Part shown: positions 1 to 10,929 of the stretch, piece by piece | Layout: every line of letters begins with the position of its first letter | How positions within the stretch are numbered: the stretch's first letter is position 1 | Translations under genes and position numbers: made by a program | The notes under the pieces: model-generated | Databases searched by the model: none | What the model was told of the DNA's origin: nothing | What the model saw: the letters and a program-made list of their open reading frames with translations, nothing else | Source of the DNA: a virus | Taxonomy: Duplodnaviria > Heunggongvirae > Uroviricota > Caudoviricetes | IMG/VR virus record: IMGVR_UViG_2698536418_000009 | Location: 1-10,929 of that record | DNA length: 10,929 nt | Reading direction: 5' to 3' (one strand)

Positions 1-272
1 CCGCGATTGACATACATCGGCGTTTCGGTGGTGTCTTCTTCGGAAATTTTCCCGCGGTTAGTCGGGCGAACATATGAGAGTTTGTGTTTTATTTTCACAC
101 GGTTCTCATCAAACGGTTCGATTTCCAGGTTGAGCGAGACCTTACCTTTGGTTTTCGTGTTCATCACACCGGAAGCGACTTCACTGAGAACTGCGCCGAT
201 TTTGGTTTCAAATACGCCGCCGTCCAGCTCCCCGATAAATGCCTGCACATCAGTACTGCGTTCGCTAGCCAT
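1..272 (-). CDS. Hypothetical early-left-operon protein, partial (start ATG at 272-270, runs off the left edge of the window); N-terminus MASERSTDVQAFIGELDGG...
   Basis: Reverse-strand frame open for 90 codons from ATG (plus 270-272) to the window edge. GAGGAG Shine-Dalgarno 7 nt upstream (rev-comp of 282-287). Not in the ORF track because no stop lies inside the window. Confidence 0.5.
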   Translation of the reverse strand, partial: MASERSTDVQAFIGELDGGVFETKIGAVLSEVASGVMNTKTKGKVSLNLEIEPFDENRVKIKHKLSYVRPTNRGKISEEDTTETPMYVNR

Positions 273-299
273 TTTGCTGCTCCTCATCATATCGACCCT

Positions 300-620
300 G
301 CAAGGTCGGTTGGTTTCTCCACAAAACAGAGAAGAACACCTGCGGTGGCAGCCGCCCGGATGGATTGGGTTATGAGCCCGTCGTCCGGTGATGCTCTTCT
401 CTGTTTTGTAAAAAGGACGGTACCAGCCGGAAGCAAGGATACAAGCTGATACCGCCAAGACTACACACAGCATAAAGTTGTGGTGCCGGGTGCCTCCCGG
501 TGCCTGGCGAAGGTTGCACACCAGGCGGGTGGGTATCCACAGAAGGTCGACTGTCAGCCTCAACCTTAACCCGCGTGCGCTGAGTCGCATTCACCACAAC
601 GCTAAGGATTCTCTTTGGTT
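300..620. other. GC-rich structured non-coding stretch with a perfect 15-bp inverted repeat (321-335 / 395-409) enclosing a 59-nt loop; candidate RNA element
   Basis: ACAAAACAGAGAAGA at 321-335 is the exact reverse complement of TCTTCTCTGTTTTGT at 395-409. Further short GC stems downstream (CCTGG...CCAGG, CCGGG...CCCGG). The only ORFs here are Pro/Arg-rich, implausible products. Confidence 0.3.
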
Positions 621-861
621 GAAAATACTTAGCTGTTATGTGCCTGTCTTTTCACCACTTCAGGCTCGGTGGTATCTTGGTGTTTTCATATAGCCAAGAA
701 GGAAATAGTTATGACCAAAGAAGAAAAATTCTTTATTTATTCCAACTATCGGTTAAGACTCGCACTGCATATCAGACTGCTGCCATGACATCAGATAAAA
801 ATTACAGTACGTCAGAAAACCCGATAGACGACATAAGCAAGCTTTACGATAGTTCGAAGCA

Positions 862-1038
862 CTACTCGATAAAAAGTTTGCTGAGGCTGGGCTTGAGTGA
901 TTGTTGAATAATCGACAAAACCCAACTTAAATTTTCGTCAGTGGGCTCGATGCCATGTGCGGTGAGCTCACTTTTCAAAACTCCAAGCAATTCAGAGCTG
1001 ATTTTCAATATATCTGCTTGAGTTCTAACTATTCCCAC
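862..1038 (-). CDS. Hypothetical small protein of the leftward early operon (58 aa from GTG; alternative ATG start at 1068 gives 68 aa)
   Basis: ORF track 862..1068 minus. Strong SD AGGGAGG (rev-comp) about 5 nt upstream of in-frame GTG at 1038-1036; the ATG at 1068 has no SD. Same orientation as neighbouring early-left genes. Confidence 0.4.
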   Translation of the reverse strand: MGIVRTQADILKISSELLGVLKSELTAHGIEPTDENLSWVLSIIQQSLKPSLSKLFIE

Positions 1039-1127
1039 TTTTTCCTCCCTTGGTCTACGCGCGGTCATGTTTTACGCCCAAACGACTTCACAGTTATTGT
1101 TTAAAATCTGGACTTTCATTTTGTTCT

Positions 1128-1331
1128 TTAACCTCCAGATTTCAGCGTATCTAAAGGCGCATTCTCATTTGGTGTGAACCGAATAGTTGTGCTGATATTG
1201 ATTAATGCCCCGACACACAAGACTACGCACTCAGAGCAGATAGCAACTTCATCTTTTCCGCCTTTGGCGATGATTTTTTTTGCCTGCAGCTCGTTTGCGC
1301 CACAAAACGAGCATGTGAAATAACTGTTCAT
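1128..1331 (-). CDS. Stand-alone ClpX-type C4 zinc-ribbon protein (zf-C4_ClpX-like), about 67 aa
   Basis: Product contains CSFCG...(21 aa)...CSECVVLC, matching the Cys spacing and local residues of the ClpX N-terminal zinc-binding domain (E. coli ClpX: [32 protein letters not shown]). Start is uncertain: the track begins at 1349, the internal Met is at 1331, and my hand reverse-complement near 1317-1321 did not reproduce the track frame. Confidence 0.5.
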   Translation of the reverse strand: MNSYFTCSFCGANELQAKKIIAKGGKDEVAICSECVVLCVGALINISTTIRFTPNENAPLDTLKSGG

Positions 1332-1441
1332 TTGTGCTCTCTTACACATAGTATTTAACGAATCATCCGGTCATTCATACGCCACCGGCGGCTACTTCGT
1401 GGGCGTCCTGCCTGTTCGTTACTGCAACATCTTTAAGTTGT

Positions 1442-1474
1442 AATCTAGTTGTTGTTTTGGTTGTTGTCAACAAC
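1442..1474 (-). promoter_or_regulatory. pL-like leftward early promoter with overlapping operator palindrome (OL)
   Basis: On the minus strand: -35 TTGACA (plus 1465-1470), 17-bp spacer, -10 TAGATT (plus 1442-1447). Palindrome GTTGTTG-T-CAACAAC at 1460-1474 overlaps the -35; another GTTGTTG at 1448-1454. Confidence 0.4.
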
Positions 1475-1664
1475 TTTATGTGGTTTTGACGGATGTGAAA
1501 TGAGGGCAAGGGTTATCAAAAAAGAAGGTTGTATGGACGATGCGCTTTTAATTACACAAGGGACACTTTCCTTCCGTGATTGGAAACTCTCAAATCACGG
1601 GAGGAAGATTGAAAAGGCGGGTAATAATGGTAACTAAATTTCTGAAGGAAGGTTTTTTGATGCA

Positions 1665-2351
1665 TTACCAAGTGCGCGATGACCAGAATACTCTACCTAT
1701 AACGTGAATTCTGGAACGCCTATCTTCGAAGGTGAGTATTTCATCTGGATACTCATCTTTATTGAAACTTCTTAGAATCAGACCACCGTCAGGTAAATTG
1801 ATCAATATTTTAACTCTAAGTAATACGCCATCACGTATGGCATAAAGATCCCCATCACGAATAGGAACCGTTTGGGAAACATCAACAGCAACAAAATCTC
1901 CATTGTTAAGTACAGGTAGTAAACTATTGCCCCAAATTTTTACGATCTTTGCATTGGAGACACATACACCAGCTTTTCTTAAATCAATCCTTCTTAGCGG
2001 GAACCAGTCTACAGTTGATTCAACTATTTCAGCCAAACATCCATTACCCGCTGATAACTCGACATCTAGGACTGGAATGTTTGCAAAAATGTCAGGATCT
2101 AATGCTGTACTTTCAGCCTCCTTTACAACAAGGTCTGGGAAAGACGCGTTATCCTCAATTCCCAATTGCAACCACTTTTGAGAAACCCCTAACACTTTAG
2201 CAATCTCTTTAATTTTCCGAGGCTGTTGAGTTTCTCCATTCTCGATTTTCGCTACGGATTGTTGTGAAAGCCCAATTTTTTCAGCTAGTTGCGCCTGACT
2301 CATTCCTGCTTTTTCTCTTTCGCTTTTTAGTCTTTCTGCCAATGTTTTCAC
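1665..2351 (-). CDS. cI: Phage CI-type repressor: N-terminal XRE-family HTH plus C-terminal S24 (LexA-like) autopeptidase domain
   Basis: 228-aa ORF. N-terminus has the HTH_XRE signature (AGMSQAQLAEKIGLSQQSVAKIENGETQQP); the C-terminal half has the size and layout of an S24 peptidase domain, but I did not identify the catalytic Ser/Lys. Transcribed divergently from the cro-like gene. GTG start with GAGGGGGA SD. Confidence 0.88.
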   Translation of the reverse strand: MKTLAERLKSEREKAGMSQAQLAEKIGLSQQSVAKIENGETQQPRKIKEIAKVLGVSQKWLQLGIEDNASFPDLVVKEAESTALDPDIFANIPVLDVELSAGNGCLAEIVESTVDWFPLRRIDLRKAGVCVSNAKIVKIWGNSLLPVLNNGDFVAVDVSQTVPIRDGDLYAIRDGVLLRVKILINLPDGGLILRSFNKDEYPDEILTFEDRRSRIHVIGRVFWSSRTW

Positions 2352-2378
2352 AACATATCCCCCTCGTTTTTATTGAGG

Positions 2379-2470
2379 TTACAACTTTATGTTTTAGCTT
2401 TCCAACATCTAAAAGTTGTGATAAAAGTTGTTGTAGTTGTATAATCGAAGTTATCAACAACTTTACTACT
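2379..2470 (+). promoter_or_regulatory. OR/pR-like region: rightward promoter (-35 TTGTGA 2416-2421, -10 TATAAT 2440-2445) flanked by operator half-sites
   Basis: Consensus -10 TATAAT with an 18-bp spacer to TTGTGA. Half-sites ACAACTTT (2381-2388), AAAGTTGT (2412-2419), GTTGTTG (2427-2433) and CAACAAC (2455-2461), the same motif family as at OL. AGGAG SD precedes the cro-like ATG at 2489. Confidence 0.45.
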
Positions 2471-2488
2471 TACAGATAGGAGAAAGCT

Positions 2489-2737
2489 ATGACACCTGAG
2501 CAATTAGCCTTATCAGAGGCAATCGCTCTGGCTGGTGGTCAATCAGAATTGGCTCGGAAGCTCACAGCCAGCAGTGGTCGTTTAGTAAAGCAACAACATG
2601 TCTGGAACTGGTTGAACAGAGAAAAGCGTCCCCCTGCAAAGCTCTCGATATTTATTGAAATGACCACTGGCGTATCAAAAGAAAAATTACGTCCAGATAT
2701 TTTTCAAAAGATTAAAGACTTATCAGATGGAAAGTAA
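2489..2737 (+). CDS. Cro-like / YdaS-family HTH regulator (82 aa)
   Basis: First gene rightward of the immunity promoter region. Motif AGGQSELARKL ... RPDIF is typical of the small Cro/YdaS-like (DUF1870-type) prophage regulators. AGGAGA SD 4 nt upstream of the ATG. Confidence 0.7.
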   Translation: MTPEQLALSEAIALAGGQSELARKLTASSGRLVKQQHVWNWLNREKRPPAKLSIFIEMTTGVSKEKLRPDIFQKIKDLSDGK

Positions 2738-3197
2738 CCACAGTTTTAAGGAGATAGCCGTGGGTAAGCATCACTGGAAAGTAGAAAAACAGCCTGAGTG
2801 GTACGTGAAAGCTGTCAGAAAAACTATCGCAACGTTGCCGGGTGGTTACGCTGAAGCAGCTGACTGGCTGGATGTAACAGAGAACGCATTATTTAACCGC
2901 CTTCGTGCCGATGGCGATCAGATTTTCCCGCTGGGATGGGCAATGATTTTGCAACGTGCTGGTGGAACTCACTTCATTGCTGACGCTGTGGCGCAGTCTG
3001 CAAATGGCGTCTTTGTGTCTCTTCCTGACGTCGAGGATGTGGACAACGCCGATATAAACCAGCGCCTGCTGGAAGTCATCGAACAGATCGGGAGTTACTC
3101 AAAGCAGATTCGTTCGGCAATCGAAGATGGGGTAGTGGAGCCACACGAGCAGACAGCAATTAATGATGAGTTGTATCTGTCAATTTCGAAGCTCTAG
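2727..3197 (+). CDS. CII-like early regulator (phage CII/CP76- or YdaT-type), 145-156 aa
   Basis: Sits immediately after the cro-like gene; size and position fit CII-like prophage regulators. ATG at 2727 overlaps the cro-like stop; an in-frame GTG at 2760 has a strong AAGGAG SD (2748-2753), so the true start may be 2760. Confidence 0.55.
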   Translation: MESNHSFKEIAVGKHHWKVEKQPEWYVKAVRKTIATLPGGYAEAADWLDVTENALFNRLRADGDQIFPLGWAMILQRAGGTHFIADAVAQSANGVFVSLPDVEDVDNADINQRLLEVIEQIGSYSKQIRSAIEDGVVEPHEQTAINDELYLSISKL

Positions 3198-3492
3198 GAG
3201 CATGCAGCACTGGTCTACAAAATCTTTTGCGCTCCAGAAGAGAGTAACGCCCGCGAGTGTGCAGCTCCGGGCGTCGTGGCGTCGATTGCTTCTGGTTGTG
3301 GAGAAACTAACGCATGAACAGTTTAACAACACACTACCGTCGCTCGCAACTGATTGCGCTTCCTGTACCGGGTGGAAAAGCGAAGGTGGAGTATTGCTAT
3401 GCAGTGAATGTACCAGGTGACAGGGAAATTGTAACCCACAGCTTTGCAGAGTGGGCTGTGGGTGATTTCAACCGGCAGAAGGAGACAGTCCT

Positions 3493-3705
3493 TTGCGACA
3501 AGTTAACCGCTGGTTCAAAGATCACTACGGAGTGCCCGTCAGAGTCATTCGTTGGGAGCCGGAAACACAACGGGTTATCTACCTCCGTGAAGGCTATGAA
3601 CATGAATGCTTCAGTCCGCTCGAACAGTTTCGTCGTAAATTCAGGGAAATAGAGGTCGGTCATGAGCCTGTTAATGACATCCCAGCCCATTGTGATAAAT
3701 CGTGA
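3493..3705 (+). CDS. Small conserved protein (70 aa, TTG start) directly upstream of and overlapping the O-like gene
   Basis: AAGGAG SD (3479-3484) 8 nt upstream of TTG 3493. All five nucleotide differences between the two copies in this ORF (3573, 3588, 3600, 3606, 3615) are synonymous third-position changes in this frame and would be nonsynonymous in the overlapping frame of ORF 3314..3652. Confidence 0.5.
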
Positions 3706-4021
3706 TCTTGCATGCCGTATTGGTCTGAATGAGGCAATTGTGTTGCAGCAGCTTCATTACTGGCTGAATGAAACGAATTCAGGCACTGAGCATGGCGGAA
3801 TTCGCTGGGTTTATAACACGACAGAACAGTGGCTGGAGCAGTTTCCGTTCTGGTCAGAGTCCACTCTGAAACGCACATTTGCAAGCCTGAAATCACTTGG
3901 GGTTTTGCGTCGCGAGCAACTCAATAAATCGAAGCGTGACATGACCAACTTCTACACGATCAACTATGAAAGTGAGCTTTTAGAAGAGGTCAAAATGCAC
4001 TTCTCCATCGGGTCAAAGTGA
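3662..4021 (+). CDS. O-like replication initiator, N-terminal DNA-binding domain (119 aa), separated from the C-terminal domain by an in-iteron TGA stop and frame change
   Basis: GAGGT SD before ATG 3662. Product ends ...HFSIGSK inside the iteron array. The next ORF (4026..4631) is in a different frame and matches the C-terminal two-thirds of the intact O-like protein at 6552..7493. Confidence 0.55.
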   Translation: MSLLMTSQPIVINRDLACRIGLNEAIVLQQLHYWLNETNSGTEHGGIRWVYNTTEQWLEQFPFWSESTLKRTFASLKSLGVLRREQLNKSKRDMTNFYTINYESELLEEVKMHFSIGSK

Positions 4022-4138
4022 CCTGATGGATGGGCGCAAAATGATACGATCCATTGGTTCAAAACGACACGCTGTCATCGGGTCAAAATGGCCCAATGAT
4101 CTTACAGAGAATACAACAGAGATTACTACAGAGAATAA
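3986..4138 (+). repeat. Candidate ori iterons of copy 1: four GGTCAAA-core repeats (3986-4000, 4008-4023, 4054-4070, 4078-4094) plus three tandem 12-bp A-rich repeats (4103-4138)
   Basis: Direct repeats GAGGTCAAAATGCAC / TCGGGTCAAAGTGACC / TTGGTTCAAAACGACAC / TCGGGTCAAAATGGCCC, then TACAGAGAATAC / AACAGAGATTAC / TACAGAGAATAA. They sit at the N-domain/C-domain junction of the O-like gene, the same place lambda ori sits in gene O. Confidence 0.5.
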
Positions 4139-4631
4139 AACCTCTTCTCGTCCGGACGCTTCGCAACCGGACACGCAAACGGCTGAACAGGAGTTTTTAA
4201 CTCGCCATCCTGATGCGGTTGTATTCAGCCCTAAAAAGCGCCAGTGGGGAACGCAGGATGATTTGACCTGCGCACAGTGGCTCTGGAAAAAAATCATCGC
4301 CCTGTACGAGCAGGCCGCCGAATGTGACGGCGAGGTGGTTCGTCCCAAAGAACCGAACTGGACAGCATGGGCAAACGAAATTCGCCTGATGTGTGTGCAG
4401 GATGGTCGTACTCACAAACAAATCTGCGAGATGTACAGCCGCGTCAGCCGCGATCCGTTCTGGTGCCGTAACGTGCTCAGCCCGTCGAAGTTGCGGGAAA
4501 AATGGGATGAGCTTTCCCTGCGCTTATCGCCGTCCGTCAGCACGCACACAGAAAAACGTGAAGACCCGTACTTCAAAGCCAGTTACGACAACGTGGACTA
4601 CAGCCAGATCCCGGCAGGATTCAGGGGGTGA
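4026..4631 (+). CDS. O-like replication initiator, C-terminal domain ORF (201 aa); possibly the 3' part of a disrupted O gene
   Basis: Residues from TSSRPDASQPDTQTAEQ onward match the C-terminal region of ORF 6552..7493 apart from a few substitutions. Weak SD before ATG 4026. Confidence 0.55.
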   Translation: MDGRKMIRSIGSKRHAVIGSKWPNDLTENTTEITTENKTSSRPDASQPDTQTAEQEFLTRHPDAVVFSPKKRQWGTQDDLTCAQWLWKKIIALYEQAAECDGEVVRPKEPNWTAWANEIRLMCVQDGRTHKQICEMYSRVSRDPFWCRNVLSPSKLREKWDELSLRLSPSVSTHTEKREDPYFKASYDNVDYSQIPAGFRG

Positions 4632-4633
4632 TC

Positions 4634-4726
4634 ATGAGTCTGTTAAATGACGTTCAGAAATTCATTGAAGCCCATCCGGGCTGTACTTCCGGAGACATTG
4701 CGGATGCTTTTTACGTGGGGGCTTAA
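4634..4726 (+). pseudogene. 30-codon remnant of the PerC-like regulator gene (in-frame 396-bp internal deletion relative to 7496..7984)
   Basis: Encodes MSLLNDVQKFIEAHPGCTSGDIADAF + YVGA, i.e. the first 26 and last 4 codons of the 162-aa copy-2 protein. Deletion junction near 4708-4712 in a short T-run. The stop/start overlap TAATG with the methyltransferase gene is retained. Confidence 0.5.
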
Positions 4727-5379
4727 TGAGTAATAAATATTGCCAGGCGCTGGTAGAACTGCGGAACAAACCAGCCCATGAACTGAAGGAAGTGGGCGAT
4801 CAGTGGCGCACGCCGGACAACATTTTCTGGGGAATTAACACCTTGTTTGGTCCGTTTGTTCTGGATCTGTTCACTGACGGTGATAACGCCAAATGTGCCG
4901 CGTATTACACGGCGGAAGACAACGCGCTGGCGCATGACTGGTCAGAACGTCTTGCGGAGCTTAAAGGTGCTGCCTTTGGCAATCCCCCGTACAGCCGCGC
5001 CAGTCAGCATGAGGGGCAATACATCACCGGCATGCGTTACATCATGAAGCATGCCAGTGCCATGCGTGATAAAGGCGGGCGCTATGTTTTCCTGATCAAA
5101 GCTGCCACCGGCGAAGTGTGGTGGCCGGAAGGTGCAGATCATATTGCTTTTATTCGCGGGCGTATTGGTTTTGAACTGCCTGCCTGGTTTATCCCGAAAG
5201 ACGAAAAGCAGGTGCCAACAGGTGCTTTCTTCGCTGGTGCTATTGCTGTTTTCGACAAGACCTGGAAGGGACCGGCAATCAGCTACATCGGGCGCGATGA
5301 ACTTGAGGCATGTGGTGAGGCATTTCTGGCGCAGGTTCGCCAGCAGGCGGAAAAACTGGTCAGGGAGATGGTGGCATGA
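4726..5379 (+). CDS. Phage DNA N6-adenine methyltransferase (orphan, Dam-like), copy 1
   Basis: 217 aa with the catalytic motif GNPPYS (the (D/N/S)PP(Y/F) motif IV of N6-adenine MTases). Start overlaps the upstream stop (TAATG); stop overlaps the rusA start (ATGA). Confidence 0.8.
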   Translation: MSNKYCQALVELRNKPAHELKEVGDQWRTPDNIFWGINTLFGPFVLDLFTDGDNAKCAAYYTAEDNALAHDWSERLAELKGAAFGNPPYSRASQHEGQYITGMRYIMKHASAMRDKGGRYVFLIKAATGEVWWPEGADHIAFIRGRIGFELPAWFIPKDEKQVPTGAFFAGAIAVFDKTWKGPAISYIGRDELEACGEAFLAQVRQQAEKLVREMVA

Positions 5380-5765
5380 AGCTAATACTGCCTTTTCCGC
5401 CCAGCGTGAACACGTACTGGCGACACCCCAACAAAGGGGCATTTGCTGGTAAGAGCCTGATAAGCGAGGCGGGGCGAAAATTTCAGAGCGCGGCGTGTGC
5501 CGCCATCATTGAGCAGTTACGTCGTCTGCCGAAACCAACGTCGGCACCTGCTTCAGTGGAGATCGTGTTGTTTCCTCCGGATAACAGGATCCGCGATCTG
5601 GACAACTATAACAAGGCGCTGTTTGACGCCCTGACCCACGCGGGTGTGTGGGAAGACGACAGTCAGGTGAAAAGAATGCTGGTGGAGTGGGGACCGGTTA
5701 TCCCGAAAGGGAAGGTCGAGATCACTATCAGTAAGTACGAGAAAACGGCGGGTGCAGCCGCCTGA
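5376..5765 (+). CDS. rusA: RusA-family Holliday junction resolvase, copy 1
   Basis: 129 aa; MKLILPFPPSVNTYW... and RDLDNYNKALFDALTHAGVWEDDSQV follow the RusA layout. Typical nin-region position. Confidence 0.85.
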   Translation: MKLILPFPPSVNTYWRHPNKGAFAGKSLISEAGRKFQSAACAAIIEQLRRLPKPTSAPASVEIVLFPPDNRIRDLDNYNKALFDALTHAGVWEDDSQVKRMLVEWGPVIPKGKVEITISKYEKTAGAAA

Positions 5766-5784
5766 TCAAGAGGAGAAACGAAGT

Positions 5785-6207
5785 ATGAATAATCTGATGG
5801 TCATTGATGGTATTGAAGTTCGTCGTGATGTTTATGGGCGTTACAGCCTGAACGATCTACATCACGCAGCAGTAGCATCTGGTGCAAATGCCAGAACCAA
5901 GGAGCCAGGAAAGTTTCTTTCCAGCCAACAAACTGTTGAACTTGTTCATGAATTGACCAACACCCAGAATTTGGGTGTTGACCCGGTGAGTGTGATTCAT
6001 GGGGGAAATGAACGGGGAACGTATGTCTGCAAGGAACTGGTGTATGCCTATGCAATGTGGATCAGCCCGTCATTCCATCTGAAGGTGATCCGTACTTTCG
6101 ATATGGTAACCAGCGCACCGGAAAAATTATCCGGACAGGCTGCTGACAAGATGCAGGCTGGCGTGATCCTGCTGGACTTTATGCGATGTGGAGAAACTAA
6201 CGCATGA
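5785..6207 (+). CDS. KilA-N domain protein, copy 1, C-terminally truncated at the duplication junction (140 aa)
   Basis: AGGAG SD 9 nt before ATG 5785. Matches the first 133 residues of ORF 9366..10175, then diverges at 6186 into 7 novel codons (CGETNA plus stop) supplied by the start of unit 2. Confidence 0.65.
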
Positions 6208-6382
6208 ACAGTTTAACAACACACTACCGTCGCTCGCAACTGATTGCGCTTCCTGTACCGGGTGGAAAAGCGAAGGTGGAGTATTGCTATGCAGTAAATG
6301 TACCAGGTGACAGGGAAATTGTAACCCACAGCTTTGCAGAGTGGGCTGTGGGTGATTTCAACCGGCAGAAGGAGACAGTCCT

Positions 6383-6562
6383 TTGCGACAAGTTAACCGC
6401 TGGTTCAAAGATCACTACGGAGTGCCCGTCAGAGTCATTCGTTGGGAGCCGGAAACACAACGTGTTATCTACCTCCGCGAAGGCTATGAGCATGAGTGCT
6501 TCAGCCCGCTCGAACAGTTTCGTCGTAAATTCAGGGAAATAGAGGTCGGTCATGAGCACTAA
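6383..6562 (+). CDS. Small conserved protein, copy 2 (59 aa, TTG start), overlapping the start of the intact O-like gene
   Basis: Same SD and TTG as at 3493; coding sequence differs from copy 1 only by synonymous changes up to the repeat boundary. Below the ORF-track length cutoff. Confidence 0.45.
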
Positions 6563-7493
6563 ATTAACCGGCTATGTATGGGATGGTTGCGCTGCATCAG
6601 GCATGAAATTATCCAGCGTGGCAATTATGGCCCGCCTGGCTGATTTCAGTAATGACGAAGGTGTGTGCTGGCCATCAATTGAAACCATTGCCCGCCAGAT
6701 TGGCGCGGGGATGAGTACCGTCAGAACGGCTATCGCACGGCTGGAAGCAGAAGGCTGGTTAACGCGTAGGGCGCGTCGCCAGGGTAACCGCAATGCGTCG
6801 AATGTTTATCAGCTTAACGTTGCGAAGCTTCAGGCAGCGGCATTTTCTCAACTGTCAGATTCTGACCCGTCAAAATCTGACGCATCAAAATCTGACCCGT
6901 CAAAATTTGATGCGTCGAAATCTGGCAAAAAAGCGGGTTTTCACCCGTCAGAATCTGGTGGGGATCCGTCAGTAAAATCAAAACATGATCCGTCAGATAA
7001 AAAAACTTCTCGTCCGGACGCTTCGCAACCGGACACGCAGACGGCTGAACAGGATTTTTTAACTCGCCATCCTGATGCGGTTGTATTCAGCCCTAAAAAG
7101 CGCCAGTGGGGGACGCAGGATGATTTGACCTGCGCACAGTGGCTCTGGAAAAAAATCATCGCCCTGTACGAGCATGCCGCCGAATGTGACGGCGAGGTGG
7201 TTCGTCCCAAAGAACCGAACTGGACAGCCTGGGCAAACGAAATTCGCCTGATGTGTGTGCAGGATGGTCGTACTCATAAACAAATCTGCGAGATGTACAG
7301 CCGCGTCAGTCGCGATCCGTTCTGGTGCCGTAACGTGCTCAGCCCGTCGAAGCTGCGGGAAAAATGGGATGAGCTTTCCCTGCGCTTATCGCCGTCCGTC
7401 AGCACGTACACCGAAAAACGCGAAGACCCGTACTTCAAAGCCAGTTACGACAACGTGGACTACAGCCAGATCCCGGCAGGATTCAGGGGGTGA
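6552..7493 (+). CDS. O-like replication initiator (replisome organizer), intact, 313 aa: N-terminal winged-helix DNA-binding domain, iteron-encoded linker, conserved C-terminal domain
   Basis: GAGGT SD 5 nt before ATG 6552. The N-terminal 90 aa look like a helix-turn-helix replication-initiator fold. The linker is encoded by tandem 15-bp repeats (SDPSK/SDASK). C-terminal domain shared with ORF 4026..4631. Confidence 0.75.
   Translation: MSTKLTGYVWDGCAASGMKLSSVAIMARLADFSNDEGVCWPSIETIARQIGAGMSTVRTAIARLEAEGWLTRRARRQGNRNASNVYQLNVAKLQAAAFSQLSDSDPSKSDASKSDPSKFDASKSGKKAGFHPSESGGDPSVKSKHDPSDKKTSRPDASQPDTQTAEQDFLTRHPDAVVFSPKKRQWGTQDDLTCAQWLWKKIIALYEHAAECDGEVVRPKEPNWTAWANEIRLMCVQDGRTHKQICEMYSRVSRDPFWCRNVLSPSKLREKWDELSLRLSPSVSTYTEKREDPYFKASYDNVDYSQIPAGFRG
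6861..7006 (+). repeat. Candidate ori iterons of copy 2: four tandem 15-bp repeats (consensus about CCGTCAAAATCTGAC, 6866-6925), an A-rich tract, and three degenerate CCGTCAG-containing repeats
   Basis: CCGTCAAAATCTGAC / GCATCAAAATCTGAC / CCGTCAAAATTTGAT / GCGTCGAAATCTGGC, then GGCAAAAAAGCGGG, then CCCGTCAGAATCTGG, TCCGTCAGTAAAATC, TCCGTCAGATAAAAAAAC. Located inside the O-like gene linker. Confidence 0.55.
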
Positions 7494-7495
7494 TC

Positions 7496-7984
7496 ATGAG
7501 TCTTTTGAATGACGTTCAGAAATTCATTGAAGCCCATCCGGGGTGTACTTCCGGAGACATTGCGGATGCTTTTGCAGGTTACTCACGACAGCGCGTTCTG
7601 CAGTCAGCAAGCAAGTTACGTCAGAGTGGGCGTGTGGCTCACCGTTGTGAAGGGGATACACGCAGACATTTCCCGCGGCTGACTGAGATACCGCAGGAGC
7701 CGGAACCGCAACCAGTTCGTGAATCCAGACCTGTGCGCAATTTCTATGTCGGCACTAACGATCCCCGGGTGATTTTGTGCCTGACCCGCCAGGCGGAAGA
7801 ACTGGAGTCCAGGGGCTTATACCGTCGTGCTGCAACGGTGTGGATGGCGGCATTCCGTGAAAGCCACTCCCAGCAAGAGCGAAACAATTTTCTGGCGCGT
7901 CGTGAGCGGTGTTTACGGAAAAGCAGCAAGCGCGCTGCATCGGGTGAAGAGTGGTATCTGTCAGGGAATTACGTGGGGGCTTAA
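7496..7984 (+). CDS. PerC-like transcriptional regulator with N-terminal HTH-like region (162 aa)
   Basis: C-terminal motif AEELESRGLYRRAATVWMAAF resembles the PerC/Pch family signature as I remember it. AGGGGG SD before ATG 7496. Stop overlaps the MTase start (TAATG). Confidence 0.5.
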   Translation: MSLLNDVQKFIEAHPGCTSGDIADAFAGYSRQRVLQSASKLRQSGRVAHRCEGDTRRHFPRLTEIPQEPEPQPVRESRPVRNFYVGTNDPRVILCLTRQAEELESRGLYRRAATVWMAAFRESHSQQERNNFLARRERCLRKSSKRAASGEEWYLSGNYVGA

Positions 7985-8637
7985 TGAGTAATAAATATTG
8001 CCAGGCGCTGGTGGAGCTGCGGAACAAACCAGCCCATGAACTGAAGGAAGTGGGCGATCAGTGGCGCACGCCGGACAACATTTTCTGGGGAATTAACACC
8101 CTGTTTGGCCCGTTTGTTCTGGATCTGTTTACTGATGGTGATAACGCCAAATGCGCCGCGTATTACACTGCGGAAGACAACGCGCTGGCGCATGACTGGT
8201 CAGAACGTCTTGCGGAGCTTAAAGGTGCTGCCTTTGGTAATCCCCCGTACAGCCGCGCCAGTCAGCATGAGGGGCAATACATCACCGGCATGCGTTACAT
8301 CATGAAGCATGCCAGTGCCATGCGTGATAAAGGCGGGCGCTATGTTTTCCTGATCAAAGCTGCCACCAGCGAAGTTTGGTGGCCGGAAGATGCAGACCAT
8401 ATTGCTTTTATTCGCGGGCGTATTGGTTTTGAACTGCCAGCCTGGTTTATCCCGAAGGACGAGAAGCAGGTGCCGACAGGCGCTTTCTTCGCTGGTGCTA
8501 TTGCTGTTTTCGACAAGACCCGGAAGGGACCGGCAATCAGCTACATCGGGCGCGATGAACTTGAGGCATGTGGTGAGGCCTTTCTGGCGCAGGTTCGCCA
8601 GCAGGCGGAAAAACTGGTCAGGGAGATGGCGGCATGA
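7984..8637 (+). CDS. Phage DNA N6-adenine methyltransferase (orphan, Dam-like), copy 2
   Basis: 217 aa with GNPPYS motif. Differs from copy 1 by about 20 nt substitutions counted by eye, giving 4 amino-acid changes. The track start at 7951 is an upstream GTG; the ATG at 7984 matches copy 1. Confidence 0.8.
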   Translation: MSNKYCQALVELRNKPAHELKEVGDQWRTPDNIFWGINTLFGPFVLDLFTDGDNAKCAAYYTAEDNALAHDWSERLAELKGAAFGNPPYSRASQHEGQYITGMRYIMKHASAMRDKGGRYVFLIKAATSEVWWPEDADHIAFIRGRIGFELPAWFIPKDEKQVPTGAFFAGAIAVFDKTRKGPAISYIGRDELEACGEAFLAQVRQQAEKLVREMAA

Positions 8638-8960
8638 CGACGTTAACTCAATGCCAGCAGCAGGTGCTGGATATGCTGATTTCTTACCAGCAAGAACGTG
8701 GCTTTCCGCCAACCAATCAGGAGGTGGCAACCATGCTGGGATACCGTTCGGTGAATGCAGCGGTGGAGCATCTTCGCGCACTGGAGAAAAAAGGCGTCAT
8801 CACGATAAAGCGTGGCGTGGCCCGGGGGATAACTCTTCATACCGCGGTGAAGGACGACGACAGCGAGGCGGTCGGGATTATCCGCGCACTGCTTGCCGGT
8901 GAGGAAAACGCCAGGCTGCGTGCAGCCCACTGGTTACATGAGAGGGGCCTGAAAGTATGA
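8634..8960 (+). CDS. LexA N-terminal DNA-binding-domain protein lacking the S24 peptidase domain (108 aa)
   Basis: TQCQQQVLDMLISYQQERGFPPTNQEVATMLGYRSVNAAVEHLRALEKKGVITIKRGVARGITL aligns with the E. coli LexA winged-helix DNA-binding domain (...[62 protein letters not shown]). No peptidase domain follows. ATGA overlaps at both ends. Confidence 0.7.
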   Translation: MTTLTQCQQQVLDMLISYQQERGFPPTNQEVATMLGYRSVNAAVEHLRALEKKGVITIKRGVARGITLHTAVKDDDSEAVGIIRALLAGEENARLRAAHWLHERGLKV

Positions 8961-9346
8961 AGCTGATCTTGCCTTTCCCGCCCAGCGTGAACACGTACTG
9001 GCGACACCCCAACAAAGGGGCGTTTGCTGGTAAGAGTCTGATAAGCGCAGCGGGGCGCAAATTCCAGAGCGCGGCGTGCGCAGCAATAGTTGAGCAGTTA
9101 CGTCGTCTGCCGAAACCAACGTCGGCACCTGCTTCAGTGGAGATCGTGTTGTTTCCTCCGGATAACCGGATCCGCGATCTGGACAACTATAACAAGGCGC
9201 TGTTTGACGCCCTGACCCATGCGGGTGTGTGGGAAGACGACAGTCAGGTGAAAAGAATGCTGGTGGAGTGGGGACCGGTTATCCCGAAAGGGAAGGTCGA
9301 GATCACTATCAGTAAGTACGAGAAAACGGCGGGTGCAGCCGCCTGA
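8957..9346 (+). CDS. rusA: RusA-family Holliday junction resolvase, copy 2
   Basis: 129 aa, 2 amino-acid differences from copy 1. Start overlaps the stop of the upstream LexA-DBD gene. Confidence 0.85.
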   Translation: MKLILPFPPSVNTYWRHPNKGAFAGKSLISAAGRKFQSAACAAIVEQLRRLPKPTSAPASVEIVLFPPDNRIRDLDNYNKALFDALTHAGVWEDDSQVKRMLVEWGPVIPKGKVEITISKYEKTAGAAA

Positions 9347-9365
9347 TCAAGAGGAGAAACGAAGT

Positions 9366-10175
9366 ATGAATAATCTGATGGTCATTGATGGTATTGAAGT
9401 TCGTCGTGATGTTTATGGGCGTTACAGCCTGAACGATCTACATCACGCAGCAGTAGCATCTGGTGCAAATGCCAGAACCAAGGAGCCAGGAAAGTTTCTT
9501 TCCAGCCAACAAACTGTTGAACTTGTTCATGAATTGACCAACACCCAGAATTTGGGTGTTGACCCGGTGAGTGTGATTCATGGGGGAAATGAACGGGGAA
9601 CGTATGTCTGCAAGGAACTGGTGTATGCCTATGCAATGTGGATCAGCCCGTCATTCCATCTGAAGGTGATCCGTACTTTCGACATGGTAACCAGCACACC
9701 GGAAAAATTATCCGGACAGGCTGCTGACAAGATGCAGGCTGGTGTGATTCTGCTGGACTTTATGCGTCGGGAATTAAACCTGTCTAACTCATCTGTGCTT
9801 GGTGCCTGTCAGAAACTCCAGGAGGCTGTTGGCTTACCGAATCTGGCACCGCGCTATGCCATTGATGCTCCTGCTGATGCACACGATGGCTCAAGTCGCC
9901 CGACACTGTCACTGAGTGCACTGCTGAAACAGTATGGTATCCGCCTGACGGCTAATCAGGCATATCACCAGATGGCAAAGCTGGGGATCGTTGAACAACG
10001 TGAACGATACAGCCGCACTGCGATTAACAACATCAAAAAATTCTGGTCGCTGACGGCGAAAGGCTGCATGTTCGGCAAGAACATCACCAGTCCCGCAAAT
10101 CCGCGCGAGACGCAGCCGCATTTCTTCGAATCCCGATTCCCTGAGCTGTTAAAGCTGCTCGATACCGTTCATTGA
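9366..10175 (+). CDS. KilA-N domain protein with C-terminal antirepressor-like extension (269 aa), full-length copy
   Basis: AGGAG SD 9 nt before ATG 9366. The N-terminal 110 aa have the size and position of a KilA-N domain (recalled, not aligned). The C-terminal 135 aa are unique to this copy. Confidence 0.7.
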   Translation: MNNLMVIDGIEVRRDVYGRYSLNDLHHAAVASGANARTKEPGKFLSSQQTVELVHELTNTQNLGVDPVSVIHGGNERGTYVCKELVYAYAMWISPSFHLKVIRTFDMVTSTPEKLSGQAADKMQAGVILLDFMRRELNLSNSSVLGACQKLQEAVGLPNLAPRYAIDAPADAHDGSSRPTLSLSALLKQYGIRLTANQAYHQMAKLGIVEQRERYSRTAINNIKKFWSLTAKGCMFGKNITSPANPRETQPHFFESRFPELLKLLDTVH

Positions 10176-10182
10176 GGTGACC

Positions 10183-10929
10183 GTGAGAGCACTACTGACC
10201 CCTGAAATTGCCCCGCGTATGGGGATCGTATTGTTCAGGCCAGGTTCAGAGCTGATGCCCCTGTTTATGCAGGGGCGTGTCCTGCTGGAGCCTGAGCCGG
10301 AGCGTTATTCATCTTTCGCCAGTGGTGCCGTTCCGGCGGCATCACAACCGCTGGCGGATGATCCTGCCGTTCGGGCCGTGTTCCGCAATGAGGCAGTGAT
10401 CCGTCGTGCTGGTGGCGTGGAATGTCTTGAAAGCTGGTTACTTCGTGAAAAAGGCTGCCAGTGGCCTCATTCCGACTGGCACAGCGAGAACATGACCACA
10501 ATGCGACACGCTCCGGGTGCAATCCGTCTGTGCTGGCACTGCGATAACCAGCTGCGCGATCAGTTCACGGAACGGCTGGAATCAATGGCAACGGATAACT
10601 GTGCCCGCTGGGTGTTGTCTGTTGTGCGTCGGGATCTCGGTTTTGATGACAGTCACGTTGTGACAATGCCGGAACTGTGCTGGTGGCTGATTCGTAATGA
10701 TCTGGCGGATGCCTTACCGGAAAGTGCAGCCCGTAAGGCACTGAGATTACCGAAGCCTGTTGTGCCGTCTGTTACCCGGGAAAGTGACCTTGTGCCTTCG
10801 GTTCCTGCCACCAGCATCATCCAGGATAAGGCGAAAAAGGTGCTGGCGCTGAAAGTGGATCCGGAGTCGCCGGAGTCTTTTATGTTACGCCCAAAACGTC
10901 GCCGCTGGGTTAATGAAAAGTACACGCGC
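10183..10929 (+). CDS. Conserved prophage protein with a Cys/His cluster, partial (runs off the right edge of the window); start uncertain (GTG 10183 or ATG 10219)
   Basis: Plus-strand frame open for 249 codons to the window end with E. coli-like codon usage. Contains C-x-W-x-H ... H ... C-W-H-C spacing that could bind metal. The minus-strand track ORFs 10265..10522 and 10653..10925 are shorter and judged to be shadows. Confidence 0.5.
   Translation, partial: MRALLTPEIAPRMGIVLFRPGSELMPLFMQGRVLLEPEPERYSSFASGAVPAASQPLADDPAVRAVFRNEAVIRRAGGVECLESWLLREKGCQWPHSDWHSENMTTMRHAPGAIRLCWHCDNQLRDQFTERLESMATDNCARWVLSVVRRDLGFDDSHVVTMPELCWWLIRNDLADALPESAARKALRLPKPVVPSVTRESDLVPSVPATSIIQDKAKKVLALKVDPESPESFMLRPKRRRWVNEKYTR

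Follow-up and report, generated by a model that had tools for sequence, protein, structure and literature searches.

What is the function of the GC-rich, non-coding stretch that precedes a yfdP-like gene in the early region of a lambdoid prophage? The locus is at the left end of a 10,929-nucleotide piece of viral DNA, hereafter called the window. The preliminary description, made from the letters alone, treated positions 300–620 as one structured element and considered an RNase III processing site, a retroregulation site or a small RNA.

The interval belongs to the early-left (PL) transcript of a lambdoid prophage of the SfV/ST64B type. Positions 250–700 match an E. coli chromosome at 99.8% identity and phage SfV at ~98%, and GC content is 0.55–0.565 at 300–600 versus 0.38–0.43 at 600–2400. 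Read along the minus strand, a PL-like promoter at 1470–1442, placed left of a cI-like repressor gene, is followed by two small open reading frames (one of which carries a ClpX-type zinc finger), by the GC-rich non-coding stretch and by the yfdP-like gene. ‘Protein YfdP’ is the RefSeq annotation at the homologous place. This promoter would drive a leftward early transcript with an sRNA module, a terminator, a large hairpin and the yfdP-like gene. The order in the GC-rich part is sRNA module, intrinsic terminator, large hairpin starting from the U-run, small hairpin at 308–293, Shine-Dalgarno sequence and yfdP. The landmarks are these:

1665–2351, minus strand: cI-like repressor gene, with HTH_3 and Peptidase_S24 domains (Pfam).
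1442–1470, minus strand: PL-like sigma-70 promoter (TTGACA, 17 nt, TAGATT), a consensus match only, with 10 of 12 positions matching in a consensus scan.
457–622, minus strand: body of an STnc100/PasD-like sRNA module, with a closing stem GUUGUGGUG/CACCACAAC around internal hairpins.
410–456, minus strand: intrinsic terminator of the sRNA module, a 13-bp stem (456–444/428–416) followed by C and U5 at 414–410, from the fold of 260–640.
293–308, minus strand: small hairpin CGACC-UUGCAG-GGUCG between the junction element described below and the ribosome-binding site, from the fold of 260–640.
1–285, minus strand: Shine-Dalgarno sequence GAGGAG (285–280) and yfdP-like gene (ATG at 272–270), read from the sequence; the gene leaves the window at its left edge.

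A few other properties of the region should be pointed out. Between PL and the sRNA module there is a 68-aa open reading frame at 862–1068 (minus strand) that has an arginine-rich N-terminus (MTARRPREEK...) and no Pfam match. A scan of 410–1470 on the minus strand, i.e. between the PL-like promoter and the terminator at 456–410, reveals no boxA and no recognisable N-like antiterminator. A replication/nin block of 2.5–3 kb is present twice in the window, at 3297–5765 and 6187–9346, with 94–99% identity. Each copy encodes a Dam methyltransferase, RusA and a KilA-N protein, and the copies differ in a 201-aa open reading frame (4026–4631) in the first versus a 313-aa HTH_36 initiator-like open reading frame (6552–7493) in the second.

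In homologues the place of the small hairpin is taken by another stem, e.g. GGCGG...CCGCC or GCGCC...GGCGC, with a GCAG-containing loop always kept. In many loci (the place is seen in L005, L008–L010, L012 and others) the sequence is GGCGGT(G/T/A)GC...GCCGCC, and 8–10 of 12 positions match the RfaH ops element, GGCGGTAGnnTG. The small hairpin of the window is not ops-like.

The yfdP gene of K-12 CPS-53 is preceded by neither the sRNA-like module nor the large hairpin. Its upstream region is unrelated (L003, 7248–7604), and identity with the window starts ~15–16 nt 5′ of the ATG. A reading of pawZ as a DicF-like gene in CPS-53 was considered and is wrong; CPS-53 carries yfdP without the element.

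The large hairpin is essentially as first described. A repeat search returns the perfect 15-bp inverted repeat, ACAAAACAGAGAAGA at 321–335, with its exact reverse complement at 395–409 and 59 nt between them. With mismatches allowed, the repeat is 25 nt long (321–345/385–409, 84%). RNA folding, which had been suggested as a check, shows that minus-strand 315–415 forms a 25-bp stem (G-U pairs included) that closes a three-way junction, and the GC-rich loop, said to contain internal short stems, folds as two sub-hairpins. The minimum free energy is –51.2 kcal/mol versus a shuffle mean of –25.5 (z = –7.8), a value that none of 200 shuffles equals; the plus-strand fold of the hairpin region is weaker, at –46.2. 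The stem is 49 nt from the ATG of the yfdP-like gene on the minus strand, where a distance of about 50 nt had been given. The junction has the following parts:

315–415, minus strand: three-way-junction leader RNA, consisting of P1, hairpin A and hairpin B, defined by the fold, covariation, RNAalifold and covariance model R1.
390–414, minus strand: 5′ arm of P1, with the perfect 15-mer at 409–395 and a conserved 20-nt arm at 409–390; the terminator U-run 414–410 is within the stem.
316–340, minus strand: 3′ arm of P1, in which 340–321 pairs with 390–409 and GGAGA at 320–316 pairs with the U-run.
356–388, minus strand: hairpin A, with the closing stem CCGGA/UCCGG and the module GACGGGCUCAUAACCCAAUCC at 382–362.
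342–355, minus strand: hairpin B (GCGG-CUGCCA-CCGC), the variable arm, a hairpin in all homologues with sequence and length that vary.

The large hairpin is not a terminator, as had been stated, and a U-run is absent 3′ of it on both strands. A U5 run directly 5′ of the hairpin, at 414–410 on the minus strand, had been overlooked, and it is part of the separate terminator hairpin at 456–416. The interval 300–620 does not represent one element, as was proposed, but two features, and 622–411 is a separate STnc100/PasD/DicF-like module that ends in a terminator of its own. Both STnc100 and PasD are known from the literature as sRNAs of prophages. The Rfam search that had been recommended gives no match in the window at gathering thresholds, and a permissive scan shows sub-threshold STnc100 and DicF matches only, beside the hairpin. 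STnc100 (RF02076) aligns at 622–407 with 38.6 bits (gathering 47, E = 6.8e-7), and because this score is below threshold, family membership of the 457–622 module is not established. The DicF match (RF00039, at 469–415) has 26.4 bits versus a gathering threshold of 48; only the terminator hairpin aligns and not the DicF seed, and a true dicF scores 76.7 bits. In the K-12 Qin prophage, dicF and dicB flank the same STnc100-like module (34.4 bits). The large hairpin at 415–315 lies outside both models. An RNase III cut at the 3′ end of DicF was considered as a precedent and set aside, since the paper on K-12 dicBF places the cut 5′ of DicF, not 3′.

Does the pairing persist in homologues? The preliminary description had named this beforehand as the question on which its interpretation turned, and compensatory changes are found in 8 of the 33 pairs. 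In covariation set A4, with 28 distinct homologues, 95% of cells are paired compared with 37–51% in slid controls, and the covariation score is reached by none of 500 shuffles. An example is alignment columns 18/115, where 17 sequences have G-C and 11 have C-G. An independent run of RNAalifold results in the identical three-way-junction architecture. The data also point to the strand. In 27 of 28 sequences columns 28/105 form a U-G pair, which like other G-U pairs here is possible only in minus-strand RNA, and covariance model R1 gives 120 bits on the minus strand versus 38 bits on the plus strand. The G-U pairs and the model scores favour minus-strand RNA. The view of a structured non-coding RNA in the leftward (minus-strand) early transcript is upheld. 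The P1 core is also well kept: 108 of 112 distinct type-A copies retain 18 or more of its 20 pairs, and in 83 of the 112 the stem is mismatched at its centre.

These properties bear on two other interpretations. In one, the repeat is a feature of the DNA itself: a palindromic protein-binding or recombination site, a junction for mosaic exchange, or the decayed remnant of a tRNA-fMet/att site. Inter-phage homology often ends exactly at the element edges, like that at lambdoid module boundaries, and anticodon arms are common integrase targets. However, the conserved G-U pairs are A-C mismatches on the other strand and are meaningless in duplex DNA. The variable arm, hairpin B, is from 14 to ~40 nt long among homologues and has unrelated sequences, but its hairpin fold is always present. 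Other tRNA parts are absent. A DNA-level role is considered highly improbable.

In the other interpretation the DNA encodes protein. RefSeq/PGAP places a ‘hypothetical protein, frameshifted’ pseudo-CDS over 287–597, and some phage records have a hypothetical CDS here. Mechanically called open reading frames do cover the region, 49 aa (287–436) and 75 aa (370–597) on the minus strand and 121–122 aa on the plus strand. But the CDS is marked frameshifted every time, the overlapping reading frames have no Pfam match, and the substitutions are those that compensate for RNA pairing. Element lengths among homologues, 89–114 nt, cover every residue class mod 3, with indels between conserved blocks, and fit no reading frame; a variable arm that differs by any number of bases rules out coding. 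The earlier statement that there is no convincing open reading frame therefore stands, and the chance that this DNA codes for protein is close to nil.

The junction RNA belongs to a conserved phage RNA motif that has gone without annotation. BLAST finds the element in 71 phage records, with 98–100% identity in SfV, SfII, SfIV, mEp460, cdtI and Stx2a/Stx2c phages and ~85% identity in ST64B, F1055, 118970_sal3 and Klebsiella Kp4866-6. It is present in 2492 of 5426 complete E. coli genomes (46%), with up to 5 copies per genome. No second copy in the same phage was found within the ~5–15 kb around each locus. A pattern scan with one genome per species gave 26 loci, 22 of which are in Enterobacterales (14 genera). 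The pattern scans required the core (19 specified bases); with 596 Gb searched, ~4 chance matches are calculated to be expected. Among the out-of-context matches, L022 is probably a chance match; L024 and L034 are real copies, with the full architecture and a phage late-operon context.

At two other places the 21-nt core is at the tip of an unrelated long hairpin. One is in an Acidobacteriaceae MAG (L023, 2541–2637), beside prophage-like genes that include a lysin; its homology is uncertain, given the ~4 chance matches of the search pattern expected in the genome collection. The other (L071, 10375–10577) is ahead of YqaJ/RecT-like recombination genes.

The genomic context of the element is highly regular. 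A hairpin and U-run are directly 5′ of it in 98 of 109 distinct contexts and are displaced by a few bases in most of the others. The first downstream open reading frame begins at a median of 30 nt past the stem, and is mostly YfdP-like, otherwise RdgC-like, YfdR-like or other. A literature search yielded no paper that describes the element. The core sequence was found in none, the SfIV genome paper makes no mention of the element, and cleavage, transcript-end or binding data for it were not found in that search. The svsR sRNA of the NC-SV prophage was compared as a candidate and is a different element, located at the 3′ end of cI.

The apex of the structure is its most conserved part. The window contains the core GACGGGCUCAUAACCCAAUCC a single time, at 382–362, and the number expected by chance is 0. 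Among pattern-selected copies the apical module, G-AC-GGG-CUCAU(AA)-CCC-AAUC-C, is almost invariant, although this is in part an ascertainment effect because the scans required the core. A sample of 79 loci was chosen by YfdP homology, not by the core, and 73 of these have the element; the loop is CUCAUAA in 43, CUCAUUC in 25 (one clade) and CUCAUUA in 5. Across context types the G-C closing pair, the AC/AAUC internal loop and GGG/CCC are fixed, and the closing stem of hairpin A displays covariation in 6 of 7 pairs across all of them. The constrained part of the loop is CUCAU, which carries the YUNR motif, reportedly a U-turn loop motif.

Not mentioned in the preliminary description is the likeness of this apex to initiator tRNA. 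GGG-CUCAUAA-CCC at 379–367 is the tRNA-fMet anticodon arm, and a 14-mer, CGGGCUCAUAACCC, is identical in hairpin A and metZ. Model R1 has local matches to the anticodon arms of all four K-12 tRNA-fMet genes (metZWV and metY). At the level of sequence, the window copy is a hairpin that reproduces the anticodon stem-loop of a specific tRNA. It is not a tRNA gene: ARAGORN finds none in the window, and the junction has only two arms and no cloverleaf. Although most copies equal the anticodon arm of initiator tRNA, the mimicry is inexact, since loop positions 37–38 vary (AA, UA or UC in the YfdP-homology sample).

Perhaps imitation of the initiator-tRNA anticodon arm is the primary function, with the apex serving as a decoy, a sponge or a translational operator and the long stem as a scaffold. 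The RNA would act in cis or once released. The partner might be the 30S P site together with IF3, or MetRS, or else an anticodon nuclease; one example is enteric VapC, which reportedly cuts tRNA-fMet between A38 and C39. The identity of GGG-CUCAUAA-CCC to tRNA-fMet includes C28, and by calculation a 100-nt element is not expected to contain a chance match of 13–14 nt to one of ~40 anticodon arms. The apex is the sole part that is conserved across subtypes that differ in stems, second arm and neighbours, and its context suggests expression confined to lytic RNAs that start at strong phage promoters. Yet the loop is CUCAUUC in one clade and CUCAUUA in others, such that A37 and A38 are dispensable, and the AC/AAUC internal loop replaces the rest of the anticodon stem. 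The negative tRNA search by ARAGORN also weighs against it, as does a literature search that gave no paper tying tRNA-fMet cleavage to phage defence at the locus. Mimicry as the primary role is thus possible but doubtful.

The same loop invites an antisense interpretation, in which CUCAU, with its YUNR U-turn motif, starts rapid pairing with an AUGAG target, such as the region of a start codon, in trans or in cis, in the style of CopA or Sok. AUGAG is indeed found in many yfdP-type start regions. Pairing of the loop with the downstream start codon was rejected, however, as positions 37–38 show no covariation with the bases that precede the downstream AUG, and ACCAUGAGU is found with all three loop variants. 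In addition, there is no AUGA within 120 nt in 12 of 84 distinct contexts with a CUCAUAA loop, and RdgC-type downstream genes begin with AUGAA or AUGCA. An antisense role seems quite unlikely.

The apical module is found again, on different scaffolds, in late-operon leaders between Q genes and holin/lysin genes. The adjacent Q antiterminators belong to three Pfam families, PF06323, PF06530 and PF03589, and most of these copies (L087, L034, L024/L040 and others) are behind tR′-like terminators. The outer stems of these type-B copies are 5–7 bp, and that of L034 is ~16 bp with internal loops.

In late-leader copies such as L087 (7941–8110) and L173, the 3′ arm of the element runs straight into an STnc100-like motif that starts GUUGUGGUGAAUGCG. 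The STnc100-like part of the late leaders is 92% identical to lambda DNA, in a stretch that, by a coordinate estimate, is presumably between tR′ and S, and it is also found in P7 and rV5-like phages. The three modules, ‘sRNA + terminator’, ‘junction element’ and ‘STnc100-like RNA’, seem to have been shuffled between PL and PR′ leaders.

An RNA at the head of long phage operons raises the question of antitermination: a put-like or nut-like RNA, or an anti-Rho RNA, that modifies RNA polymerase for the long downstream operon. Two adjacent stem-loops are reminiscent of HK022 put, the 3′ arm of some homologues has a boxA-like sequence, UGCUCUUU, and an N/nut system is not visible in the window. But the boxA-like letters covary with their pairing partners, and the window reads UGUUCUUC; boxA-like matches (YGCUCUUUA) in the window are at chance frequency with none in the leader. 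The element comes after, not before, the first terminator, and it is present in Q-controlled late leaders, where Q already antiterminates. Neither model R1 nor Rfam STnc100 has a match in the HK022 immunity/put regions (23000–32000), and a similarity to boxB of phage 21 is not in the same fold. Such a function is very unlikely.

What, then, might the leader do? The tentative proposal favoured here has three parts: the leader is on read-through transcripts only, the basal duplex is an RNase III substrate and the apex is a recognition site for a host component. As the motif is 3′ of a terminator, it would be present only on transcripts that read through, i.e. during lytic development, and it would act post-transcriptionally on these RNAs. 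In the type-A form, a basal duplex of 20–25 bp takes in the terminator U-tract and may serve as a substrate of RNase III. This enzyme accommodates a duplex of ~22 bp; the window copy, with 25 bp including G-U pairs, reaches the ~20–22 bp size, and by its position would have a complete duplex only on terminator read-through RNA. By cleavage, the upstream sRNA would be separated from the mRNA of the yfdP operon, this mRNA would gain a new 5′ end, and the apical junction would be freed as a small stable RNA.

A long duplex is not found wherever the motif occurs, and with type-B outer stems of 5–7 bp, RNase III cleavage cannot be the function of the whole family. Nor can RNase III alone explain the invariant apex, since the apex recurs in those late-leader copies. 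Its conservation far exceeds the needs of a nuclease site, so recognition by a conserved host component is its most likely role. Recognition would be sequence-specific, through the G-C closing pair, the AC/AAUC internal loop, the three G-C pairs and the CUCAU-NN loop with its YUNR U-turn. Since phages with unrelated Q proteins and unrelated early genes share the motif, a host partner is preferred over a phage protein. The identity of the apex with the initiator anticodon arm, as read from the sequence, suggests a partner in the translation-initiation machinery or among the enzymes that act on tRNA-fMet. A broader proposal, which we consider unlikely, is that temperate enteric phages and possibly others make an initiator-tRNA-mimic RNA by lytic read-through, which is freed from its scaffold and acts on the readers of initiator tRNA. 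If true, the RNA might be a decoy or inhibitor for VapC-type toxins that cleave tRNA-fMet, or a ligand of the 30S P site/IF3 that controls translation of the phage operon.

This is an undescribed leader RNA motif, with no Rfam family and no paper found in the literature search. The element is in almost half of complete E. coli genomes and in well-known phages, and yet is annotated as nothing or as a ‘frameshifted hypothetical protein’. Its placement is that of a control point: it forms the first RNA bases to be made only once polymerase has gone beyond a promoter-proximal terminator. The early-left operon has this arrangement and so, for the related copies, does the late lysis operon. A description would add an RNA family to annotation pipelines and remove a recurrent false pseudogene. 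The element also bears on the way in which sRNA genes of prophages are set apart from the read-through mRNAs. The mimicry, if functional, would represent a new phage route to translation initiation or to tRNA-targeting toxins.

How does the locus compare with known systems? The module at 622–410 resembles STnc100, PasD and DicF, ends in a DicF-like terminator hairpin and shares their prophage early-region setting, but both the STnc100 and the DicF match are below Rfam gathering thresholds, and hairpin 415–315 matches neither. HK022 put and the element each have a pair of neighbouring stem-loops within an early or late leader of lambdoid type; put, however, precedes terminators and has no enclosing duplex, whereas the window element follows a terminator.

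The E. coli thrS mRNA operator is a mimic of the tRNA-Thr anticodon arm in an mRNA leader, and it binds ThrRS. Both it and the window element are 5′-leader hairpins that copy the anticodon arm of one tRNA just 5′ of a start codon. The window element differs in that it mimics the initiator Met tRNA, has no synthetase gene downstream and varies in the 3′ positions of the loop. In the leader of the E. coli metY-rimP-nusA-infB operon, tRNA-fMet and terminators are followed by an RNase III hairpin. The order is alike, i.e. a tRNA-fMet-type sequence, a terminator and a structured processing region before an operon, but model R1 matches only the anticodon arm of the true tRNA (10.7 bits), and the leader is not homologous.

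The lambda sib/tI retroregulator, T7 R1–R5 and the lambda N leader are phage RNase III sites. Like these, the window element has a long intramolecular duplex, of a size suited to RNase III, in a phage early transcript. As in sib/tI, part of a terminator is built in and the duplex is complete only upon read-through. The sequence, however, is unrelated to sib/tI and to the other phage RNase III sites, and the window element has a conserved three-way-junction apex that such sites do not need. The arrangement also differs: sib is 3′ of int, whereas the window element is 5′ of protein genes and 3′ of an sRNA.

Follow-up and report, generated by a model that had tools for sequence, protein, structure and literature searches.

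What does a free copy of the zinc-binding domain (ZBD) of ClpX do as the first gene of a phage early operon? The question is raised by a small gene on the minus strand of a 10,929-nt stretch of viral DNA, all of which was analysed here (hereafter the window). The window belongs to an SfII/SfV/e14/CPS-53-like lambdoid prophage of E. coli and Shigella, and its DNA matches Shigella phage SfII and thousands of E. coli chromosomes. A first-pass annotation had described the gene product as a stand-alone ClpX-type zinc ribbon and had suggested that it might titrate substrates or adaptors away from host ClpXP. We refer to the gene and its product as ZF; its parts are as follows.

1128..1331, minus strand: ZF gene, stop codon included, encoding a 67-aa stand-alone ClpX-type zinc-binding-domain protein, MNSYFTCSFCGANELQAKKIIAKGGKDEVAICSECVVLCVGALINISTTIRFTPNENAPLDTLKSGG.
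1332..1349, minus strand: possible six-codon N-terminal extension, MCKRAQ, from an in-frame ATG at 1349.
1194..1319, minus strand: ZBD proper, residues 5–46, with a beta-hairpin, a strand and a C-terminal helix (Pfam, ClpX alignment and AF2 model).
1311–1313, 1302–1304, 1236–1238 and 1227–1229, minus strand: predicted zinc ligands C7, C10, C32 and C35, respectively (67-aa numbering).
1128..1193, minus strand: C-terminal tail, residues 47–67, predicted to be disordered and varying in length and sequence across the family.

The maximal open reading frame spans 1128..1349 on the minus strand and would encode 73 aa from the ATG at 1349 or 67 aa from the ATG at 1331. Comparison with relatives leads us to prefer the shorter form, because all of them begin at the methionine equivalent to ATG 1331, with the pattern M-N/S-x-Y, and because a purine-rich, Shine–Dalgarno-like AAGAGAG (1337–1343) precedes this ATG by 5 nt. 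Positions 1332..1349 are then probably 5′ untranslated sequence holding AAGAGAG. The start chosen by PGAP differs by genome, and both the 67-aa and the 73-aa forms are annotated.

Sequence and fold comparisons agree on what the protein resembles. Pfam family PF06689 (zf-C4_ClpX) matches the ORF at 41.3 bits against a gathering score of 27 (E = 1.4e-10), with an envelope covering residues 12–46 of the 73-aa form. Six of seven diverged relatives also pass this gathering score, and P0020 is borderline at 26.2 bits. Searching the sequences of the Protein Data Bank (PDB) returned the ZBD of E. coli ClpX on top (2ds5, E = 2.4e-4; 1ovx, E = 4e-4), and below E = 0.02 the matches were to ClpX chains only. 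A single-chain AF2 model has a mean pLDDT of 66, with values of 72–83 over residues 1–40 and below 50 over residues 52–67, and places a helix at residues 33–51. Foldseek with this model of moderate confidence gave the ClpX ZBD crystal structures 2ds5, 2ds6 and 2ds8 as top matches (TM-target 0.78–0.83, rmsd 1.4–1.7 Å, probability 1.00); their E-values are only ~0.01, because the domain is short. The predicted ZBD is a treble-clef C4 zinc ribbon with a hydrophobic C-terminal helix, and the four cysteines of the layout C7-x2-C10 ... C32-x2-C35 are invariant across the family. The profile search and the AlphaFold comparison that the first-pass annotation had proposed thus both lead to the ClpX domain, and its description of a stand-alone zinc ribbon of ~67 aa with a C-x2-C...C-x2-C arrangement agrees with the Pfam, PDB sequence and fold matches.

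The same annotation had noted that the ORF lacks an AAA+ module, and this holds. ZF ends after 67 aa, and the NCBIfam ClpX equivalog models TIGR00382 and NF003745 score 22.7 and 25.7 bits, far under their cut-offs of 370.75 and 359. A tblastn search of the window with full-length ClpX aligned only ClpX residues 15–44, at 1215–1313, where ZF is 48% identical to E. coli ClpX over 33 residues. A truncated or pseudogenised ClpX can be ruled out, given that the window holds no AAA+ remnant, that the gene is under purifying selection and that its edges are clean when compared with SfII. Over the ZBD, dN/dS is 0.12–0.17 relative to diverged family members, with synonymous sites saturated, so ZF is a real gene and not a chance ORF. 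Conservation is strong over residues 1–46, and the tails of the relatives, about 10 to 75 residues long, are not alignable. Pfam scanning of the long tails found no domain, which rules out a recognisable functional domain there.

An exhaustive profile search delineated a tight family, with E below 1e-10 and ~15 representatives at 50% identity; several hundred small or tandem-repeat ZBD proteins lie outside it. The tight subfamily occurs only in Enterobacterales prophages, where it lies behind a cI/pL region. ZF has relatives in about 80 viral contigs of IMG/VR (75 of 80 copies intact, 5 of 80 frameshifted), most of the gene is present in about 98 complete E. coli genomes, and just 3–4 of 50,697 sequenced phage records encode it. 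At a 100%-identical locus RefSeq lists a 67-aa 'ClpX C4-type zinc finger protein' (WP_024237502.1), and WP_250559297.1 is also this gene. Through its match to phrog_5259 (E = 1.5e-29), an entry listed as function unknown, ZF is a member of the stand-alone and tandem zf-C4_ClpX proteins that bear this RefSeq name or fall in PHROGs 5259, 20296 and 12435, none of which has an assigned function. Our literature search returned no functional study of a phage-encoded stand-alone ClpX zinc finger. The gene is therefore already annotated in databases; what the present analysis adds is its cassette, slot, promoter and leader RNA context, not a function. A known anti-phage defence component was also considered and ruled out for ZF, the PADLOC models giving no match for it, for the downstream ORF68 or for two long relatives.

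The promoter region of ZF and the adjoining immunity region comprise the following elements.

1442..1470, minus strand: pL-type promoter from the promoter scan, with −35 TTGACA (1470–1465), a 17-nt spacer and −10 TAGATT (1447–1442).
1425..1478: operator-like repeats over the promoter, CAACATCTTTAAGTTG at 1425–1440 and GTTGTCAACAACTTTA at 1463–1478 (repeat families D1, D4 and D7).
1568..1606, minus strand: 17-bp hairpin (inverted repeat I3) between the cI stop codon and the promoter.
1665..2351, minus strand: cI-type repressor of 228 aa with HTH_3 and Peptidase_S24 domains (Pfam), the upstream neighbour of ZF.
2489..2737, plus strand: YdaS-type Cro (Pfam).
2727..3197, plus strand: CII (CP76)-like protein (Pfam).

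The pL-type promoter is a consensus match only, agreeing at 10 of 12 positions in a sigma-70 scan. Repeats lying over it recur in the cI–cro intergenic region, at 2403–2418, 2450–2465 and 2381–2392: CAACATCT..AAGTTG is found at 1425 and 2403, GTT(G/A)TCAACAACTTTA at 1463 and 2450, and ACAACTTTATGT at 1470 and 2381. Repeats common to the pL and cI–cro regions are the pattern expected of oL and oR operators, and we describe them as operator-like. Three other ZF loci show the same arrangement with different sequences, the shared repeats flanking a promoter-like site and recurring in the cI–cro region of that locus; promoter-like sites stand at the equivalent relative position in L005, L007 and L010. 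In 72 of the 75 intact IMG/VR loci ZF is preceded, usually at a distance of 170–340 nt, by an S24 repressor gene on its own strand, and the diverged family members P0020, P0021 and P0023 sit directly downstream of a same-strand S24 repressor. With ZF first behind a predicted leftward sigma-70 promoter covered by operator-like repeats, and its relatives arranged alike, the earlier placement of ZF at the head of the leftward early operon is supported. These promoter and operator predictions suggest that ZF would be expressed early and under repressor control.

The hairpin at 1568–1606 is strong (fold z = −2.25) and may mark the end of the cI transcript. It was not called by the terminator scan and has no adjacent U-tract; a canonical intrinsic terminator between cI and pL is ruled out on this ground, and some transcription from the repressor gene may, for the same reason, read through into ZF. 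An ORF at 1449..1637 (plus strand, 62 aa) in the gap between cI and ZF was treated as non-coding, since it has no family match and overlaps the promoter and operator region. Elsewhere, this phage also carries a gene for a free LexA DNA-binding domain.

A further element separates the promoter from the start of ZF.

1349..1425, minus strand: conserved structured leader RNA at the 5′ end of the leftward transcript, with a core helix at ~1357–1418 and the invariant sequence GGCAGGACGCCCACGAAGUAGC.

This element, roughly 62–77 nt long, starts ~16–18 nt past the −10 hexamer in L005, L007 and the window. Its conservation greatly exceeds that of the promoter and coding sequences on either side, and copies are nearly identical where promoters and ZF coding sequences differ. 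We found it in 53 phage records, in one copy per genome, among phages of many genera whose hosts include Escherichia, Salmonella, Shigella, Pantoea, Pectobacterium, Yersinia, Klebsiella, Citrobacter, Aeromonas and Providencia; T5-like Providencia phages also carry it. Where temperate phages with an annotated adjacent repressor were checked, the leader lies roughly 110–170 nt after the repressor gene; for mEp237 and a Klebsiella phage, no repressor identity is assigned to the adjacent gene. Fourteen aligned copies fold with an enclosing helix around an inner hairpin; 10 of 14 pairs show compensatory double changes (RNAalifold), and a covariance-model match scores 94 bits. Rfam holds no family for it at gathering or permissive thresholds, and a literature search with the core sequence string found nothing. 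The leader is independent of ZF: many phages have the leader without ZF, and ZF loci of the P0023 type have no leader. Homology with putL/putR of HK022 is not supported, although the leader takes the same place as putL. The leader aligns poorly with putL, the covariance model R1 gave no match in the HK022 immunity region (24000–31000), and the covariation indicates one enclosing helix with an inner hairpin, whereas putL/putR consist of two adjacent stems.

Comparison with SfII defines the limits of the ZF insertion. From 780 to ~1119 the window and SfII are practically the same; SfII then continues directly with the leader RNA, lacking window positions ~1120–1356. This segment is a single-gene indel comprising exactly the ZF gene; because SfII is identical on both sides and is without ZF, ZF is a single-gene cassette. 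Two features lie downstream, outside it.

1072–1119, minus strand: 15-codon mini-ORF.
862–1068, minus strand: ORF68 (phrog_15476, E = 8.8e-49).

ZF is absent from SfII, from BS15R-A and from many E. coli prophages with the same repressor. These absences, together with the frameshifts in 5 of the 80 viral copies, show that it is dispensable. The ZF allele of the window type pairs with at least five repressor clusters (<70% identity) and the whole family with nine, and the gene downstream of ZF falls into ten clusters across loci. Other phages with the same leader element have an unrelated first gene at this position, Kil in mEp237, an HTH-like gene in mEp460 and assorted small ORFs in others. 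ZF is therefore an accessory, moron-like early gene whose function is independent of a particular immunity type. An anti-repressor specific to the neighbouring repressor was rejected as the main reading on the same pairing with at least five, and for the family nine, cI clusters. We conclude with near certainty that the 67-aa protein is one ClpX-type ZBD followed by a short disordered tail, and that its gene forms a one-gene cassette occupying the promoter-proximal slot of this early operon.

What such a protein might do is best approached from ClpX itself. ClpX without its ZBD degrades no lambda O, and lambda O, SspB, RssB and trigger factor all dock on a hydrophobic patch of this domain, around F16 and I46 (PMC7804408); RssB and SspB compete for the ZBD (PMC7226468). 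This fits the statements in the first-pass annotation that the ClpX N-domain docks substrates and adaptors and that ClpXP degrades lambda O. The idea that a free N-domain acts as a competitor is consistent with this published biology and hence plausible.

At the residue level, ZF and ClpX have in common the C4 signature CSFCG ... IC-x-EC-V-x-LC, the predicted fold, the hydrophobic helix after the last cysteine, and a fifth cysteine (C39 in ZF, C43 in ClpX). The phenylalanine of CSFCG, which corresponds to ClpX F16, is invariant in the family. The position equivalent to ClpX I46 is mostly small or hydrophobic (A, V, T, I or L) and occasionally K, and the helix VVLCVGALI is strongly hydrophobic, as expected of a ZBD dimer interface. 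Unlike the ClpX domain, ZF is not mounted on an AAA+ ring; it is encoded by a phage and, to judge from its promoter region, controlled by the phage repressor. Its loop before the second cysteine pair is three residues longer than that of ClpX (AKGGKDEVAIC versus AGPSVYIC), and it has family-invariant residues that differ from ClpX, namely E14, A17-K18-K19 (AKK), A22-K23-G24 (within AKGG), S33, V40 and N45. Given these invariant surface residues and the loop insertion, the binding specificity of ZF may have diverged from that of ClpX.

The ClpX ZBD is a dimeric docking module, and the isolated domain, supplied in trans, is said to inhibit the degradation of lambda O and MuA in vitro. By inference, ZF would bind zinc and dimerise, and it may contact ClpX itself or the adaptors or substrates of ClpX. 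It would be made early and abundantly upon loss of the repressor. It would probably dimerise, present the same kind of peptide-binding hydrophobic patch as the ClpX N-domain and act in trans as a mimic of that domain. It might do so by soaking up N-domain-dependent substrates and adaptors, such as lambda-O-type initiators, SspB, RssB and similar proteins, or by pairing with the N-domains of ClpX. In either case the substrate choice of ClpXP would move in the phage's favour, for example by stabilising a lambda-O-like initiator, and N-domain-independent degradation would be left untouched. Given the reported high stability of ClpX N-domain dimers, ZF is less likely to exchange subunits with them than simply to compete. 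The most economical reading of ZF is a mimic of the N-domain, expressed early, that competes for substrates or adaptors dependent on that domain; we put it forward tentatively, at somewhat less than even confidence. The pairing of one allele with at least five repressor clusters, and of the family with nine, together with the varying downstream genes, argues for a host-directed or generic target over a partner bound to one immunity type; in related phages other genes aimed at the host fill this slot, Kil of mEp237 being an example.

A candidate beneficiary is encoded further along the window.

6552..7493, plus strand: replication initiator with a lambda-O-like C-terminal half (BLASTP).

This initiator matches lambda O in its C-terminal half (BLASTP, E = 3e-26, 31% identity over 216 aa) and would stand to gain if ZF were to blunt ZBD-dependent degradation by ClpXP. 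Its N-terminal domain is an HTH_36 domain, unlike that of lambda O, and the N-terminal degron of lambda O is not evidently conserved in it. Both points count against N-domain mimicry. Stated at full strength, the proposal would make ZF a natural trans-acting N-domain mimic and the first phage factor known to copy a protease's substrate-docking domain to reprogram ClpXP selectivity, with early sparing of lambda-O-type initiators, RpoS and SspB-delivered proteins and with N-domain-independent degradation intact; in this form we consider it doubtful.

A serious rival is that ZF is a generic dimerisation or peptide-binding module whose target, in transcription, replication, division or defence, is unrelated to ClpXP, the likeness to ClpX reflecting common ancestry only. 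The zf-C4_ClpX fold is a general interaction module and in itself no proof of a ClpX connection, because it also occurs as an accessory domain on cyanobacterial sigma factors and in hundreds of small or tandem-ZBD proteins. Of the 150 proteins that match the family profile best, just three reach or exceed the length of a ClpX (about 415 aa); the majority have 50–300 aa, and many contain 2–4 tandem ZBDs. The family-specific residues and the loop insertion, by which ZF departs from ClpX, fit such a module equally, as does a pL-proximal slot that holds assorted unrelated small genes in other phages. Set against this are the retention in ZF of the ClpX-typical cysteine signature, with nearly half of the aligned ZBD residues identical, and the invariance of the residue that matches F16 of the docking patch. 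Conserved gene neighbours suggest no alternative partner either, since the genes downstream of ZF vary. We regard a target unrelated to ClpX as possible, if somewhat improbable.

ZF might instead be an adaptor or anti-adaptor that docks on ClpX, through an N-domain heterodimer or on the AAA+ ring, and delivers a specific protein for destruction, for instance repressor fragments or a protein of host division or defence, or blocks a specific adaptor such as RssB. Staphylococcus aureus ClpX is reportedly needed to remove cleaved CI fragments and so complete prophage induction, and LexA and UmuD, of the S24 family, are handled by ClpXP through N-domain contacts; ZF itself adjoins an S24 repressor and pL in nearly all intact loci. 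A C-terminal motif, hydrophobic-x-hydrophobic-x-F-x-x-A/S-P, recurs in the long-tailed relatives P0008, P0010, P0012 and P0021 and could serve as a docking peptide. However, the motif is missing from the ZF of the window, which has a short, unconserved tail. The location of pL is enough to account for the proximity of cI, and because the same ZF allele occurs with many repressor alleles, recognition of one specific repressor is improbable. An adaptor role is accordingly unlikely.

Less probable still is a nucleic-acid-binding zinc-ribbon regulator that acts on transcription, antitermination or translation of the early operon in the place of lambda N. ZF does stand first after pL, in the position of N or Nun, and neither the ORF list nor Pfam revealed an N homologue in the window. 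Its region K18–K26 is basic, and it shows weak, sub-threshold similarity to ribosomal zinc-ribbon proteins, but at E = 0.4–0.9 these matches are not significant. The ClpX ZBD binds proteins and is not known to bind nucleic acids, and the leader RNA is conserved with or without ZF. Because SfII and BS15R-A keep the operon without ZF, it cannot be an essential antiterminator.

Equally improbable is a lysogen-expressed exclusion or lysogenic-conversion gene that blocks superinfecting ClpX-N-domain-dependent phages such as Mu: the slot is moron-like, HK022 nun, which is reportedly expressed constitutively, occupies the equivalent place after pL/putL, and the non-canonical hairpin behind cI could let repressor transcripts through, but the ~25 nt between leader and start codon leave no room for a private promoter, operator-like repeats overlap the only consensus promoter, and ZF matches no PADLOC defence model.

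Returning to N-domain mimicry, the proposed logic, in which a small protein of the early or immunity region alters host proteolysis so that phage proteins are protected, has precedents in phages. Lambda cIII, which like ZF is encoded in a pL operon, inhibits FtsH; Lon is inhibited by T4 PinA and by T7 gp4.5; lambda RexB shields O from ClpXP; and SPO1 Gp53 modulates ClpCP. None of these modulators has a sequence or fold relationship to ZF, and to our knowledge none of cIII, RexB, PinA, gp4.5 and Gp53 copies a domain of the protease itself. The layout of the locus recalls the Nun/putL region of HK022, with a repressor gene, pL, a structured leader RNA and a small accessory first ORF; in contrast to that system, ZF is unrelated to Nun and the leader cannot be aligned with putL.

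Should the mimicry proposal prove false, ZF would remain a good starting point for work on the many ClpX-type zinc fingers, stand-alone and tandem, that form this large class. If it is true, ZF would be a compact natural tool that switches off only the adaptor- or N-domain-dependent branch of ClpXP, and a new case in which a phage subverts a host machine with a copy of just one of its domains. It would also help to explain how short-lived replication proteins are protected in lambdoid phages without RexB.

The leftward early transcript opens with a structured leader RNA, built around an invariant core, copies of which occur at compared loci of other genomes (L-numbers).

1349-1425, minus strand: conserved, structured 5'-terminal leader RNA of the leftward early transcript, with GGCAGGACGCCCACGAAGUAGC as its invariant core
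Copies elsewhere: L005 1207-1282; L007 3912-3985; L013 2994-3070; L014 2497-2573
Copies at further loci: L016 1494-1570; L018 1500-1578; L019 1489-1566; L021 1489-1565

Compensatory changes were found at 10 of the 14 predicted pairs of this RNA. It is present in 53 phage records spanning ~10 genera, T5-like Providencia phages among them, with one copy per genome in each. No Rfam family corresponds to the leader and, although it occupies the same position as the HK022 put RNAs (the putL and putR antiterminators), homology to these was not detectable. A cis-acting role is possible for the leader, either in modifying RNA polymerase or in stabilizing the transcript.

The ZF gene, encoding the stand-alone ClpX-type zinc-binding-domain (ZBD) protein, is occasionally lost by frameshift. 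A 1-nt deletion is present in 5 of 80 viral copies (L067-L071, all from IMG/VR) and in some E. coli chromosomal copies (matches H35 and H36); the viral and chromosomal copies carrying it are unannotated. Among proteins related to ZF through this domain, the long-tailed relatives P0008, P0010, P0012 and P0021, all encoded outside the window, have in common a C-terminal motif, hydrophobic-x-hydrophobic-x-F-x-x-A/S-P (IDITFEHSP, IDISFPDAP, LSVKFDYAP and ITVKFGDAP), which may serve as a docking peptide. The ZF protein of the window does not carry this motif. Many uncharacterized proteins, including P0016, contain two to four ClpX-type ZBDs in tandem; P0024 accommodates four within 226 aa, and one protein of 2505 aa contains 37 matched stretches.

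Two further features lie downstream of ZF on the minus strand, one ahead of ORF68 (phrog_15476) and one between ORF68 and yfdP.

1072-1119, minus strand: 15-codon mini-ORF (MKVQILNNNCEVVWA) ahead of ORF68
287-597, minus strand: split gene between yfdP and ORF68, as two overlapping ORFs (287..436 and 370..597)

The mini-ORF marks a mosaic recombination joint exactly at a gene start: in other genomes, a 91-aa protein (L004 4745-5020) opens with its first ~8-15 codons. In several E. coli genomes PGAP likewise marks the split gene as frameshifted; a programmed frameshift is one possible explanation, a conserved pseudogene another.

Two tandem copies of the replication and nin-like region are present (3297-6185 and 6187-9766), with four blocks at 97-98% identity. 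Copy 2 is complete. In copy 1 the initiator differs or is split (ORFs 3662..4021 and 4026..4631), the PerC-like gene and the LexA-DNA-binding-domain gene are missing, and the KilA-N gene at the end is truncated. Against the 10.9 kb of the window, the E. coli genomes that match best span only ~7.8 kb. The arrangement looks as if two allelic modules had recombined, or else like an artefact of assembly.

8634-8960, plus strand: 108-aa protein with a LexA DNA-binding domain (PF01726, E = 2.6e-19) and nothing else

The S24 cleavage domain is absent from this protein, which may act as an uncleavable LexA mimic. It is the second free-standing domain that this phage has copied from a host regulator.

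Follow-up and report, generated by a model that had tools for sequence, protein, structure and literature searches.

Probable out-of-frame overlap of ymfM and a DUF4222 gene in an e14-like prophage of E. coli, with the ymfM frame kept open to the start of the replication gene

In e14-type prophages the stretch between ymfL and the O-like replication gene could be read in two overlapping frames of the same strand, and the question arises which of these frames is translated, or whether both of them are. The window analyzed here is a stretch of 10,929 nt (positions 1 to 10,929 of the IMG/VR record IMGVR_UViG_2698536418_000009), in which an e14/SfII-like lambdoid prophage of E. coli has its genes for immunity and replication. 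It comprises a cI-like repressor gene (1665-2351, minus strand), a cro/YdaS-like gene (2489-2737), a CII/YmfL-like gene (2727-3197) and, downstream of the region in question, an O-like replication gene; the replication module is present twice in the window. The ymfL of the window contains a premature stop. The two frames under discussion are ORF 3314-3652 and the TTG-initiated ORF 3493-3705. The original prediction assigned translation of the shared stretch to the latter, and left room for a 5' gene in the other frame or for the product of a -1 frameshift.

The region belongs to a direct repeat of 371 nt, in which copy 1 (3297-3667, plus strand) differs from copy 2 (6187-6557, plus strand) by six mismatches: 3406 G/A, 3573 G/T, 3588 T/C, 3600 A/G, 3606 A/G and 3615 T/C. 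Copy 1 extends from the last six codons of ymfL through ymfM and the DUF4222 gene to the first codons of the replication gene. As had been predicted, the five differences between 3573 and 3615 are all synonymous third-position changes in ORF 3493-3705, and the ORFs of both copies encode the same peptide (MRQVNRW...REIEVGHE) across them, while in ORF 3314-3652 all five alter the product (G>V, V>A, N>S, N>S and V>A). The probability of five changes out of five falling in one codon phase by chance is approximately (1/3)^5 = 0.004. The difference at 3406 (GTG/GTA) is silent in the 3314 frame, again in agreement with the prediction. The other layout details given beforehand hold as well: the duplication starts just upstream of the Shine-Dalgarno sequence and ATG of ORF 3314 (3 nt before GGAG and 17 nt before the ATG), and ORF 3493-3705 overlaps the O-like start (3662) by 44 nt. 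A 371-nt unit with 100% identity is found in strain 2013C-3264; the gene layout of this strain differs from that of the window.

ORF 3493-3705 (plus strand, 70 aa, TTG start) has its 3' end inside the O-like gene and matches the Pfam family PF13973 (DUF4222) with 66.5 bits at a gathering threshold of 27 bits, residues 2-53 being aligned with profile positions 3-52 of 53. It also matches phrog_1343, and the PF13973 tag is carried by almost all of the 139 database relatives. The second copy of the gene (6383-6562, plus strand, 59 aa, TTG start) is the same as an unannotated ORF of K-12, and its stop overlaps the ATG (6552) of an intact O-like gene by 11 nt. Initiation could be facilitated by a Shine-Dalgarno sequence of its own, AAGGAG (3479-3484, plus strand), located 8 nt before the TTG; a purine run precedes the ATG, GTG or TTG start of DUF4222 in all 20 representative lineages. 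The AlphaFold model of the protein is a small beta-barrel (pLDDT 83), and the product is predicted to be a Tudor/SH3-like beta-barrel of about 59 residues. One small DUF4222 protein, RgdR (ECs1581) of the EHEC prophage CP-933C, activates LEE and type III secretion and represses motility (PMC10877973; PMC3378721). Since RgdR has been characterized, at least one member of the DUF4222 family is translated and active. Activation of type III secretion by RgdR requires an RGD tripeptide (PMC3378721), whereas the product of ORF 3493 has no such tripeptide.

ORF 3314-3652 (plus strand, 112 codons), repeated at 6204-6542 (plus strand, 112 codons), is the homologue of ymfM (b1148) of the e14 prophage, the locus of the SfiC cell-division inhibitor; the annotation of b1148 in K-12 reads 'cell division inhibitor YmfM'. 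The protein is 96% identical to that of K-12 (108 of 112 residues), with all four differences in the tail, and gives a full-length match to phrog_1170. The neighbors are also the same, the gene order being that of K-12 e14: ymfK, ymfT, ymfL, ymfM and the replication gene. A possible Shine-Dalgarno sequence, GGAG (3300-3303, plus strand), precedes the ATG at 3314 by 10 nt. This ATG forms an ATGA overlap with the stop of the ymfL frame; ATGA is found in 36 of 40 distinct junctions, and the K-12 ymfL/ymfM overlap is 4 nt long.

The part of ymfM that lies upstream of the overlap (3314-3492, plus strand) encodes a conserved N-terminal domain of about 60 aa. Third-position excess in the ymfM frame is observed here in each of three diverged sequence types, which bears out the suspicion of a 5' gene in the other frame: the first 60 or so codons of ORF 3314 represent a conserved small gene. 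According to AlphaFold, mean pLDDT is 65-78 for residues 11-50, with a drop to about 50 by residue 60, and the tail (pLDDT 31-39) is predicted to be disordered. Stand-alone N-domain ORFs of 59-65 codons occur in Providencia phage PSTRCR_117lys, Hafnia phage yong2 and Citrobacter phage phiNP, the last having a Rha gene between the N-domain gene and DUF4222. DUF4222, for its part, stands alone immediately before the replication gene in Serratia, Yersinia and Elizabethkingia phages and in Escherichia phage CharmingMan. Judging by this distribution, the N-domain and DUF4222 are separable modules, because each of them stands alone in other phages. YmfM and its stand-alone relatives have no Pfam match, YmfM and the DUF4222 protein have no match in the defense-system libraries of PADLOC, and a search of NCBIfam gave no match.

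The overlap itself (3493-3652, plus strand) comprises 160 nt, and within it the ymfM frame is placed one base 3' of the DUF4222 frame. Selection acting on the two frames could be compared in a set of 85 near-identical e14-type copies (54 haplotypes). Upstream of 3493 the variants are 17 silent and 8 non-silent in the ymfM frame, all common ones being silent. Inside the overlap, 16 variants fall at DUF4222 third positions, and all of them are silent in DUF4222 and alter YmfM, including such radical replacements in the tail as G>V/E, C>Y and S>L, which are tolerated. One overlap variant (6539) behaves in the opposite way, leaving YmfM unchanged and replacing I by V in DUF4222.

The same pattern is found at larger distances. 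The homologue sample as a whole comprised about 50 loci from a dozen enterobacterial genera; a genome-wide scan gave 46 loci (Escherichia, Shigella, Citrobacter, Enterobacter, Kosakonia, Kluyvera, Pantoea, Phytobacter, Leclercia, Atlantibacter and others), from which 20 diverged lineages were compared. Differences between homologues at DUF4222 codon positions 1, 2 and 3 amount to 0.18, 0.13 and 0.49. Together with the Pfam score, these values support a protein-constrained gene in the 3493 frame, which had been taken for the translated one. Amino-acid identity in the overlap among the 20 lineages is 0.75 in the DUF4222 frame and 0.45 in the ymfM frame versus 0.44 in the unused third frame; no protein-level constraint on the ymfM frame is detected inside the overlap in this comparison, and residue-level selection is found there for the DUF4222 frame only. 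The codon-substitution check in homologues that had been proposed for these frames accordingly gave a third-position bias in the 3493 frame and no residue conservation of the 3314 frame in the overlap. As judged from these substitution patterns, protein-level purifying selection is shown to switch at 3493, from the ymfM frame before this position to the DUF4222 frame after it.

The ymfM frame is nevertheless not left to drift: although its residues vary, it stays open. In every locus in which it abuts DUF4222 (about 50) it is open from approximately 170-240 nt upstream to +157, +160 or +163. The third frame has a stop 5-26 nt from the DUF4222 start in most loci, and in a few of them it is open for 95-170 nt. 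A stop in the ymfM frame could be created only by a Val, Leu or Ile codon of DUF4222 ending in TA or TG and followed by a purine. At the sites exposed to this risk (alignment columns 4, 16, 18, 19, 28 and 46) only codons ending in C or T are used, while at sites without the risk GTG/GTA make up 31%, CTG makes up 60% of CTN codons (column 31) and ATA 21%. Parsimony reconstruction on a neighbor-joining tree gives 0 of 20 third-position changes to A or G at the at-risk sites versus 98 of 206 at control sites (p ~1e-5).

The probability of a stop-free ymfM frame was also calculated exactly, conditioned on each protein sequence and on the codon usage of neighboring long ORFs; for the single lineages (19 in all) it ranges from 0.03 to 0.19, the geometric mean being 0.08. 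The homologous loci share ancestry and are not fully independent (mean third-position identity among the 20 representatives is 0.54), and the product of the per-lineage probabilities overstates significance, the parsimony value being the safer figure. Six DUF4222 genes without an abutting ymfM-type ORF served as controls, and these have 2-7 stops in the ymfM frame. Both frames are open in diverged homologues beyond chance, as is expected of an overlapping gene pair. Across the aligned loci, biased synonymous codon choice is shown to keep the predicted ymfM frame stop-free through DUF4222.

The end point of the open frame is fixed as well. In copy 1 the ymfM stop TAG (3650-3652) is followed by AGG, the core of the Shine-Dalgarno sequence of the next gene, and is separated by a 9-nt gap from the O-like ATG at 3662 (3650-3664, plus strand). 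In 48 of 53 loci, independently of which replication gene comes next, exactly 9 nt separate this stop from the following ATG. In 50 of 52 sequences the stop is provided by an ATA, TTA, GTA or CTA codon of DUF4222 with A or G as the next base, the encoded residue varying between I, L and V. Comparison of these loci shows the ymfM frame ending at a fixed stop within the putative Shine-Dalgarno sequence of the next gene, so that the upstream stop is situated within a few nucleotides of the downstream start, as translational coupling demands. The conserved 'TA' of the stop adjoins the Shine-Dalgarno sequence of O, and its conservation could partly serve that ribosome-binding site. The stand-alone N-domain ORFs of PSTRCR_117lys and yong2 likewise end on the start of the next gene, and DUF4222 is absent there.

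Taken together, the locus probably consists of two overlapping genes, with the ymfM frame kept open to the start of O and no frameshift between them; most likely, from the substitution and codon patterns, both ymfM and DUF4222 are translated. Selection on the continuity and the end point of a frame points to a translational role (delivery of ribosomes, or coupling), not to the encoded residues. Ribosomes engaged on the N-domain of ymfM would have to traverse DUF4222 as well, and the protein would thereby acquire a disordered, Ser/Thr-rich tail that is under no constraint. Their termination at the ribosome-binding site of O would allow re-initiation, by which the upstream ORF would be coupled to O, and the complete chain of coupling would lead from ymfL (through the ATGA overlap) to ymfM and further to O. 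The DUF4222 protein would be made independently from the same mRNA, by means of its own Shine-Dalgarno sequence and TTG. YmfM would then represent a conserved domain of 60 residues followed by a disordered tail free of constraint, the translation of which brings ribosomes to the start of the replication gene; the tail may also serve as a spacer or linker, and would otherwise be a by-product. The most economical reading would be that the open frame preserves the coupling between the upstream ORF and O, which was needed once DUF4222 had become situated between the two. The premature stop in the ymfL of the window means that coupling from ymfL cannot operate here. The stop of DUF4222, which also overlaps the start of O, could provide coupling alone, and the need for read-through in the ymfM frame would then be unexplained.

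Alternatively, it could be the tail that requires the open frame, and not the coupling: as a flexible C-terminal extension or linker with a constrained composition, the tail would act, for example, in division inhibition, stability or partner binding. In SfV, ST64B and Citrobacter braakii the frame lacks the usual stop and continues into an Ash-family domain (ORFs of 278-383 aa), from which it follows that the overlapped stretch acts as a linker in those loci; DUF4222 in loci of this type is still under purifying selection (position differences 0.069/0.013/0.252). The composition of the tail is peculiar, with 22% Ser, 56% S+T+G+A+N and few hydrophobic residues. This composition accompanies an enrichment of C (0.38 at DUF4222 third positions versus 0.28 in neighboring genes and 0.24 in stand-alone DUF4222 genes) and a depletion of T. 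In addition, CTG is avoided at column 46, where Trp and not a stop would result. The avoidance of CTG at this column and the enrichment of C indicate some constraint besides stop avoidance, for example on tail composition or through codon optimization. The excess of C hints at a constraint on tail composition, with codon optimization as a confounding factor, and the codon bias could equally be that of the host. An indispensable tail is, however, difficult to reconcile with the missing residue-level conservation and the radical polymorphisms described above, and it leaves the strict 9-nt spacing between stop and ATG unexplained. A role of the tail as the reason for the open frame is therefore considered rather unlikely.

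It could also be supposed that only DUF4222 is real between 3493 and 3652, and that ORF 3314-3652 is an unselected chance run-on and an artefact of annotation. Such a view would agree with the predicted disorder of the tail and with the lack of its protein-level conservation (no better than in the unused frame), with the fact that 16 of 17 overlap polymorphisms alter it, and with the listed PGAP-annotated E. coli genomes, which show DUF4222 and no ymfM under the match. The N-terminal part, however, is clearly coding, so translation has to proceed as far as the first stop in this frame. This stop never occurs earlier than the fixed site, the synonymous codons that would create one are avoided, and stand-alone DUF4222 genes do have stops in this frame. 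These observations make a chance run-on improbable. They also speak against the initial treatment of ORF 3314 as merely a competing frame: its N-terminal part is conserved, and the frame is actively maintained across DUF4222 up to the fixed stop.

A programmed -1 ribosomal frameshift, which had been kept as an option, would fuse the N-domain of YmfM to DUF4222 in a product of about 119 aa. The DUF4222 frame is indeed open for 27 nt upstream of the TTG, and rare database proteins are such fusions (P0059, P0065). However, these entries have 1-14 members and differing junctions, as expected of indel alleles or sequencing errors. The search for a slippery heptamer was negative: no X_XXY_YYZ motif is located at the junction in the 20 diverged lineages. 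All of these lineages possess a start codon and a Shine-Dalgarno run for DUF4222, the stops of the DUF4222 frame are situated 3-66 nt upstream of the start (3-6 nt in several lineages), and the junction, where a 3-nt indel is found, is not conserved in sequence. The fold of the region 3445-3545 is not significant (z = -0.61). Frameshifting at this junction appears very improbable, and the two genes with separate starts remain the preferred reading.

Even less probable is a gene on the opposite strand: the antisense ORF 3397-3690 (97 aa) is open in both copies and is annotated in the Klebsiella phage records MK416017 and ON470608, but its first codon positions are the variable third positions of DUF4222, so that the polymorphisms would mostly change its protein, and its length ranges from 51 to 115 aa among homologues. 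As for RNA elements, no Rfam family is found anywhere in the window, and the RNA folds of 3445-3545 and 3610-3700 are no better than those of shuffled sequences. A 6-bp hairpin formed by AAGGAG with the start region was considered as an RNA element and rejected, being absent from the Klebsiella homologues.

Overprinted out-of-frame genes are known in phages, the Rz/Rz1 pair of lambda and the lysis gene of MS2 being examples. The ymfM/DUF4222 pair resembles them in that two frames of one strand share a long stretch, with the younger frame poorly conserved, disordered and compositionally biased. It differs in that only the C-terminal half of the upstream gene is overprinted, and in that the measurable selection on this part acts on the continuity of the ORF and the position of its stop, not on its residues. 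Coupling by termination and re-initiation is likewise known in polycistronic operons. The ATGA of ymfL/ymfM, the ymfM stop in the next Shine-Dalgarno sequence and the overlap of the DUF4222 stop with the start of O are features of the same kind; here, however, the upstream ORF appears to reach the downstream start only through a whole intervening gene in another frame. On sequence grounds, ymfM and DUF4222 can be regarded as a well-supported new example of an out-of-frame overlapping pair of phage genes with putative translational coupling. A literature search on ymfM in connection with overlap and ribosome profiling found no report of the embedded gene, and no ribosome-profiling or proteomic report on ymfM or on the embedded gene was found.

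Two traditions of annotation each miss one gene of the pair. In K-12 the DUF4222 ORF is unannotated though intact (59 codons, identical to copy 2), and the sampled PGAP genomes are without ymfM. Of 5,426 E. coli genomes, about 2,000 contain a match to the 371-nt unit; in 40 of 40 records sampled across the ranking, DUF4222 and ymfL are annotated at this place and ymfM is missing. PGAP annotates the ORF corresponding to 3493-3705 in strain 2013C-3264, where the sequence is identical.

The overlap has consequences for the cell-division inhibitor assigned to this locus. Expression of the cloned ymfM ORF leads to filamentation and loss of the Z-ring (bioRxiv 10.1101/2020.11.19.390815). Ansari et al. 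expressed the ymfM ORF from pBAD24, deleted ymfM by lambda Red and concluded that YmfM is SfiC; an overlapping frame in ymfM is not mentioned there (bioRxiv 10.1101/2020.11.19.390815). The published work on K-12 ymfM treats the ORF as one gene, whereas here a second gene lies within it. By its coordinates, the published clone includes the Shine-Dalgarno sequence, the TTG and codons 1-53 of 59 of DUF4222, that is, the whole Pfam domain, and a strain deleted for the ymfM ORF would lose most of DUF4222 as well. Since the clone carries both genes and the deletion removes both, the block of division cannot be assigned to one of the two products from the published experiments. In the 3' half of ymfM, conservation at the residue level is confined to the DUF4222 frame. 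It is conceivable, as a tentative proposal that is more doubtful than the overlap itself, that the SOS-inducible division block of e14 (SfiC) is wholly or partly due to DUF4222, and that the second half of ymfM is only a ribosome path to O.

The two products could be separated by single-base mutants: a stop in DUF4222 results from 3496 C>T, which leaves the YmfM sequence unchanged, and 3504 T>A ends ymfM at codon 64 with no change in the DUF4222 protein. Such mutants can tell the candidates for SfiC apart, which the published clone and deletion do not. This is of importance because ymfM is a named gene of K-12 with an assigned function, used as a tool for making filamentous cells, and its ORF contains a second, better-conserved gene. 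Beyond the question of SfiC, the locus would provide a clean natural case in which selection preserves only the continuity and the end point of a reading frame.

The window carries a tandem duplicate of the replication and nin-like module (3297-5765 versus 6187-9346), in which four blocks retain 94-99% identity. Two genes in copy 2 of the module are additional to those of copy 1: one is PerC-like (7490-7984), and the other is small (8634-8960), its counterpart in the comparison genome of strain 2013C-3264 being annotated by PGAP as a LexA-family regulator. At position 6187, a truncated KilA-N/antirepressor ORF (5752-6207) runs into the final six ymfL codons (CGETNA*). The joint looks recombinational, with two related prophage modules as the partners.

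The O-like replication gene of copy 1 (region 3662-4631) is split into two parts lying in different frames, 3662-4021 and 4026-4631. The break sits amid iteron-like repeats, with CATCGGGTCAAA occurring twice around 4005-4090. An O-like gene of the copy-1 type is annotated as intact in strain 2013C-3264 (330 aa). The copy-2 gene is also intact (6552-7493); its N-terminal domain is unlike that of copy 1, whereas the C-terminal halves are 97% identical.

Upstream of ymfM, the cII-like gene ymfL contains a premature TAG (3195-3197), recognized from KL*EHAALVYKIF in the window versus KLQEHAALVYKIF in SfV and K-12. Past this codon the ymfL frame runs on as far as the ATGA (3314-3317) at which it normally meets ymfM. 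Therefore, ymfL is about 39 residues shorter in the window, and ymfL-ymfM coupling is lost there. At the equivalent place in strain 2013C-3264, ymfL is designated a frameshifted pseudogene by PGAP. At the left end of the window (1-1100), the stretch ahead of the small minus-strand ORFs 862-1068 and 1128-1349 yields only short ORFs in a list that excludes ORFs running past the window end; the matching positions of a related genome are occupied by genes of the YfdQ and YfdP families.

The overlap between ymfM and the DUF4222 gene is also spanned on the minus strand by an antisense ORF of 90-97 codons (3397-3690 and 6287-6559), and some records of Klebsiella and Escherichia phages list it as a gene. 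The phase of the substitutions speaks against its being one. Within DUF4222, leucine at alignment column 46 (about 3619-3621 in the window) is always encoded by CTC or CTT and never by CTG. CTG followed by G would give tryptophan in the ymfM frame and no stop, so stop avoidance does not explain the absence of this codon.

In SfV orf37 (652-1488 of locus L013), ST64B sb41 and Citrobacter braakii, the ymfM-type frame is not closed by a stop ahead of the following gene and runs into an Ash-family domain (PF10554), forming an ORF of 278-383 codons. As a result, the 59-codon DUF4222 gene is wholly nested in it in another frame, and purifying selection on the nested gene persists. A second, diverged DUF4222-like ORF of phage SfV, orf38 (1481-1717 of the same locus), lies directly 5' of the SfV replication gene.

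DUF4222 is broken at two of the compared loci, those of Kosakonia quasisacchari and Phytobacter sp. V91, where an in-frame stop falls within DUF4222 and the ymfM frame is open. These loci may represent decaying prophage copies. They show that loss of DUF4222 is possible without closure of the ymfM frame.

Follow-up and report, generated by a model that had tools for sequence, protein, structure and literature searches.

The analysed window, a 10,929-nt stretch of Caudoviricetes DNA, very probably consists of scaffolded contigs of two prophages, each with a lambda-O-like replication module, the first initiator gene (O1) being inactivated and the second (O2) intact, and the two being alleles of one initiator family. 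The source prophages would be related, CPS-53/SfII/mEp460-like, and reside in the same E. coli genome. The features discussed below are as follows.

1-6185: part 1 (prophage A), early region
3297..3667, + strand: upstream shared block, region of DUF4222 and a 112-aa ORF, 98.4% identical to 6187-6557; left cassette boundary
3662..4021, + strand: O1 5' fragment, 119 aa, with the N-terminal winged-helix domain (N1) and the linker start; premature TGA at 4019-4021
3986..3987, no strand: place of a 23-bp deletion, AGGTCAAAGTGAACGAATCCATC, equal to one iteron unit, from the alignment with intact homologues
3988..4092, + strand: array 1, five remaining iterons (3988-3999, 4011-4022, degenerate 4034-4045, 4057-4068, 4081-4092)
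4026..4631, + strand: O1 3' fragment, in another frame than the 5' part, with the remaining linker and the lambda-O-like C-terminal domain
4104..4141, + strand: A-rich tract of 3.2 copies of a 12-bp repeat, ACAGAGAATACA, GC about 30%; candidate DNA-unwinding element of origin 1
4636..4725, + strand: remnant of yfdN (PerC-family) in module 1; the full gene is at 7490-7984 in module 2
6186, no strand: scaffold gap, 'N' in CYCB01000068.1 and 'A' in the window
6187-10929: part 2 (prophage B type), replication and nin-like region
6552..7493, + strand: O2, intact 313-aa initiator with an HTH_36 winged-helix N-domain (N2), a disordered linker and a lambda-O-like C-domain
6852..6959, + strand: array 2, five tandem 15-bp units (6852-6926) and one at 6945-6959
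6963..7006, + strand: pair of GATCCGTCAG-A-rich copies at 24-bp spacing, with an A7 run at the end; candidate unwinding element
6997..7493, + strand: C-domain coding block, 97% identical to 4135-4631; right cassette boundary

The junction at position 6186

The draft record CYCB01000068.1 (assembly GCA_001283405.1) matches the entire window with a sole mismatch at position 6186, and comparison of record and window places this position exactly at the boundary between the two replication modules. Three other assemblies, all with the same deleted O1, match part 1 at 99.9% identity; these have a single module and continue via a full KilA-N gene, DUF968 and an antiterminator, while the KilA-N fusion protein is found on CYCB01000068.1 only. 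Using an independent B-type prophage as a comparator, we observe that part 1 ends at the exact point where KilA-N alleles begin to diverge, and part 2 starts at the exact point where the A-type and B-type sequences turn identical. The junction was not found in 5,426 complete E. coli genomes, an exact search of GTDB species representatives with the 35-nt junction yielded zero matches, and megablast of 5600-6900 against complete E. coli genomes retrieved only deletion derivatives with other arrangements. Moreover, part 2 agrees with the A-type sister assembly at every base of 9221-10301, and positions 5640-6101 are identical between both copies, which is compatible with a collapsed repeat. Two arguments were abandoned: illegitimate recombination with a 1-nt microhomology filler, as the filler proved to be N, and the coincidence of the homology boundary with the junction as a sign of an artefact, as this is circular inside the window. 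Rfam and tRNA scans of the window were empty.

Thus the joined contigs are most likely derived from two related prophages, and the O1 and O2 genes owe their adjacency solely to the joining of two contigs at an unsequenced base. The original prediction of one prophage carrying two candidate origins rests on this scaffold join, given the N at 6186 and the single-module sister assemblies, and, with O1 frameshifted as well, it is not supported.

Two alleles of one initiator family

The original prediction treated the first O-like gene as one gene, while it is in fact split into two ORFs in different frames. Compared by alignment with intact 330-aa homologues, it lacks one 23-bp iteron unit, and this loss shifts the O1 frame, which then stops at 4019-4021; O1 is therefore, as judged from its reading frames, a pseudogene, probably inactivated by slippage. 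The deletion is seen in none of the 159 complete E. coli genomes matching this stretch, and at least four assemblies, draft or other, carry the deleted allele. An allele of 76% identity has independently acquired the 119-aa truncation twice, through another 23-bp deletion in one case and a nonsense mutation in the other; prophage initiators are recurrently killed through the loss of a single iteron unit. The yfdN remnant that follows O1 is annotated in E. coli Z1323CEC0019 as well.

O2 is 98-99% identical to abundant database clusters. Its N-domain matches Pfam HTH_36 (E 4e-11), and its linker is disordered in the predicted model. Residues 70-277 align with residues 78-270 of lambda O (BLASTP, 31% identity, E 3e-26, 216 aa), and residues 131-277 with residues 139-270 (tblastn, 35.6% identity). 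As Pfam, NCBIfam and PDB sequence searches yielded no family for the C-domain or for O1, it is these BLASTP and tblastn alignments that link the C-domain to lambda O. For O1, the Pfam scan gave no family above the cutoff, and Phage_rep_O was not listed at E<=0.01. The claim of a common C-terminal domain in both O-like genes is borne out, since the O1 3' part and its O2 counterpart are 97% identical in DNA (97.1% for 4135-4711 vs. 6997-7573) and the domain is homologous to the lambda O C-terminus.

The C-terminal domain of lambda O binds lambda P. The gene after O2 is the PerC-family yfdN (Pfam PF06069, 7490-7984), not a lambda P homologue as in lambda; YfdN has no similarity to lambda P (E 0.21), and no IstB/DnaC or DnaB genes for a helicase loader or helicase were found in the window among the ORFs or by the Pfam scan. 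The RAST name "Primosomal protein I" (DnaT), assigned to homologues, has no support from family searches.

The N-terminal domains had been described as unrelated. Pairwise BLASTP of N1 vs. N2 indeed finds no similarity (E=9.5), but structure prediction and profile comparison contradict unrelatedness: the profiles align with hhalign probability 90.8% (E 1.2e-6, 59 columns), and the AlphaFold models are both winged helices, both matching 2d1h_A and MarR/ArsR-type proteins. The N1 model (pLDDT 80) has winged-helix topology, and its fold matches comprise wHTH proteins and RepA_N initiators. Moreover, both initiators match the PHROG 391 profile ("replication initiation O-like") over its full length, residues 1-330 of intact O1 vs. 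profile 1-298 (E 7e-102) and residues 1-313 of O2 vs. profile 1-298 (E 5.5e-135). N1 and N2 are, by profiles and predicted models, remote homologues of one fold, divergent winged helices, and O1 and O2 are alleles of one initiator family.

Iteron arrays and the exchangeable cassette

Both modules have the ordinary lambdoid in-gene origin arrangement, and the two predicted repeat arrays at the domain junctions are real, far above dinucleotide-shuffle chance. Array 1 consists of GGTCAAAATGAC-like sites at 3988, 4011, 4057 and 4081 and a degenerate one at 4034, all on one strand, each lying inside a unit of about 23 bp with dyad symmetry CATCgGGTCAaa(g/t)TGaCCygATG; four sites within 110 bp are observed, compared to a maximum of two in 300 dinucleotide shuffles. 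The intact gene has six sites, spaced at 23, 23, 23, 23 and 24 bp and falling in reading frames 2, 1, 0, 2, 1, 1, of which five are left after the 23-bp deletion. The use of three reading frames at 23-24 bp spacing shows, at the level of sequence, the array 1 repeats to be DNA signals accompanying the N-domain.

Each array 2 unit holds a 13-bp near-palindrome GTCA(A/G)A(A/T)TCTGAC, with six clustered sites against a maximum of one in dinucleotide shuffles. Array 2 is in frame, encoding an SDPSK/SDASK-type peptide, so its DNA-level role rests on palindromy, phasing and co-variation; it was assessed by comparison across subtypes, as recent tandem duplication would confound a synonymous-recoding test. 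Seven N2 subtypes have phased 13-15-bp palindromes despite different peptides (SDPSK, DPSNI, ERPES, FEGSE), and the recognition helix tracks the palindrome, STVRTAIA occurring with TCAAAATCTGA and STVI(G/T)LI with TCCAGAATCTGGA. O2-type arrays vary by whole units, the part N-terminal of the shared C-domain ranging from 147 to 167 aa.

An A-rich repeat tract had been predicted after each array. This is so for array 1 (4104-4141, GC 30%), but array 2 is followed by two copies only, and by no repeat tract comparable to that of array 1. In O2, GC is lowest in the region of these copies, 6963-7006 (29% for 24 nt, against 40-42% for 40 nt), and the DNA of this region is kept across N2 subtypes whose iterons differ.

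The near-identical flanks bounding the variable block support the predicted lambda O/ori-type exchange, in which the N-domain and its iterons move as one block. By analogy with lambda, N-domain dimers would bind the dyad-symmetric iterons in the linker-coding DNA of their own gene, the nucleoprotein complex would then open the neighbouring A-rich tract, and the C-domain would recruit the helicase-loading machinery. Only the O2 origin would have a working initiator in this genome, the O1 origin retaining five of six sites and the A-rich tract without an intact cognate protein.

Three other readings were considered. It is very unlikely that the join is real and the window is a hybrid prophage whose two replication modules lie in tandem and differ in specificity, arisen by deletion between tandem lysogens A and B or by illegitimate crossover between KilA-N (A) and the ymfL end (B). 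The topology is that expected of one deletion between tandem prophages; the scaffolder linked both contigs, and as its join rests on read-pair evidence, the adjacency of parts 1 and 2 could be real; moreover, about 3% divergence and indels separate the two copies, hence they are not a trivial assembly duplication of one sequence. This reading has to contend with the N at the junction, the single-module sister assemblies with 99.9% identical part 1, the lack of the junction in any other record among the 5,426 complete genomes, and the position of both contig ends at allele-divergence points, and even so it would leave O1 frameshifted.

The reading of the repeats as mere protein-coding linker repeats produced by slippage, with the origin elsewhere, is very unlikely: the in-frame SDPSK/SDASK peptides of array 2, its polymorphic copy number (147-167 aa) and the predicted disorder of the linker agree with it, but array 1 sites occupy all three frames, their DNA core is kept across phyla while flanking peptides differ, the array 2 palindromes and 15-bp phase persist as the peptides change, and oriλ occupies the same position (PMC7466680). 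These observations favor a DNA role of the repeats, as originally proposed. Least probable of all is a new function of split O1, either as a 119-aa inhibitor or exclusion factor against O1-type phages or as both pieces made via termination-reinitiation. The N-fragment retains the whole winged helix, the same truncation recurs independently in the 76%-identical allele, the deleted allele is found in at least four assemblies, and an ATG at 4026 lies 4 nt past the TGA; still, repeat slippage and cryptic-prophage decay predict recurrent loss equally, and no ribosome-binding site is evident before 4026. We thus retain the reading of two scaffolded prophages with an inactivated O1 and an intact O2.

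Relation to known initiators and origins

The in-gene origin arrangement is documented in lambda, Stx phages, P22 and L (PMC7466680, PMC8022706). The modules resemble lambda O and oriλ in having an N-terminal DNA-binding domain, a linker and a homologous C-domain, with dyad-symmetric iterons inside the gene and an A+T-rich tract, clear for O1 but modest for O2, at the domain junction (PMC7466680). They differ from lambda in that the N-domains are not Pfam Phage_rep_O (PF04492), O2 having HTH_36 and O1 no family, and in the iteron sequences and spacings, 23-24 bp for O1 and tandem 15-bp units for O2. In Stx phages P27 and 933W the number of iterons inside O is variable, six compared to four in lambda, and the linker length changes along with it (PMC7466680); similarly, intact O1 has six sites, and O2-type arrays differ by whole units. 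However, the O proteins of Stx phages are closely related to lambda O and come with lambda-type iterons and a P gene, while both alleles studied here differ in N-domains and iterons. The distantly related lambdoid initiators gp18 of P22 and of phage L have their own distinct in-gene repeats, interpreted as origin specificity (PMC8022706); these repeats are different in sequence from ours, and the DnaB-type helicase partner of P22 and L (gp12) is absent here.

Outside lambdoid phages, the best fold matches of N1 are the iteron-bound winged-helix N-domains of RepA_N plasmid initiators (PDB 4pql, 4pt7, 5kbj), the resemblance being at the fold level only (Foldseek E about 8e-3, TM about 0.47, 18% identity). 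RepA_N origins likewise lie within the rep gene. At the sequence level, the N1 domain is 47-51% identical to that of DnaD-like initiators from staphylococcal and Bacillus/Geobacillus phages (for example 42E ORF016 and NIIg9.7 gp46). In 42E and TP21-L, GGnCAAAATGnC-type repeats spaced by about 23 bp come after the N1 domain and precede an ACAGAGA-rich tract, but the C-terminal half of these DnaD-like initiators is of the DnaB_2/DnaD type (Pfam PF07261), not lambda-O-type as here. The ACAGAGAnTAC tract also follows iterons in Staphylococcus 42E, Bacillus TP21-L, Klebsiella SopranoGao, Pseudomonas AF and Acinetobacter Abp95, and the O1-type core and the ACAGAGA tract adjoin N1 domains in Staphylococcus, Bacillus and Klebsiella phages with different flanking peptides.

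The same N-domain, iteron core and A-rich tract are seen in phages of both Gram-positive and Gram-negative bacteria.

We tentatively suggest, at somewhat less than even confidence, that cassette 1 (the N1 winged helix together with GGnCAAAATGnC iterons at about 23-bp spacing and the ACAGAGAnTAC tract) may be a self-contained, portable cross-phylum module whose C-domains swap independently, the partners appearing to be lambda-O-type in enterobacterial prophages and DnaD/DnaB_2-type in Staphylococcus and Geobacillus phages. The Brevibacillus N1 homologue, whose gene is split, has no GGTCAAAATGAC repeats, and hence cassette 1 is not universal. No description of such a module was found in the searchable literature.

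In genome scans, the substitution of a base for a single N can mimic a two-origin prophage, and in draft assemblies junctions between near-identical prophage modules need to be checked against the record. Lambda-O-style embedded origins gain two uncharacterised specificity types, with 23-bp three-frame iterons and with 15-bp phased palindromes. If the suggestion about cassette 1 is true, origin recognition and helicase recruitment would be swapped independently in the phages that carry it, and, if confirmed, cassette 1 elements would allow origins to be predicted in many phages and would offer a way into replicon engineering.

Module layout and the junction at 6186

The ORF map of the window is that of a lambdoid early region, with relatives among CPS-53/KpLE1, SfII, SfIV and mEp460-type prophages and phages. 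Downstream of the early region, two similar gene trains are seen in Pfam assignments, DUF4222 – O-like – (yfdN) – Dam methylase – (LexA-like) – RusA – KilA-N, hereafter modules 1 and 2, with the initiator genes O1 and O2, respectively. Self-comparison of the window yields four collinear blocks, and only the O N-terminal and repeat segments (3668–4134 vs. 6558–6996) and two indels, yfdN and the LexA-like gene, are unrelated between the modules.

Early genes (ORF map) and collinear blocks of the window
1665–2351, minus strand: XRE/S24 repressor
2489–2737: cro-like gene
2727–3197: CII/YmfL-like gene
3297–3667 (module 1) vs. 6187–6557 (module 2): collinear block, 98.4% identity
4135–4711 (module 1) vs. 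6997–7573 (module 2): collinear block, 97.1% identity, confirming the predicted shared C-terminal domain
4711–5379 (module 1) vs. 7969–8637 (module 2): collinear block, 96.9% identity
5376–6185 (module 1) vs. 8957–9766 (module 2): collinear block, 97.4% identity

The yfdN gene (PerC family) directly follows O2 and is not P-like; it occupies 7490–7984 in module 2, and a remnant of it is found at 4636–4725 in module 1, where only the first ~25 codons are joined to the region before the Dam gene. This remnant also appears in the annotation of E. coli Z1323CEC0019, and hence the yfdN deletion predates the O1 frameshift described below. The second indel, 8634–8960, present only in module 2, encodes a 108-aa protein consisting of the LexA DNA-binding domain alone, without the peptidase domain. 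Each module also contains a pair of ORFs overlapping in different frames (3314–3652 and 3493–3705; 6204–6542 and 6383–6562): the 112-aa ORF matches phrog_1170 (E 1e-69), its partner is a 59–70-aa DUF4222 ORF annotated by RefSeq, and one of these two families probably rests on a shadow ORF.

By exact-protein look-up, the window corresponds to the whole record CYCB01000068.1 (10,929 bp, GCA_001283405.1); the sole difference is position 6186 (comparison locus L108:6186), where the record reads "N" and the window "A". This is the lone base separating the end of module 1 (6185) from the start of module 2 (6187), and the substituted "A" conceals a scaffold gap right at the module junction, where KilA-N codon ~140 runs into TGTGGAGAAACTAACG. 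Three other assemblies match part 1 (1–6185, an A-type prophage) at 99.9% identity; they have the identical deleted O1, followed by full-length KilA-N, DUF968 and the antiterminator, and only a single replication module. All four mismatches to a sister record fall within the final 84 bp of part 1. The two copies are identical over 5640–6101, and positions 9221–10301 of part 2 (6187–10929, a B-type prophage) are identical to the A-type sister. Part 1 stops precisely where the KilA-N alleles start to differ (…ATGCG followed by T/C), and part 2 starts precisely where the independent B-type prophage FDAARGOS_1059 turns identical to the A-type sequence (TGTGGAGAAAC…). Only CYCB01000068.1 carries the truncated KilA-N fusion protein, and the module junction was found neither among 5,426 complete E. 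coli genomes nor in GTDB representatives. The two modules lie next to each other through a scaffold join.

SSPACE-type scaffolders mark joins with a non-positive gap by a single N. The KilA-N 3′/DUF968 segment common to the two prophages would have been assembled once, within part 2; read pairs bridging parts 1 and 2 would therefore have implied a non-positive gap, for which the scaffolder would have written the single N. Many database initiator entries (P0001–P0120, P0271–P0389) are "partial", 120–200 aa, ending near the linker, as expected if short-read contigs break at the border between the unique N-cassette and a C-domain common to several prophages per genome.

The first initiator gene

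O1 is split into two ORFs in different frames, 3662–4021 and 4026–4631. Aligned with E. coli Z1323CEC0019 and phage mEp460_4F5, it lacks exactly 23 bp, AGGTCAAAGTGAACGAATCCATC, that is, one iteron unit; the intact gene encodes 330 aa and contains six sites with spacing of 23, 23, 23, 23, and 24 bp. Not one of the complete E. coli genomes that match this stretch (159) carries the deletion. Four assemblies, draft or of other kinds, do carry it, among them one with a contig of 5.19 Mb; as four assemblies have it, it is a real allele rather than a read error. O1 is a pseudogene. Since, in addition, the junction is unsequenced, there is no support for the original prediction of one prophage carrying two candidate origins of different specificity.

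A 76%-identical O1 allele from Rac/Qin-like prophages has been cut to 119 aa twice, as in O1 (L101:4279–4520, L102:2455–2700), in one case through loss of another 23-bp unit, in the other through a TGC>TGA nonsense mutation. The 119-aa truncation has arisen independently, and iteron slippage looks like a recurrent route to inactivation of prophage initiators.

Initiator domains and repeat arrays

O2 is similar to lambda O (E 3e-26, residues 131–277 aligned to 139–270 of lambda O), and the C-domain common to O1 and O2 is, judged by sequence, the C-terminal domain of lambda O. In the 50% library, 2,625 cluster representatives match it at E ≤ 1e-3. O2 residues 281–313 (window 7392–7490) form a C-terminal tail, …VDYSQIPAGFRG, with P-x-G-F-R nearly invariant in alignment A3; the same type of tail (~80% identity) ends otherwise different replication proteins of Stx2c phages and phage 1720a-02, and may serve as a short motif for docking to a host protein.

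The N-terminal domains of O1 and O2 (N1 and N2) had been considered non-homologous, and pairwise BLASTP is indeed negative (E 9.5). Still, profiles built from 33 N1 and 28 N2 homologs align with hhalign probability of 90.8% (E 1.2e-6), covering the recognition helix and the wing; MAFFT alignment reveals invariant S-T…L…G-L…N-Y-x-x-N columns in both types, and the match to PHROG 391 "replication initiation O-like" spans the full length of each protein. Both AlphaFold models are winged helices, with pLDDT of 80 for N1; in the O2 model a linker with pLDDT < 50 (residues 102–154) connects the N-domain to a confident helical C-domain. For both, the Foldseek matches are MarR/ArsR/TFE-type winged helices, 2d1h_A ranking near the top in each case; N1 additionally matches RepA_N plasmid initiator N-domains (4pql, 4pt7, 5kbj). 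These observations contradict the notion of unrelated domains.

The direct-repeat arrays within O1 and O2 (arrays 1 and 2) do exist: the largest same-strand cluster within 110 bp comprises four and six sites, respectively, compared to maxima of two and one in 300 dinucleotide shuffles. An A-rich repeat tract, predicted after each array, is present after array 1; 3′ of array 2 just two GATCCGTCAG-A-rich copies are found, 24 bp apart.

Repeats of the window
3988, 4011, 4057, 4081, and degenerate 4034, all on one strand: array 1, GGTCAAAATGAC-like sites
4104–4141: A-rich repeat, 12 bp × 3.2, GC 30%
6852–6926 and one unit at 6945: array 2, 15-bp units
6963–7006: GATCCGTCAG-A-rich copies

The latter ~40-bp element, with two GATC sites in its GATCCGTCAG motifs and A runs, is conserved as DNA across N2 subtypes with different iterons (equivalents in L089, L090, L091, and L092). 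A phage Dam-family methylase gene (7984–8637) lies one gene downstream of O2, and methylation could possibly be linked to origin control.

The six sites of intact O1 lie in reading frames 2, 1, 0, 2, 1, and 1; because the frames differ, a peptide repeat is ruled out for array 1. All seven N2 subtypes (56–100% identity) have repeats with a 15-bp period at gene positions of about 303–420, the units being 13–15-bp near-palindromes, and the encoded peptides vary (SDPSK, DPSNI/DPSTV, ERPES, SERSA, FEGSE). The palindrome covaries with the recognition helix: STVRTAIA corresponds to (G)TCAAAATCTGA(C) in three subtypes, and STVI(G/T)LI, to GTCCAGAATCTGGAC or GTTCAAAATCTGAAC in two. In near-identical O2 genes of IMG/VR prophages (L007–L086; window 6861–6926) array 2 differs by whole units, the part upstream of the shared C-domain being 147, 152, 157, 162, or 167 aa.

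The cassettes in other phages

Lambda and Stx phages are established cases of iterons and an AT-rich tract located midway along the initiator gene, the number of iterons being variable (PMC7466680), and for P22 and L gp18 an in-gene origin arrangement with distinct repeats has been inferred (PMC8022706). In both cassettes studied here the C-domain belongs to the same family as that of lambda O, but the winged-helix N-domains differ; the cassettes are uncharacterized members of the lambda-type in-gene origin arrangement, and we have found no paper on these particular iterons. The repeats and the proposed cassette logic, an N-domain with its own in-gene iterons, are real and have good support from sequence comparison.

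The N1 domain is widespread, being found in 116 phage records. The cassette occupies 3662–4141 in the window and L096:892–1647, L097:892–1707, L100:901–1839, L099:889–1698, and L095:901–1686 in comparison loci.

Sequences following N1 in other phages
Staphylococcus 42E: CATCGGGACAAAATGGCCCGACGATG / AGGACAAATTGGC / AGGACAAAATGAC, 22–23 bp apart, then TACACAGAGACTAAC…
Bacillus TP21-L: four TGTCAAAATGAA-type sites detected, 23 or 46 bp apart, then CCAGAGACTACACAGAGAATACCAGAGAC
Klebsiella SopranoGao, Acinetobacter Abp95, Pseudomonas AF: related cores, then the ACAGAGAnTAC tract

The N1 winged helix, the GGnCAAAATGnC iteron core repeated at ~23 bp, and the ACAGAGAnTAC tract co-occur in Staphylococcus, Bacillus, Klebsiella, Acinetobacter, and Pseudomonas phages. 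N1 cassettes are joined to differing C-terminal domains, lambda-O-like or DnaB_2/DnaD-like; the latter type forms the C-terminal half of the Staphylococcus 42E and Geobacillus NIIg9.7 initiators, unlike the lambda-O-type domain here. This conservation of the N1 cassette across phyla is the sole aspect that might repay pursuit.

Follow-up and report, generated by a model that had tools for sequence, protein, structure and literature searches.

A λO-like initiator gene split inside its iterons: a probable case of prophage decay in Escherichia coli through the loss of one 23-bp repeat

The split λO-like initiator gene in the window, i.e. the whole stretch of 10,929 nucleotides analysed here, is very likely a recent pseudogene that arose by the loss of one 23-bp iteron and that belongs to a replication-defective prophage, the second O-like gene of the window ('copy 2') having been brought beside it by a scaffold join. 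The left part of the window appears to represent the early region of a lambdoid E. coli prophage that resembles CPS-53/KpLE1. The initiator encoded there would consist of an N-terminal DNA-binding domain, a disordered linker and a C-terminal domain of the λO type, and the DNA that encodes the linker would at the same time be the replication origin, with six iterons about 23 bp apart followed by A-rich repeats. Misalignment of iterons 1 and 2 at their common 8-bp repeat AGGTCAAA probably removed one 23-bp unit, either through replication slippage or through short-homology recombination. The frame thereby shifts, and the next iteron, now read out of frame, supplies a TGA. Translation of the gene would give an N-domain fragment of 119 aa and at most one further fragment, the C-domain, with an initiation of its own. 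The origin retains five iterons, and the most likely consequence is that the prophage no longer initiates its own theta replication. In kind, this is a new example of a known event, ordinary prophage decay, in which a single deletion damages gene and origin together because the origin repeats are embedded in the initiator gene.

The deletion and the two reading frames

The split gene comprises the following features:
3662..4021, plus strand: ORF of the N-terminal fragment, 119 aa plus stop (ORF list and sequence)
3987..3994, plus strand: deletion junction with the 8-bp microhomology AGGTCAAA (alignment to three intact alleles)
4019..4021, plus strand: premature TGA inside iteron GGGTCAAAGTGACC (codon phases of each iteron)
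4026..4631, plus strand: ORF of the C-terminal fragment, 201 aa if started at ATG 4026, 196 aa if started at ATG 4041 (the GenBank call)

An earlier sequence-only reading of this DNA had described an N-terminal ORF that ends at TGA 4019-4021 within an iteron, a C-terminal domain that resumes in another frame at ATG 4026, and two frames that are both open between 3984 and 4021. All three observations hold. Sequence and ORF list agree on the position of the stop, the C-terminal domain is encoded by the 201-aa ORF that extends to 4631 and lies in the +1 frame relative to the N-terminal ORF according to the ORF list, and the +1 frame is closed by TAG 3981-3983 and thus open from 3984, so that the two open frames overlap over 3984-4021.

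The nature and the site of the lesion have to be revised, however. The same reading held that a single-base indel would restore one gene, and removing one base within 3984-4018 does formally fuse the two frames, but the real lesion is a 23-bp deletion. It lies not at the stop but upstream of it: alignment to intact homologues, which had been proposed as a means of locating the indel, places the loss of a 23-bp iteron unit, not of a single base, at 3987-3994. Compared with the intact alleles the window is without AGGTCAAAGTGAACGAATCCATC, which is exactly one iteron unit, and these 23 bp are the sole gap in the alignment, ruling out a single-base indel or a homopolymer error. The breakpoints are located inside the 8-bp repeat AGGTCAAA common to iterons 1 and 2, the iteron at the junction is a hybrid of these two, and the deletion reduces the number of iterons from six to five. 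Moreover, when positions 3600-4700 were compared by megablast with phage records and complete E. coli genomes, the query was matched over its full length by sequences that exceed it by 23 bp. In the matched records the region is one 330-codon CDS, annotated as 'hypothetical protein', 'phage replication protein O' or, in phage mEp460_4F5, 'Primosomal protein I'. Apart from the gap, a single substitution in 1415 bp (window positions 3297-4711) separates the window from the intact alleles closest to it, L001, L003 and L016.

As 23 is not a multiple of 3, the deletion shifts the frame. Residues 1-110 of the 119-aa product are identical to the intact 330-aa homologue and are followed by 9 out-of-frame residues, i.e. 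the stop sits 9 codons 3' of the deletion junction. Across the next iteron the shifted frame reads GGG TCA AAG TGA, whereas the intact gene reads the same bases as GGT CAA AGT GAC; the TGA is thus intrinsic to iteron GGGTCAAAGTGACC once this is read in the shifted frame. Homologues with a continuous ORF, a lesion bounded by the direct repeat AGGTCAAA and a shifted frame are the marks of a deletion pseudogene, and all of them are found here. The pseudogene, one of two options offered by the earlier reading, fits all comparative evidence, the gene being a broken λO-like initiator split within its iteron array, and the two CDSs annotated as 'replication protein' and 'phage O protein family' should be corrected to one frameshifted gene.

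A full-length initiator with a five-iteron linker might nevertheless be made by +1 ribosomal frameshifting at AAG-UGA-C (4016-4022), although we regard this as extremely improbable. The +1 direction is the one required to enter the C-terminal frame, and the stop UGA is followed by C and preceded by GGG a few bases upstream, an arrangement that we take to resemble the prfB frameshift site superficially. Yet the site was born of a very recent deletion, and the homologues read through this region in one frame. Additionally, re-pairing of the Lys-tRNA from AAG to AGU is poor, and there is no strong SD sequence at a prfB-like spacing. A programmed +1 frameshift gene of the prfB type was rejected since the shift site is not conserved across homologues and was created by the deletion.

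The intragenic origin and the domains of the initiator

Two families of direct repeats lie in the linker-coding part of the split gene:
3988..4090, plus strand: five-iteron array with cores at 3988-3997, 4011-4020, 4034-4043, 4057-4066 and 4081-4090
4103..4141, plus strand: three 12-bp A-rich repeats, TACAGAGAATAC-like, directly 3' of the iterons and encoding TENTTEITTEN

With up to two mismatches to GGTCAAAATG allowed, five matches are found on the same strand, starting at 3988, 4011, 4034, 4057 and 4081 with spacings of 23, 23, 23 and 24 bp. These five fall within 110 nt, compared with no more than three in 300 first-order Markov simulations of the window. Intact homologues have six iterons at spacings of 23, 23, 23, 23 and 24 bp, and as a result of this 23-bp period the codon phase in which the intact gene reads them runs 2, 1, 0, 2, 1 and 1. 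The linker encoded by the six iterons is kept in the same register in 80 of 80 IMG/VR relatives, the proteins of which are 68-100% identical. The A-rich repeats occupy the place of the AT-rich unwinding region of oriλ, collinear with the annotation of λO and oriλ, and by analogy they would play a similar role in unwinding. At least four regularly spaced iterons in the linker-coding part, followed by an A/T-rich region, constitute the layout of an intragenic origin, and this is the layout seen here. In the linker regions of two relatives, L051 and L054, we observed that L051 appears to carry an extra A-rich repeat unit, which suggests in-frame variation of copy number in the A-rich family as well.

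Loss of iteron units is not restricted to the window. In P0132 (L093, MBPV01000040.1, positions 1780-1940) 46 bp are missing, which fuses iterons 1 and 3, shifts the frame and results in a 109-aa product, and in P0013 (L094, a contig of a Logan assembly, positions 1790-1910) 93 bp are missing, fusing iterons 2 and 6 in frame and leaving 299 aa. There are thus three independent unit-length iteron deletions in the O-like gene, of 23, 46 and 93 bp, showing that such deletions recur in a widespread enterobacterial O-like family, and as far as these alleles tell, the iteron array is a hot spot for repeat-mediated deletions of unit length. Reversible phase variation, which was also considered, is unlikely as the repeats are imperfect and every variant seen is a deletion; the finding that none of the relatives examined has more than six iterons argues in the same direction.

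The intact protein is matched over its full length by PHROG 391, 'replication initiation O-like' (E 7e-102), while searches of Pfam, NCBIfam and PDB sequences returned no significant family or structure for it. The C-terminal domain of the intact homologue is 33% identical to λO over 148 aa (BLASTP, E 1e-26). In both proteins this alignment starts just 3' of the iterons, and hence the architecture of the origin is collinear with that of λ. The C-terminal fragment contains the rest of the linker and the complete λO-type C-terminal domain and is matched by PHROG 2357 and PHROG 391. Residues 1-109 at the N-terminus are matched by PHROG 6493 and PHROG 391, and the best matches of the N-domain are PHROG 6493, 'DnaD-like helicase loader', and other replication-initiation PHROGs. 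The N-domain gives no alignment to λO and no match to Pfam Phage_rep_O above threshold. Judging from these matches, the gene encodes an O-like protein with an N-domain from a sequence family other than that of λO. An AF2 model of low confidence (mean pLDDT 54.9), built on an alignment of 18 sequences and used for coarse domain limits only, places the N-domain at 11-101, a disordered part at 103-177 and the C-domain at 183-296. In this low-confidence model the N-domain is composed of helices and a hairpin, the C-domain is helical, and the disordered part is the one encoded by iterons and A-rich repeats. The N-terminal fragment is predicted to carry a DNA-binding, winged-helix-like domain.

Downstream of the O-like gene a PerC/YfdN-like gene or a remnant of it is followed by genes for Dam methyltransferase, RusA and KilA-N. 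No P-like or DnaC-like helicase-loader gene is present 3' of either replication module (window 4632-5400 and 7490-8640; L001 and L002), and this absence contrasts with the homology of the C-domain to the P-binding domain of λO. Directly 3' of the split gene, at 4635-4727, lies a PerC/YfdN-like remnant of 30 codons, which is about 395 bp shorter than the counterpart on the copy-2 side (7490-7984). This deletion is an older, separate event, as the remnant is annotated as incomplete also beside intact O1 genes, i.e. intact genes of the type that is split here. On the 5' side, both O-like genes are directly preceded by a conserved 112-aa ORF of PHROG 1170, function unknown (3314-3652 and 6204-6542), and in this region RefSeq has a shorter DUF4222 protein.

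Reality and age of the allele, and the second replication module

An exact-sequence look-up finds the 119-aa product on 7 contigs from several E. coli assemblies, among them the 5.19-Mb contig UGCP01000002.1 and the record of the window itself, which is the whole of CYCB01000068.1 of GCA_001283405.1. The carriers belong to the accession series CYCB, CYBY, JHSN, JHRP and JICA, plus UGCP01000002.1. Over 3297-4711 the window shares every base with L005, L006 and L009 (100% identity), and a single position sets L004 and L008 apart from it.

Might the gene, then, be intact in reality and the split have arisen during sequencing or assembly, with the iteron region collapsed or miscalled? The window is a short draft scaffold with at least one doubtful join, and assemblies are error-prone at repeats, so the question is a fair one. 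The missing piece, however, is a 23-bp imperfect repeat and not a homopolymer, and the same deletion is present in all five accession series and in the 5.19-Mb contig. Adjacent iterons share merely an 8-bp identical core, which we judge too short for assembly collapse given the word sizes that assemblers usually employ. With the same allele shared by different accession series, a sequencing error, which the sequence-only reading had named as the outcome that would overturn it, is contradicted by the identical copies, and we consider an artefact of any such kind very unlikely.

The allele is rare. A 41-nt probe across the junction of the five-iteron form has no match among 5,426 complete E. coli genomes, whereas the six-iteron form is present in 157 of them. 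A junction 31-mer occurs in no JGI metagenome contig and in a single IMG/VR contig of 11,259 bp, which is probably the JHRP01000154.1 contig behind L009, while intact 330-aa alleles are recorded on hundreds of contigs. The five-iteron allele is, as these counts indicate, derived and rare in the population. Since one substitution in 1415 bp separates it from the closest intact alleles, the deletion is, on this comparison, evolutionarily very recent. The 7 carriers may be clonally related and may thus represent a single persisting event. The split is not conserved either: the 80 of 80 IMG/VR relatives and the listed full-length homologues are single ORFs of about 300-332 aa, intact full-length homologues among those listed (from E. 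coli, E. albertii, Citrobacter and Salmonella) having 321-330 aa. A naturally split two-gene initiator was accordingly discarded, diverged relatives being single ORFs.

The right part of the window contains a second replication module:
6186, no strand: scaffold gap, N in CYCB01000068.1 and A in the window
6552..7493, plus strand: 'copy 2', an intact 313-aa O-like initiator with an HTH_36 N-domain unrelated to that of copy 1

The C-domain of copy 2, which is of the O2 type, is 96% identical to that of the split gene, and copy 2 has its own repeat array at 6855-6929, different from the iterons of the split gene. Between O1 and O2 the N-domain and the repeat array are exchanged together and the C-domain is kept, as would be expected for a specificity module. 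Within 6840-6998 the copy-2 repeats are units of about 15 bp such as TCAAAATCTGACCCG, partly inverted and encoding SDSDPSKSDASKSDPSKFDASKS.

The adjacent tandem of copy 1 and copy 2, on which the sequence-only reading relied, is unsupported. In a base-by-base comparison the N/A at 6186 is the sole difference between the window and the public record in 10,929 bases. At this very position homology to the KilA-N gene ends (6185) and homology to the 3'-end of ymfL starts (6187). None of the 5,426 complete E. coli genomes contains the junction at 6186, and every other contig with the split allele has just one replication module; a true tandem duplication or a phage-phage recombinant was rejected for these reasons, together with the N at 6186. 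In L004-L006, L008 and L009 the sequence of the left part runs on into a complete KilA-N gene, and positions 6187-10929 are collinear, at 99.4% identity, with ordinary single-module prophages that have an O2-type early region. On this evidence the tandem is a scaffold join of two contigs, which most likely stem from two related prophages of one strain, and copy 2 belongs to the same assembly but probably to a different prophage. The join at 6186 therefore creates a false tandem duplication of replication modules.

In the last 84 bases of the left piece there are four mismatches to L006, at 6102, 6115, 6162 and 6168. These are the only differences from L006 over 1-6185, and at these sites L006 agrees with the copy-2 side; the end of the left piece looks like a poor or chimeric contig end. 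H126 (ETEC4073), a candidate for a similar junction, was rejected as an unrelated decayed prophage.

The fragments and the loss of replication

As judged by pairing with the anti-SD sequence, the two possible starts of the C-terminal ORF differ (-3.2 kcal/mol at ATG 4026, -6.0 at ATG 4041, compared with -6.5 at the native start). As ATG 4026 is only 4 nt past the stop at 4019-4021, and as the SD-like pairing of ATG 4041 is close to the native value, re-initiation at the C-terminal ORF is plausible. An internal promoter for this ORF was dropped from consideration, since a promoter scan of 3200-4800 detected no σ70-like site. A C-domain polypeptide may thus be made, and 'pseudogene' does not necessarily mean 'no product'.

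The fragments could accordingly be functional, i.e. the N-domain could bind iterons and/or a free C-domain made from ATG 4026 or ATG 4041 could act in trans. They might constitute a split initiator or, more plausibly, inhibitors that block origins of the same iteron specificity or titrate a partner of the O2-type C-domain in the same genome, an activity that would be relevant to the interference of defective prophages with phages related to them. We consider such functions unlikely. Several observations are compatible with them, as neither the predicted N-domain nor the C-domain is truncated in its fragment, the start sites allow re-initiation as described above, and the C-domains of O1 and O2 are nearly the same. 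Moreover, K-12 keeps a free C-domain, YfdO, which is 98% identical and the deletion of which lowered survival under oxidative stress (PMC3105296), a stand-alone C-domain family exists in PHROGs (phrog_2357), and plasmid-borne oriλ fragments can inhibit phages of the λ replication type (PMC3349717). On the other side, there is no split gene among the intact full-length relatives examined, broken versions are confined to rare deletion alleles, e.g. L093, and a rare allele one substitution away from the intact form has left no time for selection on fragments. The interval 3200-4800 is devoid of promoter-like sites, adjacency to copy 2 is a scaffold artefact, and λO needs its C-terminus, its last five residues and its covalent architecture being required for function (PMC6022878).

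In a further version, which we rate as quite improbable, the iteron array would be a recurrent deletion-prone weak point for the loss of replication, and the out-of-frame fragments would interfere in trans. If this were true, an iteron-binding N-domain and a free YfdO-like C-domain, both stable, would arise from out-of-frame versions of the gene, their targets would be phages, or prophages of the same host, with the same iteron specificity or the same C-domain partner, and superinfection interference or cross-prophage replication control would be a by-product.

Returning to the favoured pseudogene, what does the deletion damage most? In λ, a 24-bp deletion that removes iteron 4 abolishes O complementation, and small deletions in the iterons and the AT-rich region of O yield ori-defective phage (PMC6022878). 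In Stx phages with six iterons, binding is efficient only at the four iterons nearest to the AT-rich region (PMC7466680). By analogy, an origin that has lost a distal iteron might still function in cis, given that an initiator is supplied. Based on these reports on λO and iteron 4 and on the distal Stx iterons, we infer that the main damage is to the protein, the two domains of which are uncoupled, that the origin is mildly altered and that the prophage is unable to start its own replication. Cells are known to survive the induction of a defective λ prophage when its replication is lost, as used in replicative-killing selections (PMC6022878). As such a loss rescues the cells upon induction, alleles of this kind may be tolerated or even favoured in a resident prophage. 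Another case of decay is seen in E. coli ETEC4073 (L010, 7197-8174), where fragments of KilA-N and DUF968 are fused to a truncated gene of the O2 type in another, heavily decayed prophage of the family, which shows that resident prophages frequently lose their replication module.

The intact O1-type initiators VUD37846.1 (mEp460_4F5), WP_024224482.1 and WP_000054957.1 are the same gene as the one split here, the closest chromosomal alleles being those with 1 substitution in 1415 bp, but they have six iterons and a continuous frame of 330 codons, whereas the window has five iterons and a frameshift. With λO and oriλ the gene shares an origin inside the initiator gene, made up of iterons and a subsequent A/T-rich region that encode the interdomain linker, and a homologous C-terminal domain. 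In contrast to λ, the N-domain has no detectable similarity to that of λO, the intact gene has six iterons at 23-bp spacing compared with four in λ, and no P-like helicase-loader gene follows. The r-mutants and ti12 are classical ori-defective mutants of λ, and small deletions in the iteron or AT-rich region represent the classical way of inactivating the origin (PMC6022878). The sequenced r-mutants, however, are in-frame deletions that keep O in frame (PMC6022878), whereas the 23-bp deletion described here shifts the frame. The Stx phages 933W and P27 also have a six-iteron array inside the O gene, as has the intact form of the present gene, and in these phages binding is weak at the iterons that are distal to the AT-rich region (PMC7466680), the unit lost here being a distal one as well. 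Their N-domains and iterons, however, are of the λ type, and both the N-domain and the iteron sequence differ here.

The nearest parallel in a resident prophage is CPS-53 (KpLE1) of K-12, which belongs to the same prophage family and in which yfdO adjoins yfdN, yfdP, yfdQ and yfdR. Likewise left over from a broken O-like gene, YfdO (122 aa; L011, 6879-7247) is a free C-domain, and it is 98% identical to the corresponding 122 residues of the C-terminal fragment in the window, all except the last two of the protein. In K-12, however, the whole N-domain, the iterons and the immunity region are deleted, whereas both halves of the gene and five iterons remain in the prophage described here, and it is for YfdO that a deletion phenotype under oxidative stress has been reported (PMC3105296).

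Follow-up and report, generated by a model that had tools for sequence, protein, structure and literature searches.

Structure of the locus and the deletion junction

The window, by which we mean the whole 10,929-nt stretch of DNA analyzed here (IMG/VR record IMGVR_UViG_2698536418_000009), is made up of two diverged copies (∼97% identical) of the early-right segment of a lambdoid prophage, located at positions 3297–6185 (copy 1) and 6187–9766 (copy 2). In copy 1, a replication (O-like) gene (3662–4631), which is split into ORFs of 119 and 201 aa, is followed by a yfdN-like, PerC-family remnant ORF of 30 codons (4634–4726), by the gene for a phage N-6-adenine methyltransferase (MTase) of the Dam family (4726–5379; 217 aa; Pfam PF05869, E = 5.3e-44), and by the RusA resolvase gene (5376–5765; Pfam PF05866), all of which are on the plus strand. 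Copy 2 contains a full-length yfdN-like gene of the PerC family, also on the plus strand (7496–7984), which encodes 162 aa from its ATG or 164 aa from a GTG at 7490. According to the Pfam matches, this gene is followed by those for an MTase, a LexA-like regulator, RusA, and a KilA-N protein. The LexA-like gene (8634–8960), located between the MTase gene and rusA, encodes a 108-aa protein with a DNA-binding domain only (PF01726, E = 2.6e-19), and it is missing from copy 1.

The two copies meet at position 6186, where the middle of a KilA-N gene leads directly into the end of a ymfL-like gene. One orphan base is present at this join, which shows no homology. This copy-1/copy-2 join was absent from 5,426 complete E. 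coli genomes and from all the loci that were fetched, and the IMG/VR contig L055 (99.87% identity with copy 1) continues normally past the join point. Either two prophages have undergone a genuine illegitimate rearrangement here, or the tandem join is a chimera of the assembly.

In an alignment of positions 4560–4800 of copy 1 with 7422–8058 of copy 2, a single unbroken gap of 396 columns separated near-identical flanks. The remnant ORF is the 162-codon gene minus one clean 396-nt block (7574–7969, plus strand), and excising this block from copy 2 in silico regenerated the ORF of copy 1. The remnant holds codons 1–26 and 159–162 of the long form plus the stop codon; 132 codons (27–158) are gone, in frame, and the 30-aa translation reads MSLLNDVQKFIEAHPGCTSGDIADAF followed by YVGA and the stop. 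The remnant's TAA (4724–4726) and the ATG of the MTase gene (4726–4728) have the last A of the TAA in common, i.e., the stop/start overlap (TAATG) has been kept. The original prediction, which had described an in-frame deletion in a PerC-like gene homologous to 7496–7984, with the overlap with the MTase start retained, was borne out on all of these points.

The junction lies within a run of five T residues (TTTTT, 4708–4712, plus strand), and the alignment places the join between 4710 and 4711 or between 4711 and 4712, i.e., with 1 nt of microhomology. The contexts of the two breaks read GCTTTT/G on the left and AAT/TACG on the right, and because only one T is common to both, we interpret the event as an illegitimate join and not as slippage on a repeat. 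The short T-run named in the original prediction is correct as the location of the junction, but the event cannot be explained by it as a repeat. We found no repeat or structure linking the two endpoints. A repeat-mediated deletion was also considered and rejected, because the microhomology amounts to 1 nt and a nearby CAGG..TTAC similarity would yield another junction. A promoter and terminator scan of 4300–5000 detected no new site at the junction; there was no terminator-like site in this region, which indicates that the new T-run makes no terminator. The junction is evidently neither a peculiarity of this contig nor an error, given that the same 50-mer occurs in 116 of the 5,426 complete E. 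coli genomes.

The parent gene and its remnant

The long form, which is named yfdN or PerC family transcriptional regulator in RefSeq, matched the PerC family of Pfam (PF06069) at residues 98–149 (E = 2.2e-9; 37.9 bits, with a cut-off of 22.6). In an AlphaFold2 model based on 27 homologues (mean pLDDT 78), the N-terminal part forms a predicted winged helix, with helices at residues 3–13, 19–25, and 31–44 and strands at 47–52 and 55–60 (pLDDT 81–91), followed by a disordered linker (63–82) and three C-terminal helices at 90–145. Consistent with this model, Foldseek aligned the first ∼60 residues to winged helices of the ArsR/SmtB, MarR, and BlaI types at about 2–3 Å, with modest E-values. The deleted block encodes the recognition helix and wing of the predicted winged-helix domain, the linker, and the entire PerC domain. 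The remnant encodes helices 1 and 2 of the modeled winged helix and the four C-terminal residues. The mini-ORF had no match in Pfam and cannot be counted as a member of the PerC family at the gathering score of PF06069, residues 98–149 all being within the deleted block.

Because the recognition helix, wing, linker, and PerC domain have all been removed, the remnant cannot be a regulator of the PerC or winged-helix kind, and on the basis of the model its regulator function is lost. The AlphaFold2 model and the Foldseek alignments indicated the loss of sequence essential to fold and function, and the PGAP annotation of the same allele carries a pseudo flag. Both ends of the remnant are collinear with yfdN, and the remnant is placed, like yfdN, between the replication gene and the Dam-family MTase gene. 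In other genomes, PGAP treats the allele as a partial pseudogene, and in each of the five RefSeq loci fetched, the feature at the junction is described as a hypothetical protein that is incomplete, partial in the middle of a contig, and missing its C-terminus. The remnant is a yfdN pseudogene, and it has already been flagged as such by the RefSeq annotation.

The closest known counterpart is yfdN of E. coli K-12, in the CPS-53/KpLE1 prophage. The copy-2 gene is ∼97% identical to it in DNA and occupies the same place, between the replication gene and yfdM (MTase). The remnant has the first 26 and last 4 codons in common with K-12 yfdN but lacks codons 27–158, and it is a pseudogene and not a variant regulator. 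It has been reported that yfdN is the only PerC homologue of K-12 (PMC5931665); our literature search on yfdN otherwise yielded incidental mentions only. Similarly to PerC of EPEC and PchA–E of EHEC, the long form has a PerC domain (PF06069), and the pch genes are prophage-encoded (PMC6265319), as is the long form. The yfdN type differs from PerC and Pch in its extra N-terminal domain, the predicted winged helix, whereas the remnant differs in having no PerC domain.

Distribution and origin of the short form

Full-length relatives of ∼160 aa, with 62–85% identity and named PerC family transcriptional regulator, were found in Salmonella, Hafnia, and Citrobacter, and the long form was present in ∼2,500 of the 5,426 complete E. 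coli genomes, in which it is annotated as yfdN. The yfdN copies in RefSeq were 96.7–99.8% identical to the copy-2 gene, with the MTase gene adjoining. The occurrence of divergent full-length relatives in other genera and of the long form in so many E. coli genomes leads us to conclude, from this sequence comparison, that the short form is a deletion derivative of an ancestral long form.

The short form was traced with a 50-mer centered on the junction, each side of which is too short to match the long form. It was present in the above-mentioned 116 E. coli genomes and was identical in 112 of them. Sixty-one IMG/VR viral contigs contained a 22-mer that spans the junction, and no exact match to this 22-mer was found among the GTDB species representatives. 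The junction also occurs in the published genome of phage cdtI (AB285204.1), an inducible lambdoid prophage according to the title of the paper describing it. The survey of related prophages that the original prediction had called for recovered the same junction, inherited identically across more than 170 public sequences. Many genomes carry the long and short forms together, as the window does. In the phage cdtI record, the dam CDS (3995–4693) was deposited with a start 15 codons 5′ of the conserved ATG, inside the yfdN remnant, and the RefSeq copy of this genome labels the dam gene “phosphoadenosine phosphosulfate reductase.” Both the start and the product label look like annotation slips.

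The mini-ORF was intact in all 67 carriers examined, among which there were eight nucleotide haplotypes and three peptide variants. Its amino acid replacements, D6E and A30D, mirror neutral polymorphism of the long form. The left-flank variants of the short forms were those that segregate in the long forms. On the right, a variant on the MTase side (GGTAGAAC) was found in 51 short forms (of about 66 carriers) and in no long form, and a second private right-flank haplotype was found in nine short forms and again in no long form. A valley of diversity would be expected around the junction of the short forms, but none was detected, the flank diversity being equal to that of the long forms even at 25–50 nt. 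The argument for a single origin therefore rests on the private right-flank SNPs, and a single origin needs either many nearby recombination events or great age. The carriers have at least four N-terminal modules of the replication gene, each with and without the LexA-like gene, which was present in roughly half of the short-form carriers and absent from the other half; they also differ in their immunity and Q regions. Given the private SNPs on the MTase side and the 1-nt microhomology, the sequence data favor one old event, after which the allele remained tied to the 5′ end of the MTase gene while recombining on its left side.

Two other histories of the short form were weighed against this one. 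Recurrent deletion at a hotspot, on different yfdN haplotypes, would account for the eight mini-ORF haplotypes, for the left-flank haplotypes shared with the long forms, and for a flank diversity as high as theirs. We consider it very unlikely, because nothing beyond the single T of microhomology joins the endpoints, because SNPs that are private to the short form argue for descent from one allele, and because no near-miss junction was present among 111 sampled loci. The reverse polarity, in which an insertion of 396 nt turned an ancestral short form into the long one, is what a bare comparison of the two copies would permit, and nothing more speaks for it. The folded winged helix is complete only with the 396 nt, which also contain the entire PerC domain, divergent full-length homologues exist in other genera, and the junction is in none of the GTDB species representatives; we regard this polarity as practically dismissed.

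Reading frame and translation of the methyltransferase gene

An SD-like element (AGGGGGUGA, 4623–4631, plus strand) precedes the remnant ORF, with an anti-SD duplex of −10.7 kcal/mol, and it overlaps the stop codon of the upstream replication gene (TGA, 4629–4631). The MTase gene has an SD-like element of its own, GUGGGGG (4715–4721, plus strand), inside the last four codons of the remnant; its duplex with the anti-SD is −8.4 kcal/mol, and the 5th percentile of the window background is −7.4. The remnant and the MTase gene have the geometry of a coupled pair, i.e., their stop and start overlap on the same strand, and the upstream ORF contains the MTase SD. Overlaps of the UGAUG and UAAUG types are found in translationally coupled genes such as trpB–trpA and the lambdoid nin-region genes. 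In the present case, the overlaps are TAATG between the remnant and the MTase gene and ATGA between the MTase gene and rusA, and the SDs lie inside the upstream coding sequence. The difference from such coupled genes is that the MTase start here is free of any occluding RNA structure of unusual stability: the folds of 141 nt around this start were not more stable than those of shuffled sequences in either form (z = +0.38 and +0.78, i.e., about +0.4 and +0.8). A structured coupling element at the MTase start was rejected on this basis. Codons 10–13 of the mini-ORF (UCAUUGAAGCCC, 4660–4672) can pair with the SD and start of the MTase gene (GGGGCUUAAUGA, 4717–4730), and this pairing was predicted for the short form in the MFE fold as well as in the centroid fold. 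The overall fold was no better than shuffles, and no importance was attached to the pairing. TAATG-type overlaps are usual in tightly packed phage operons, and in this respect the remnant is ordinary.

The MTase gene was intact in 57 of the 58 complete short-form carriers and in 50 of the 52 long-form carriers, with pN/pS values of 0.052 and 0.056, respectively; as recombination has spread most of its polymorphisms across both sets of carriers, these sets are not independent of each other. This maintenance fits preserved expression signals but does not single out the frame. The MTase gene is missing downstream of yfdN in approximately one fifth of the E. coli genomes sampled and in 25 of 84 IMG/VR loci of the long form; there, the LexA-like gene (start ATGACGACG) comes immediately after yfdN. 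The boundary between yfdN and the MTase gene (7984–7987) is a mosaic joint.

To assess the importance of the frame, we simulated deletions of 394–398 nt with the same right endpoint. One shifted register produced an ORF of 32–33 codons that terminated at a TAA located 5 nt beyond the ATG of the MTase gene, and the other produced an in-frame fusion to the MTase. Because the right endpoint of the deletion is 15 nt before the stop codon, the frame hardly matters: ribosomes would reach the MTase start in all three registers, with no long untranslated gap to cause polarity. Both outcomes exist in nature. The IMG/VR frameshift allele L124 ends in ...ITWGLNE, at the same TAA just past the MTase ATG, and L134 is a 380-aa yfdN–MTase fusion. 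The second half of yfdN has, in L124, a +1 frame that stays open over ∼57 codons until this TAA, which may be due to chance.

These two alleles belong to a sample of 120 IMG/VR contigs, chosen arbitrarily by a yfdN start anchor, in which 97 contigs had the full-length gene, nine were cut by contig ends, and, judging from the locus numbering, about nine had the short form. The remainder comprised three small in-frame variants (160, 161, and 155 aa), the frameshift (L124), and the fusion (L134). The length alleles in this small, unbiased sample were four in frame and two out of frame, i.e., the in-frame share was somewhat above 1/3 (binomial p about 0.10). The three small in-frame variants (1–7 codons) are probably functional proteins, and such variants are in any case to be expected where a protein is under selection. 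A protein collection contained at least eight in-frame internal deletions of yfdN (11–43 residues) together with many frameshifted, truncated, or fused forms, including P0070, which is cut after residue 129 and has 498 member sequences, and clusters P0095 and P0100, which are cut after about residue 107; these allele counts are soft owing to assembly errors and ascertainment. Frame-disrupting decay is also tolerated in copy 1 itself, as shown 0.6 kb upstream of the remnant by the O-like gene. An out-of-frame 23-nt deletion between AGGTCAAA direct repeats, near position 3986, splits this gene relative to that of E. coli E2863, and the IMG/VR contig L055 has the same 23-nt-deleted replication gene.

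We interpret the mini-ORF as the dead remnant of a yfdN-type regulator gene of a prophage, left by a single old deletion that was spread by recombination and in which the frame is incidental, and we put the probability of this reading at roughly 80%. An illegitimate deletion with 1 nt of shared sequence took 396 nt (codons 27–158) from a 162-codon gene. It would have occurred once only and kept its linkage to the 5′ part of the neighboring MTase gene, and recombination among lambdoid prophages would then have moved the allele into many backgrounds, inducible phage cdtI included. With both ends of the gene surviving, the remnant retains the strong SD, the ATG, the MTase SD, and the TAATG overlap. 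Based on the strength of the SD and this geometry, translation of the remnant as a short upstream ORF probably continues and would bring ribosomes to the MTase start, and the MTase may also initiate on its own. The frame would be neutral, as in every register the remnant would terminate at the MTase start or be fused to the MTase. The MTase SD element, rather than the frame, is the constraint that any surviving deletion had to meet, and the intact frame is most likely incidental.

The original prediction went further in supposing that the allele survived by being in frame, ribosomes from the remnant ending at TAATG and thereby keeping MTase/rusA translation coupled. The retained stop/start overlap and both SDs, the tight packing of the operon genes with overlapping stops and starts, the purifying selection on the MTase in the carriers, and the mini-ORF being intact in 67 of 67 carriers are in line with this proposal. 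The last of these counts is compatible with weak selection, but 93 nt at ∼2% diversity give almost no power. Against the proposal, a single event has a prior of 1/3 of being in frame, the other registers also reach the MTase start and both exist naturally, an SD of its own serves the MTase gene, yfdN alleles with frameshifts or truncations persist in large numbers (P0070, P0095, and P0100), and copy 1 also has an out-of-frame deletion in its O-like gene. The claim of selection was not sustained, and we consider it quite unlikely to be true. A related proposal, which we judge unlikely, is that the remnant is a retained leader ORF that must be translated for the MTase start to be opened or loaded, and that the module of deleted yfdN and MTase gene spread by expressing the MTase without a PerC-type regulator. 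The 30-residue product might instead be a functional small protein, e.g., one that interferes with the full-length YfdN or Pch regulators of co-resident prophages. The SD is strong (−10.7 kcal/mol), the ORF is intact in all carriers, and many genomes carry both forms; but only two helices of the winged-helix fold remain, D6E and A30D mirror neutral long-form polymorphism, and there is no family match in Pfam. We consider such a function highly improbable.

The reading of the mini-ORF as a dead remnant makes an apparently purposeful in-frame scar an ordinary, widely inherited yfdN pseudogene allele, which will not surprise specialists. The scar resembles the deletions of the Keio collection, for which Baba et al. 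in 2006 reportedly designed non-polar in-frame deletions that keep the start codon and the last few codons. In both cases, a short in-frame ORF is left, the downstream RBS and the stop/start geometry are kept, and downstream expression is expected to be undisturbed. However, the Keio-type deletions are engineered, whereas the remnant is a natural accident, and the evidence does not show that its frame was selected. The leader-ORF proposal, if true, would make the remnant a natural analogue of these engineered non-polar deletions and a modest point on the operon architecture of phage early regions. In practice, the allele merits an annotation note and can be used as a marker for recombination among CPS-53/cdtI-like lambdoid prophages, on the basis that the deletion is tied to a particular 5′ haplotype of the MTase gene and shuffled against everything else.

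Two further features of the replication genes were observed. The N-terminal halves of the copy-1 and copy-2 genes (3668–4134 and 6558–6996) are unrelated in DNA and the C-terminal halves are 97% identical, which constitutes an intragenic mosaic joint. In addition, GGTCAAA(A/G)TG motifs occur within the replication gene, three in the window (3988–4092) and four in E2863 (5279–5406 of locus L001). The first motifs are 23 nt apart, and the 23-nt deletion takes out exactly one unit. From their sequence and arrangement, these motifs look like origin iterons inside an O-type gene.

Follow-up and report, generated by a model that had tools for sequence, protein, structure and literature searches.

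How did one prophage come to carry two genes for Dam-like N6-adenine methyltransferases, and does selection keep them both? The question is posed by a 10,929-nt stretch of DNA (hereafter the window, analyzed at its full length), which is the entire short-read draft contig CYCB01000068.1. A first-pass annotation had read the two genes as diverged functional copies under purifying selection.

Two intact phage-type methyltransferase genes

The two genes lie on the same strand:

4726..5379, + strand: Dam copy 1 (allele A: G129, G136, W180, V216), 217 aa, PF05869/TIGR01712
7984..8637, + strand: Dam copy 2 (allele B: S129, D136, R180, A216), 217 aa, PF05869/TIGR01712

For copy 2 the homologous ATG at 7984 was taken as the start; the ORF list stretches this gene to a GTG at 7951. 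Family membership was judged by whether the HMM score of the whole protein exceeded the curated cut-offs for Pfam PF05869 ('Dam') and NCBIfam TIGR01712, and for both copies it did. Against PF05869 (cut-off 28.1), copy 1 scored 150.3 bits (E = 5e-44) and copy 2 151.5 bits (E = 2e-44). Against the TIGR01712 equivalog (cut-off 97.05), the scores were 249.5 and 254.2 bits, with profile positions 1–165 of 165 covered, and a PADLOC Type II methyltransferase model was matched full-length. Catalytic motif IV, (N/D)PPY, is N86-P87-P88-Y89 in both copies and shows no variation in a 15-sequence family alignment with homologues down to 28% identity. The D-x-W-x-T-P motif (D25/W27/T29/P30) is likewise present in both and invariant over the same range, as are G42, D47, N54, C57, W132 and G145-R146. 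Judged by these scores and motifs, both genes are intact and of the phage-type N6-adenine methyltransferase family PF05869/TIGR01712, in keeping with the full-length ORFs and retained NPPY of the first-pass annotation. By analogy with the family, each enzyme would methylate adenine at N6 using S-adenosyl-methionine, with the NPPY loop gripping the flipped-out base. Among solved structures in the PDB, no sequence relative of the window proteins was found; an AlphaFold2 model of Dam, built from a shallow 18-sequence alignment, had a mean pLDDT of 40, too low for a Rossmann-like methyltransferase fold to be read from it.

Neither protein matched PF02086 (MethyltransfD12, the family of E. coli Dam and phage T4 Dam) at E ≤ 0.01, and Pfam gave PF05869 alone for both. 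It is chemistry and name that make the window genes 'Dam-like'; they lie outside the host Dam family PF02086. They have the N6-adenine chemistry, the (D/N)PPY motif and probably the GATC target in common with the host and T4 enzymes, but the sequence family is different. The name 'Dam-like' itself comes from host E. coli Dam and T4 Dam. A beta-class, non-specific enzyme of the M.EcoGII type was considered and dropped. M.EcoGII is described as a class beta methyltransferase (PMC7544214); in the window proteins, N-terminal motifs precede NPPY and PF05869 is the sole match.

Restriction-endonuclease families were absent among the ORFs of the window (Pfam, PADLOC): the Pfam assignments of all called genes were non-nuclease or unrelated ones, and PADLOC gave methyltransferase models only, which agrees with the earlier remark that no restriction partner is visible. 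In ten other loci, the B-allele Dam has the same neighbors and no endonuclease family beside it. Both Dam genes are orphan (solitary), with no cognate restriction endonuclease adjacent.

Of 654 nt, 21 differ between the copies (16 at third, three at first and two at second codon positions), and so do four amino acids (copy 1 to copy 2: G129S, G136D, W180R and V216A); an eye count of ~20 and 4 had been accurate. dS is 0.128 and dN 0.0079, giving a dN/dS of 0.06 (Nei–Gojobori), and the non-synonymous deficit has p = 2e-8 (binomial test). In the alignment, copy 1 has G129 against a nearly invariant S and G136 against D in relatives, and copy 2 has R180 against W in all close relatives. Positions 129 and 136 fall inside the conserved KAATSEVWWPED stretch of Dam. 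These rare residues at conserved positions could impair one enzyme or both.

Relatives and the probable target

Among the closest known relatives is Dam of Shigella flexneri phage SfV (orf41, U82619, AAL89443.1, annotated 'dam: DNA adenine methylase'), which matches copy 1 at 98.6% amino acid identity along the full 217 aa. The two are 3 aa apart, SfV having S129, D136 and V153. The SfV paper reportedly confirmed Dam activity by experiment. Gene order in SfV is that around copy 2 (orf40/PerC, dam, orf42/LexA-like, RusA, KilA-N, DUF968, Q), yet SfV carries one dam copy and the window two. In YfdM, from the cryptic prophage CPS-53 (KpLE1) of E. coli K-12, residues 1–89 are 100% identical to residues 1–89 of both window Dams, and CPS-53 and the window both have the neighbors yfdN (PerC) and yfdP/Q/R. 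YfdM, however, is a 91-aa stump stopping just after NPPY, whereas the window Dams are full length. In a preprint, yfdM is reported to be required for propagation of a T1-like phage, on evidence of which methylation was not part (bioRxiv 10.1101/413146).

More distant homologues bear on the target. One is orf32 of the Stx2 phage VT2-Sakai, a PF05869 homologue 28% identical to the window Dam, which we take, from its record's note, to be M.EcoVT2Dam. Homologues of M.EcoVT2 have a predicted specificity of GATC (PMC6602927), and staphylococcal PamA renders DNA DpnI-sensitive (bioRxiv 10.1101/2024.04.17.589803). The catalytic P65 of PamA falls where the phage 80 Dam homologue has its NPPY. M.EcoVT2Dam and PamA/phage 80 Dam belong to the same Pfam family as the window Dams and have DxWxTP and NPPY; their genes too are orphan and, in temperate phages, lie in the early or nin region, with GATC methylation reported or assigned. 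By this analogy, and by that with SfV Dam, GATC is probably the target of the window Dams as well. Because the VT2-Sakai and staphylococcal relatives share only 28–36% identity with them and are shorter (175 and 141 aa), we infer the target rather than assign it. GATC occurs 54 times in the window against 55 expected, neither avoided nor enriched, and composition is therefore silent on the target.

Two prophage blocks and their junction

Self-BLAST showed that the duplication goes beyond the methyltransferase alone. It is a multi-gene repeat of 2.9/3.6 kb whose two segments, A and B, are adjacent and head to tail:

3297..6185, + strand: segment A (self-BLAST): DUF4222 ORF, frameshifted rep, PerC remnant, Dam, RusA, truncated KilA-N
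3662..4631, + strand: rep of segment A, broken into two ORFs (119 aa and 196 aa)
4628..4711, + strand: PerC/yfdN remnant of segment A, carrying a pseudogene annotation in other A-type prophages
5376..5765, + strand: RusA copy 1 (A-type), start overlapping the Dam stop
5785..6207, + strand: KilA-N', 140 aa, cut short at the junction
6185..6187, + strand: non-homologous junction, at KilA-N codon ~134, with an extra A at 6186 and the final 21 nt of a ymfL-type gene
6187..9766, + strand: segment B (self-BLAST; SfV gene order): DUF4222 ORF, intact rep, PerC, Dam, LexA-like gene, RusA, start of full-length KilA-N
6552..7493, + strand: rep of segment B, intact, 313 aa, HTH_36, with 15-bp iteron-like repeats at 6840–6962
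7490..7984, + strand: PerC-family gene (yfdN homologue), segment B only
8634..8960, + strand: LexA DNA-binding-domain gene, 108 aa, segment B only, start overlapping Dam and stop overlapping RusA
8957..9346, + strand: RusA copy 2 (B-type)
9366..10175, + strand: full-length KilA-N (269 aa)

The segments differ by whole-gene indels affecting PerC, the LexA-like gene and the rep N-terminus. In segment A, rep is split at site 3986/3987, where 23 bp between AGGTCAAA iteron-like repeats have been deleted; its counterpart in E. coli Z1323CEC0019 is unbroken (330 aa), and sister isolates have the lesion too. Compared with segment B, PerC of segment A lacks 395 bp by deletion, and just 15 nt of native sequence remain upstream of dam.

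Each block also occurs by itself elsewhere. The segment A gene order is single-copy in Z1323CEC0019 and fS25a. Window positions 1–6185 match a single-copy A-type prophage at 99.5% identity, and positions 6187–10929 are 99.4% identical, ungapped, to single-copy B-type prophages such as that of GCA_900448385.1. Copy 1 shows 0/654 nt differences from Dam of Z1323CEC0019, an unrelated complete genome, and from Dam of sister isolates; copy 2 is 100% nt-identical in 2 complete genomes. The exact proteins are found on 85 contigs (copy 1, P0002) and 311 contigs (copy 2, P0001), and the copy 2 allele is single-copy in 10/10 other loci shown. Since each allele is nt-identical to single-copy prophage alleles, all 21 differences predate the join. 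By sequence, both Dam genes are ordinary, already-catalogued prophage alleles of two related E. coli prophage lineages.

The join itself was seen once. The truncated KilA-N ORF terminates with ymfL's own ...CGETNA stop, and this junction fusion protein has a single accession, from this contig alone. None of 5,426 complete E. coli genomes spanned the junction in one piece, nor was it found in species-representative genomes or JGI metagenomes. The sister isolate GCA_001285845.1 has one Dam, in a single-copy prophage identical to window positions 5–6101; over 5–6185 it differs at four sites only, all beside the junction, where the window has imported B-type alleles. Given this identity over 6.1 kb and a junction protein on one contig, co-residence of the two alleles is very recent and private to one draft assembly; selection has had no time to act on the pair and is not inferable.

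These data bear on the idea of an in-situ tandem duplication of one dam, followed by divergence and retention of both copies by purifying selection. The dN/dS of 0.06 and the intact ORFs would suit such a history. Yet the differences in whole-gene modules do not, and the nt-identical alleles in unrelated strains together with the identical single-copy sister, from which the 6.1 kb show no point differences besides the four imported alleles, refute it; we accord it next to no probability. The low dN/dS reported at first pass is real and, for these sequences, reflects long-term constraint on the gene family. The claim of a pair kept by selection is not supported: the divergence did not follow a duplication, the alleles predate the join, the pair is in one assembly only, and the sister has one copy.

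Around the junction the A- and B-type alleles form a patchwork. The last 84 bp of truncated KilA-N' carry B-type alleles at 6102, 6115, 6162 and 6168. Full-length KilA-N is A-type at 26/26 informative sites (9412–10112), and its flanks, RusA and DUF968, are B-type. Under any model, ~3 exchanges are needed.

Origin of the arrangement

Lambdoid phages acquire tandem duplications and mosaic joints by illegitimate recombination, followed by homologous exchange. The window resembles such duplications in its multi-gene head-to-tail repeat and single novel joint without homology, and its flanks match two different extant phage lineages, as in mosaic joints. Unlike lambdoid tandem duplications, its units come from two diverged lineages, with an A-/B-type patchwork around the joint. 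We think it likely that recombination put an A-type and a B-type prophage block, each with its Dam, side by side, the differences between them being pre-existing. The 3.6-kb B-type block (DUF4222, rep, PerC, Dam, LexA-like gene, RusA) would have come to follow its 2.9-kb counterpart in a resident A-type prophage, one illegitimate junction within KilA-N joining the two and homologous exchanges occurring close by. One possible route is integration of a circularized or tandemly duplicated B-type unit via a crossover in the RusA/KilA-N homology; others are unequal exchange and deletion between tandem prophages.

The segments share a 462-bp exact repeat (5640–6101 = 9221–9682) that exceeds short-read length, and a further exact repeat of 189 bp lies at 10113–10301. 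Because of the 462-bp identity, which Dam adjoins the junction rests on read-pair threading. Conceivably, then, the junction is real and the contig path through the 462-bp (and 189-bp) repeat is wrong, so that the dam alleles are not neighbors: the sequence would represent an ordinary single-Dam A-type prophage plus a separate B-type unit of 3,581 bp (6187–9682 plus 6102–6186), tandem or circular. The window is a whole draft contig, the four junction-side SNPs are B-type and the 'B-copy' full-length KilA-N is A-type, as a swapped path would give, and the sister isolate has a plain A-type prophage identical to 6101. But assemblers usually break, rather than mis-join, at unresolved repeats, and this one would have used a single-copy path twice and left a higher-coverage B path unused. 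The first distinguishing SNP past the junction is just 110 bp off. Moreover, five A-type sites (9412–9521) would remain in the supposed B unit, so that ~3 switches are needed here too and the account is no cleaner. We regard mis-threading as unlikely, and favor recombination between the two prophage lineages.

Both genes would belong to the early rightward operon of a lambdoid prophage of the CPS-53/SfV type, with a PR-like promoter upstream; two elements bear on their regulation:

1665..2351, − strand: CI-type repressor (HTH + Peptidase_S24), expected to silence the rightward operon in the lysogen
2416..2445, + strand: PR-like promoter TTGTGA-18-TATAAT (promoter scan)

No other + strand site ahead of both dam genes reached 10 of 12 consensus positions, and the scan gave no promoter directly before either. 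With the CI-type repressor silencing it in the lysogen, the dams would be expressed upon induction or infection. Their likely role would be to keep fast-replicating phage DNA fully methylated and protected from methylation-sensitive restriction of GATC. Within orf40/PerC, SfV has an annotated weak dam promoter (TTGCGC-15-TACGGA), a very weak consensus match. A deletion removes the corresponding region ahead of copy 1; ahead of copy 2 it is kept, its −35 hexamer altered by a T-to-G substitution.

This promoter difference and the changes at conserved positions 129, 136 and 180 could mean that the alleles differ functionally, in motif, activity level or regulation, and that co-occurrence is advantageous (sub- or neo-functionalization). 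Only four amino acids differ, however, both alleles are widespread as single copies, the pair is known from one assembly, the SfV-annotated promoter matches the consensus very weakly, and the scan finds none before either gene. We consider such an advantage very improbable. No evidence connects the doubling to methyltransferase function. The arrangement is unusual, as the first-pass annotation had said, but as a structural accident, not an adaptation.

The B-type unit contains an intact replication initiator with iterons, PerC, Dam, the LexA-like gene and RusA. It is a far-fetched thought that this 3,581-bp unit (6187–9766, closed by the 6185/6186 joint) might exist as a minicircle complete in itself, rather in the manner of the lambda-dv mini-replicon. 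By homologous recombination it could then insert into related resident prophages, spreading accessory genes such as dam without a phage particle. The allele pattern (A-type to ~5940, B-type from 6102 to the joint, A-type after RusA-B) would suit such an insertion, by one Campbell-type crossover with a conversion tract next to it.

Two Dam genes inside a head-to-tail repeat

The window is the complete contig CYCB01000068.1 from draft assembly GCA_001283405.1 of E. coli. It represents the early-right operon of a lambdoid prophage resembling CPS-53/KpLE1 or SfV. Upstream lie yfdP, a CI-type repressor, YdaS and YmfL. Self-comparison gave four collinear blocks of 96.9–98.4% identity, and the dam genes are passengers of this larger head-to-tail repeat, made up of segments A and B.

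Features of the repeat and its surroundings (coordinates, strand where given, description; blocks from self-comparison)
3297-6185, segment A: DUF4222 ORF, rep, PerC remnant, Dam, RusA, truncated KilA-N
6187-9766, segment B: DUF4222 ORF, rep, complete PerC/yfdN, Dam, LexA-like gene, RusA, full-length KilA-N
3297-3667 = 6187-6557, repeat block 1
4135-4711 = 6997-7573, repeat block 2
4711-5379 = 7969-8637, repeat block 3
5376-6185 = 8957-9766, repeat block 4
4726-5379 (+), Dam copy 1 (allele A), 217-aa ORF
7984-8637 (+), Dam copy 2 (allele B), 217-aa ORF; the ORF listing begins at GTG 7951, the homologous ATG being 7984
8634-8960, LexA-like gene, 108 aa, the LexA DNA-binding domain alone, without cleavage domain
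2760-3317, ymfL; C-to-T at 3195 (CAG to TAG) cuts YmfL to 145 aa, versus 185 aa in E. coli Z1323CEC0019

The first-pass annotation described an intact pair of Dam-like genes with an NPPY motif, about 20 nucleotides and 4 amino acids apart, and this was accurate. The copies differ at 21 of 654 nt, 16 of them third codon positions, and at four residues (G129S, G136D, W180R and V216A, copy 1 to copy 2). By the Nei–Gojobori method dS is 0.128, dN 0.0079 and dN/dS 0.06, with a significant deficit of replacement changes (binomial p = 2e-8). Assignment to the N6-adenine methyltransferases was also right: both copies fall in Pfam PF05869 'Dam' (E 5e-44 and 2e-44) and score 250 and 254 bits against the NCBIfam equivalog TIGR01712 'phage N-6-adenine-methyltransferase' (cut-off 97), and a REBASE-derived Type II methyltransferase model (PADLOC) covers both full-length. 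NPPY, at residues 86-89, is invariant in homologues down to 28% identity. A Pfam search did not place the proteins in the host Dam family, PF02086. Pfam and PADLOC annotation of the window genes revealed no restriction gene, in line with the earlier label 'orphan'. Both proteins are already known, their exact sequences standing in public databases as phage N-6-adenine-methyltransferase. AlphaFold2 modelling from a shallow alignment of 18 close homologues reached a mean pLDDT of 40, and phmmer found zero matches in the PDB at E <= 1. The non-specific prophage adenine methyltransferase M.EcoGII was considered as a model and judged to be of a different family; PMC7544214 describes it as a class beta enzyme.

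Gene order in segment B is that of Shigella phage SfV (orf40, dam, orf42, rusA, orf44) and of many E. coli prophages. The order in segment A, without PerC and the LexA-like gene, also exists in ordinary, unduplicated form, as in Z1323CEC0019 and fS25a. ENA protein accession numbers were discarded as evidence of gene order elsewhere, being informative for this contig's own order only. The surroundings of Dam in segment A have decayed (rep frameshift, PerC remnant, truncated KilA-N), and the rep proteins of the two segments have unlike N-termini.

Several smaller features were seen in these genes. The LexA-like gene, missing from segment A, sits exactly between Dam and RusA with stop/start overlaps on both sides, as a moron would. 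In rep-A, the replication initiator gene of segment A (3662-4631), 23 bp are deleted at 3986/3987 between two AGGTCAAA repeats in an iteron-like GGTCAAA(A/G)TG run, splitting a 330-aa initiator into ORFs of 119 and 196 aa. Four other assemblies have this deletion, which is therefore a lineage marker; the 145-aa YmfL product is likewise called in sister assemblies. Within rep-B, the counterpart in segment B, a 15-bp period (TCAAAATCTGACNCN) occurs six times at 6840-6962; the run encodes a repetitive SDxSKSD peptide and probably forms the iteron array at the origin of the B-type replicon. In many E. coli assemblies PerC (PF06069) and Dam (PF05869) both lie in proteins of 376-380 aa (P0018-P0025, P0029-P0033); in some prophages the two appear to form a single fused ORF, or else gene callers merged them. 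Finally, in other prophages of this type, rep-to-LexA-like deletions (7366-7817 of locus L004, E. coli LZHX12, and 7366-7675 of locus L003, strain 300033) remove Dam wholly, so the dam region is a frequent rearrangement site.

Origin of the two alleles

Each half of the window has close single-copy relatives. Positions 1-6185 are 99.5% identical to the A-type prophage of Z1323CEC0019, whose Dam differs from copy 1 at 0 of 654 nt. Positions 6187-10929 align ungapped with single-copy prophages of the B-type lineage at 99.4%, and copy 2 has 100% identity in two complete genomes. As exact proteins, allele A (P0002) occurs on 85 contigs and allele B (P0001) on 311. On sequence comparison, the allele differences are older than the join of the segments. 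Because the alleles are those of single-copy lineages, the low dN/dS reflects constraint during separate phage histories, and it is uninformative on the fate of the gene pair. Purifying selection, as first proposed, holds for the family but cannot be demonstrated for the pair. More generally, low dN/dS between two copies in one genome is no proof that both are maintained if they entered it from different lineages.

Some replacements fall at conserved positions. Copy 1 carries G129 versus a serine nearly invariant in the family, and G136 versus aspartate in relatives; copy 2 carries R180 versus tryptophan in all close relatives. Neither allele is obviously dead, because both are common as single copies. 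These natural alleles are ready variants at conserved positions (G129/G136 versus S129/D136; W180 versus R180) for characterizing the subfamily.

The joint and the surrounding mosaic

The segments meet at 6185/6186 without homology. About codon 134 of KilA-N is followed by a single additional A and then by the final 21 nt of a ymfL-type gene, which gives the truncated protein the C-terminus of ymfL itself (...CGETNA). Sister assemblies share both the ymfL nonsense codon (3195), just upstream of segment A, and the 23-bp iteron deletion that frameshifts rep-A, and are organised in the usual way, with a single Dam. Over window 5-6185 the sister assembly GCA_001285845.1 shows just four differences, and these lie in the 84 bp immediately preceding the joint. 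When 5786-6586 was compared by megablast with 5,426 complete E. coli genomes, all matches were in several pieces and none crossed the joint in one piece; of the four matches that covered at least 80% of the query, three were inspected, and these were deletions or had another gene order. A 38-mer spanning the joint had 0 exact matches in species-representative genomes and JGI metagenomes. The truncated KilA-N protein is represented by one accession on one contig, and Dam is single in all 10 other allele B loci shown. The two-copy state had been called unusual. It is indeed so, the pair having been seen in this one assembly, but it arose very recently and privately as a by-product when two related prophage lineages recombined, provided that long reads bear out the contig.

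Allele typing, with Z1323CEC0019 as the A-type and GCA_900448385.1 as the B-type reference, revealed a mosaic around KilA-N, with B-type alleles in the truncated copy confined to the stretch beside the joint.

Lineage type by interval (informative sites of that type)
6102-6168, truncated KilA-N beside the joint: B-type, 4/4
8965-9220, RusA copy 2: B-type, 17/17
9412-10112, full-length KilA-N: A-type, 26/26
10302-10926, DUF968: B-type, 9/9

This pattern could have arisen if a B-type unit already bearing the joint integrated by a single crossover where RusA/KilA-N are homologous, accompanied by conversion of a short tract. A further exchange near 10113-10301 would complete the mosaic, and other routes are possible. 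Segments A and B are, however, exactly identical over 462 bp (5640-6101 = 9221-9682), and in this short-read contig the path through that repeat depends on read pairs. A swapped path would yield a plain A-type prophage plus a separate B-type tandem repeat or circle. We consider this unlikely, and clean mis-assembly fails to explain the KilA-N mosaic: five A-type sites inside the B unit call for real exchanges on the swapped path too. Mis-assembly is for that reason held as a rival and not adopted. Read as recombination, the contig is a snapshot of mosaic lambdoid prophage building, with one illegitimate joint and nearby homologous exchanges, in which the 'before' state is preserved in a sister isolate and the arrangement is private to one isolate. 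Overall, the biology is already known and the case matters little.

Expression and likely target

The best plus-strand promoter consensus match upstream of both dam genes is a PR-like site at 2416-2445. A consensus scan found no dam-specific promoter upstream of either copy, and the one that the SfV record annotates matches the consensus weakly. Copy 1 keeps no more than 15 nt of its native upstream sequence. Both dam genes probably belong to the early operon and are kept off in the lysogen. The sole difference between window 6187-9411 and GCA_900448385.1 is T-to-G at 7894, which is synonymous in PerC and turns the SfV-annotated dam -35 hexamer from TTGCGC into TGGCGC.

The nearest named relative is SfV dam (98.6% identity); its activity was reportedly confirmed experimentally in the SfV genome paper of Allison et al. 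2002, and our literature searches on SfV Dam gave no relevant match. YfdM of K-12 is a 91-aa stump to which residues 1-89 of the window proteins are equal. VT2-Sakai orf32, which we take to be M.EcoVT2Dam, is 28% identical to the window Dam. The predicted target of M.EcoVT2 homologues is GATC (PMC6602927), and staphylococcal PamA, whose catalytic P65 aligns with the NPPY of a phage 80 homologue, renders DNA DpnI-sensitive (bioRxiv 10.1101/2024.04.17.589803). Because these remote relatives are reported or assigned to act on GATC, methylation of that site is the likeliest activity of the window proteins, and we regard it as probable. A rationale for a phage-borne Dam comes from virion DNA of P22 and lambda, which host Dam reportedly leaves under-methylated (PMC8022706): such an enzyme could complete the methylation of fast-replicating DNA and shield it from methylation-sensitive GATC restriction. 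Site counts over the whole window are uninformative on the target, with 54 GATC observed versus 55 expected. GGCC is strongly scarce across the window, at 13 observed versus 43 expected from trinucleotide frequencies (ratio 0.3).

Follow-up and report, generated by a model that had tools for sequence, protein, structure and literature searches.

A gene for a LexA-type DNA-binding protein lacking the autopeptidase domain lies at positions 8634-8960 of the window, by which we mean the whole 10,929-nucleotide stretch of viral DNA analysed here (IMGVR_UViG_2698536418_000009). Its 108-residue product is more than a bare LexA N-domain, as the winged helix is followed by a conserved C-terminal helical hairpin, predicted by structure modelling and overlooked in the preliminary description of this DNA. 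We posit, with a confidence that stays somewhat below even, that the protein is a RecA-insensitive, hairpin-dimerized binder of LexA-box-like sites that would be made after prophage derepression and would act on host SOS operators. The window holds two related segments, copies 1 and 2, and the LexA-like gene belongs to copy 2. The features on which the analysis relies are as follows:

1665-2351, minus strand: resident CI-type repressor, with HTH_3 and Peptidase_S24 domains (Pfam)
4634-4725, plus strand: PerC-like remnant of copy 1, with a 396-bp in-frame internal deletion; a partial CDS in annotations of the same lineage
5376-5379, plus strand: direct ATGA junction of methyltransferase and rusA in copy 1, GGCATGAAGC, placed by alignment of copy 1 with copy 2 (323 bp missing)
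7984-8637, plus strand: phage Dam-type N6-adenine methyltransferase of copy 2 (PF05869, E=2.6e-44)
8620-8637, plus strand: upstream coupling signal, with SD-like AGGGAG at 8620-8625 within the 3' end of the methyltransferase gene and ATGA at 8634-8637
8634-8960, plus strand: LexA-like gene, 108 codons plus stop, with an ATG start; ORF read from the sequence
8634-8837, plus strand: winged helix-turn-helix domain, residues 1-68 (AF2 helices at 6-22, 28-35 and 40-52, strands at 56-58 and 66-68)
8748-8789, plus strand: recognition segment SVNAAVEHLRALEK, residues 39-52, by alignment to E. coli LexA
8838-8864, plus strand: acidic flexible hinge HTAVKDDDS, residues 69-77 (AF2 pLDDT <50 at residues 71-75)
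8853-8942, plus strand: predicted C-terminal two-helix hairpin, helices 74-87 and 93-103 (AF2, pLDDT ~83)
8940-8960, plus strand: downstream coupling signal, with SD-like GAGAGGGG at 8940-8947 and ATGA at 8957-8960
8957-9346, plus strand: RusA Holliday-junction resolvase of copy 2 (PF05866)

The N-terminal part of the protein matches PF01726 (LexA_DNA_bind) over the full profile (1-65/65, E=2.6e-19, 69.2 bits against a gathering threshold of 23.7), and in a phmmer search of PDB sequences it matches best 1lea, the N-domain of E. coli LexA (E=6e-16, with residues 2-70 in the alignment). An AF2 model was built on 15 family members (mean pLDDT 80). In a Foldseek comparison of this model with the PDB, the LexA structures 1lea and 3jso ranked first, with an rmsd of 1.0-1.2 Å over 66-68 residues at about 51% identity, and unrelated winged-helix families appeared at E>0.01 only. 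The LexA winged-helix assignment of the preliminary description is thus upheld by profile, sequence and predicted fold, and structure prediction, which had been named there as a check, does not place the fold in an unrelated winged-helix family. The recognition pattern given there, NAA.EHL.AL..KG, is fitted by NAAVEHLRALEKKG. No Peptidase_S24 match was obtained for the LexA-like protein in the Pfam search, the chain ending at residue 108, in agreement with the earlier statement that the autopeptidase domain is missing. Since this catalytic domain is absent, RecA* should be unable to trigger self-cleavage, as judged from the biochemistry of LexA.

Compared with a bona fide LexA (TIGR00498/COG1974), the protein has the N-terminal LexA-type winged-helix domain and lacks the S24 domain with Ser119/Lys156, the Ala-Gly site, the full set of contact residues (four of five are present) and an upstream SOS box for autoregulation. 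Its TIGR00498 match covers positions 1-91 of 203 and scores 70.3 bits, below the equivalog cutoff of 110.95. The predicted hairpin carries the amphipathic pattern EAVxxLRALLA..ARxRAxxxL, which is kept down to 38% identity in the family alignment, and members with a hairpin come from Cronobacter, Kosakonia, Enterobacter, Salmonella, Cedecea and Stutzerimonas. Cleavage inactivates LexA chiefly by parting its DNA-binding from its dimerization domain (PMC3159453). Because the hairpin is hydrophobic, conserved and located where the dimerization domain of LexA would sit, it is most simply read as a substitute dimerizer, and it is probably a dimerization module that replaces the S24 domain. As such a module would be unrelated to that of LexA, the N8 spacing of the half-sites need not persist.

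Five residues of E. coli LexA, Ser39, Asn41, Ala42, Glu44 and Glu45, contact DNA (PMC3091678, PMC13416735). The window protein retains S39, N41, A42 and E45 and has Val at the position of Glu44; the wing residues R64-G65 are retained as well and are invariant across the family alignment. All 13 genuine gammaproteobacterial LexAs sampled, which are 40-51% identical to the window protein, have Glu44, yet the phage family has V, A, T, F, Q, Y, L or S at this position and never Glu, so that the specificity may be altered. The motif S-x-N-A-A-x-(E/D) is kept in 8 of 14 aligned family members (at 33-66% identity with the window protein; hosts named are Cronobacter, Kosakonia, Enterobacter, Cedecea and Stutzerimonas), and nowhere is the LexA-like protein more conserved than at its DNA-contact and wing residues. 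Gammaproteobacteria use the SOS box CTGT-N8-ACAG. Because the contacts are kept across hosts that all use this box, the conserved target looks LexA-box-like rather than phage-private, and mimicry at SOS boxes is plausible on these sequence grounds. The neutral residue in place of Glu44 removes a negative charge at the DNA interface and could in this way compensate for the lost C-terminal dimer.

Variation in the recognition helix was also observed within the family. In a Citrobacter variant residues 42-45 are all replaced (AAVE to TITG or TIAG) with helix residues 39-41 and 46-51 unaltered, and Salmonella (TVFI) and Cedecea (AAAT) variants also differ at positions 42-45. The hosts in which these positions have changed nevertheless have the same SOS box as E. 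coli.

Direct reading of the sequence confirmed the 108-residue ORF and the ATGA overlaps at its two ends, as previously described. At 8634-8637 the stop codon of the Dam methyltransferase overlaps the start of the LexA-like ORF, and at 8957-8960 the TGA of the LexA-like ORF overlaps the ATG of rusA; the SD-like motif preceding the latter is embedded in the 3' end of the LexA-like gene. The translational coupling proposed earlier is therefore supported on both sides by the overlaps with the methyltransferase and rusA. Around the LexA-like gene no promoter or terminator that might permit its expression in lysogens scored above shuffled expectation, and together with the overlaps this suggests that the gene is probably expressed only within the early rightward operon. 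The resident CI had been said to carry an S24 domain, and the Pfam search agrees; CI is the RecA*-sensitive switch and lies upstream of the operon to which the LexA-like gene belongs. The dN/dS of the gene is 0.03-0.25 among close relatives, indicating purifying selection, and between distant family members, where synonymous sites are saturated, length and architecture are still maintained.

The LexA-like gene is common. It was found in 2,233 of 5,426 complete E. coli genomes (~41%), and the 327-bp sequence matches 50 phage records at 95-100% identity, including Stx2c- and Stx2a-converting phages, SfII, SfIV, mEp460, 1720a-02 and PhiR29_1. All 15 Stx2c phage records among these 50 matches carry the gene, as do some Stx2a phages, and in the annotated phage records listed it is flanked by a methyltransferase gene, rusA or both. 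Relatives at 44-67% identity hold the same slot in prophages of Enterobacter, Cronobacter and Citrobacter, and the slot is conserved across at least seven genera. The shared prophage order reads cI(S24)-cro-cII/YmfL-DUF4222-replication-(PerC)-(Dam)-LexA-like-RusA-(KilA-N/Ant)-DUF968-Q-lysis. Every related locus examined has rusA as the next gene on the same strand after the LexA-like gene, and in most of them the two overlap at the rusA start; exceptions are locus L007, in which an opposite-strand gene lies between the two, and the PhiR29_1 record, which annotates a shortened rusA. Dam is lacking beside the LexA-like gene in loci L004-L006 and L012. As the Enterobacter and Citrobacter loci are without Dam, the conserved partnership is that of the LexA-like gene with the RusA gene that follows it. 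One may speculate that this pairing hints at a role in the management of recombination intermediates, and hence in SOS signalling, during phage replication.

The gene has been annotated before. It is 100% identical at the nucleotide level to E. coli genes named 'LexA family transcriptional regulator' by PGAP, and phage records call it 'LexA DNA binding domain protein', 'LexA-like protein', 'repressor, lexA family' or 'transcriptional repressor'. PHROG 362 ('transcriptional repressor', ~106 aa) is matched over the full length (residues 1-108 against 1-106/106, E=2.6e-59). The gene is probably also 'pham 237' (LexA family, pfam01726, 15 phages; PMC8136144), a match made by annotation only. Unrelated phages commonly encode LexA DNA-binding domains as stand-alone proteins. 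The enterobacterial family forms a lineage apart, marked by a C-terminal module of its own; being already catalogued and annotated, it is not a discovery. Full-text literature searches returned no experimental study of the LexA-like protein. The 'bully phage' phi1720a-02 carries the gene, its effect having been ascribed to Cro.

In the preliminary description the gene was presented as a 323-bp insert specific to copy 2. Alignment of the methyltransferase-rusA junctions shows that copy 2 does have exactly 323 extra bases, which lie between the ATGA overlaps and are missing from copy 1, and the accompanying claim that the copy-1 methyltransferase is coupled directly to rusA is borne out by the stop/start overlap at 5376-5379. 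There rusA is served by the same SD sequence as the AGGGAG of copy 2. The notion of an inserted cassette, however, did not survive comparison with other genomes. The gene-containing order is far commoner than the direct junction, which occurs in at most 66 of the 5,426 E. coli genomes (for example, O157:H7 NE122), the slot is conserved in relatives, and copy 1 is degraded, only the 5'-terminal ~80 nt and the 3'-terminal 17 nt being left of its PerC-like gene. From the frequencies, the conserved slot and this second deletion, parsimony suggests that the copy-1 lineage has lost the LexA-like gene through a deletion between the ATGA overlaps. Copy 1 has thus arisen by deletion, and the direct junction is a natural minority lineage.

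The two copies do not represent a simple duplication. The sequence difference between them is 1-6%; the N-terminal modules of their replication initiators are not the same, and the C-terminal 165 residues of these proteins are 96% identical; and their iteron arrays differ, with 12-bp repeats at 4104-4141 and 15-bp repeats at 6861-6924. The junction at ~6186/6187 truncates the copy-1 KilA-N gene and fuses it to the end of a ymfL-like gene, and this junction was not found in the 5,426 complete E. coli genomes, IMG/VR or the JGI metagenomes. Either two related prophages have here undergone a rare illegitimate recombination, or the junction is a chimera of the assembly.

In order to search for operators, a rough SOS-box PSSM was compiled from ~19 E. 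coli boxes, and genuine lexA loci (13 gammaproteobacterial and two from Geobacteraceae) were used as a control. Boxes were recovered 20-100 bp upstream of lexA in 12 of the 13 gammaproteobacterial loci and in neither of the two from Geobacteraceae. Within the window the PSSM gave no SOS-like site of at least 10 bits, including the region upstream of the LexA-like gene. A perfect CTGT-N8-ACAG was absent from the window, where one-mismatch matches were at chance level, and CTGT-N(0-16)-ACAG palindromes numbered zero against ~2.8 expected, leaving no operator candidate in the immunity and early region. In the 46 kb of PhiR29_1, whose LexA-like gene is 100% identical, no strong SOS box was detected, a single 12.6-bit site being at chance level.

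A near-consensus SOS box was observed inside cI of SfII, mEp460, an S. flexneri prophage and a Citrobacter prophage; neither the window nor PhiR29_1 has it. The box was considered as the cognate operator and rejected, as it is unchanged in the company of the Citrobacter recognition-helix variant and follows the immunity type. This box belongs to the immunity module and not to the LexA-like protein.

According to the mechanism that we tentatively propose, the LexA-like gene would be a long-standing delayed-early gene of SfV/SfII/Stx2c/CPS-53-type lambdoid prophages, placed after the replication genes and before Q in the early rightward operon, with its translation coupled from the upstream gene and rusA coupled downstream. 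The protein would be made only after removal of CI, or on infection. Lacking the Ser/Lys catalytic domain, it should not cleave itself and could not be inactivated by activated RecA. It would dimerize through the helical hairpin, bind LexA-box-like palindromes with CTGT-type half-sites, and thereby maintain a RecA-insensitive repression at some or all host SOS operators during the time after the host LexA has been destroyed; phage-borne SOS boxes, where present, may also be repressed. The isolated N-domain of LexA binds DNA weakly, which counts against such mimicry. A more ambitious form of the proposal would make the protein a RecA-proof LexA surrogate that closes the host SOS regulon again once its own prophage has fired, and so caps RecA amplification, silences SOS-controlled antirepressors, colicins and defences, blocks the induction of rival prophages and tunes the output of toxin phages. 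We regard this as possible and, on balance, rather unlikely.

The same domain could serve a purpose private to the phage. A drifted LexA domain of the gp6 kind would then recognize a phage-specific operator and activate or repress genes of the phage, such as those for late, lysis or accessory functions, without meaningful action on host SOS; we consider this doubtful, if quite conceivable. It has a precedent in gp6 of phage GIL01, it would account for the loss of the otherwise invariant Glu44, and the rewriting of positions 42-45 in same-slot variants of Citrobacter, Salmonella and Cedecea resembles specificity switching. The wide occurrence of stand-alone LexA DNA-binding-domain proteins in unrelated phages is also consistent with it. 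The palindrome and PSSM searches, however, yielded no candidate for a private operator in the window, and most members keep LexA-type contacts across genera, which would not be expected if each phage had an operator of its own. In addition, the late genes of lambdoid phages are governed by Q-mediated antitermination, with no need for an activator.

The absence of the LexA-type dimerization domain and the tight, conserved pairing with rusA would also fit an SOS modulator that acts by interference, either as a monomer or weak half-site binder that competes with LexA and causes derepression, or through contacts with RusA, Dam, RecA or ClpX. The HMM alignment to LexA extends through the hinge, where LLAGEE aligns with the cleavage-site region VAAGEP, and the protein was for this reason considered as a cleavage-site decoy. 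This was rejected, as family members differ at the Ala-Gly pair (LLANEE, LLVGEE and, in the distant ones, unrelated residues). The strongest conservation falls on DNA-contact and wing residues, which argues for selection on DNA binding, and in the LexA-RecA filament structure 8TRG LexA reportedly contacts the RecA filament through its C-terminal domain, the part that is missing here. Interference thus appears improbable to us. That the gene is merely the functionless, decaying remnant of a captured lexA might be suggested by its partial, below-cutoff match to TIGR00498 and by its loss, without obvious harm, from a minority lineage. Against this stand the low dN/dS, the preserved length and architecture of distant members, the presence in more than two thousand genomes with intact coupling signals, and a slot kept in so many genera; by these data on selection and conservation a remnant is effectively refuted, and we give it next to no weight.

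As a sequence feature, the gene is ordinary and already annotated, and its apparent insertion into copy 2 is really a deletion in copy 1. Its interest lies in what the protein might do. If the protein truly occupies SOS operators during the cleavage of host LexA, the DNA-damage response of induced cells would be rewired by a prophage gene of very wide occurrence, with possible effects on competition between prophages, Shiga-toxin phage yield, SOS mutagenesis and antibiotic responses; the carriers include Shigella serotype-converting phages, Stx2c phages and some Stx2a phages. If the operator is instead private, the family would represent a second independent re-use of the LexA DNA-binding head by phages, after gp6 of GIL01, which would matter mainly to specialists in phage regulation.

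Among known entries, those of SfII (SfII_44), SfIV, mEp460 (mEp460_046), Stx2c/Stx2a phages and phi1720a-02 hold the same gene at 97-100% nucleotide identity in the order methyltransferase, LexA-like, RusA; these PHROG 362 and NCBI phage entries show no substantive difference from the window gene and consist of annotation only. The E. coli LexA N-domain (residues 1-84; 1lea, 3jso) shares with the phage protein the winged-helix fold (rmsd ~1 Å, 51% identity), the residues S39, N41, A42, E45 and H46, the wing R64-G65 and an acidic hinge after the domain. In contrast to E. coli LexA, the phage protein has Val44, no S24 domain, no Ser119/Lys156 and no constrained Ala84-Gly85 site, it bears a novel predicted helical hairpin of 35 residues, and it is encoded in a phage early operon with no SOS box upstream. 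Non-cleavable LexA mutants (lexA3/Ind-, S119A, K156A) would resemble it, if SOS mimicry is true, in keeping SOS operators occupied despite activated RecA. Those mutants, however, are full-length dimers with wild-type DNA contacts that are expressed constitutively from the host chromosome, whereas the present protein has a different, putative dimerizer, lacks Glu44 and is predicted to be expressed only from the derepressed prophage.

The closest characterized analogue is gp6 of GIL01 (Tectiviridae), a truncated LexA homologue that activates the late promoter P3; it shares 44% identity with the N-domain of its host's LexA, and the palindrome to which it binds, at the -35 of a late promoter, is not that of the SOS box (PMC6182141). 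Both proteins are phage-encoded LexA DNA-binding domains without a cleavage domain, both are early genes, and in both cases phage induction is SOS-dependent. They belong to separate lineages, gp6 deriving from the LexA of Bacillus (Gram-positive) and the present protein being nearest to gammaproteobacterial LexA (51% identity). The C-terminal extension of gp6 folds into the wing in its authors' homology model, and a helical-hairpin tail is not described there (PMC6182141). The site bound by gp6 is GaCACAnnTGTGaC in place of the host box, and its effect is transcriptional activation; any function of the present protein is a prediction. GIL01 is a tectivirus, whereas the present gene resides in lambdoid prophages of the siphovirus or myovirus type; the two share domain makeup and an early place in the phage programme and differ in descent and in the tectivirus context.

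The window carries an early/nin segment in tandem, as two diverged copies that are 94-99% identical:

3297-6186: copy 1
6187-about 9770: copy 2

At the junction of the two copies (about 6186/6187), the copy-1 KilA-N gene is cut short and fused to the 3' end of a ymfL-like gene. Searches of all 5,426 complete genomes of E. coli, of IMG/VR and of JGI metagenomes gave no match to this fusion point, and we therefore posit that it is either an assembly chimera or the result of rare illegitimate recombination joining two prophages.

The copies also differ in their replication modules. Iteron-like tandem repeats lie within the replication-initiator gene of each copy:

4104-4141: copy 1, 12 bp x 3.2
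6861-6924: copy 2, 15 bp x 4.3

The initiator of copy 1 consists of two ORFs in separate frames (3662-4021 and 4026-4631). While the C-terminal 165 residues of the copy-1 and copy-2 initiators are 96% identical, their N-terminal parts are unrelated, and together with the differing repeats this indicates, at the sequence level, that the predicted origin/initiator specificities of the two copies differ. Copy 1 further contains a remnant of a PerC-like (yfdN-type) gene (4634-4725), which is distinguished from its copy-2 counterpart (7496-7984) by a clean in-frame internal deletion of 396 bp. E. coli O157:H7 NE122 has the same remnant, where its annotation reads partial CDS.

Duplicated ORFs of 112 aa are found at 3314-3652 and 6204-6542, and their counterpart in PhiR29_1, a phage record with an identical LexA-like gene, is annotated as YmfM. 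They are overlapped in another frame by DUF4222 ORFs (3493-3705 and 6383-6562). YmfM of prophage e14 is a reported SOS-inducible inhibitor of cell division.

In related phages and prophages that carry the LexA-like gene and have an SfII-type immunity module, cI contains within its coding region a near-consensus SOS box, TACTGTTTTTATATACAGTA or a close variant (24-27 bits on a rough scoring matrix), between the HTH and S24 parts (positions here and in the next list are those of the respective related locus):

29167-29186: SfII
1546-1565: mEp460
3103-3122: S. flexneri prophage
1865-1884: Citrobacter prophage

This box is missing from the immunity type of the window; where present, it suggests a LexA-controlled promoter, internal or antisense. 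Another strong SOS box lies in the late region of mEp460:

10597-10616: TACTGTAAAAATAAACAGTG, 22.5 bits, at the start of the 'DNA methylase' gene mEp460_053

Downstream of cI and on the same strand, the window encodes a stand-alone zinc-finger protein:

1128-1349, minus strand: ClpX-type C4 zinc finger, 73 aa (PF06689, E=1.5e-10)

LexA and repressor fragments are removed by the protease ClpXP. The 73-aa protein could act as a mimic or titrator of the substrate/adaptor-binding domain of ClpX.

In a library of 1.8 billion proteins, many short proteins (140-230 aa) match the LexA-like family profile in two separate stretches, including P0134, P0136, P0141, P0153, P0172 and others. Judged from these matches, they appear to carry two LexA DNA-binding domains in tandem, possibly as a covalent 'pseudo-dimer' that makes up for the lost S24 dimeriser.
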